A DNA stretch of 42,422 nt. Source: a virus (Duplodnaviria; Heunggongvirae; Uroviricota; Caudoviricetes). This document shows, one piece after another, positions 1 to 42,422 of the stretch (positions within the stretch are counted from its first letter, which is position 1; each line of letters starts with the position of its first letter). The stretch lies in the IMG/VR virus record IMGVR_UViG_2534682157_000018; one strand, given 5' to 3'. A model generated the notes under the pieces. That model did not search any database, was not told where the DNA came from, and saw only the letters and a program-made list of their open reading frames with translations. The translations under genes and the position numbers were made by a program.

Positions 1-2256
<2,256 letters not shown>

Positions 2257-2271
2257 TCATGCTCCATAAAC

Positions 2272-2295
2272 GATAAAACCGCCCGGAGGCGGTTT
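2272..2295 (-). terminator. terminator-like hairpin between I and J
   Basis: Inverted repeat CCGCC-N4-GGCGG flanked by A4/T3; on minus strand the stem is followed by a short U-rich stretch. Weak. Confidence 0.35.
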
Positions 2296-2313
2296 CACAT
2301 AAAACGTTTTTCA

Positions 2314-2961
2314 TCAGCGACCAATCACCACAACCTGACCACCATCCCCTTCGTCTGCCGTGCTGATCTCCTGAGAGACCACCCGCGACCCCACGCGCAT
2401 TTCACCGTACAGAACGGGCAGAACATTGCCCTGGGCAACCATGTTATCCAGTGACGAGAAATACGTGTTCTGTTTGCCGTTATCTGTACTGGCTGCCGTG
2501 GGCGTCCTGGCTTTCGGTGCCAACATCTGCGCCACACCGCCCAGGATCATACTGGCCCCTGCCGCATACATACCCGATACAGCCGTGGCCCCCAGCCAGC
2601 CCACAGGGTTCCACCATGCAACCGCAATCAGCGCCGCCCCCAGCACTGCCTGAAAAATACCGCCACTTTTAGCACCCGCCGGACGCGGTACGATGTGGAT
2701 CACGGCACCATTTTCCAGCGGCTCATTAAGACGGGCAGACAATTCAGTTTCACCTGCATCACGCCCGGCAATGCGTACCTGGTACCAGCCGTCGCTCAGT
2801 TTCTGACGAAATGCCGGGATCTGCATGGCCAGCGCCCGGATGGCTTCGGACCCCGTTTTCACTCGAAGGTCGATGCGGCGGCCAAATCGTTGTAAATCCC
2901 CGTAAAGGCAGATGCGTGCCATGCCCGGTGACGCCAGAGGGAGTGTGTGCGTCGCTGCCAT
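2314..2961 (-). CDS. I: tail assembly protein I
   Basis: ORF-track protein MAATHTLPLASPGMARICLYGDLQRFGRRIDLRVKTG... ending ...ADEGDGGQVVVIGR matches lambda I from memory; position between K and J. Confidence 0.85.
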   Translation of the reverse strand: MAATHTLPLASPGMARICLYGDLQRFGRRIDLRVKTGSEAIRALAMQIPAFRQKLSDGWYQVRIAGRDAGETELSARLNEPLENGAVIHIVPRPAGAKSGGIFQAVLGAALIAVAWWNPVGWLGATAVSGMYAAGASMILGGVAQMLAPKARTPTAASTDNGKQNTYFSSLDNMVAQGNVLPVLYGEMRVGSRVVSQEISTADEGDGGQVVVIGR

Positions 2962-3602
2962 TTGTCGGTGTACCTCTCTCGTTTGCTCAGTTGTTCAGGA
3001 ATATGGTGCAGCAGCTCGCTGTCACCACAGTAAATGGCGGCATGATTCGGCACCGATGAACCAAAACAGCACAGCAGCACATCGCCCGGCTGCGCCGCTG
3101 ACAACGGCACCTGATACAGCCCTGTGGCCTCCAGATTATCCAGATAGAGATTCTGACCGTTACGCCACCAGTTATCCCCGCGATGAAAATCCGGCATCTC
3201 AATTCCCGCCAGATGGTAAGCGTCCCGGAACAGCGTGTAACAGTCCGTCACCCCGTGCTCAAAGCGCCGCCCGGTGAGATGCGGCACACAGCGGAATTTA
3301 TGAATCGCCCCCCGGCAGACCAGCCACCACGGCAAATCACTCTGTACCTGCAGCCGCCGGTCGGCCTCACTCAGCCAGGGCAGACCACCGGGGTGGCTGT
3401 GGACCAGCGCCACAATCTCTCCCTGCATTTCTGCACTCAGCCAGTCCTCCGGCGACATCCGGAAATACGCCTCCGGCTCACCGGAGATATTCACGCAGGG
3501 AAAATATCTTTCCTCCTCCGGCGTTCTCACCACGAAGCCGCACGACTCCGCTGGCGCACATCGCCGGGCGTGCGCCAGAATCGCTGATTCTGTCTCTGTC
3601 AT
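2859..3602 (-). CDS. K: tail assembly protein K (NlpC/P60-JAB type)
   Basis: 247-aa ORF with HSHP motif and a Cys/His region; sits between L and I as in lambda; overlaps I start. Confidence 0.8.
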   Translation of the reverse strand: MTETESAILAHARRCAPAESCGFVVRTPEEERYFPCVNISGEPEAYFRMSPEDWLSAEMQGEIVALVHSHPGGLPWLSEADRRLQVQSDLPWWLVCRGAIHKFRCVPHLTGRRFEHGVTDCYTLFRDAYHLAGIEMPDFHRGDNWWRNGQNLYLDNLEATGLYQVPLSAAQPGDVLLCCFGSSVPNHAAIYCGDSELLHHIPEQLSKRERYTDKWQRRTHSLWRHRAWHASAFTGIYNDLAAASTFE

Positions 3603-3607
3603 GGGAT

Positions 3608-4306
3608 TTACTGCGAAAGTTTGTTAATGGAAAGGAAGCTGCCAAAGTTGCCGACATTATTGCGAAACTTACAGCCACTCAGGCATTTGCTGCATTTATC
3701 CTTCGTGATATCGGACGTCGGCTGGTCATATTCATCCGCGACCGCCGGACCGCTATAACCGCACTCATCGCCGCGATAGGTCCAGGTGCAGGTGTTGGCC
3801 AGCATGATACGTCCCGGAAAAACAGCGCCATCCGTTTCAGTCGGCGTGGACAGTACAAAAGAGGCACTGACCGCGCTCAGTTCGCTGCACTGCTCGATGC
3901 GCCAGCGGCTGATCACCTCCTGCTCCGGATCGGCTTCGCTGTTTCCGTTGACGAAGTTCACCGCATCCAGAAAGCGGGCGTAAACCTTACGCCGGACCAC
4001 CGTTCCGCCGACCAGACTCTGCAGATCTTCCGCCATCCCGGTGATCATGCCGTGCAGGTTAGAGACCGTCAGTGTCGGACGGGCAGCACTGCCCTTGCCG
4101 TTCATCTCAAATCCACTCCCCTGAATGGGATAGGCCTGATACTGCCGACTCTGCCAGGTGACAGACTCACCTTTTTCGTTCTGCTCATTACAGAAAAAGT
4201 AGCGATCCCCGTCTACCTCGGTCAGGTCGATTTCCCAGAGCACCACGCTGGCCGACTGCTCCGCACGAATGCATTCATTCAGCGTTTCCTGTTGTATGTC
4301 CTGCAT
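3608..4306 (-). CDS. L: minor tail protein L
   Basis: 232-aa ORF with C-terminal Cys cluster (CSKCLSGCKF), lambda L-like; synteny M-L-K. Confidence 0.8.
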   Translation of the reverse strand: MQDIQQETLNECIRAEQSASVVLWEIDLTEVDGDRYFFCNEQNEKGESVTWQSRQYQAYPIQGSGFEMNGKGSAARPTLTVSNLHGMITGMAEDLQSLVGGTVVRRKVYARFLDAVNFVNGNSEADPEQEVISRWRIEQCSELSAVSASFVLSTPTETDGAVFPGRIMLANTCTWTYRGDECGYSGPAVADEYDQPTSDITKDKCSKCLSGCKFRNNVGNFGSFLSINKLSQ

Positions 4307-4644
4307 CAGATCACCACTTCGTCAAACTGACACGAAAAATTGGTATAGGTGATATGTTCTGTCGCTGACCACGTTCGACACACCACTCTGATTTTTCTGT
4401 TAATACCCGGCGGGCGCCAAAAAAAAGATTTATAGCCTTCATGCCGGGCTAAAAATTTTTCAAATGAATCACGTTCATTCGCCTCAACTTTGAAATCACA
4501 GGTGAAAACGCGCAGAGAATGATTAAGTCCATTTGGACTTCGTTGCTCATAACCATCGCCAAATCTTACAGTTTTTATCGATGGTTTATTTTCTGTTTTC
4601 ATTCCATCCTCTGGTAACCAGTGAAATTCTTCCGTATTAGCCAC
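4306..4644 (-). CDS. M: minor tail protein M
   Basis: 112-aa ORF containing VRFGDGYEQR and C-terminal FDEVVI resembling lambda M; start may be the internal Met at about 4602. Confidence 0.75.
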   Translation of the reverse strand: MANTEEFHWLPEDGMKTENKPSIKTVRFGDGYEQRSPNGLNHSLRVFTCDFKVEANERDSFEKFLARHEGYKSFFWRPPGINRKIRVVCRTWSATEHITYTNFSCQFDEVVI

Positions 4645-7600
4645 TTAACATTCCCCCATCACGTCGCATATTTAACAGATTGCCCTGCACCCGCTGATCA
4701 ACCATCCCCATAAGTGCTTTTATTGCCTGAGGGCCAATCTCTCCATTCTGGCCGTCATTTTGAATAGTGATTTGGTATACAGGGGCATAGGTAATATCTC
4801 CGCCTCCATTACCACTTTTACTATTAATAGCTCTGACACCAAGAGAACCATCGGAAGTTCGTGTTAATGGCATAATGGCTTCCGGTCCAGCCTCACCAAA
4901 AACACCAGCCCCTCTTGCAAAAGCAAAAAATTGCGGGGAATCATAAATACCGTTCGAATACGTGTTCAATGACGGAGACTCATAAACACCGCCCTTTGCA
5001 TTCGGAATAAATTTACTAATAGCACTCCCGATAGTTCCTAAAATCCCCCCAGAAGAACTGTTACTAATGCTGTCGAAAATCCCAGTAATTGAAGCCTTTA
5101 ATGCTATTCGACTAAGATCCGAAATCACGGAAGTAGCGAAAGAACGAAAATTTGCCTTGCCTGTCGTGACAAAATCACCCAGCGCATCGGTCATTCCATC
5201 AAACATCTGAGTCGTGGTTGATTTTATCTGCTCACTGATATCCTTAGTGTCATCCAGCCAGTTATTGAATCCCTGGGAGGCACCACTAACCCAGTCTCCT
5301 GCCTGAATATCGAGCTGCTCGTTTTTCTGTCTGACAATTTCTTTTTCTCGTTCCAGAGCATCATTCAGAGCCTGCATTTTCTCCTGAAAAACATGATTTG
5401 ACATCCCACGGGATTTATCTGCATAGTCACGTTCAAGTTGCAGACGCTGATTGTTATATTCACGTTCAATCCGCAGTAATTCCTGCTGGCGTTGCTGATT
5501 TTTATCGCCAACCCCATAACCAGCAATCTGAATATCATACCCCTGTTGACGATTATCAATCGAAGCCTGCAATGAATCACGCCATGCAGCTATTTCGGCG
5601 GATTCCTTGATTAGCCTGTTATTTTTTTCAATCGCAACATTTTTCTCCATCAACGCGGTTATTTCTTCCCGGTGTAAGAGAAGCGATTTCTGATCCTGGG
5701 TTAATTTCGATGACGGTCGTGACTCCAGGTCGGCAATCTGCTGACGCCACTTAACCAGTTCCTGTTCAGAGGAACTTAATTTAACGGTTAATTCAGTTTG
5801 TGAACTTAGTAACGCATTCTGTTGATTCAGATGATCAATCATTCGTTGGGCAGCATCATCCGAATAACCTTTCGCCTTTGGTTGCTTTGGATCTTTATAA
5901 CGCTCATTTATTTGAGCGATAAAATTATTATATTCTTCCTTTGAATACTGACTCTTTAGCTTTTCCAGTTTTGCAAGTTCACTAGCTCTCTGCTGCTCCC
6001 GGGTCTGATATTGTTTTGAAAAGGCATCTGCTCTCTGTCTGAGTTCAATTCCTTCCTGTTGTCGCTTGTTGTAATCGTTTATTGATGAATTTAGGACGTC
6101 CTGAGCAATTTTTTCTGCTTGAAGTACGCCCAATTGCTGCTTTAATCGTGCCAGCCTTTTATTTTGAGCTCCGCCATCTCCAATGCCACCTAACCCGAAA
6201 ACTCCGGGTCGGGTATTTTTTCTATTTCATCAATTTGACGGAGAACATCTGAGATTTTTTGATCAAGGGAGGCCTCACGGCCAATGTCCAGCATGGAATC
6301 CCATGCCCATTTTGCGGAGTCTGCGACAGCTTTCCATGCAGTCTCAAGATAACCAAGATTTTCTTTAATCTGGTTGGTGCGCTGGATCATTGAGGATGAG
6401 TATGCTTCTGTCGCAATGCGGGCGGCCTCCTGCTGGTTCCCTTCATCCTGTAGCGCCTTAATCTGGTTATAAGTCGCAATTGTCAGAAAATGGTACTGAT
6501 CATTAAGTTTTGATATGGCACTGACAGGATCCTTTGCAATTTCATTGAAGTCATTAACCAGTTGTTCGGTTGATATTCCTGTTACTTCGCTCGTTTTTAC
6601 TATCGCTGTCGTCACTTGCTCCAGCGAACTGCTCGCTACCTTTCCCGAACGCACAAGCTGGTTTAATACTGCCGCCGCAGCGCCAGTTGTCGAATCAGCC
6701 GCATTCCCGGCACGTTGAGCTATATCGGCCAATTGCCCGCTGGTTGTCCCCAACTGATTTCCGGTAAGAATAAGAGATTTATTAAATTCGTCCTGCTCCT
6801 GAGAGCCTTTATAGTAAGCCAGTCCTAAGACCCCAACGGCTGCTGCGGCCAGGGTAAAAGGATTAATTAATCCCAGCACATAAGAACCTACACCTTTGAT
6901 CGCCGGGCCAATCCCACCGAACATATCTTTTAGCTGGCCGCCCTGCTGCATTAACACCATAAATGGCGACTGACCAGTGGACAACCCAACAACAATATCC
7001 GTCATTTGTGCAGGCAACATGCGCATAGCAAAAGCCGTTTGTTTTGCCGACATTCCGGTTTTGCTTAATTGTGATTGAGTAACCTCAAGCTCACTCCGCA
7101 TAGCACGAAGTTTTCCAGAAAGCTCCTCATACATTTCAGGAGAAAGCATCCCCTTAGCTTTTGCTTCATTGAGCTGTTTCTGTTGTTCTACCAGACGATT
7201 AAAAGCAGTTCCGACAGGATCAAGTTGAGCAATCAGACGTTGCAAAGCAACAACCTGTTCATCATGCGCTTTTGCTGCTTCTCGCTCTGCCTGAGCCTCT
7301 CCGGTAAGCTCTCGCCGTGTTTCCTGTATTTTTCGGCTATAATTCTCAAACTGAGAACCATTTATTTTCCCGGATGCAAACGCAGCATTAAGTTCATCAT
7401 GCTGTTGTTCAAGATTTCTTAGCGCCGCAGCCAGAGGGTCGATCTTGTCCAGCATTCTTTGAAAGGCCTGAGCCTGCGCTTCCTGCTGGGCGGCAGCAAG
7501 TTTTCCGGCCTTCTCGGCTTCTCTCTGCGCTTGCGCAACCCCGCTCAATTCCTCTGTGGTTTCATTAAGTTTACGGACAAGAAATTCATATTCTTCTTTA

Positions 7601-7869
7601 TCAATAAGCCCTTTATCGAAAAATTTCTTTAATTCAGAATAGCGTCGACCGACAGTATCAATTGCGGCACCAACTGGATCAATAGCTGCTTTTAATTTTG
7701 CGAGCGCGTTCTTCTCATCTTCTGTTGCCTTAGTCACTTTCCCTGCGCTATTTGCAGCAGTTTCCCCAGCCTGCGTCATTTTGACTAATGAGGAGGTCAG
7801 ATTGTCAGCATTATTTTTCGCTCCAGTGCTATCAATAATTATTGCGAGACGCGAGGTTTGCTCTGCCAT
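4637..7869 (-). pseudogene. H: tail tape measure protein (lambda H-like), read as two frames: N-part 6190..7869 and C-part 4637..6133+
   Basis: N-part has [10 protein letters not shown] (lambda H has MRMLPAQFTD from memory) and coiled-coil sequence; C-part has GEAGPEAIMPL and ends DGGMLSG. C-part frame is open upstream across the N-part stop, so the two overlap at about 6190-6230 next to a T6 run (6216-6221). Confidence 0.8.
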
Positions 7870-7889
7870 TTATTAAAACTCCTGACAAC

Positions 7890-7914
7890 AAAAAACCCAC
7901 CGCGAAGTGGGTTT
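7890..7914 (-). terminator. intrinsic terminator-like hairpin just upstream of tape measure start
   Basis: On minus strand: CCCAC-loop-GTGGG stem followed by T6, then AGGAG RBS and the tape-measure ATG. Could be an attenuator or mRNA stability element. Confidence 0.45.
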
Positions 7915-8034
7915 CAGGCGACATAATAGTAGATATAGCGATTACGAGGCCACGCAATGCTTTTCTCCAGGAGCATCATCGATTTAATTAAAGACACCAT
8001 CACATCTCTGTAACAGAGTGTACGTAATTAACAA

Positions 8035-8346
8035 CTACACACACTGCTCCTGAAAATACTGGTCATCCAGTGCAAAGATCACTGCTTCAAATTCATCGCG
8101 CTCAATCAATACCGGATGAATGGCTAAATATTCATTTATCTCTGTCAGAGATAAAGGCAAAGGCACCCCAGCCATTCCAGCATAACGTCGGGCACGGGAT
8201 ATTACCGAATAGGCGTACAACAACTCCTTAAGCACCGGGTCTATTTCTGGTTCCGGTATCGGTGGCAACCTGAGTTTTTCTCGCTTCCATCTTGCCTTTT
8301 CCCCCCTTTCTCCCCCGAACTCCGATAACCACCGCTGGGCAGCCAT
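8035..8346 (-). CDS. T: tail assembly chaperone, -1 frame extension (T-like part of G-T fusion)
   Basis: 103-aa ORF overlapping the 3' part of the G-like ORF in the -1 frame; open upstream through the slippery heptamer. Confidence 0.6.
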   Translation of the reverse strand: MAAQRWLSEFGGERGEKARWKREKLRLPPIPEPEIDPVLKELLYAYSVISRARRYAGMAGVPLPLSLTEINEYLAIHPVLIERDEFEAVIFALDDQYFQEQCV

Positions 8347-8804
8347 GGCTTTTTTATCGTATCCTGCTTCTGCTGCTCTTTACCCTGGGCGATGCTGGCT
8401 GCTTCTGCAAGGATCTGCCAGTACAACTCTGGATTCTGCTTAAGCAGCGCGATCCCTCGTTCTGCCGTATATTCCAGTGCAACCTCAACACCATTAACCA
8501 GTTCACCAACCCCTTTCCAGTCTTTCAGCAGATAACGAGCGGCATTATCAATGAGTAAATCATCAACAGAATCCACCTCGGAAACCTTTGAAATATCAAA
8601 CTCCTTCGTTCCGACGTGCAAACTGGCATCCATTTTCTCAATGTGGCGACGGATTAATGCATTACGGGAGCGATACTGATCGTTATCGCTGCTTGCCACC
8701 AACAGTTTTAACCCGTCTACAGGTTTTAAGTCCTTCATTGGCGTAAACCAGCGTTCTCCACCAATGATAATTTTCTGATTAAGAATAAACATCCATAACC
8801 TCAT
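8241..8804 (-). CDS. G: tail assembly chaperone (G-like)
   Basis: Position immediately upstream of tape measure and overlap with a -1 frame ORF; probable start at internal Met (about 8792) with GAGG RBS. Confidence 0.6.
   Translation of the reverse strand: MRLWMFILNQKIIIGGERWFTPMKDLKPVDGLKLLVASSDNDQYRSRNALIRRHIEKMDASLHVGTKEFDISKVSEVDSVDDLLIDNAARYLLKDWKGVGELVNGVEVALEYTAERGIALLKQNPELYWQILAEAASIAQGKEQQKQDTIKKPWLPSGGYRSSGEKGGKRQDGSEKNSGCHRYRNQK
8349..8355 (-). promoter_or_regulatory. programmed -1 ribosomal frameshift slippery heptamer A_AAA_AAG (G to G-T)
   Basis: Minus-strand AAAAAAG in the G frame as A AAA AAG; the T frame is open across it; same heptamer type as dnaX and tail-chaperone shifts. 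Confidence 0.6.
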
Positions 8805-8884
8805 TCAATGCGTCCCCCTGTAGGGCAGTACCACAGGAGGAATAACGGAAAATCAACTAATCGCCTCAGCACTGGCTTTTGCGA

Positions 8885-9814
8885 TCACGGCAGCCGGGGA
8901 ATTTTTTTTCTGGTTATCGTAGGTGCTTCATCTGCTGCGGTAATGCTCAATTGAACCTGGATAATGTCGCTATTACCCCCATCAGGCCATTCACCTGACA
9001 CCTGAACCTTCGGGAAACTGAAAGTGTATGCCCCCTCTCCATTCGAAAGCGTGAAGCTGAACGGAACTGTTTCTCCAGTCAGTGTTTTACTCCAGATTTC
9101 CCACGCGGCTTTAGACCATGAAAGCGTCACCGTACCGGACGGTGTAAAAGTAGTCGGAATATTTGCTCCTGCATAAGGCGAGCCAGTCCCGATACAACGC
9201 TGTGTCTGGAGTTTGTTATCGAACTGAATATCAAAACTGTCGATACAAAAACCGTTACCTCCGGCAACACCATTCAGGCTTACTGCTGAAACCTCCTTAA
9301 ACGAATAACGTAGCTTTCCTGCACTATCCACAGGTTCGCCTTTGATAAAATTCGTATCATCGGCCTTTGATTCCCAGTCCAGTCCGGCAAAGGTTACGGT
9401 CGCTGTAATATCGCCGTCGTTAGGGATCTGCATTTTCCATGAGCCAACCTGCGCTCCTCTGACGACAGAGGCAATTCCGACATCGGACGCATAGGTCGCC
9501 AGAGAAAATGTTATTCGCTCATTCCCCATTGTCAGAGAATCGCCTGACCATTCCGCGCCGAAACAGGATGCAAGAAAATCATCATGTTGACCCCAGCGAA
9601 ATTTGGTACCAACATCACCGCCGACATCCACAGTGCCAGGCGTCGCCCCCTGAGCCATCCGGGAGCCACCAATCTCATTATTTTCGCCTTTATTCTGGGT
9701 GGGTTTTACTCCCCAGCTTGTGCGTTTTAATAAACTCCAGTCACCACTTGCTGGCGTAGTGCCTGCAACCGTCTCCCGGATAAATGCCGAGATAACCTTT
9801 GCACCTGAACTCAC
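8885..9814 (-). CDS. major tail (tube) protein
   Basis: 309-aa ORF directly upstream of the G/GT pair; assignment by synteny only, not lambda V-like by sequence. Confidence 0.55.
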   Translation of the reverse strand: MSSGAKVISAFIRETVAGTTPASGDWSLLKRTSWGVKPTQNKGENNEIGGSRMAQGATPGTVDVGGDVGTKFRWGQHDDFLASCFGAEWSGDSLTMGNERITFSLATYASDVGIASVVRGAQVGSWKMQIPNDGDITATVTFAGLDWESKADDTNFIKGEPVDSAGKLRYSFKEVSAVSLNGVAGGNGFCIDSFDIQFDNKLQTQRCIGTGSPYAGANIPTTFTPSGTVTLSWSKAAWEIWSKTLTGETVPFSFTLSNGEGAYTFSFPKVQVSGEWPDGGNSDIIQVQLSITAADEAPTITRKKIPRLP

Positions 9815-9840
9815 AGGAGCCTCCTATGTCATTAATTGCG

Positions 9841-10233
9841 CTAGAGCGCGCGATATGGAATTTGAAGATTAAGCTGGAACCAGCCATTCTTTTCGCCAAC
9901 GGCTATTGAGGAAACAGCCTGGTAACTGAGACGATCGTCATCCTGAAACTCAAACAGTTCCCGCAATTTATCGGCTGTCTCAGTAATGAGTTTTGAACCA
10001 GAACCTGCGGGGACAAATAACTGAATAATGATTATCCCCGTGCGATAAACAATCGGCCCCGCGCCAATTTCATTAACTCCAGCCTGCCCGGGAATATTAC
10101 TTAACCGCGCCCAGATTAACTTACCGGAAGGATCGAACGTTGGCGCGTTCGGATACAATACGTCTTTTCCATCAATAATCGTCTGTGCCGTCATTCTGGA
10201 AATAACCGTATTTCTGATTTCAGTAAACGTCAT
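9841..10233 (-). CDS. tail terminator / tail completion protein (by position)
   Basis: 130-aa ORF between head-tail joining genes and major tail gene. Confidence 0.4.
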   Translation of the reverse strand: MTFTEIRNTVISRMTAQTIIDGKDVLYPNAPTFDPSGKLIWARLSNIPGQAGVNEIGAGPIVYRTGIIIIQLFVPAGSGSKLITETADKLRELFEFQDDDRLSYQAVSSIAVGEKNGWFQLNLQIPYRAL

Positions 10234-10610
10234 TTGTAAGCCTGTAAAACACCATGAAAAGCGTTGGCATACACGCCAGTTGGCGCTTGTTGTGAATGAC
10301 CGTTTTCAAGAGCCTCTGCATAAGGAAGGTTATTCTGGATATAAATAACTCCGTAATTTGCAGCTTTCGAAATAACCCCGATCCCACGCTGAACAGCAAT
10401 CGTACCGTTCGGATCCACGTTATCAGATATACCAAAATCGGGATGCTGTAACGACACCAGGTTGTTATTTCTGAAACGTCCGGTATCAACCGGAGCAGCA
10501 ATATCAATAGCAGTAAGAATCTGAATAGCGATGTAGCGAATCTTCAGCCCTACATCTTCCTCAATCATCCCGGCAAATATTGACGGTTCTATATCCCATG
10601 CCTTTGCCAT
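10230..10610 (-). CDS. HK97 gp10-like head-tail joining protein
   Basis: 126-aa ORF with DTGRFRNN motif typical of this family from memory; 4-nt overlap with the next gene. Confidence 0.5.
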   Translation of the reverse strand: MAKAWDIEPSIFAGMIEEDVGLKIRYIAIQILTAIDIAAPVDTGRFRNNNLVSLQHPDFGISDNVDPNGTIAVQRGIGVISKAANYGVIYIQNNLPYAEALENGHSQQAPTGVYANAFHGVLQAYK

Positions 10611-10994
10611 TTACGCTCTCCTTAACTGGATAGAGTAAACTGATGCGGAAGGATCTACACTTGCTGTAATTACCTCGTATCGTTGTAACTGCCTTGATAC
10701 AGGATCATAAATCTCAATAATATGGTCGACAGCTGGTTTATCCGTAACCTCGCATACCAGAGCGGTTAATTTAAGGTCACCATGCAAAATATTAATCCCA
10801 TCAATTCTGCCCAGCTTATAACGTGTCAACACGCCTCGCCCGGTATAGATTGCGGTGGATTCGCCGCCAGTTTCCGTCACAGGATCCCAGTGCCGGTGCG
10901 TAACGTAAGAACCAGAAAAATCACTCACGGCGTCCGCTAAATCCTCATCAAAAGCAGCGGCAACCTCTGACTGAATCTCTTCACGAAGCCCCAT
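10611..10994 (-). CDS. head-tail adaptor / head closure protein (by position)
   Basis: 127-aa ORF in the head-tail joining block. Confidence 0.45.
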   Translation of the reverse strand: MGLREEIQSEVAAAFDEDLADAVSDFSGSYVTHRHWDPVTETGGESTAIYTGRGVLTRYKLGRIDGINILHGDLKLTALVCEVTDKPAVDHIIEIYDPVSRQLQRYEVITASVDPSASVYSIQLRRA

Positions 10995-11389
10995 TATCCC
11001 CCCCTCACAACCCTGACTTGTGAGCGACTAAGTCCGTACGGTTTCAGCAGTGCTATCGCAAGCTGTAAATCGGGTTCAAGCAATGCAGTGCTGTTTGCTG
11101 GCAACTCAGAAAATGATTTCGATACACTGACCCCGTCAGCCGACACGGCTTTACTGATAACAACGCCAGAATCATTTTTCTGCTGAAACAACTTACCGAA
11201 TGAGGCAATTCTGGCTGCATATGCTCCCGCAAGTTTTACCTCTTCCGGAATACGGGATGGGTTAATTTTCAGGTTGAAGCCATTAAGCCAGGCATTAGCC
11301 ATTAAAACAGCTTTATTTTTAGCGTTCTCACTCGTCCAGGCGTTCCCAAACGCATTATCAACGTCATCACAGGTCACGTAAGTGATCAT
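10994..11389 (-). CDS. head-tail connector (gp6-like) protein
   Basis: 131-aa ORF following the capsid region; synteny. Confidence 0.45.
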   Translation of the reverse strand: MITYVTCDDVDNAFGNAWTSENAKNKAVLMANAWLNGFNLKINPSRIPEEVKLAGAYAARIASFGKLFQQKNDSGVVISKAVSADGVSVSKSFSELPANSTALLEPDLQLAIALLKPYGLSRSQVRVVRGG

Positions 11390-11392
11390 GTG

Positions 11393-11569
11393 TTACTCCT
11401 GAGTTTTCCAGCCCATAGCCTTCCAGTTGTCAACTTCATCAGGATGAACATTAGCGATAGTTGGTGCGCCGGGAAACATCTGATAATCGGTCACCATAAC
11501 CACTAACTCAATTTGCGTTTTTTGTGCGGCTTCACGCTGTGCTCTTTGCTCTTTAGTTAATCCGGCCAT
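11393..11569 (-). CDS. small hypothetical protein (58 aa) between capsid gene and head-tail genes
   Basis: ATG preceded by a G-rich RBS; translation MAGLTKEQRAQREAAQKTQIELVVMVTDYQ...; below ORF-track size cutoff. Confidence 0.3.
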   Translation of the reverse strand: MAGLTKEQRAQREAAQKTQIELVVMVTDYQMFPGAPTIANVHPDEVDNWKAMGWKTQE

Positions 11570-11580
11570 ATGCCCCCCAT

Positions 11581-11603
11581 TAAAAATGGGGCCGAAGCCC
11601 CGT
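11581..11603 (-). terminator. intrinsic terminator downstream of major capsid gene
   Basis: On minus strand: GGGGC-TTCG-GCCCC stem-loop followed by AUUUUUA, about 10 nt after the capsid stop. Confidence 0.55.
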
Positions 11604-11611
11604 TTGAATGT

Positions 11612-12751
11612 TTAACCAAGAATCAGACAACCATGTGCCGGCTTCACTGATGAAACACCCCATGCCAGTCCAACTTCATAGCGCACCTGGCGATACTGAC
11701 GATACAGTGCAATCTGGAACGTAATCCCTGAAATCGGGTCCGTAACATTCATTACATCATCAGCATTATCGCCACCTTCCGGCATTGCCGGAGTACGGGA
11801 TGCCAGCAGAAACGCGTTGCGATCAAACGCCATATTTGCCGTAAAGGCCCCAACAACTGTGATGGCAGTATCATCGGCCAGATCCTGACGCAGTCCGGGC
11901 GCTGCAAGAGTAATCAGATTGCTGGTCGCTGCTGCCACAACATACTGATTCGGATCACCAGCGAACGTAACAATCTGACCTGCAGAAATACTCCCCGAAC
12001 CAGTATCAATGGAAATAAGAACATCGCCTTCTTTTTTCTCTCCATTCACGAGATAACCAGTTGCAGCAACCTTTGGCGCTCGTTTCACACCTGCCGAACT
12101 GTGAATATTGAATCCCTCCAGACGCCCCAACACGCCCTCACGCAGTAGCTGTTCAGTGCCGGATTCATTCACTTTAAACAATACAGACTGTTTTCCGCGC
12201 AAATTAGCAATGGCAGTGGAGCCAAGCACCATCTGCAGATCGGTTGTCGGTGCGCCGTTATCCTCCAGAACCTGACGAGCCAGAGCAGCATCAGAAAGAT
12301 CATCTTTAACACCAAACGGCGTTGTCCCTGCGGTTCCCACGGCGCGGGAAGCACCGAAATACAACGCACCAAGATCAGCCTCAACCTCGTTTGCAAGGGC
12401 GCGAAAAGCCTGCTTGAACTGATCAGCCAGAATGGTGTTGTAAGTCCCTGAAGGGCCAAGAGCCAGTTGTTCTTCACCATTCCATTTAACCGGTGCCATT
12501 TTGGATTTAGTAATTTTTACATCAACAGTGCCAATATTTTGATCACCGGTATTCGGAGCTGACGGCCCCGGTACGATATCTTCGGTTTTCGCCTCAGGCG
12601 CAACTGGCGCGGTTACCGTCTGATCTTTTGCTGCGGCGTCAGCTTTTGCGTTTTTTGCTACCGCAGGGATAAAACCTACCTGCTCACGGGATACAACATC
12701 CAGGGCGGTATAAATAGTCGGGATCAACCCGGTCAGGGTATTTCCAGCCAT
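11612..12751 (-). CDS. major capsid protein
   Basis: ORF 11612..12844; likely start at internal Met (MAGNTLTGLIP..., 12751) with AAGGA upstream; about 380 aa; follows the scaffold gene. Confidence 0.7.
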   Translation of the reverse strand: MAGNTLTGLIPTIYTALDVVSREQVGFIPAVAKNAKADAAAKDQTVTAPVAPEAKTEDIVPGPSAPNTGDQNIGTVDVKITKSKMAPVKWNGEEQLALGPSGTYNTILADQFKQAFRALANEVEADLGALYFGASRAVGTAGTTPFGVKDDLSDAALARQVLEDNGAPTTDLQMVLGSTAIANLRGKQSVLFKVNESGTEQLLREGVLGRLEGFNIHSSAGVKRAPKVAATGYLVNGEKKEGDVLISIDTGSGSISAGQIVTFAGDPNQYVVAAATSNLITLAAPGLRQDLADDTAITVVGAFTANMAFDRNAFLLASRTPAMPEGGDNADDVMNVTDPISGITFQIALYRQYRQVRYEVGLAWGVSSVKPAHGCLILG

Positions 12752-12849
12752 AATTAAATATTCCTTAAAAATTTGCGTAATTGTGAATAGATGGAGTAAT
12801 GAGCTATCCAGCCCTGACACCAGCTCCCATCCGGAAGCTGACAAATGTG

Positions 12850-13613
12850 TTAATCAACGATTGTGATACCGTCTTTCAATGCGTTTTGCTTACCTGCAAC
12901 ATCCAGTGCATCAAAAGCAGAGCGTTTCATCGTTTTCTGACCAATATCATGCTGTGTCGGACGGGAGCCGCCGCCATTGTTGCCACTGGCTTTCAGGATG
13001 TAGTCTTTCTGAGGGTAATTTTCGACAAGGAACTCCAGCGCCTCATCAAACTGCGCCAGTTCGCCAGGCTTCGCGCGGGAATAAATTTTGTTGCCGGAAG
13101 CGTCATAAGCAACGATCCTCCCTTCTTCCACTTTGAATGCCTGCCCGAAGCGGGCTTGTAATAAATCTGCCGGGATCGCAATTTTATCGGCAATATATTT
13201 TGAACCCGCAAAACTACCGCCAATCATAGAATCGTAAAGCTGCTTCTCCAGCATCTGAGAGCGTTGCTTTTCTTCATCTAATTGCTGCTGAAAATTTTTC
13301 GTAATTTCTGCCTTAACCTGGTCAACCTGTCCCGCATCGAGCAGCTTTTTCTGGTCGATTTTTGACAGCATTTCCAGTGCCTCGATCGCCTTCTTCGGGT
13401 CTTCGATAGCGGCAAACTTAGCCAGTTTTTCCTCTGCAGCTTCTTTAGCCAGGCGATGATTTTTTGCCTCGCCATTAAGCTCTGTAATTTTTTTGTCGCC
13501 AGCGGTGCATCGAAGCCAATTTCTTTACCATCGTCGTGCACATAAACTGGCAGGCCAGCAGTATCAATTTCTGCGTATTGTTTTCCGTTAATCTCGACCG
13601 TTTTCAGTTTCAT
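12850..13613 (-). pseudogene. head scaffolding protein, read in two frames (N-part from 13613, C-part to 12850)
   Basis: N-part frame MKLKTVEINGKQYAEIDTAGLPVYVHDDGKEIGFDAPLA turns into Arg-rich nonsense; the -1 frame reads a natural ...TELNGEAKNHRLAKEAAEEKLAKFAAIEDPKKAIEALEMLSKIDQKK.... Frames overlap at about 13470-13525 with a T7 run (13488-13494). Confidence 0.6.
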
Positions 13614-13671
13614 ATTAGTACCTGGTTTAAGTCTTCCGACAGTTACGCTGCTCACCATCCGGATCGCAGCA

Positions 13672-13698
13672 ATAAAAAAGGCCACCCGAAGGTAGCCT
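13672..13698 (-). terminator. intrinsic terminator between MuF-like gene and scaffold gene
   Basis: On minus strand: GGCTACC-TTCG-GGTGGCC stem-loop followed by T6. Confidence 0.5.
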
Positions 13699-13717
13699 GT
13701 TGTAATAAATGATTTAT

Positions 13718-14833
13718 TTAAATCCCTGCTTTTCTGAATACCTGTGCATCACGCTCACGGAGCTGCTTCAGCGTCAGCCATTCGCCTTTATCGGTGTAAA
13801 ATTCATCTGGCGACATACCACCATCCCGAATCAGCTTTGCTCGGGTTTCCCCCACAATCTGTTTTTGTCTGGTGTAAGGCTGACGCAAAAACCATTCCCT
13901 GTAGGTTGTATCTCCGGCCACCACGCCATCCATGCTGGCCCGCTCAGCCGGGGAAATATCGCGAACATCAATACCCAGTTCCTTCGCTGATTTCAGAATG
14001 AACGTTTCCGTTGAGCGGCAGCAGAAATGAATTTTTCCCGGCCCCTGCAAATAAGGCACGCTGTGACCTACAGGTTTATTATTCAGCGTATATTTGAGGC
14101 GATCCCTGATTCGACATTGTGGCGTAGTACGATTATCAAGCGTTGATAACCATTGCTTACCCTTAATCAAATCATTATTCGCGCTGGCAAAACTCTCACG
14201 GGCAGTAGCAGCAAGATGTCCAACCGCTGTTTTTGCAATGCTGGCCGCATTAGCCCGGCTCATCTGCAATGCACCATCCTGAAATCCCTTACTGACATGT
14301 CCCCGAATTTTTCTTGCGATCTGCTCATTGGTATCCCCCAGCAAAAAACCCTGACGCACTGTATTTGTTATGCGTCTGAGCCGATCCGCCTCAAGATCTG
14401 AGGCCCACTCACTGAGCAGTCGTCCCTGGAATGGTCGCGCCATTGCAGCGGCATAAAGTGCATCAGGAGAGATACCAACCAGAGGGTGAACATCAGCAAC
14501 AAAATCAGGTAGCATAGAATCAAACAGACTTAACTGATAACCAGCCTCATAAATTGCCAGCTCGTTCAGCTCTCCGGAGAGACTGGTAAACATGCTGTTA
14601 ATAGCAGTGCGGTTAACCTTTCTGACGCTCGCCAGAAGTGACTCCAGGCGCTTAACGGTAAAATTACCTGGATCGAGGCTGTCCAGTGCTATCAGCAGGC
14701 GAGCAGTAAGTTCCGCATCGCTGTCATTCAGTATTTTCACCATTCTGGCAGCCACGCCAGTGCTATAGCGGGATATCCAGACTGCATGAGCAATTGATTC
14801 ATCACGCAGCCGTTCATTCACGGTTTGCATCAT
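13718..14833 (-). CDS. head morphogenesis protein (Mu F / SPP1 gp7 family)
   Basis: 371-aa ORF directly after portal; contains STLDNRTTPQCR-like region typical of this family from memory. Confidence 0.7.
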   Translation of the reverse strand: MMQTVNERLRDESIAHAVWISRYSTGVAARMVKILNDSDAELTARLLIALDSLDPGNFTVKRLESLLASVRKVNRTAINSMFTSLSGELNELAIYEAGYQLSLFDSMLPDFVADVHPLVGISPDALYAAAMARPFQGRLLSEWASDLEADRLRRITNTVRQGFLLGDTNEQIARKIRGHVSKGFQDGALQMSRANAASIAKTAVGHLAATARESFASANNDLIKGKQWLSTLDNRTTPQCRIRDRLKYTLNNKPVGHSVPYLQGPGKIHFCCRSTETFILKSAKELGIDVRDISPAERASMDGVVAGDTTYREWFLRQPYTRQKQIVGETRAKLIRDGGMSPDEFYTDKGEWLTLKQLRERDAQVFRKAGI

Positions 14834-16220
14834 TGATTTCCATCAGCATTACACTCTGATTTTTTAATTCATCGATCACTTCCTCTGGACGGGAATCCTG
14901 ATCGATAAATTTCAACGCCTGCAACACCCGAACCGCATCAATCTGACGTATATCACCGCCCTGACGCAATGACTGAACAGCCAGCGCGGAGGATGAGTCA
15001 AACACCTGGGCAGATACATCCAGTTCAGTGCGCACATCCACATTGCCACCGCAACTCTCTCCGATCCATTCCGCCATTATCTGGAGAATATTATCGAGGG
15101 CATCTTCGAGGGAGTTCGCCATTGTATAAAGCGGCGAGTTTTCCTGCATTCGCTCTTCATTAGTCTGATCAACAGATTTGGTGGATGTATTTTCAGCACG
15201 CAGAAGTTTAGCGCCGGCATGACGCATCTGATTTTCCAGCTTCTCAAGTGATGTTTCGCCAGATTCTATCGCTGCGCCACTATGTTCAACATATTCGAGG
15301 CCATTTTTTGTTCTGTCCTCAAAAATCGTAGCGGTGGATGCACCAACCGTCAGTTCTTCATTCCTGTCCAGCCCGTAGGCCACCAGCAATGGAACGCGGG
15401 TAACATGAAGAATATTGTCCTGCTCGCTCTGGCTTTGCCAGTGCTTGATATTCAGCAAGCCAAGATTAAGCAATGGCGGTGTACCACGCATAAATCCTGT
15501 TTTCTTCGTGTACAGTGTTACCAGAGGAATATCATCACGGCTGGTATTCCATGACTCATGAAGCGTCCAGACAGATTCGCCATTAGTGCCTTCGCTACGT
15601 CGATAAATTTCAACTCGACGGGGCATAATATGGCGGATCTGCTCCACCTTCTTCTGCCCGAAATCATCACCATCAATAATGATGACCTCTTTTATACGCA
15701 AATCAGTGAGAACAACTTTCCCTTTTTCAACTTTCGATTTCCATCCAATAACCTGGCGTGGATTCAGCATCGTAACGTACGGACGACCACCGGTCGCGTT
15801 TTCATCGGCTTTTGTACGAATCTCTTTCATATCCGTTCGTGGATAGTCCACCAGCGCATGTGCCACACCATACTGAAATGCGAGGCTGAAAAATTGCTGC
15901 GCCCACACATCCAGTCGGCTCCCCTCCATGTCGATATTTTCTGCATATTCCCTGATTTTTGCCGGCGTTTCCTCACTCAATACTGTCGGCTCTGCAAATA
16001 TGCGCCCAATATTTTGCTTGATGCTTTCTTCATACACAGGAAGTAGCGTAGCCACAGACAGGCGTTTTTTATAAGCGTCTTCATCTTCGTTAGGCCATTT
16101 TGGGAGATAATTTTCCCCCTGCCTGCGCATTTCAAGCGTACCGCCCATCAGTGCGTCGTTAATATCCCACGCCTCCAGCATATCGTTATAGTCGAGGTTG
16201 GGTGTTGATATATCAGCCAT
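14814..16220 (-). CDS. portal protein
   Basis: 468-aa ORF between terminase large subunit and MuF-like gene. Confidence 0.7.
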   Translation of the reverse strand: MADISTPNLDYNDMLEAWDINDALMGGTLEMRRQGENYLPKWPNEDEDAYKKRLSVATLLPVYEESIKQNIGRIFAEPTVLSEETPAKIREYAENIDMEGSRLDVWAQQFFSLAFQYGVAHALVDYPRTDMKEIRTKADENATGGRPYVTMLNPRQVIGWKSKVEKGKVVLTDLRIKEVIIIDGDDFGQKKVEQIRHIMPRRVEIYRRSEGTNGESVWTLHESWNTSRDDIPLVTLYTKKTGFMRGTPPLLNLGLLNIKHWQSQSEQDNILHVTRVPLLVAYGLDRNEELTVGASTATIFEDRTKNGLEYVEHSGAAIESGETSLEKLENQMRHAGAKLLRAENTSTKSVDQTNEERMQENSPLYTMANSLEDALDNILQIMAEWIGESCGGNVDVRTELDVSAQVFDSSSALAVQSLRQGGDIRQIDAVRVLQALKFIDQDSRPEEVIDELKNQSVMLMEINDANRE

Positions 16221-16222
16221 AA

Positions 16223-17533
16223 TTAAATCCGAAGTGATGTGACTCTTCCGGTCGGTTTGACAATAGGGAATTGCTTAACGATGAAATAACCTCCGGCATC
16301 ATTCGGGTGATCATTGCCAGATTTTTTATCAGGCTCCCCCTTCTCATCCCAGACCTGTTGCTCCAGAGATTCGGCATATAACGGGCAACGCTTCACATTA
16401 ACTTTATAGCGACGCTCACCATTGGCATTGCAGAACATTGCATTCATTGAGTTAACGCGATCTTTTACTGGCGGGTTCGAGCTGTTCACCACAACGTTAA
16501 AACCAGCCTGCTTAAGCTGGGCTATATCCGTCGTACTTGCGTTACTTGATTTTCTGGAATCCCCGGAAGCATCTGGATAAATATAAATTTCCCTCACTTT
16601 CCGGTAATCATTCCCATCATACAGCCAGAAGCGTTCTTTAATGATGCGGATCATATCCGGCGTATCGTAGGCATTGATGATTTCAGTTACCGCACATGGA
16701 AGCCCCAAACGCAGCACATGGACGATTCCCGCCATCTTTCCAACGTTAAAATCCATCCCAATATAAATCGGCTCCCCTGGCTGCTCCACTTCTTCGCAAT
16801 TATTCAGTTTCCGGTCAAACTGATGGTAAACAGTACCACTTGTCAGGTTAGTAAACTGTCCTCGAAGATAGGCTTTAATCAGCTCTGGAGGGTATGATTC
16901 AAGAAGCGAAGGAATGTAATCTGCTGGCAGGTTCTTTTCATTATCGAAAGTAGATGCCTGCACCAGACCATACAGTGAGGCCAGCTCTGTTTTTTCACGC
17001 ACGGCTTTAACAAACTGCTCGTAGACAAATTTGAATCCTTCCGGCGTGGTTGTAACGTCAATACCGTTGCGAAGTCCATCAATCTTATAACGCATACGTG
17101 CAATTATCTTGCGCCACGCCGTTCTGGCTTTTTCCTTCGGCAAAATGTCCAGTTCATCCACCAACGCATTACCAATTTTGAAACCGACGATCGTTTGTGG
17201 CTTCTCCATCGATCTGCAGATAGTGGTTCCCCGATACTGGCGTCCGTAATAAAAGTGAACCTCTTTATTTCCCTCATTAATTTTTACGTTCAATCCCCAG
17301 TCAGCAGCAACTTCTTCCACTGTAGGGTAAAAAATATCGCGAATTTGGGGATACGTTGGCGCAAAATATCCCTGATTTATACCTGGATGCTCCCAAATCC
17401 CCTTGCATATGCCGCCACACCCAACCCATGTTTTGCCCGAGCCAAAACCAGCAATATAGGCTTTAAATTTATGGGGCATTGAAAGAAATCGCGCCTGAGG
17501 CACATTAAGCGTCGGAGAGATCATCTTCATCAC
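16223..17533 (-). CDS. terminase large subunit
   Basis: 436-aa ORF with Walker A-like GFGSGKTW near N-terminus; upstream of portal. Confidence 0.75.
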   Translation of the reverse strand: MMKMISPTLNVPQARFLSMPHKFKAYIAGFGSGKTWVGCGGICKGIWEHPGINQGYFAPTYPQIRDIFYPTVEEVAADWGLNVKINEGNKEVHFYYGRQYRGTTICRSMEKPQTIVGFKIGNALVDELDILPKEKARTAWRKIIARMRYKIDGLRNGIDVTTTPEGFKFVYEQFVKAVREKTELASLYGLVQASTFDNEKNLPADYIPSLLESYPPELIKAYLRGQFTNLTSGTVYHQFDRKLNNCEEVEQPGEPIYIGMDFNVGKMAGIVHVLRLGLPCAVTEIINAYDTPDMIRIIKERFWLYDGNDYRKVREIYIYPDASGDSRKSSNASTTDIAQLKQAGFNVVVNSSNPPVKDRVNSMNAMFCNANGERRYKVNVKRCPLYAESLEQQVWDEKGEPDKKSGNDHPNDAGGYFIVKQFPIVKPTGRVTSLRI

Positions 17534-18599
17534 TCCTTACTCTGGCATCAACCACATTAATATTGATCGCCACAGGCTGGGGATGTTCATTATCTTCCAC
17601 CGTTTCGATCTCTTTGCGCAGCTTCTGGTTTTCCATTCTGCGCCGTTCAATTTCCAGTTCCTGTAGCCGTTTATCTGCACATAAAGCCCCGTCAGCAGAA
17701 AACAAACGCAACAATTCACGCCGGGCGGCAGCCTTATCCTCCAGCAGGATCTCAACGCCGAATTTTCCGAATTTTGCCCCTGCATATAATTGCCGCGCAT
17801 CCCCATCAAGCAGAGTGGTATCAGCCATATAAAGCTGTCCCGTTCCCTCACCGCAGCACTTCGGGCAGTCCGGATTGGGTATGGCGTTATCAACAAAGCC
17901 GAGGCCTCCATATTCCGGTTCGGGTTTGCCATCTCTGGAAGCCTGCGCCGCTGCCTTGTCGAATTCTGCTATATCGCGCCACTGGTAGAGATGATTCTCG
18001 CCCCAGCAATAACGGCAGTTAACACGGCGAAATTGTGCAAGCTGATTGGGGTCGGCCAGGACAATAGCCATCAACTGACTCACTAGTAAATCCAGGTCTG
18101 CGGTATAGCGTTTCTGGTACTGATTGCGGAAGTAGCTGATAGCGCGAAAAACCCTGGCATTTCTAAGCATACGACTGGCGTTGCTGTTAGCTGTCGCACC
18201 TTGCCCCTCATAACCGGCTAGTCGGTACGCCTCTGTCTGCTTTTTACCCTGAGCAACAAGCATCGCAAACTTAGCCTGCTGGTCAGAAATGCCGAATTCA
18301 TCGGGACAGAACGAAAATTCCTCCGCGTCGCCCTCATTCAGGCCCGCATCGAATACTGGCTTTTTTTCCTGAGATTTTTCGTTCCGCTTTTGTGCAGTCT
18401 GCGCAGATTTTTTCTGCGCACTTTTTTGCGCAGTTTTGCACATTTCTGTCTGCGCATTTTTCGGAGTTTTTTTGATGTAACGACGGGCTGTTGCGTAATT
18501 CAGTCCCCTTGCTTCACACCATGCCACCGGAGATATACCGGAGCGGGTGTATTCAGCAATATACTCCTGCTGCAACGCCCCCCAGTCCGGTCTGCTCAT
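17505..18599 (-). CDS. putative terminase small subunit / DNA-binding packaging protein
   Basis: 364-aa ORF with N-terminal HTH-like segment and Cys-rich region (CPKCCGEG); immediately upstream of terminase large subunit. Confidence 0.45.
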   Translation of the reverse strand: MSRPDWGALQQEYIAEYTRSGISPVAWCEARGLNYATARRYIKKTPKNAQTEMCKTAQKSAQKKSAQTAQKRNEKSQEKKPVFDAGLNEGDAEEFSFCPDEFGISDQQAKFAMLVAQGKKQTEAYRLAGYEGQGATANSNASRMLRNARVFRAISYFRNQYQKRYTADLDLLVSQLMAIVLADPNQLAQFRRVNCRYCWGENHLYQWRDIAEFDKAAAQASRDGKPEPEYGGLGFVDNAIPNPDCPKCCGEGTGQLYMADTTLLDGDARQLYAGAKFGKFGVEILLEDKAAARRELLRLFSADGALCADKRLQELEIERRRMENQKLRKEIETVEDNEHPQPVAININVVDARVRSDEDDLSDA

Positions 18600-18602
18600 C
18601 AG

Positions 18603-18854
18603 TTAGTCCTGATTTTTATCCACCCTGAGTAGTTCGCGCAGAGCAAAGGCATCCCCTTTTCTGGCAAGCTTAAACAATGCCGCTCGTAACTCGGCTTCAC
18701 CTTTCGCTCTGCCCTTACGGATGGCCGCATAAAAATCTGTCATTGCTTCCCGATTTTCTTTCAGTCGGTTCAGATCAACATCCAGAACGTCAGCGATTTG
18801 TTGTGCAGTCATCCGGCACGCTGCCAGAGACTCGACTTTCGAATACGGAATCAT
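18603..18854 (-). CDS. hypothetical small protein (possible HTH)
   Basis: 83-aa ORF ending 4 nt before the putative terS start. Confidence 0.35.
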   Translation of the reverse strand: MIPYSKVESLAACRMTAQQIADVLDVDLNRLKENREAMTDFYAAIRKGRAKGEAELRAALFKLARKGDAFALRELLRVDKNQD

Positions 18855-19743
18855 TTGTCACCCCCATTGATATGCAGGGTGTCTTCTTCCTGTATTTTTC
18901 GTGAAGGATTTTTACTGCAGCGTTGTTCCAGGTGACCTGATGGTGAATGCGTTTATGGCTGGCACCCATCAGTGAGATTTTTACGCACGACGGCGCATAC
19001 ATGACGGAGTAAAAACTTTTAACGTAGGTTCCGGAATCCAGATACAGCTCGGTCATTCCGCCGCTGTTTTTCTGCGTCTGTTTCTGCCCTAACTGGACAG
19101 CACCGATCGTCATAAACAATTCACCACAGCGACCGAGATTCGTGTACGTATTCACATCCTCGTTAATGCGCCCCATGAATGAGAACGGTCGATCAACCGA
19201 ACAGATAAAGCTGTTCATTGCCTTGCGTTTCACCCACGAAGCATGGCCGCCATTGTCACCAAGAAAATCCCCGCCCTGCGACATAGCGATGGAAAGAGCA
19301 GGTATTGATTCGTAGTACGCCAGCATTTCAGAAAGGATCGCATCCAGTTTCCTTATCGGAAAATAGGCCTGGTCATAGTTGCGATCCACCCGAAACTGGA
19401 ACTCGTGATAATCATCATCGAGCTGAATGAAGTATTTACACCCGACCAGTTTTGCCAGGTCGAAACAGGCATTACGGGCGTAAAAAATTGAGCGGCGGTC
19501 ACAGAAATTATCGGCTTCGTCAAAACGACTGGCGATATCGGCTTTGGAAAACACCAGCACCTGTTCACCAAATTCAGCCATGTACTGATTCCGTGTCTTA
19601 TCTTCATCATCAACAACGATAAAAATTTTCCCGGTATAGCCAGCACGACGCAACGTCCGGTAAGTCAGAACTTTGTCCGGTCGCCCGTGAGTCAGAATAA
19701 AGGCGCAAAAATCATCACGCATATTCCTCCTCCTCACCACCAT
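18790..19743 (-). CDS. GT-A fold (family-2-like) glycosyltransferase-like protein
   Basis: N-terminal AFILTHGRPDKV...KIFIVVDDED resembles the GT2 pattern and FIQLDDDY resembles a DxD motif; overlaps the stop of the ParB-like gene. Confidence 0.45.
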   Translation of the reverse strand: MVVRRRNMRDDFCAFILTHGRPDKVLTYRTLRRAGYTGKIFIVVDDEDKTRNQYMAEFGEQVLVFSKADIASRFDEADNFCDRRSIFYARNACFDLAKLVGCKYFIQLDDDYHEFQFRVDRNYDQAYFPIRKLDAILSEMLAYYESIPALSIAMSQGGDFLGDNGGHASWVKRKAMNSFICSVDRPFSFMGRINEDVNTYTNLGRCGELFMTIGAVQLGQKQTQKNSGGMTELYLDSGTYVKSFYSVMYAPSCVKISLMGASHKRIHHQVTWNNAAVKILHEKYRKKTPCISMGVTNDSVFESRVSGSVPDDCTTNR

Positions 19744-20506
19744 GCATGATCTCCACCATGCGCTGCGTCATCCGGACAAATCCATTTTCAATAGCCTGCT
19801 GATAATCAATGATCACCAGCGCCGACTCCTCGAAAAAACACTGAATTTCAGAGGGGGCGTGAGCGTAATAGTCCGCAATTCTGCTGAAATTAAACACCGT
19901 GTGACGTTCTGCCGCACACAGGAGGAATTTCTCAATATCAGGCTCAAGGGACGCCGAACGTATCCGGCTGATCAGCTCCTGAGTTTTCGTATCGTCGTAC
20001 AGTTCACTGATATCCGGTTTACCGCCCGACGGCTCATAAACAGGCGTATCAATTTTCGTCGTATACGGCTCCTCCTCATTTCCTGTACCGGGCAAAACAT
20101 CCGTCAACAGTTCATCAATTTCTGTCGGGATGAAGCCTGTCAGGGAGACATCAAAATCAGCATTGATTAGGTCCGACAGCTCCATCCGCAACAGATCTTC
20201 ATCCCAGCCAGCATTCATCGGCAGGCGATTATCTGCCAGGCGGTACGCCTTTTTCTGCTCATCCGTCAGGCCAGACAGAACAATGACCGGAACAGAATCC
20301 ATTTTGAGCATTTCAGCCGCCATAACACGACCGTGACCCGCAATAATTTCGCCCTTTTCGTCAATCAGCACCGGATTAGTCCAGCCGAATTGCTTAATAC
20401 TTTCTACCAGTTGTGCCACCTGCTCAGGGCTGTGCGTCCTGGCGTTGTGCGCATACGGTGACAATTCTTGTAATGGGCGATAGACTATCTTTAATTTCTC
20501 GCTCAT
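19715..20506 (-). CDS. ParB-like nuclease domain protein
   Basis: 263-aa ORF with ParB N-terminal-like motifs (...NARTHSPEQVAQLVESIKQFGWTNPVLID...GHGRVMAA). Confidence 0.65.
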   Translation of the reverse strand: MSEKLKIVYRPLQELSPYAHNARTHSPEQVAQLVESIKQFGWTNPVLIDEKGEIIAGHGRVMAAEMLKMDSVPVIVLSGLTDEQKKAYRLADNRLPMNAGWDEDLLRMELSDLINADFDVSLTGFIPTEIDELLTDVLPGTGNEEEPYTTKIDTPVYEPSGGKPDISELYDDTKTQELISRIRSASLEPDIEKFLLCAAERHTVFNFSRIADYYAHAPSEIQCFFEESALVIIDYQQAIENGFVRMTQRMVEIMHGGEEEEYA

Positions 20507-20530
20507 ACAGCCTTGCTTTATGAATAAAAC

Positions 20531-20558
20531 GCACCCCAGCAGCCAGTGCTACTGGGGA
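20531..20558 (-). terminator. hairpin downstream of trkG-like gene (possible terminator)
   Basis: CCCCAG-N12-CTGGGG inverted repeat; flanking U-tract weak. Confidence 0.25.
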
Positions 20559-20643
20559 CGGAGGGGTTGCTGGTAAAGTTAGGTATTGGATCAATGAGTG
20601 AGTCAACATAATATTAAACTCACAATTATAAATCAGCCATATA

Positions 20644-22117
20644 TTAGGAGCGCCAAAAAAAACCTGAAAACAATATAATAACAGGATAAATTTCAAGGCG
20701 ACCAAGAATCATAGCTATGCACATTAAACATTTTGCAATGTCATTAAGCACTCCGAATGACGATGCAGTAGCCCCAAAACCTAATCCCATATTATTAATA
20801 CATGCAGCCACTGTTGCAAATGATGTAAGAAAATCATATCCCATACCATTTAACACCAGTATAAAAAACACCGTGAAGAGAGTATAAAGAAAAAGAAACT
20901 CCATACAGACCTCATTACACGATCTGTAACTATCTTCCCTCCTACATTTACACTCAACAACGCTCTGGGATGAGAAAGCTGATTTATCTCGTGTTTGCTT
21001 TGTTTGAAAAGTATAAGAAATCGAAGTGACTTAATTCCACCACAAGTTGAACCTATACATCCCCCAAAGAAACTTGACAACAGCAAAAACACTATCGTGT
21101 GCGTGGGCCAACTTGCATAATCCTGCGTAGCTAAACCATTATCAGTGAGCATGGAGCTGGCAAGAAAAACGAATGAATAAAACTTCCATGCAAGTCATAC
21201 ATACCTATATGCCAGACCTGGAAAGAGGTAACAATGATCACCCCTAAGGCTATTAACAGAAAGAAACGAAGTTCAATATCTCTGATTAAAGGTTTTATCG
21301 TTTTCCTGCTAATAACAATATACCAAAGAGTGAAGTTGAAAGCCGATAGCAGGGAAAAAGAACCAGCCACCAGCTCAACCAAATAGTTATTAAAATATCC
21401 GATACTCTCGCTATGAGTTGAGAAACCACCAAGCGAAACTGTGGAAATCCCGTGACAAATAGCATCAAACAAAGGCATTCCTGCAAGTCTATAACAGACA
21501 ATACAAGCAATACCTAATAAAGAATAAGTTATCCACAGTGTCCGTGACGTATCGGCCAGGCGGGGAGTGAGTTTGTCATCCTTAAATGGCCCCGGCATTT
21601 CTGACTGATAAAGCTTTGCACCACCAATACCCAATAATGGCAATACAGCAACCGCCAGAACAATAACTCCTAAACCACCTATAAAATTTAACTGTGACCG
21701 ATAGTACAAATATTCCCGAGGTAATGAACTAACATCATCAATTACAGTTGCTCCTGTTGTTGTTATTCCAGAAACCCCTTCAAACAGAGCATCAATGAAC
21801 GTTAAATTAAGTTCTGAGTCAATCCATAAAGGGAATGCACTAATAACAGAAAACAAAATCCAAAACATTACAATTATAATAAACCCATCACGGGTACGTA
21901 ATTGAATGCCAGATTTCTTAGTTGTATACCACGCTCCGCCACCAATGCAAAAAAATATAACGAAAGTTATAAAGAAAACGAACAGGCTTTTTTCTTTATA
22001 AAACAATGCTACAACCATTGGTGGCAACATTGAAAGACTATAGAGCCAAACCAGGAACCCACACATATGAGTAACAACTCTTACATGAGATGTATTCATA
22101 TCTAAATATTCTTTCAA
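20644..22117 (-). pseudogene. trkG: TrkH/TrkG-family potassium uptake protein, read in three frames
   Basis: N-part 21131..22117 is TrkG-like; fragments 20850..21152 (GGCIGSTCGGIKSLRF...) and 20644..20904 (...GRLEIYPVIILFSGFFWRS) continue it in shifted frames; an A5 run (21165-21169) lies at the first junction and a T3-C-T5-C-T3 tract at the second (20887-20897, near 20900). Confidence 0.7.
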
Positions 22118-22236
22118 TTATAACCACCTTGCTGCAATATTATGATTATACTGTATAAAATTTAACTCCTCTTAGATCTTACTTCACTGTTCCTTATGAA
22201 ACAATCATCAAAATGAATCATATTGTAGTTAAGATT

Positions 22237-22701
22237 TTACTTTAAACACTGCTCGGTTATGTATTGCTGAGCACCTTCAAGTTGGGCCTGCATCATTACC
22301 AGTCGTTCCCGGAGGGTGAAATAATCCCGTTCAGCGGTGTCTGCCAGTCGGGGGGAGGCTGCATTATCCACGCCGGAGGCGGTGGTGGCTTCACGCACTG
22401 ACTGACAGACTGCTTTGATGTGCAACCGACGACGACCAGCGGCAACATCATCACGCAGAACATCATTTTCAGCTTTCGCATCAGCTAACTCCTTCGTGTA
22501 TTTTGCATCGAGCGCAGCAACATCACGCTGACGCATCTGCATGTCAGTAATTGCCGCGTTCGCCAGCTTCAGTTCTTTGGCATTTTTGTCGCGCTGGGCT
22601 TTATAGGTAATGGCGTTATCACGGTAATGATTAACAGCCCATGACAGGCAGACGATGATGCAGATAACCAGAGCGGAGATAATCGCGGTTACTCTGTTCA
22701 T
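22237..22701 (-). CDS. Rz: spanin inner-membrane subunit Rz
   Basis: Translation [41 protein letters not shown]... is near-identical to lambda Rz from memory; ATGA overlap with endolysin stop. Confidence 0.85.
22296..22481 (-). CDS. Rz1: spanin outer-membrane lipoprotein subunit Rz1 (embedded in Rz, +1 frame)
   Basis: 61-aa [27 protein letters not shown]... with lipobox and proline-rich region; fully inside Rz. Confidence 0.8.
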
Positions 22702-23195
22702 TGCTGACCCCACAAACAGATTTCACGCTCAATCTCACGACGAGTCATGAGACCTTTCCATTGCTTACCGCCAGCATATGTCCAGCGACGTAGCTGATCA
22801 CATGCGCCTTTGATATCGCCCTGGTTTATTTTGCGAAGAAGCGTCGATGTTCTGAAATTGCCAGCACCCACGTTGTAAACGAATGAGTAAAGAGCGCCGC
22901 GCGTTGTTTCCGGTATATCGACTTTGATGTACGGGTTAATTTGTCTGGCGACCGTGGCAAGGTCTTTATTCAGGAGGGCTTTGCATTCTGCTTTGGTATA
23001 CGTTTTACCGAGCATGATGTCTTTTCCTGTATGCCCGTGACATACAGTCCATACACCAACAATATCTTTGTATGGTATGTAGCTGACACCTTCCAGACCA
23101 TCGTTACCACTTGGGCCAGTGATTAACACTGATGCTATAGCAATTGCTCCGCCACCAATAGCAGCAGCAACGACTTTTCGTAATGATGGAGGCAT
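22698..23195 (-). CDS. R: SAR endolysin (phage 21 R-type lysozyme)
   Basis: 165-aa ORF with Gly/Ala-rich N-terminal signal-anchor-release segment ([18 protein letters not shown]); matches phage 21 R as I recall it. Confidence 0.85.
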
Positions 23196-23410
23196 TATTC
23201 ACCTCTCGCAGCCTTGCGCTTATCTTCTTTAATCTTGAAATAAAGGTTTGTCAGGTACGTCAGCAGGCCAAATACCAGACTACCCAGCACACCGATTGCA
23301 GCCCACTGTGACGGAGTTACTCTATCGAGCAACTGTAAAAACCAGTAGCCAGCACTGCCTGCGGAGGTGCCGTAGGCAATGCCTGTTGAAATTTTGTCCA
23401 TGGATTTCAT
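23195..23410 (-). CDS. S: pinholin (phage 21 S-type), dual-start motif M-K-S-M
   Basis: [26 protein letters not shown]...[17 protein letters not shown] resembles S21 68/71 from memory; strong GGAGGTGA RBS; overlaps endolysin start. Confidence 0.85.
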
Positions 23411-23510
23411 AGCCTCACCTCCGCACGGAACGGATGGCATAGTTATTATGTGTAGGCTTTCAGACACATCAATCAGAGCCTTAATTGATATATATGCTGG
23501 AGACGATGCA

Positions 23511-23536
23511 ATATAAAAAGCTCGCCGTAGCGAGCT
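23511..23536 (-). terminator. intrinsic terminator between lipoprotein gene and holin
   Basis: On minus strand: AGCTCGC-TACG-GCGAGCT stem-loop followed by T5. Confidence 0.45.
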
Positions 23537-23661
23537 AATAAAATGTATTTCTCTGATATTATGTTTATTTGTATTAGCTCAGACTTGACATCACAGGTTT
23601 CGTATATAGAACATCATCAAATCTGTCAGTTTGCTATGAATGAGATATAGTAATTGAAGAG

Positions 23662-24057
23662 CTAACCTCGCATGTCAAAGCCAGATTTCTGAAAATCTCT
23701 GTAGACTTCCGGATTGTTAAAGGCCGGAAATTTGGCTTTATGAGCTGCGGACTTTATCGCTTCGCAATAGGCTTTATCACCGTTACTGGTAGATATTTTT
23801 AACGCCGTGCCATCCTGAGAGAATTCCATATGCAACCTGCATTTTTTCCCTTTCCAGTTATGCGGCTCATCAAGTTTGGCATTAATTGCAGCTCTGATTC
23901 CCCGCGCTTGCGCCCCCCATTCATCCTGATCATCCCAGCGTCCTGAACTGCAACTACCTGTAGCAGTAGTTTTGTGGCAATCTGAAGGGTGTAAAGGTGT
24001 GCATCCCGCAACAAAACCGACCCAAAAAGTCAACATAACGATTTTCTTTAATCCCAC
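23662..24057 (-). CDS. putative lipoprotein (moron, paralog A)
   Basis: 131-aa ORF with signal peptide and lipobox FVAGC; C-terminal half homologous to the neighbouring lipoprotein. Confidence 0.6.
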   Translation of the reverse strand: MGLKKIVMLTFWVGFVAGCTPLHPSDCHKTTATGSCSSGRWDDQDEWGAQARGIRAAINAKLDEPHNWKGKKCRLHMEFSQDGTALKISTSNGDKAYCEAIKSAAHKAKFPAFNNPEVYRDFQKSGFDMRG

Positions 24058-24207
24058 TTCTTGCTCCTCAATCCATTAAAATCTCAGCAATAGTAGTTGT
24101 TACGTCCGCCACTGGCTCAGAGCTGACTATCCGCTAAATTTAGCTCAGTGCCGTAGCTGTGTCAGAACAAACCTAAGCCGAAACCGTTTATTACAAAACA
24201 ATAAATA

Positions 24208-24636
24208 TCAGGGTTTAAAATCCAGCACCCCATTTTGAAATACTTTATATACTTCCGGCGAAGGGGGGGCAGGTATATCAGCATTCTTTATCGCATTCAT
24301 CGCTTCACGACATAAATCGAGGTCTCCACTTTCTCTTTTAACCTCCAGTAGAAGGCCATTCGGGGCCATATGCATTCTCAGTGTACACTCTTTTCCTGAA
24401 TACTTACTCGCATCCCCGAACTGTTTTTCGATGGCGCTCTTGATTTGATGGGCATACAGACGGATATCCTCACTAACATCAGAAGTACGTTCAGATGAAC
24501 TCACATACTGTGTCTCTATTGCTTTATCGGAGTAATATGATGTACGGTCATGATAATTTGTCGATACAGCATCAGTGCACCCGATAATAATCCCACTAAT
24601 AATCAACGTAAGAATTGATGCGCTACGAAAACCCAT
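24208..24636 (-). CDS. putative lipoprotein (moron, paralog B)
   Basis: 142-aa ORF with lipobox IIGC; shares the C-terminal motif set with paralog A. Confidence 0.6.
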   Translation of the reverse strand: MGFRSASILTLIISGIIIGCTDAVSTNYHDRTSYYSDKAIETQYVSSSERTSDVSEDIRLYAHQIKSAIEKQFGDASKYSGKECTLRMHMAPNGLLLEVKRESGDLDLCREAMNAIKNADIPAPPSPEVYKVFQNGVLDFKP

Positions 24637-25224
24637 TTTTCCTCACATATGTCATATAGTAAAGGATTATATATACCGTTGTTTTGGACGCTCAAACAGC
24701 GAATCAGATCAAATAAAACGCACATTTGTTAACATTTACACAAAGTCTGCGTGGGATATTCTGAAAGAATATCCATAATGTGGAGAGAATCTATTGAAGT
24801 GCATGGTGCCGGGTGCCTCCCGGTGAACAAAATGTTCGTGATACCTGTCGGCGACAGAAAAGGTTAATGGTATCACCCCACCGCACAGGGGGATTCACCA
24901 TGCAGGAGTTTTCTTAGCAAACTCACTGCGCGCCCGGCAACTCCCAACCACATAAAATGCGGAGTTTGTGGTATTTATGCATATAACTCGCAGGAATTAT
25001 CTTAAAAAACTGATGTCGATCCGGATTAAAAAGAAGCAGGTCATCATCAGATGACTGGAAAAAAGGAAACAAAAAATACTCATCATACAGTTTTGATTGC
25101 AGGGATGAGCCTGCTATGCACAATATGCAGAATATAAGCAAGATAAAAATATGCAGGCATATTATTTCGGATTTTGTTATTAACACAACCTTTTTAATAA
25201 TCATTTGGCATACAATAAACCAGC

Positions 25225-25252
25225 CCAAAAAGAACCGCCTAAACAGGCGGTT
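25225..25252 (-). terminator. intrinsic terminator (candidate tR'-like) downstream of Q
   Basis: On minus strand: AACCGCC-loop-GGCGGTT stem followed by CTTTTTGGG. Confidence 0.5.
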
Positions 25253-25572
25253 GGTCAATACAAAGGATGCTTCGTCTTTATTATAGTAATCTGAGGCGTC
25301 GGGTGTCTTGTATCAGACAACATATTGTCCCGCTAAACAGCGAATTACAAACCACCCTGCAATGATCTCTCATCTCATTTTATATGAGTTGACGACATCA
25401 GGATAACGCATCATCAGCCCCTGCCAAGAAATATCAAAACTCCCGCCAGCAATGTGTTATCACAATATTGTAAAAAAAACACAGCACCGAAACTATAACT
25501 GGTCTCTGTTATAATTTGGAGCAGAAAGACCAGTTGCCCAACTAGCAGCATTCTCCCCTGCTTTCCTGACGT

Positions 25573-25599
25573 AAAAAAACCGCATTAAGCGGTTTTTTT
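25573..25599. terminator. bidirectional intrinsic terminator about 80 nt downstream of Q stop
   Basis: A7-CCGC-ATTAA-GCGG-T7: symmetric stem-loop with A-run on one side and T-run on the other. Confidence 0.6.
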
Positions 25600-25679
25600 A
25601 CGATGTCCATGTCTGCAATCCGCCTCGCGATACAGCTTTGCGAAGCATAGCAAAATTGAAGCAGTTTATACGTAAGAAA

Positions 25680-26222
25680 TCAAGCCATTTTCTCAGCAAA
25701 TGATTCACGCATGGGAATATATAGGGCATACTCAGCAACAGCTAACCAATTAGCAATCCGTTTTTCGCATGTGCTAAAACACCACTCTGGGTGTGCATCA
25801 TTTAGCAATTCAGCCATTTTGCGCTTAGTCATCCCCCGCCCTTCATAGCGTTGCCGGAGAATGCAAATCAATCCTGGATGCTCTGCCAGCACCTCACTTA
25901 TGACTCGATCAATACATAACGCCTCTGCATCAGTACAATGCGCCAGCCAGCTCTTTTGCTTGCCGTTGATCATCTCTCGCAAAAACGCTTCCAGCTCAGC
26001 TTTCTCTATTCCCGCTTTTTTCATTCTGCGCAGGGCTTCATTAATGGCTGTTTTCGTCAGTTTTTTGGATGCCAACAACTGATTGAACATATTCCCTGAC
26101 CTGCCACCGCCAATATACGACCAGCGCCCCCACATACGTAGTTTTCCCTGAATCCAGACACTTTCCAGCGTGGTGAGGCGAAGGTGTTCTCCGCTTTTTC
26201 CTGTATTCGTTGGATAAATCAT
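25680..26222 (-). CDS. Q: late-gene antiterminator Q-like protein
   Basis: 180-aa ORF directly upstream of terminators and lysis cassette, downstream of nin-type genes; assignment mainly by synteny, family not verified. Confidence 0.55.
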   Translation of the reverse strand: MIYPTNTGKSGEHLRLTTLESVWIQGKLRMWGRWSYIGGGRSGNMFNQLLASKKLTKTAINEALRRMKKAGIEKAELEAFLREMINGKQKSWLAHCTDAEALCIDRVISEVLAEHPGLICILRQRYEGRGMTKRKMAELLNDAHPEWCFSTCEKRIANWLAVAEYALYIPMRESFAEKMA

Positions 26223-26509
26223 AAATGACCTTTCTTTCTCCAGATTTCTTGTGTGCGAAAAACCCCTTCAGCATGCATCAGGCGCAATTCTTCTTTGGTG
26301 TAATCGCTGGTTTTTACCCGCCCGTCGATTAGATCGTGGCATGAGCTACAGGCTATCGCCGCCTGCATATCGTGTGGTTTTGTCGCTGTTCCGCACGTCC
26401 CCGCCAGCCTGTAATGCGCCAGCACAGAGGTTTCGGGATTGTGATTGCAGTAGCCAGGGATTCTGATCTGGCACATCTGGCCTTTAGCCGCTTTACGTAA
26501 ATTCACCAT
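26219..26509 (-). CDS. YbcO-like (DUF1364) putative nuclease
   Basis: 96-aa ORF with CQIRIPGYCNHNPETSVLAHYR and Cys/His cluster resembling DLP12 YbcO from memory. Confidence 0.65.
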   Translation of the reverse strand: MVNLRKAAKGQMCQIRIPGYCNHNPETSVLAHYRLAGTCGTATKPHDMQAAIACSSCHDLIDGRVKTSDYTKEELRLMHAEGVFRTQEIWRKKGHL

Positions 26510-27108
26510 TACGCAAACTCCAGTAGTTGTGCGGCCACATTTTCAACTTCCTCCTGAGAGGAGAATTTACGGAACAGAATCCAGTTCCACAGCACATTCA
26601 GTACAGATTTATAAACCTGCTGAAACTCGACTTCGTCCATATTCGCAAAAGCGATGGATTTTGCCCGACGCCCACGGCTACCGTCCGGATAAAAATGTTC
26701 GGTGTAAAATCCAGCCTGAATGGTTACCCACTCGCGAAAAGCCTCAAACGACTTTAGCAATGCCGTATCCCGGGTTCTGCGTGTCGCAACTGTGTTCAGA
26801 TATTGCTCTGCGGCATCACTCAGGGCTGGCGTGTGTTCCCGACCAACTGATTCGCACAGGTAATCAACGAAACCAGACAGCAGTTCTCGTTCGCGAGGCG
26901 TGATCGCCCCACCGACCGGAGTCCAGTAATCGAATCCCAGTTGCAGGAGTTTGAAAAAACGCTTGTGGAATGCGTAGTTACGCACACGCTTAAAGTCTGC
27001 GTGTATCCACTCACCTATTTTGATTTGATGCAGAAAATCGCAACTCTCCGGCGTCGCCGGGAGAAGTAAACCAGAAGAAGTTTGTTTGACCAGTTGTATA
27101 TGCGCCAT
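26509..27108 (-). CDS. nin-region protein (DUF1367-like)
   Basis: 199-aa ORF with 4-nt coupling to the downstream gene; family from memory only. Confidence 0.45.
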   Translation of the reverse strand: MAHIQLVKQTSSGLLLPATPESCDFLHQIKIGEWIHADFKRVRNYAFHKRFFKLLQLGFDYWTPVGGAITPRERELLSGFVDYLCESVGREHTPALSDAAEQYLNTVATRRTRDTALLKSFEAFREWVTIQAGFYTEHFYPDGSRGRRAKSIAFANMDEVEFQQVYKSVLNVLWNWILFRKFSSQEEVENVAAQLLEFA

Positions 27109-27574
27109 TTCTCAATCTCTCGATGGCGCAGTGCAGCAGATGCCAGTTGTTCAGGCTGACGTATAAAGTATAAATAAACTGGTTCCAGTGTAAAGCCCCC
27201 ACCTTAATGGAATAAAAACCAAACAACAGATTGCTGGGATACAAACAACGCTTATTATTAAAAGCGGTTAAACAAATTAAATTTTAATGTTATGCAAATC
27301 TACCAGATCACCATAATATCTCATTTGAAAACCACTGAAATAACAACCCTATCAGGATTAATCATATTAAGGTGAGTAAATATGGAAAACAACAAATCTG
27401 CACATTACGCTCCTTTTTTATCTGTAATACTTTTTGTTTTATGCTGTGCGTGGGCATTATTTTTATAAAAATATTTACAGATAAAATAAACCCGCCAAAG
27501 CTGGTTAAGTGTGGGTGCGTTGAGGATGCATAATACATCAGAGGTGGCGAGGGATTTCTCCCTCGCCCGGTCTC

Positions 27575-27787
27575 TTACTCCTCAGGTTCGTAAGCTGTGA
27601 AGACAGCGGCCTCCGTCTGCCCGGTTCGGATTCGTACCTCGCAGAGGTCTTTCCTCGTTACCAGTGCCGTCACAATGACGGTTAAACAGATGACGATCAG
27701 GGCGATTAACATCGCCTTTTGCTGCTTTATAGCCTGCTTCTCCTTGCCTTTCGGCACGTAAGAGGCTAACCTACATGTGCAAAGCAT
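27575..27787 (-). CDS. hokD: Hok-family type I toxin (HokD/RelF-like core), maximal ORF with N-terminal extension
   Basis: C-terminal 45 aa MLIALIVICLTVIVTALVTRKDLCEVRIRTGQTEAAVFTAYEPEE is near-identical to E. coli HokD/RelF from memory; the codon where I recall the HokD start Met is ATA here; an in-frame ATG at 27787 has a GAGG 8 nt upstream. Confidence 0.8.
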   Translation of the reverse strand: MLCTCRLASYVPKGKEKQAIKQQKAMLIALIVICLTVIVTALVTRKDLCEVRIRTGQTEAAVFTAYEPEE

Positions 27788-27941
27788 GAAATTGGCCTCA
27801 GATTAATGTTAAGCGTCTTGCCGGACGCGTAATGTTAACTGGGGCTTTTCTCTATCTGCCTTTGGTGTTCATGCCCGAGGCAGATAGCCTCAAGCACCCG
27901 CAGCAATTCTACTTAACTCCCGTCACCTCGCCAATATAAAA

Positions 27942-28031
27942 TCAATCAGAAAGGCGATCCATAAGAACAACAGCAAGACAATAAATTGCTATTACAGCAG
28001 CAATAGCCAGCGCACATTTGAGAACCAGCAC
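27942..28031 (-). CDS. candidate small hydrophobic peptide (29 aa)
   Basis: AGGAGG 5 nt upstream of GTG start; translation (M)LVLKCALAIAAVIAIYCLAVVLMDRLSD is one predicted TM helix plus an acidic tail; below ORF-track cutoff. Confidence 0.35.
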   Translation of the reverse strand: MLVLKCALAIAAVIAIYCLAVVLMDRLSD

Positions 28032-28356
28032 GACAACCTCCTGTATTGGACGCACACCAGTCCTGATAAATATGAGGCTGTCTCGTCAGTGATTCAATAC
28101 AACTATTGGGTATAGTTTATCTATTTTTCTTTGGCAATGGAACACAACAGCCAAACATAACCAACACTTCTTCAGATGTATTAAGTCAGGCCCCAACCAG
28201 CATTTTGAGTAAGCAGTTCACTCAAATATGACTATCTGATTTGAGCGACGTGCGAACATTTACGATAGCTTCACTATGATTGGTACATTCTGCAATCTCT
28301 TTGTCTCAGAAAGTCGAAAGTAGCTTAAGCTATATTATCAAGAGGATAATCATCAC

Positions 28357-28389
28357 ATTGAAGGTCGATACGTTACCTTCAATGTGACA
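28357..28389 (-). other. 11-bp perfect inverted repeat about 10 nt downstream of the NTPase stop
   Basis: CACATTGAAGG-N11-CCTTCAATGTG; no clean U-tract on the minus strand, so it may be a stability or regulatory hairpin rather than a terminator. Confidence 0.35.
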
Positions 28390-28398
28390 ATCTATTTA

Positions 28399-30655
28399 TT
28401 ATTGAATTTGCAGGTTTGTACGTAAGGAACCTGTAGATTCCTCATATAACTTAGATATATAATTAGACATATCATGGTTACTTCGTACTTTTTTATTGAA
28501 TTTTTTCAGGTACTTATCAACCGTAGTGCTAAGTAGCCCTGAGTCGTCTGTAACGTGAGTTATCCCTAAATTAATCAAAACACCTAATTTATTTTTTTCC
28601 ACTAAGCTATCAAATGCGGATTTATCCCCGAGCTCATTCAGTGTTGATGCTATGAAGAAACGTGCATAATCAATATGTTCACCAATTTCCTCATATTGTT
28701 CAATTTGAACTGACAAGTCTTCCAAGGCAGATTTGAAAAAATCATATGCGTAATTGTTACTTAAACACTTTGTGAAAATACAAAGAAGAGCTACTGGTGA
28801 AAACTCCTTCAGCGGGATGTCGGTATTTCCCTTGAGAATATCAACATATAATTTACCTGCATCTATATATGATAAAAAGACTCCCCTCGTTATTTTTTTA
28901 TACGGAGTTAGATATGAAGCCAAATAAAAAGAACCGTTATAAAATAACCTTAAAAATCTTGTTTTATCGTTACTAGGTTTAAGTTCATTAATTTTATCAA
29001 TAAGATATTCATTGTCTCTTAACAAACCAAAATAGAAGAAATAACTATTTGCCCAATAAATATCATAAATATTATCATTTATGTCTATTAGGCCACGCTT
29101 CCTAAGTCCTTCAGCGTAAAAATACTCCATGAATGATCTGTGTAGAAATGAGAACGTATTACTTCTAACATTAACTGTTGTTACTTCACTGCGATAAATT
29201 AGTCTTTTGAAAAGTTTGTCCTCATCAACATTCAAGTTTCTTTTGGCCAAATAATTTAAAAACATGTCCTGCACTTCTGAAATTGATATGCAGTTTAGAG
29301 AGTTATCCATCATAAATATCGCAATTTCTACTAATATATTACTTATTACATCATATTCTGTTTGCGATAATAATCCCTTAGATGTATCCCATCGTCCCAA
29401 TACTATCTCACTGTATTTTGAGTATAGTTCTGTCATTGTAGATGGTAATTCTTTAATCTCATCAGAGAGTATTCTTGCCAGAAGAATAGCGCTCACTGGA
29501 GTCCTGGGAATGAACTTAAATAGTGGTGTTTTTCTATACCATTTTTAAGTTTATTTGTTATTTTAATGTCATTGCAGATTTTATCTACAAAGTCGATTAT
29601 TTGACCTGTGCTAAGTGGTATTATCGAGTATCTTGCAAACATCTGATCGATAACTTCATAGTCCTGAAGAGAATCCATAATTCTTGAAGCAACTAGTAAT
29701 CGAATTTTATCATTCCTGGATACTTTCTCTACAATGTCCCTGAAATTGTTTTGCCTTTCCTCAAGTGATTCCTTTACTTCATCCACCGAATCAACAATTA
29801 ATAAAATATTCCCATCATGTTGTATTTTGTACTTACTTAACACACTTTGTATTATATTTTCAACATTAAGTTTTTTTCTAGAACATCCTTGTATTGACAA
29901 AATACTGGAAGGATGTAGTCTTTTTCGTAAGAATATTCTTCTTTTATTTTTCTAATTAACTGTTTCAGCAAAGTACTTTTCCCAGAGCCAACGGTTCCCT
30001 CTAAAAAAATAAATCTCTCGGCTCTCACAACACTATACAGTTTTAACGGCCTGTGTCTGCGTTTTTTATGATCTTCCTTGCTTACATATCTATCAATAAG
30101 GTTATTTATGCCAACACTACCAAAAAAAGAGCTTTCAGGTGTATCACTTATAGTTTGCAATGTATCTGTTAAGTATTGTTCATAATTAATGGATTCGAAA
30201 TCCCAAAACTCTGGGTAATATTTACTGATTAAAGAACATATTTTTTCACCCTCTATAAATTTTATATTTGTAGATTTGAATTTCAAGTAAATTTTTTCTT
30301 GAGCATTATTTGAGATCGATGAATTAGTAATAACCCAAATTTCATTCAAATGTATGTTCTTAGAGCCAGAAGAAATAAAGCGTGGATATAATTGACACTC
30401 TTCTATTTGTCGTTCAACCTCACTATTTGACTGAATTATCTTTCCAACTTTACAAATAACACCAATATATATTTCCTCGTCTAATGCCTCATCTCGTTTA
30501 ATTATGACAAAATCAGCACCTTTTTCTGATGGTCCTTGCTTATATTCAACATGTGTAACAGTCGGCAAACGTGGTAGAAGCGCTCTTAGCACTGGATGGA
30601 AATCATCAACCTCACGTTGCAATGATTCTATTTTTCTTAAGTATTCTGGTTTCAT
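28399..30655 (-). pseudogene. NACHT-type STAND NTPase with N-terminal Mrr-like (PD-(D/E)xK) domain, read in three frames (29852..30655, 29493..29900, 28399..29496)
   Basis: Walker A GTVGSGKST at the end of the first ORF; Walker B LLIVDSVDE and LLVASR motif in the second; N-terminal GADFVII...EIYIGVICK resembles an Mrr catalytic core; junctions at T7 (29871-29877) and T5 (29529-29533); visibly AT-rich. Confidence 0.65.
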
Positions 30656-30682
30656 TTGTTTACCTTAAACAGTATCCAAAAA

Positions 30683-30721
30683 AATCATTTTATATAACAA
30701 TCATATTTCATACAATGTCAA
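30683..30721 (-). promoter_or_regulatory. candidate sigma70 promoter for the NTPase gene
   Basis: Minus strand TTGACA, then 17-19 nt, then TGTTATATA (extended -10-like), about 30 nt upstream of an AAGG RBS and the start at 30655. Confidence 0.35.
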
Positions 30722-30756
30722 CTATTAGACTCTTTTTCAACATTATAAACCTATTA

Positions 30757-31101
30757 TCAAAGACTAAGGCGACGGATTTCTCCGTCAGGTAATGACCAGA
30801 TAAGGTCAGGATCAACCACAACCGGTTTCTTCACCTTTGCCCTTGATAGTTTTTTGCGGGCGTTTTGCCAGTCTTTACGAACCTGTTCTGAGGGAAATAA
30901 CCCGTAACCAGAGTTGTATACATCACCGCTCGCAACCAATTCTCTGGCAAGAAGGTTCATCAGATATCTTGTCGCACCTGTCTTAGCTTCCAGTTGTCGT
31001 AACGTCTCGCGCCCACTCTGGCGCACGAGTTCAACAACCTGCCCTTTAATTTTTTCCCGCCCTTCTTGTGTAAATACTTTTGCCATAAGCGCCTCCGGCA
31101 A
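30757..31101 (-). CDS. hypothetical protein (114 aa), possibly DNA-binding
   Basis: ORF immediately after the 270-aa gene; basic C-terminal tail. Confidence 0.4.
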   Translation of the reverse strand: MPEALMAKVFTQEGREKIKGQVVELVRQSGRETLRQLEAKTGATRYLMNLLARELVASGDVYNSGYGLFPSEQVRKDWQNARKKLSRAKVKKPVVVDPDLIWSLPDGEIRRLSL

Positions 31102-31914
31102 TCACTTTTCCGATACAATACGGCGGGAAGAATCCGTAATCTGTCGAACAATATCCCGGTGCTTGTTCAGCTCCCGCAGCGCGGCGCAGACTCGCTCCCA
31201 CTTCTGGACATGACTTTTCGCCCGACGCAATTCGCGGTTTGCCATATGCAGCGATGGTAAAACCAGGTCATCCGCTCGCGTTTCAGTAAACGATGGCAAC
31301 GACTGCACAATATCAGCCACAGTTTCTGTTTTAATATCTTCCTGTGTTGCAGCTTCCTGTACTGGTAACGCAACACCTGCTGGCTGAGGAAAGGCTTTAC
31401 CATCGGTTTCCGCTACCGATTCAACTTTCGGCTCTGCTGGTAAATTATCACCCGGTATGCAGTAACGAAATTTACCGTTCTGATTAATGCGAATCAGACG
31501 ACCTTTGCTGATAGCCATTGCCAGCGTTGAAGCCACTTTGCGTGATGTGGTACCGAACAATGTAGCCAACTCATCAGCCGTTTGTGGTCCGCGTTGTTCA
31601 ATCGTCGCGGTTAAATCGCACTCTGAGATTTTCGCTACTGTTGCTGTGGTGGTTTCTTCCGGCAGTTCTGCCTGCGCTGGCTGTTCCTGCTGAACGTTGT
31701 TATCAGCCACACGCCAGGTGTACGCGCTTTTATCAACAAAACCAGCCTTTTTCAGTTCCCATAGTTCGTTCAGCACTTCTTCACGACTGATATCAAGTCG
31801 CGCAGCAAGTTCTATGGATGTGGCTTTTCCCATTGCTTTCAGTGCGTCAAAAACAGTCTCCATTAAATTTTTCTCCCGGTAAAAATTACTTCGCAATTCC
31901 TGGCTGGACGACAT
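31102..31914 (-). CDS. hypothetical protein with N-terminal winged-HTH-like segment (possible YdaW-like)
   Basis: 270-aa ORF; likely start at internal Met ([30 protein letters not shown]..., about 31863); follows the DnaC-like gene. Confidence 0.4.
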
Positions 31915-32632
31915 TCGGACGCCAGCTCTCCCAGTTAAAATTCACCCATCGCCCGCCGTTCATGGTCATGCGATCCATAATCCGCTCGCCGAGCAATGTT
32001 TTCATGGCCTCATAGTTCAGGTTTGTCAGCATCCCCACGCTGCGCATCGACGCTGTCCGGCGATCAACAATCTGGTGCAGTACCACCTGCTCGTTTTTCG
32101 TCTCGCGCTGAATGCCAATTTCATCAAGAACCAGCAGATCCACTTCGCACAGTTCCCGCAAAAATTTTTCGCCTGACTGCCCATCGTCATAGCTGGCGTG
32201 CAGGGCACTCATAACATCAGCCACGGTAACCACAATCACTGTCTGACCGTCTTTCAGCAGGTGATTCCCGATAGCTGCCGCTAAGTGGTTCTTCCCGGTA
32301 CCAGGTTTTCCGCTGAACGCAAAATTTGTACACCCGGTCATCAGTTCATCAGCGATGGATTTCGCCTGACTCAACGCGTATCGCTGCCCTTCGTTCTGCA
32401 CCTGGTAATTCGAAAACGAGCATTTGCGGTGCAATGGCTGGATGCCAGAGCGATTCAGAATTTTTTCCACCCGCAACTGACGATTCTGACGGTTGATCTC
32501 CTCACAACGTTTCTGGCCTTCGGAAAGTTGCCACTCGCGCCACTCCGCTACCGTTTTGAATGGGGCGGTTACATGTGGCGGGGCCAGTCTACGGATACGT
32601 TCAAGAATGCCGCCTGCCGCAATATTTTTCAT
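31886..32632 (-). CDS. ydaV: DnaC-like replication protein (helicase loader)
   Basis: 248-aa ORF with [18 protein letters not shown] and DLLVLDEIG motifs; strong similarity to E. coli DnaC from memory. Confidence 0.8.
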
Positions 32633-32638
32633 GGTCAG

Positions 32639-33444
32639 TTACCCCCTGAAGCCTGGCGGGATCGCACTATCCGGTAACGAGACGGTGTTAACCTGTCGGA
32701 GTAACGTCTCAGGTCGAACACCTTTTGGCGCGAACAAGCCCTGGTATTCATTGGCGATGCTGTGTCGAATCACCTGCTCAGGTGAAAAACCCTGCTGGCG
32801 GAATTTTTCCAGCTCCCGTATCGCCCCGTTAGCACCCTGCTCCGTTCGAATCGGTTTACGCAATGCCTGGCGAAATTCAACCCACTCACGCCAAAGCGAG
32901 ACAGAAATCCAGTTCGGCAAAGCAATATCCAGAGGGTCAAACTTTTTGACACCTCGATTCCCCCGGGGGGGATTTAGGGGGGGATCTTTTTTAGATCTTT
33001 ATCTGTATCTTTATTAGTTGCCTTTGTGTTGACATCATGTTCAAACACCACTTCAACATCTGTTTGAACACCTGTTAAATTTCTCTCTTGTTTTGTTTGA
33101 ACATCTGCTTCCTTTCTGCTTCTTCTGGCCTGAACAGATGCTTTTCCTGCGGCTGATTTTTTGGTTAATTTTTCCCTGACTGATGCCAGATCTTCCTCAA
33201 TCCGAAGATGCACCCATTCCTCGCCGTTATCGCAAAAAAACTCCTGCAAGGATGGTTCAACATCAGCCCATCGCTCGTTAGTCAGACGGGCAATTTTTGC
33301 CAGCCTGTTTTTAGGTATTGGCTTTCCTGTTTGCCAGTAATTGAACATCAGCAACAAATACGCACCATGCTCCTCTGCTGACAAATGCATGGTGTCAGCC
33401 AGGTAATCAGCTATGTACAGTTGCATGTATGGTAATGCGGCCAT
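32639..33444 (-). pseudogene. ydaU: replication initiation protein (YdaU/DUF1376-like N-domain + DnaT-like C-domain), read in two frames
   Basis: N-part 32974..33495 (likely start MAALPYMQLYIADYL at about 33444) and C-part 32639..32920; C-part frame is open upstream across the N-part stop; junction lies in a C5/G7/G7/T6 tract (32960-32992). Confidence 0.5.
33038..33107. repeat. three copies of a 10-bp element TGTTTGAACA / TGTTCAAACA inside the replication gene (iteron-like)
   Basis: TGTTCAAACA at about 33038, TGTTTGAACA at about 33062 and 33098. Confidence 0.3.
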
Positions 33445-33517
33445 AATTGCCCCGTATGATGCTGCCCGGTTGCTTAGAATAAGCACAAACAGCATGGAAA
33501 CTTTTGCTTAATGAACA

Positions 33518-33929
33518 ATGACAGAATCGTCGGAAGACCCGCCGCCGCTGAAATGCGCTTTCCGGTAAACGGCCTGGACTGCATCATCATGCGCATCAAT
33601 TGCCGTACTTAACGCTTCCTGCGCCGCCAGTAATGCACGGCGTTCCAGGGTATCGAAGATGCAGAGTCGGTGACGCAGCTCGCGCGGAAGGATTGCCAGA
33701 ACCGCAGGGATCAGTTTCTGAATTTTTCCCTTTGCGCTTTCGTTTCACCTTTCAACCAACGGTGATAGATATTCTGCTGATTGTTCCAGTCCTTGCCTGG
33801 TACCAGGGGCAATTCGCCGCCCCCCTGGCGCAGATATTCTTCAGTAATGGCATTGGCTACCCATGCCTGCCCTTTTTCAGCAGCCAGGGCTAACAACACT
33901 GATTCGATGTGCTCATGCTTGATTTTCAT
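33518..33929 (-). pseudogene. ydaT: YdaT-like protein, frame-interrupted
   Basis: N-part MKIKHEHIESVLLALAAEKGQAWVANAITEEYLRQGGGELPLVPGKDWNNQQNIYHRWLKGE matches K-12 YdaT from memory; after a T5 run (33723-33727) the -1 frame continues ...QKLIPAVLAI... as in my recalled YdaT; stop at about 33518. Confidence 0.7.
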
Positions 33930-34180
33930 GAATCAACTCCCATCAGCTTTTTCGTAGTAGTTTTATTTTTGCCAATAGTTAAAATTGCATCGGCAGAAAA
34001 TAATCCGTTTGATGCATGAGCGATTTTTTCAGCGTAATTTGTTTCGCCGGTATATTCTGTGCGAGGCAATTTTCCGTTATCCATCCATTTGTAGATTGCT
34101 CTTTGGCTGACACCACAAACGTCGGCCACAACAGAAACGCGAACAGTTTTGATTACATCTTCAAGTGTTTTCTGGTTCAT
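33926..34180 (-). CDS. ydaS: Cro/YdaS-like HTH regulator
   Basis: Start at internal Met (MNQKTLEDVIKTVRVSVVADVCGVSQRAIYKWM...) with GAGGGTGA RBS; HTH motif; divergent from repressor gene; ATGA coupling to ydaT. Confidence 0.6.
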   Translation of the reverse strand: MNQKTLEDVIKTVRVSVVADVCGVSQRAIYKWMDNGKLPRTEYTGETNYAEKIAHASNGLFSADAILTIGKNKTTTKKLMGVDS

Positions 34181-34259
34181 ATCACCCTCACAATGTGAAC
34201 TTTGAGTACATGCTATAACAGAACTGACAGTACATTCAAGAGCGAATATCATTGAACTT

Positions 34260-34679
34260 ATGGTTCATGAAGATAAAGCGCGTAAAGAGTTCGCCAGTAG
34301 GCTTGCGCTAGCCTGTGAAAACGCTGGTTATGAACAACATGGAAGGCAGGCAGAAATTGCCCGTCGAATGAAATTAACACCAAAAGCGGTTAGCAAATGG
34401 TTTAATGGCGAAACAATTCCTCGCCGAGAGAAATTAAGGGAATTAGCAACACTCATTGGAACAACACCAACCTATCTTTTGGGAGAGGATACAGAAGAAA
34501 GTGGACAGGTACGTTTCTATCAGGAGTTAAATCCAAGACAAAAAATCATCATTGACCTTCTGGACGAGCTCCCTGACAGTGAGACAGATGAACTTTTAAA
34601 AACTCTTGAGGAGAAAAAACAGAAGTACAATGCAATTTACGAAGAGTTAGCACGAAAGAAAAAACAAAAAGCCTCTTAA
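34260..34679 (+). CDS. racR: prophage repressor (XRE-family HTH), RacR-like
   Basis: 139-aa ORF with HTH QAEIARRMKLTPKAVSKWFNG; divergent to ydaS-ydaT. Confidence 0.65.
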   Translation: MVHEDKARKEFASRLALACENAGYEQHGRQAEIARRMKLTPKAVSKWFNGETIPRREKLRELATLIGTTPTYLLGEDTEESGQVRFYQELNPRQKIIIDLLDELPDSETDELLKTLEEKKQKYNAIYEELARKKKQKAS

Positions 34680-34966
34680 ACCAGCATAAATCCGGTAGCG
34701 TCCCCCTCCGGGTTTGTGCTTCACTTTATCCCATCTCATTTTTTTACACACAGAATGTACTTAAAGTACTTTACAACAATGAACACAAAGTACATTATAT
34801 ACCTACCAACCCACCCCGCCCCACAGAACGCAGGGCAATACTTCGAGTTACCAGGCAGTGGTCAGGGGTTAAGTAGCCAGCCCGAGGCGTATGAACATGA
34901 CGGCGGGATTCAAATTTTGCAGTGCAGCAGTTAGTTCCGCCACCCGGCGTTAAGGGGAGAGATAAG

Positions 34967-35101
34967 ATGGTGCATTACGAAGTAGTTCAGTATTTGATGG
35001 ATTGTTGCGGTATCACTTACAACCAGGCTGTGCAGGCTTTACGCAGCAACGACTGGGATCTCTGGCAGGCAGAAGTCGCTATACGTAGCAACAAGATGTG
35101 A
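34967..35101 (+). CDS. ydaG: small protein (44 aa), YdaG-like
   Basis: ATG with AGGGGAGAG RBS; MVHYEVVQYLMDCCGITYNQAVQALRSNDWDLWQAEVAIRSNKM; below ORF-track cutoff. Confidence 0.45.
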   Translation: MVHYEVVQYLMDCCGITYNQAVQALRSNDWDLWQAEVAIRSNKM

Positions 35102-35111
35102 GATTCGCAAA

Positions 35112-35267
35112 ATGCAAAAAATCGACCTCGGCAACAACGAATCCCTGGTGTGCGGCGTGTTCCCCAACCAGGATGGAACGTTCACTGCCATGACGTATAC
35201 CAAAAGCAAAACATTTAAAACCGAAACTGGTGCGCGCCGATGGTTGGAGAAGCACACAGTAAGCTAA
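35112..35267 (+). CDS. ydaF: small protein (51 aa), YdaF-like
   Basis: MQKIDLGNNESLVCGVFPNQDGTFTAMTYTKSKTFKTETGARRWLEKHTVS; 3' end overlaps the sieB stop convergently. Confidence 0.45.
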   Translation: MQKIDLGNNESLVCGVFPNQDGTFTAMTYTKSKTFKTETGARRWLEKHTVS

Positions 35268-35752
35268 CGATTAAAACGTCTACTCCTGCTGTTCCAGAAT
35301 AACTTCATAAAATGGGAGTATTTTTCGGTGACGAGATAATAAGAACAGTTTGCGCTATCACTCTGATGTTGAATGATGCCCTTCCGTTCTAATTTTTTCA
35401 TAACCGGGTTACGGCAAGGAGAAGTGATAATAAGATTTCCTGTTTTAAGGAAATCTTTAAATACAGCGATTTCTTTCTCAGATAAACGAAGCAATACTCG
35501 TTGCTCTGGTAGTAATGAATAATGCTTTTGAATATGTGCTCGCAATCTTGAGAAGGAAATGGCGACCACGAAAGAAAAGGCAAAAACGATAATCTGAAAG
35601 AGCCAAGGTATTTCAGTATAAGCATTGAATGCGACAGTAAACTCTTTCGGTATCAGCCAGAGAGTGAGACCAAAAATGATAATCGTATACATAAGTCTTT
35701 CGAGTGGCTCGTTAGCAAAAAGTTTCAACAATGGAGTAAATACATCCAACAT
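35264..35752 (-). CDS. sieB: superinfection exclusion protein B
   Basis: From internal Met: MLDVFTPLLKLFANEPLERLMYTIIIFGLTLWLIPKEF... matches SieB from memory; two TM segments. Confidence 0.8.
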   Translation of the reverse strand: MLDVFTPLLKLFANEPLERLMYTIIIFGLTLWLIPKEFTVAFNAYTEIPWLFQIIVFAFSFVVAISFSRLRAHIQKHYSLLPEQRVLLRLSEKEIAVFKDFLKTGNLIITSPCRNPVMKKLERKGIIQHQSDSANCSYYLVTEKYSHFMKLFWNSRSRRFNR

Positions 35753-36192
35753 ATCAATAACTCTCAACTGTAAGGGTATTGAAATGTTAACACAAGCTCT
35801 CGCTGTAGGGGTATAGCCGAGACCACCGAAGCCCGGAGGTGGTGAAATAAAACCGGGCACAACACGAAGGCGCATTTCCGATATCCATAAAGAGTCGGTC
35901 TTGTCTGTTAAATTTAAATGGTGGGAGTGCGCCTCCGGTTGTAAATAACGACATTGCTGTGTGTAGTCCTGGCGGCATCAGTTTTTTCTTGAAGTTCGGC
36001 TGATGTCCGCCCTTTTTAAAGTGAATTTTGTGATGCGGTGAATGCGGCTAAGCGCACGTGGCACAGTTAAAAGTCATGTTAGTCCTTATTGGTTTGGGTG
36101 GGAAAGCCGACTGTAATTGTTAACTGGTTGCAGTCACCTGGAGGCACCAGGCACCGCATCAACAAAGTTCATTTGTAAAAATGGAGATAATT

Positions 36193-36414
36193 ATGATTGC
36201 ACATCACTTCGGAACTGATGAAATACCACGTCAGTGTGTGACTCCTGGCGATTATGTTCTTCATGAAGGCCGGACATATATTGCCTCGGCAAACAATATT
36301 AAAAAGCGAAAACTATATATTCGTAACCTGACCACAAAAACATGCATTACTGACCGCATGATTAAAGTCTTCCTCGGTCGTGATGGTTTACCTGTAAAGG
36401 CGGAGTCATGGTGA
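36193..36414 (+). CDS. kilR: cell division inhibitor KilR
   Basis: [49 protein letters not shown]... matches Rac KilR from memory. Confidence 0.8.
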
Positions 36415-36584
36415 TGACTAAGAAAATAAAATGTGCTTACCACCTTTGCAAAAAAGACGTTGAAGAAAGCAAAGCTATTGAAAGAATGCTTCACTTCATG
36501 CACGGGATTTTATCAAAAGACGAACCGAGAAAATATTGCAGTGAAGCTTGTGCCGAAAAAGACCAGATGGCACATGAACTTTAA
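36414..36584 (+). CDS. ydaE: small Cys-rich zinc-binding-like protein, YdaE-like
   Basis: 56-aa [59 protein letters not shown]; TGATG overlap with kilR stop. Confidence 0.5.
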   Translation: MTKKIKCAYHLCKKDVEESKAIERMLHFMHGILSKDEPRKYCSEACAEKDQMAHEL

Positions 36585-36658
36585 TTAATTGACTATTCGA
36601 AACTGAATTTATGCCAGAAATGGCAGGTATTCGCTCAACCTTAATTAAGGAGAAAAAC

Positions 36659-36934
36659 ATGATTACCAATTATGAAGCCACTGTTGTAACTACCGATGAC
36701 ATTGTTCACGAGGTGAATCTGGAAGGAAAGCGCATTGGCTACGTAATTAAAACAGAAAATAAAGAAACCCCATTCACTGTGGTTGATATCGATGGTCCAT
36801 CAGGCAACGTAAAAACACTTGATGAAGGTGTCAAAAAAATGTGCCTAGTGCATATCGGAAAGAATCTGCCCGCAGAAAAAAAAGCCGAATTTCTGGCAAC
36901 TCTAATTGCAATGAAATTAAAAGGTGAAATCTGA
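36659..36934 (+). CDS. racC: RacC-like protein
   Basis: From internal Met MITNYEATVVTTDDIVHEVNLEGKR...; AAGGAG RBS. Confidence 0.65.
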   Translation: MITNYEATVVTTDDIVHEVNLEGKRIGYVIKTENKETPFTVVDIDGPSGNVKTLDEGVKKMCLVHIGKNLPAEKKAEFLATLIAMKLKGEI

Positions 36935-37035
36935 AAGAAATAGCCTGCGTATGGCGCAGGCTATGAACAGTGTGTATCCGGCAAGATCATTCACTGAACA
37001 AAACGAATTTTAATCTGAGTTGAGGTTAAAAAACA

Positions 37036-39636
37036 ATGAGCACAAAACCACTCTTCCTGTTACGGAAAGCGAAAAAATCATCCGGTGAACCTGACGTCGT
37101 CCTGTGGGCAAGCAACGATTTTGAATCGACCTGTGCCACTCTGGACTACCTGATCGTTAAGTCAGGTAAAAAACTGAGCAGCTATTTTAAAGCTGTTGCC
37201 ACGAATTTTCCTGTCGTTAATGACCTGCCCGCTGAAGGTGAGATCGATTTTACCTGGAGTGAACGCTATCAACTCAGCAAAGACTCTATGACATGGGAAC
37301 TAAAACCGGGAGCAGCACCAGACAACGCTCACTATCAAGGCAATACCAACGTCAACGGCGAAGACATGACTGAGATTGAGGAGAATATGCTACTCCCAAT
37401 TTCTGGCCAGGAACTGCCCATTCGTTGGCTTGCTCAACACGGCAGCGAAAAACCGGTAACGCACGTTTCACGCGACGGACTCCAGGCATTACACATTGCT
37501 CGGGCTGAAGAACTACCGGCTGTTACTGCCCTGGCTGTTTCCCACAAAACCAGCCTGCTCGACCCGCTGGAAATTCGCGAACTCCACAAACTGGTTCGTG
37601 ACACTGACAAAGTTTTCCCTAATCCTGGTAATTCAAACCTGGGACTGATAACTGCTTTTTTCGAAGCATACCTGAACGCTGACTACACCGATCGAGGACT
37701 GCTGACAAAAGAGTGGATGAAGGGTAATCGTGTTTCACACATCACTCGCACGGCTTCCGGTGCTAATGCTGGCGGCGGAAACCTCACCGATCGCGGCGAA
37801 GGTTTCGTACACGATCTGACGTCACTGGCGCGCGACGTAGCCACTGGCGTACTGGCCCGTTCAATGGATCTGGACATCTATAACCTTCATCCGGCACACG
37901 CTAAACGCATTGAGGAAATTATCGCTGAAAATAAACCGCCCTTTTCTGTTTTCCGCGACAAATTCATCACCATGCCTGGCGGGCTGGATTATTCCCGCGC
38001 CATCGTGGTTGCGTCCGTAAAAGAAGCACCAATTGGGATCGAGGTCATCCCCGCGCACGTCACTGAATATCTGAACAAAGTACTGACTGAAACCGATCAT
38101 GCCAACCCTGATCCGGAAATCGTGGATATTGCCTGCGGTCGCTCCTCTGCCCCGATGCCGCAGCGAGTAACAGAAGAAGGAAAACAGGATGATGAAGAAA
38201 AACCGCAACCATCTGGAACAACGGCAGTTGAACAGGGAGAGGCTGAAACAATGGAACCGGACGCGACTGAACATCATCAGGACACGCAGCCGCTGGATGC
38301 TCAGTCACAGGTAAATTCTGTTGATGCGAAATATCAGGAACTGCGGGCAGAACTCCATGAAGCCCGGAAAAACATTCCATCAAAAAATCCTGTCGATGCC
38401 GATAAATTGCTTGCTGCATCACGTGGTGAATTTGTTGACGGAATTAGCGACCCGAACGATCCGAAATGGGTAAAGGGGATCCAGACTCGCGATTGTGTGT
38501 ACCAGAACCAGCCAGAAACGGAAAAAACCAGCCCGGATATGAATCAACCTGAGCCAGTAGTGCAACAGGAACCGGAAATAGCCTGCAATGCCTGCGGCCA
38601 GACTGGCGGGGATAACTGCCCTGACTGTGGTGCGGTGATGGGCGACGCAACATACCAGGAAACATTCGATGAAGAGAGTCAGGTTGAAGCTAAGGAAAAT
38701 GATCCGGAGGAAATGGAAGGCGCTGAACATCCGCACAATGAGAATGCTGGCAGCGATCCGCATCGCGATTGCAGTGATGAAACTGGCGAAGTCGCAGATC
38801 CCGTAATCGTAGAAGACATAGAGCCAGGTATTTATTACGGAATTTCGAATGAGAATTACCACGCGGGTCCCGGTATCAGTAAGTCTCAGCTCGATGACAT
38901 TGCTGATACTCCGGCACTATATTTGTGGCGTAAAAATGCCCCCGTGGACACCACAAAGACAAAAACGCTCGATTTAGGAACTGCTTTCCACTGCCGGGTA
39001 CTTGAACCGGAAGAATTCAGTAACCGCTTTATCGTAGCACCTGAATTTAACCGCCGTACAAACGCCGGAAAAGAAGAAGAGAAAGCGTTTCTGATGGAAT
39101 GCGCAAGCACAGGAAAAACGGTTATCACTGCGGAAGAAGGCCGGAAAATTGAACTCATGTATCAAAGCGTTATGGCTTTGCCGCTGGGGCAATGGCTTGT
39201 TGAAAGCGCCGGACACGCTGAATCATCAATTTACTGGGAAGATCCTGAAACAGGAATTTTGTGTCGGTGCCGTCCGGACAAAATTATCCCTGAATTTCAC
39301 TGGATCATGGACGTGAAAACTACGGCGGATATTCAACGATTCAAAACCGCTTATTACGACTACCGCTATCACGTTCAGGATGCATTCTACAGTGACGGTT
39401 ATGAAGCACAGTTTGGAGTGCAGCCAACTTTCGTTTTTCTGGTTGCCAGCACAACTATTGAATGCGGACGTTATCCGGTTGAAATTTTCATGATGGGCGA
39501 AGAAGCAAAACTGGCAGGTCAACAGGAATATCACCGCAATCTGCGAACCCTGTCTGACTGCCTGAATACCGATGAATGGCCAGCTATTAAGACATTATCA
39601 CTGCCCCGCTGGGCTAAGGAATATGCAAATGACTAA
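37036..39636 (+). CDS. recE: exodeoxyribonuclease VIII (RecE)
   Basis: 866-aa intact ORF, matching E. coli RecE in length and N-terminus ([29 protein letters not shown]...) from memory. Confidence 0.9.
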
Positions 39637-40438
39637 GCAACCACCAATCGCAAAAGCCGATCTGCAAAAAACTCAGGGAAACCGTGCACCAGCAGCAGTT
39701 AAAAATAGCGACGTGATTAGTTTTATTAACCAGCCATCAATGAAAGAGCAACTGGCAGCAGCTCTTCCACGCCATATGACGGCTGAACGTATGATCCGTA
39801 TCGCCACCACAGAAATTCGTAAAGTTCCGGCGTTAGGAAACTGTGACACTATGAGTTTTGTCAGTGCAATCGTACAGTGTTCACAGCTCGGACTTGAGCC
39901 AAGTAGCGCCCTCGGTCATGCATATTTACTGCCTTTTGGTAATAAAAACGAAAAGAGCGGTAAAAAAAACGTTCAGCTAATCATTGGCTATCGCGGCATG
40001 ATTGATCTGGCTCGCCGTTCAGGTCAAATCGCCAGCCTGTCAGCCCGTGTTGTCCGTGAAGGTGACGAATTTAATTTCGAATTTGGCCTTGATGAAAAGT
40101 TAATACACCGCCCAGGAGAAAACGAAGATGCCCCGGTTACCCACGTCTATGCTGTCGCAAGACTGAAAGACGGAGGTACTCAGTTTGAAGTTATGACGCG
40201 CAGACAGATTGAGCTGGTGCGCAGCCAGAGTAAAGCTGGTAATAACGGGCCGTGGGTAACTCACTGGGAAGAAATGGCAAAGAAAACAGCTATTCGTCGC
40301 CTGTTCAAATATCTGCCCGTATCAATTGAGATCCAGCGTGCAGTATCAATGGATGAAAAGGAACCACTGACAATCGATCCTGCAGATTCCTCTGTATTAA
40401 CCGGGGAATACAGTGTAATCGATAATTCAGAGGAATAA
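39629..40438 (+). CDS. recT: recombinase RecT
   Basis: From internal Met [16 protein letters not shown]..., 269 aa; ATGA coupling with recE stop. Confidence 0.9.
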
Positions 40439-40494
40439 TTCAGTCTGGCGGTGTAATGCACCGCCAACTTGAAATATTTTTTATGAGAAAAATT

Positions 40495-40689
40495 ATGAGA
40501 TATGACAATGTTAAACCATGTCCATTTTGTGGTTGTCCATCAGTAACGGTGAAAGCCATTTCAGGATATTACCGAGCGAAGTGTAACGGATGCGAATCCC
40601 GAACCGGTTATGGTGGAAGTGAAAAAGAAGCACTCGAAAGATGGAATAAACGAACCACTGGAAATAATAATGGAGGTGTTCATGTATAA
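40495..40689 (+). CDS. lar: restriction alleviation protein Lar (RalR)
   Basis: MRYDNVKPCPFCGCPSVTVKAISGYYRAKCNGCESRTGYGGSEKEALERWNKR..., 64 aa, Cys4 zinc-ribbon. Confidence 0.8.
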   Translation: MRYDNVKPCPFCGCPSVTVKAISGYYRAKCNGCESRTGYGGSEKEALERWNKRTTGNNNGGVHV

Positions 40690-40870
40690 AATTACCGCCA
40701 CTATTGAAAAGGAAGGTGGCACTCCTACTAACTGGACAAGATATTCAAAATCTAAACTAACGAAATCAGAATGCGAAAAAATGCTCTCAGGTAAAAAAGA
40801 AGCAGCCGTTTCCAGAGAGCAGAAAGTAAAACTGATAAATTTTAATTGCGAGAGACTTCAGTCCTCGTGA
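40682..40870 (+). CDS. ydaC: small protein YdaC-like
   Basis: From internal Met MYKITATIEKEGGTPTNWTRYSKSKLTKSECEKML...; overlaps lar stop. Confidence 0.5.
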   Translation: MYKITATIEKEGGTPTNWTRYSKSKLTKSECEKMLSGKKEAAVSREQKVKLINFNCERLQSS

Positions 40871-40969
40871 ATTGCATTGTATTCAAATTAAAACTTCATA
40901 GCTGATTATTAATAATCAACATCGGGCGTCAATTTCAGTCTAACATTGGCGCCTGCCAGAGGTGATGCG

Positions 40970-41185
40970 ATGGCACAAGTAATCTTTAATGAAGAGTGGA
41001 TGGTTGAATACGGCCTGATGCTTCGCACTGGTCTGGGGGCCAGACAAATTGAAGCATACCGCCAGAACTGTTGGGTGGAAGGCTTCCACTTCAAACGAGT
41101 ATCTCCTTTAGGTAAGCCAGACAGCAAACGAGGGATTATCTGGTACAACTATCCAAAGATAAATCAGTTTATCAAAGACTCATGA
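40970..41185 (+). CDS. xisR: excisionase-like protein (YdaQ/XisR)
   Basis: From internal Met [44 protein letters not shown]...; directly upstream of integrase. Confidence 0.6.
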
Positions 41186-41186
41186 T

Positions 41187-42422
41187 ATGTCTAAATTACC
41201 AACAGGTGTCGAGATTAGAGGTAGATACATTCGCATCTGGTTCATGTTTCGAGGAAAACGATGTCGGGAAACATTAAAAGGCTGGGAGATTACAAACAGT
41301 AATATTAAAAAGGCCGGAAATTTAAGAGCGCTGATAGTTCATGAAATAAACTCCGGTGAATTTGAGTATTTAAGACGTTTTCCCCAGTCCAGCACTGGGG
41401 CAAAAATGGTGACAACGAGAGTCATAAAAACGTTCGGAGAGCTTTGTAATATCTGGACAAAAATTAAAGAGACAGAGTTAACAACAAACACAATGAAGAA
41501 AACGAAATCACAATTAAAAACACTCAGAATAATAATTTGTGAGAGTACCCCGATATCGCATATTCGTTATAGCGATATCTTAAACTACCGGAATAAACTG
41601 CTGCATGGAGAAACGCTTTACCTAGATAATCCAAGATCCAACAAAAAAGGAAGAACCGTGCGCACAGTTGATAACTATATCGCCCTGCTCTGTTCGTTGT
41701 TACGTTTTGCGTATCAGTCGGGATTTATATCAACCAAACCATTTGAAGGAGTAAAAAAATTACAGAGAAACAGAATAAAGCCTGATCCGTTATCTAAAAC
41801 AGAATTCAATGCATTAATGGAAAGTGAAAAAGGACAGAGCCAGAACTTGTGGAAATTTGCCGTTTACTCCGGGCTTCGCCATGGGGAACTGGCTGCTCTG
41901 GCGTGGGAGGATGTGGATTTCGAGAAGGGAATTGTGAATGTCAGAAGAAACCTGACGATACTTGATATGTTCGGTCCCCCAAAAACAAATGCGGGGATCC
42001 GGACGGTAACACTACTGCAGCCTGCTCTTGAAGCACTGAAGGAGCAATACAAACTGACCGGGCATCATCGCAAAAGCGAAATCACTTTTTATCATCGTGA
42101 GTACGGCAGAACCGAAAAGCAAAAACTGCATTTTGTTTTCATGCCCAGAGTGTGTAACGGAAAACAGAAACCTTATTACTCGGTAAGCAGTTTGGGGGCG
42201 AGATGGAATGCAGCAGTAAAACGTGCTGGTATTCGCCGCCGTAATCCGTACCATACGCGGCATACTTTTGCCTGCTGGCTGTTGACGGCAGGAGCGAACC
42301 CGGCGTTTATAGCCAGCCAGATGGGGCATGAAACTGCGCAGATGGTGTATGAAATTTACGGTATGTGGATTGATGACATGAACGACGAACAGGTAGCCAT
42401 GTTGAATGCGCGGTTATCGTAG
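41187..42422 (+). CDS. intR: tyrosine-type site-specific integrase
   Basis: 411-aa ORF with C-terminal catalytic region (...HTRHTFACWLLTAGANPAFIASQMGHETAQMVYEIY...); stop codon is the last three bases of the window. Confidence 0.8.
   Translation: MSKLPTGVEIRGRYIRIWFMFRGKRCRETLKGWEITNSNIKKAGNLRALIVHEINSGEFEYLRRFPQSSTGAKMVTTRVIKTFGELCNIWTKIKETELTTNTMKKTKSQLKTLRIIICESTPISHIRYSDILNYRNKLLHGETLYLDNPRSNKKGRTVRTVDNYIALLCSLLRFAYQSGFISTKPFEGVKKLQRNRIKPDPLSKTEFNALMESEKGQSQNLWKFAVYSGLRHGELAALAWEDVDFEKGIVNVRRNLTILDMFGPPKTNAGIRTVTLLQPALEALKEQYKLTGHHRKSEITFYHREYGRTEKQKLHFVFMPRVCNGKQKPYYSVSSLGARWNAAVKRAGIRRRNPYHTRHTFACWLLTAGANPAFIASQMGHETAQMVYEIYGMWIDDMNDEQVAMLNARLS

Follow-up and report, generated by a model that had tools for sequence, protein, structure and literature searches.

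A candidate replication origin within the linker-coding segment of the ydaU initiator gene of a Rac-type prophage

The segment of the replication initiator gene ydaU that encodes the interdomain linker of the protein is likely to double as the replication origin of a Rac-type lambdoid prophage, in a layout resembling that of the lambda origin. In gene orientation, the candidate origin comprises a phased repeat array, an AT-rich block of about 43 bp with two GATC sites, and a C7-TAAAT-C7-G5 element that opens the C-terminal module, in that order. The origin oriJ has been known genetically for decades, and the candidate is probably oriJ. In the searchable literature on oriJ, YdaU, and DUF1376, no sequence-level definition or mapping of oriJ was found; that the Rac prophage has an active origin of this name has been reported (PMC3945230). 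The proposal that the origin lies inside the initiator gene came from the first-pass annotation, and it passed a series of tests at the level of sequence, namely, phasing of the repeats, their independence of the reading frame, the conservation of third codon positions, the AT block, the co-variation of repeats with domain type, and the predicted disorder of the linker.

The window, meaning the whole 42,422-nt stretch of DNA that was analyzed, covers a complete lambdoid prophage of the Rac type that extends from intR/xisR/recET across an immunity region to the tail genes. Its whole-length identity to a prophage of Escherichia coli CFSAN061771 was 99.39%, and the record AFDV01000042.1 (E. coli STEC_DG131-3, assembly GCA_000225125.2, a 2011 draft) was 100% identical to it. 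Rac is present in K-12 and in about a quarter of complete E. coli genomes. The ydaU-type initiator gene (32639-33495, minus strand) was identified from the list of open reading frames (ORFs), from the fusion of two frames by a -1 step, and from the PGAP naming of its relatives, whose 858-bp gene is called a “YdaU family protein.” In the window, the gene is read as two ORFs, one of 173 aa at 33495-32974 and a downstream frame that is open at 32992-32639. The true start is probably the ATG at 33444, which gives MAALPY..., and the UC4316 homologue of YdaU begins with the same MAALPY. Directly downstream on the minus strand lies ydaV (31886-32632), which encodes a DnaC-type helicase loader with matches to NCBIfam PRK12377 (E=8e-153) and DnaC (E=1e-91) and to Pfam IstB_IS21/Bac_DnaA. 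The gene order ydaT-ydaU-ydaV, in which ydaT is the cII analogue, was found in both the window and its relatives. The protein was placed in the YdaU family by a DUF1376 match above the Pfam cut-off together with a loader gene directly downstream in a cI/cro/cII-type early operon; against the NCBIfam models, YdaU had no match at E<=0.01. A promoter search of 32600-33600 found none.

The DUF1376 domain (PF07120; 33184-33432, minus strand), which has a winged-helix fold and is presumed to bind the origin, was the only Pfam match of YdaU, at 92.2 bits against a cut-off of 30.1. An AlphaFold2 model, made for an intact homologue 99% identical to YdaU with 45 aligned sequences, predicted two parts with confidence, namely, a winged-helix N-terminal domain, to which a long helix is appended, and a three-helix bundle at the C terminus. 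Residues 121 to 166 of 268, encoded by 32947-33084, were predicted to be disordered (pLDDT <50), and the interval that separates the DUF1376 domain from the C-terminal bundle holds the repeats, the AT block, and the C-tract (together 32960-33108). The C-terminal module (32639-32959, minus strand), in which the bundle occupies approximately 32752-32901 at a pLDDT of 85 to 90, bears a weak resemblance to the C terminus of DnaT and is presumed to contact the helicase loader. The matches of the C terminus to DnaT structures in the PDB by phmmer were weak (2ru8, E=0.0026; 9zbt, E=0.009), and PF17948, the DnaT C-terminal DNA-binding domain, is a precomputed assignment on many homologues. A Pfam scan of the YdaU C terminus gave nothing at E<=1, a six-sequence profile of the C terminus did not recover DnaT and gave only spurious PPR hits, and an IMG/VR scan with the C-terminal alignment returned close relatives only.

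The repeat cluster, which contains the candidate iterons (33012-33108), was delimited by repeat counts, by self-similarity at fixed lags, and by the family consensus. Three copies of a repeat upstream of the C/G tract in the same gene had been described earlier, and the window contained exactly three copies of TGTTCAAACA or its reverse complement, at 33038-33047, 33061-33070, and 33094-33103. These copies are packed into 66 bp; 0.16 copies were expected in the entire window, and none of 100 shuffles gave three. Because ydaU lies on the minus strand, the repeats precede the tract when the gene is read 5' to 3'; the copies at 33094-33103 and 33061-33070 have the orientation of the coding strand, and the copy at 33038-33047 is inverted. 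Weaker phased units were present at 33049-33060 (GATGTTGAAGTG), 33025-33036 (GATGTCAACACA), and 33012-33023 (GGCAACTAATAA), and the pattern (G)TGTT-N-AA returned every 11 to 12 bp from 33075 to 33012. Self-similarity at lags of 11, 12, and 23 was in the top 0.3% of all 101-nt windows. The core of the repeat, TGTT-CA-AACA, is a 10-bp near-palindrome within units of 11 to 12 bp. Searches for DnaA boxes, IHF sites, and oriC-type 13-mers yielded only chance-level matches with one or two mismatches.

Directly 3' of the repeats in gene orientation is the AT-rich block (32984-33026, about 43 bp), a candidate DNA-unwinding element by composition and conservation. With 74% AT, it ranked in the top 3% of 43-nt windows, was the AT-richest part of ydaU, and had the lowest GC content of the ydaU-ydaV operon. 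It contains two GATC sites, at 32983-32986 and 32994-32997, which are 11 bp apart, and its sequence AATAAAGAT.CAGATA.AGAT is kept across genera, from Escherichia to Rahnella.

Conservation was assessed in 26 loci with DUF1376 relatives from other genera, at 49 to 100% identity. The iteron proposal had been tied to the presence of the repeats in homologues, a test that needs refining: the exact 10-mer TGTTCAAACA was confined to Escherichia/Shigella alleles, and a related phased core, CGTTCAACG, was kept in homologues. The consensus of the relatives was gtAACGa.cGTTCAACGg..GTTga....ccGtT.gAACag.A.g.cAACG..aa..CAACtAATAAAGAT.CAgATA.AGAT, in which AAC(G) recurs every 11 bp. Two Rahnella species each carry three copies of the exact 11-mer ACCGTTCAACG, which is used in two reading frames, encoding D-R-S-T and T-V-Q-R. 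Across 15 homologues, the folded domain had conservation values of.91/.94/.68 at codon positions 1, 2, and 3, the adjacent basic segment.73/.79/.55, the repeat block.77/.80/.72, and the AT block.78/.81/.88, with the third position the highest in this last block. Well-conserved third positions numbered 18/32, versus 28/118 (Fisher p=0.0009); when only the repeat block was counted, the enrichment was marginal (10/22 versus 28/118, p=0.06). The loss of the codon-position pattern suggests selection on the DNA and not on the peptide alone.

The exchange of modules among related initiators followed the same boundaries. UC4316 has the same N-terminal domain, repeats, and AT block (95% DNA identity) together with a different C terminus and a lambda-P-type loader. 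Conversely, KE55 and ExPEC have an unrelated N terminus joined to the YdaU C terminus and ydaV, and this N terminus comes with its own repeats, GTTACAnAAACG-like and with an inverted copy, at the same linker position. Nonhomologous initiators likewise bear their own repeats at this position: in Gifsy-1, mEpX1, phiES15, Klebsiella GZ7, and the Morganella, Hafnia, and Bordetella phages, a repeat family particular to each precedes the 40 nt of the gene that are richest in AT. As judged from these loci, the repeat type co-varies with the type of N-terminal domain and the C-terminal domain with the type of loader, which is the classical lambdoid pattern.

The C/G tract at the end of the AT block had been reported as C5-G7-ATTTA-G7-ATC-T6 at 32960-32992, and this was borne out base for base: on the plus strand, C5 occupies 32960-32964, G7 32965-32971, ATTTA 32972-32976, G7 32977-32983, ATC 32984-32986, and T6 32987-32992. 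Only four runs of at least seven G or C residues occur in the window, and two of them are here. On the coding strand, the tract contains a C7-TAAAT-C7-G5 element (32960-32983, minus strand), which marks the start of the C-terminal module, was delimited by pattern counts and length variants, and is a hotspot of indels. Intact relatives have it in frame, as PPLNPPRG. A search of the window for C5+-W3-6-C5+ gave a single occurrence, against 0.015 expected. The pattern was likewise present once per locus in 9 of 16 diverse initiator loci, immediately 3' of the AT block on the coding strand, and nowhere else in approximately 43 kb; weaker pairs of C-runs in two further loci bring the count to between 9 and 11 of 16. 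A G-run able to pair with the second C-run comes next in six loci. The element is common to phages of Escherichia, Salmonella, Klebsiella, Cronobacter, Pasteurella, and Bordetella, irrespective of which type of DNA-binding domain the initiator has, and it goes with the C-terminal module and not with the repeats. A G-quadruplex on the plus strand, for which G7-ATTTA-G7 would fit G3N1G3N5G3N1G3, was considered and rejected: the G5 runs of relatives cannot form one, and the fold of the single-stranded DNA was unremarkable (z=-0.72).

Two other readings of this part of ydaU bear on the origin proposal. The repeats might be a by-product of a low-complexity, fast-evolving protein linker, with the real Rac origin elsewhere, in or near ydaV or in an intergenic region. 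Only three copies of the repeat are exact, the 10-mer is restricted in range as described above, and the only published primer pair labeled “oriJ” that was found (PMC3945230 supplement) amplifies 32221-32375 in ydaV and not the ydaU linker. However, an origin at that amplicon was rejected: at 46 to 58% GC, with no repeat cluster and no AT block, it has no origin-like features and encodes the Walker-A region, so that it is most simply a nearby copy-number marker. Nor would an unconstrained linker keep third positions as conserved as the first and second or use one 11-mer in two frames, and unrelated initiators would not carry repeats of their own type at the same place. A location elsewhere is therefore improbable. 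The C7-TAAAT-C7-G5 element is harder to assign, and there is a considerable, if somewhat less than even, chance that it is a feature of the protein only, a proline-rich hinge (PPxNPP) that opens the C-terminal domain, with C-runs kept by common descent. In keeping with such a hinge, the element is always on the coding strand and always gives prolines, and it is missing from UC4316, despite the same N-terminal domain and repeats, and from Pseudomonas, Acinetobacter, and one Bordetella homologue. Against it, C-runs are present in genes that are only 30 to 47% identical in that domain, where synonymous sites are expected to be saturated, and the encoded peptides vary (PPLNPP, TPLTPQGG, PPKSPR, and PPIPPL), so the C-runs are read in different registers. 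The pairing G-run in six loci and the preservation of C6-TATA-C6 in a 63%-AT Pasteurella phage gene point the same way, as does proline codon usage: the prolines of the element are encoded by CCC or CCT, with CCG in 0/34 versus 55/143 elsewhere, a test that is partly circular because the tracts had been located by their C-runs.

The earlier description had also linked the G/C homopolymers to the break in the ydaU frame, and this did not hold. Both G7/C7 runs of the window are the same length as those in intact relatives, so a break within them is rejected, and alignment with these relatives placed the missing base in the adjacent A-run of the coding strand (T6 on the plus strand, 32987-32992). 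The window has A6 at this site, versus A7 in the intact gene of CFSAN061771, which is 99.9% identical, and AAAAACA in K-12. The coding strand at the break reads CTA AAA AAG ATC CCC CCC TAA, and with a -1 step at the A-run, the two frames join into an uninterrupted product of 285 aa that is identical to the protein of CFSAN061771. Whether artefact or real, the break is a derived state that does not belong to the G/C runs. Intact ydaU genes are the rule: of the 716 complete E. coli genomes with the full tract, none had A6, the best full-length match having one gap, nor did any of approximately 43 Rac-type IMG/VR tracts. Length variants of the C-runs do occur. The tract of TUM24769 has C6 and that of 2015C-3107 has C6 and C6, and PGAP flags both genes as “frameshifted”; an evolved K-12 strain has a ydaU frameshift at residue 178 of 285 (PMC10044804). 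One Rac-type tract in IMG/VR has a 12-bp duplication that creates a third C7 run.

With moderate confidence, the break is attributed to an under-called homopolymer in the 2011 draft assembly. All 11 indels of the window relative to CFSAN061771 are single-base deletions in the window, all within A/T runs and with few substitutions alongside. They disrupt six genes, namely, ydaU, ydaT, trkG and a NACHT gene (two deletions each), a DUF6651 gene, and the tape-measure gene. A Logan reassembly of SRR058421 (contig L045) showed no substitutions against the window over 3.4 kb and has the immunity type and the ydaT truncation of the window, for which reasons it apparently represents the same strain; nevertheless, it reads A6-C6-C6, in frame by chance, and differs from the window at three homopolymers, including both C-runs. 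Homopolymer lengths are therefore not reproducible here, and this discordance, the one-way deletions in A/T runs, and the lack of A6 in the 716 genomes together make an artefact probable. A real deletion was given a substantial probability, although below one-half. It would be a recent and private slippage from A7 to A6 that left ydaU a pseudogene with a 173-aa N-terminal fragment as its only product, and such a prophage would thus be unable to initiate its own replication. In favor of a real deletion, contig L043 from an independent read set, SRR447067, has the same A6-C7-C7 and the exact 173-aa product, together with a different, K-12-type immunity region and with ydaT and all its other genes intact. 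Other truncations of the window also recur elsewhere, that of the NACHT protein (267 aa) on 38 contigs and that of the tape measure (559 aa) on 3, and ydaU frameshifts in the tract are annotated in other genomes and in the evolved K-12 strain. These exact matches for ydaU, NACHT, and the tape measure in other data sets softened the view that all of the homopolymer deletions are artefacts. The A6 shared with L043 could, however, be the same systematic under-call. A functional break, either a dnaX-like programmed -1 frameshift that yields a 173-aa origin-binding fragment and the full-length initiator or a phase-variable replication switch, is very improbable. A6 and the following G form the heptamer A_AAA_AAG (32986-32992) in the correct frame, a -1 slip restores exactly the wild-type protein, the downstream mRNA is strongly structured (minimum free energy [MFE], -24.5 kcal/mol; z=-4.5), a C5/G5 hairpin begins 4 nt past the heptamer (expected spacing, 5 to 8 nt), and variants of tract length occur in a few percent of genomes. 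All of the complete genomes and IMG/VR tracts surveyed are nevertheless in frame, with A7 or AAAAACA, and none has the two-frame arrangement; no Shine-Dalgarno-like stimulator was read in the sequence upstream of the heptamer, no Rfam match was obtained, and intact genes carry the same downstream structure without needing a shift. As the main reading, frameshifting or phase variation was rejected on the first and third of these grounds. Unlike a contingency locus, the tract has almost invariant C7/C7 runs: 43 of 43 Rac-type IMG/VR tracts were C7-C7 and in frame, and indels were found in approximately 3 of 56 sampled complete genomes. The window shares with dnaX-type sites an identical in-frame slippery heptamer and a downstream hairpin; the heptamer, however, is not conserved in the relatives of ydaU, lacks an upstream stimulator, and, unlike a dnaX-type site, arises simply by the deletion of one A from A7-G. 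Miscalls or mutations in the homopolymers of the tract are frequent enough for several genomes to have ydaU annotated as “frameshifted,” and the apparent ydaU pseudogene of the window is not to be taken at face value.

The candidate origin in the ydaU linker shares its general design with that of lambda, in which iterons and an AT-rich tract lie in the middle of gene O, and the O protein binds DNA through its N-terminal part and P through its C-terminal part (PMC7466680, PMC6022878). Likenesses to the O/P modules of lambda and Stx phages include the following: a location midway along the initiator gene, where a flexible linker is encoded; initiator-binding repeats, candidate sites in ydaU, followed by an AT-rich region of approximately 40 bp; and an origin-specific N-terminal domain and a loader-specific C-terminal domain that recombine at the linker (PMC7466680, PMC6022878). 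By Pfam, the N-terminal domain of YdaU is, in contrast, DUF1376 without Phage_rep_O (PF04492), which was found in the O protein of Gifsy-1. The lambda origin has four to six inverted repeats of 18 to 19 bp, each bound by an O dimer, whereas the ydaU units measure 11 to 12 bp and are phased, with a near-palindromic core of 10 bp; in addition, the loader is of the DnaC type and not lambda P, and a pair of C-runs follows the AT block. K-12 Rac, the prophage of oriJ, is of the same type, with the same ydaU-ydaV replication genes and the same repeats, AT block, and C7-C7-G5 tract as the window. Other lambdoid modules of the DnaC type, such as the “replication protein O” and DnaC homologue of Gifsy-1, mEpX1, phiES15, and Klebsiella GZ7, have a C-terminal domain that is 30 to 47% identical to that of YdaU and starts with FDPL..LP(D/N)W, a DnaC-like loader downstream, and the order of repeats, AT block, and C-run pair; they differ in their N-terminal domains, which are of the lambda-O type (PF04492) or of another, and in their repeats, the sequences of which are unrelated. 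In E. coli dnaT-dnaC, a gene for a protein with a DnaT-like C-terminal three-helix region likewise precedes that of a DnaC-family ATPase, but DnaT lacks the putative origin-binding winged-helix N-terminal domain of YdaU, and the similarity is weak (E of about 3e-3). From these comparisons, the putative arrangement is a variant of the known lambdoid origin-in-initiator design that is set apart by the fold of its initiator, by phased units of 11 bp, and by a C-run element that recurs. The 11-bp phased sites and the C-run DNA element may be undescribed features.

In the proposed mechanism, dimers or oligomers of the winged-helix DUF1376 domain would bind the repeats on one face of the helix, and the bound initiator would stress and open the AT block. 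The C-terminal three-helix domain would then recruit YdaV, the DnaC-like loader, carrying host DnaB. The C/G element would bound the opened region, encode the proline hinge, or do both; for example, as a GC clamp or dyad, it could set where the bubble ends or where the helicase enters. A broader generalization is offered tentatively and is itself rather doubtful, namely, that DUF1376/YdaU initiators may define a class of origins with 11-bp helically phased (C)GTT-N-AAC(G) sites in place of the 19-bp palindromes of the lambda type and that lambdoid origins of the DnaC type may share C5-7/(A/T)3-6/C5-7(/G-run) as a conserved part of the DNA, in which case it would be more than a proline hinge.

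With a concrete candidate, consisting of the repeats at 33012-33108, the AT block at 32984-33026, and the C/G element at 32960-32983, oriJ would become directly testable. The candidate would extend the lambda rule, by which the origin lies within the gene of its own initiator, to an initiator of unrelated fold, and the recurrent C-run element may provide a simple marker for finding origins in many DnaC-type temperate phages.

Besides the single-base deletion in ydaU, the window carries ten more 1-nt deletions relative to the closest complete-genome prophage, that of E. coli CFSAN061771, and all of them lie in A/T homopolymers (positions 6215, 13487, 20889, 21164, 25066, 28123, 29528, 29870, 33722, and 35981). 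Such deletions cut the tape-measure gene to 559 of 1077 aa and ydaT to 72 of 140 aa, truncate a DUF6651 gene, and hit trkG and a NACHT gene twice each. The trkG truncation was confined to the own records of the window's genome, and that of ydaT to these records and the read set SRR058421; the truncated DUF6651 product had no exact match in the collection searched. The N-terminal fragment of the NACHT-domain protein (29852-30655, minus strand; 267 aa, compared with 752 aa when intact) was present on 38 contigs representing numerous independent assemblies, so the A8-to-A7 truncation appears to be a genuine, widespread allele rather than an error.

Within ydaU, the tract region of one contig, IMG/VR UViG_2522572021_000008, contained a 12-bp tandem duplication of CCCCCCCTAAAT, which produces three C7 runs, keeps the frame, and inserts PPLN. 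This duplication shows that slipped-strand events involve not only single bases but also the 12-bp unit. The mRNA of 32930-33000 (minus strand) folded into three hairpins with an MFE of -24.5 kcal/mol, compared with -13.2 +/- 2.5 for shuffled sequences (z = -4.5); one hairpin encloses the A-run, and its flanking arms, AGAUCU and AGAUC, contain GATC. On the template strand, G7-ATTTA-G7 (32965-32983, plus strand) formally fits a G-quadruplex motif, G3N1G3N5G3N1G3, but a quadruplex is unlikely to be the conserved feature, because none can form in those relatives whose runs are G5. In E. coli 12689 (NZ_CP074982.1, locus 2020-3330), ydaU is interrupted by an IS3-family element where the AT block ends and the tract starts; the match to the window stops at query position 516, about window position 33005.

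In YdaU as annotated (285 aa), the initial 17 codons (MLFVLILSNRAASYGAI; 33444-33495, minus strand) are probably untranslated: residue 22 is where the Pfam domain begins, MAALPY is the N-terminus of homologues from other genera, and PGAP likewise has the UC4316 homologue begin with MAALPY. The C-terminus (32639-32959, minus strand) weakly resembles the C-terminal domain of DnaT, and its succession by a DnaC-family loader (31886-32632, minus strand) parallels the chromosomal dnaT-dnaC operon; in GenBank, phage Rac-SA53 has ydaU labelled "primosomal protein I." Primers published as "framing oriJ" in a supplementary table (PMC3945230) delimit, on the window, a 155-bp ydaV amplicon (32221-32375) that surrounds the Walker-A motif and lies roughly 650-900 bp away from the repeat cluster.

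The immunity region, comprising a 139-aa HTH repressor (34260-34679, plus strand) and a divergent cro-like gene (33926-34252, minus strand), is unlike racR/ydaS of K-12, whereas its flanks, ydaT-ydaV and sieB, are near-identical to K-12. This makes the immunity region another mosaic joint within the same prophage family.
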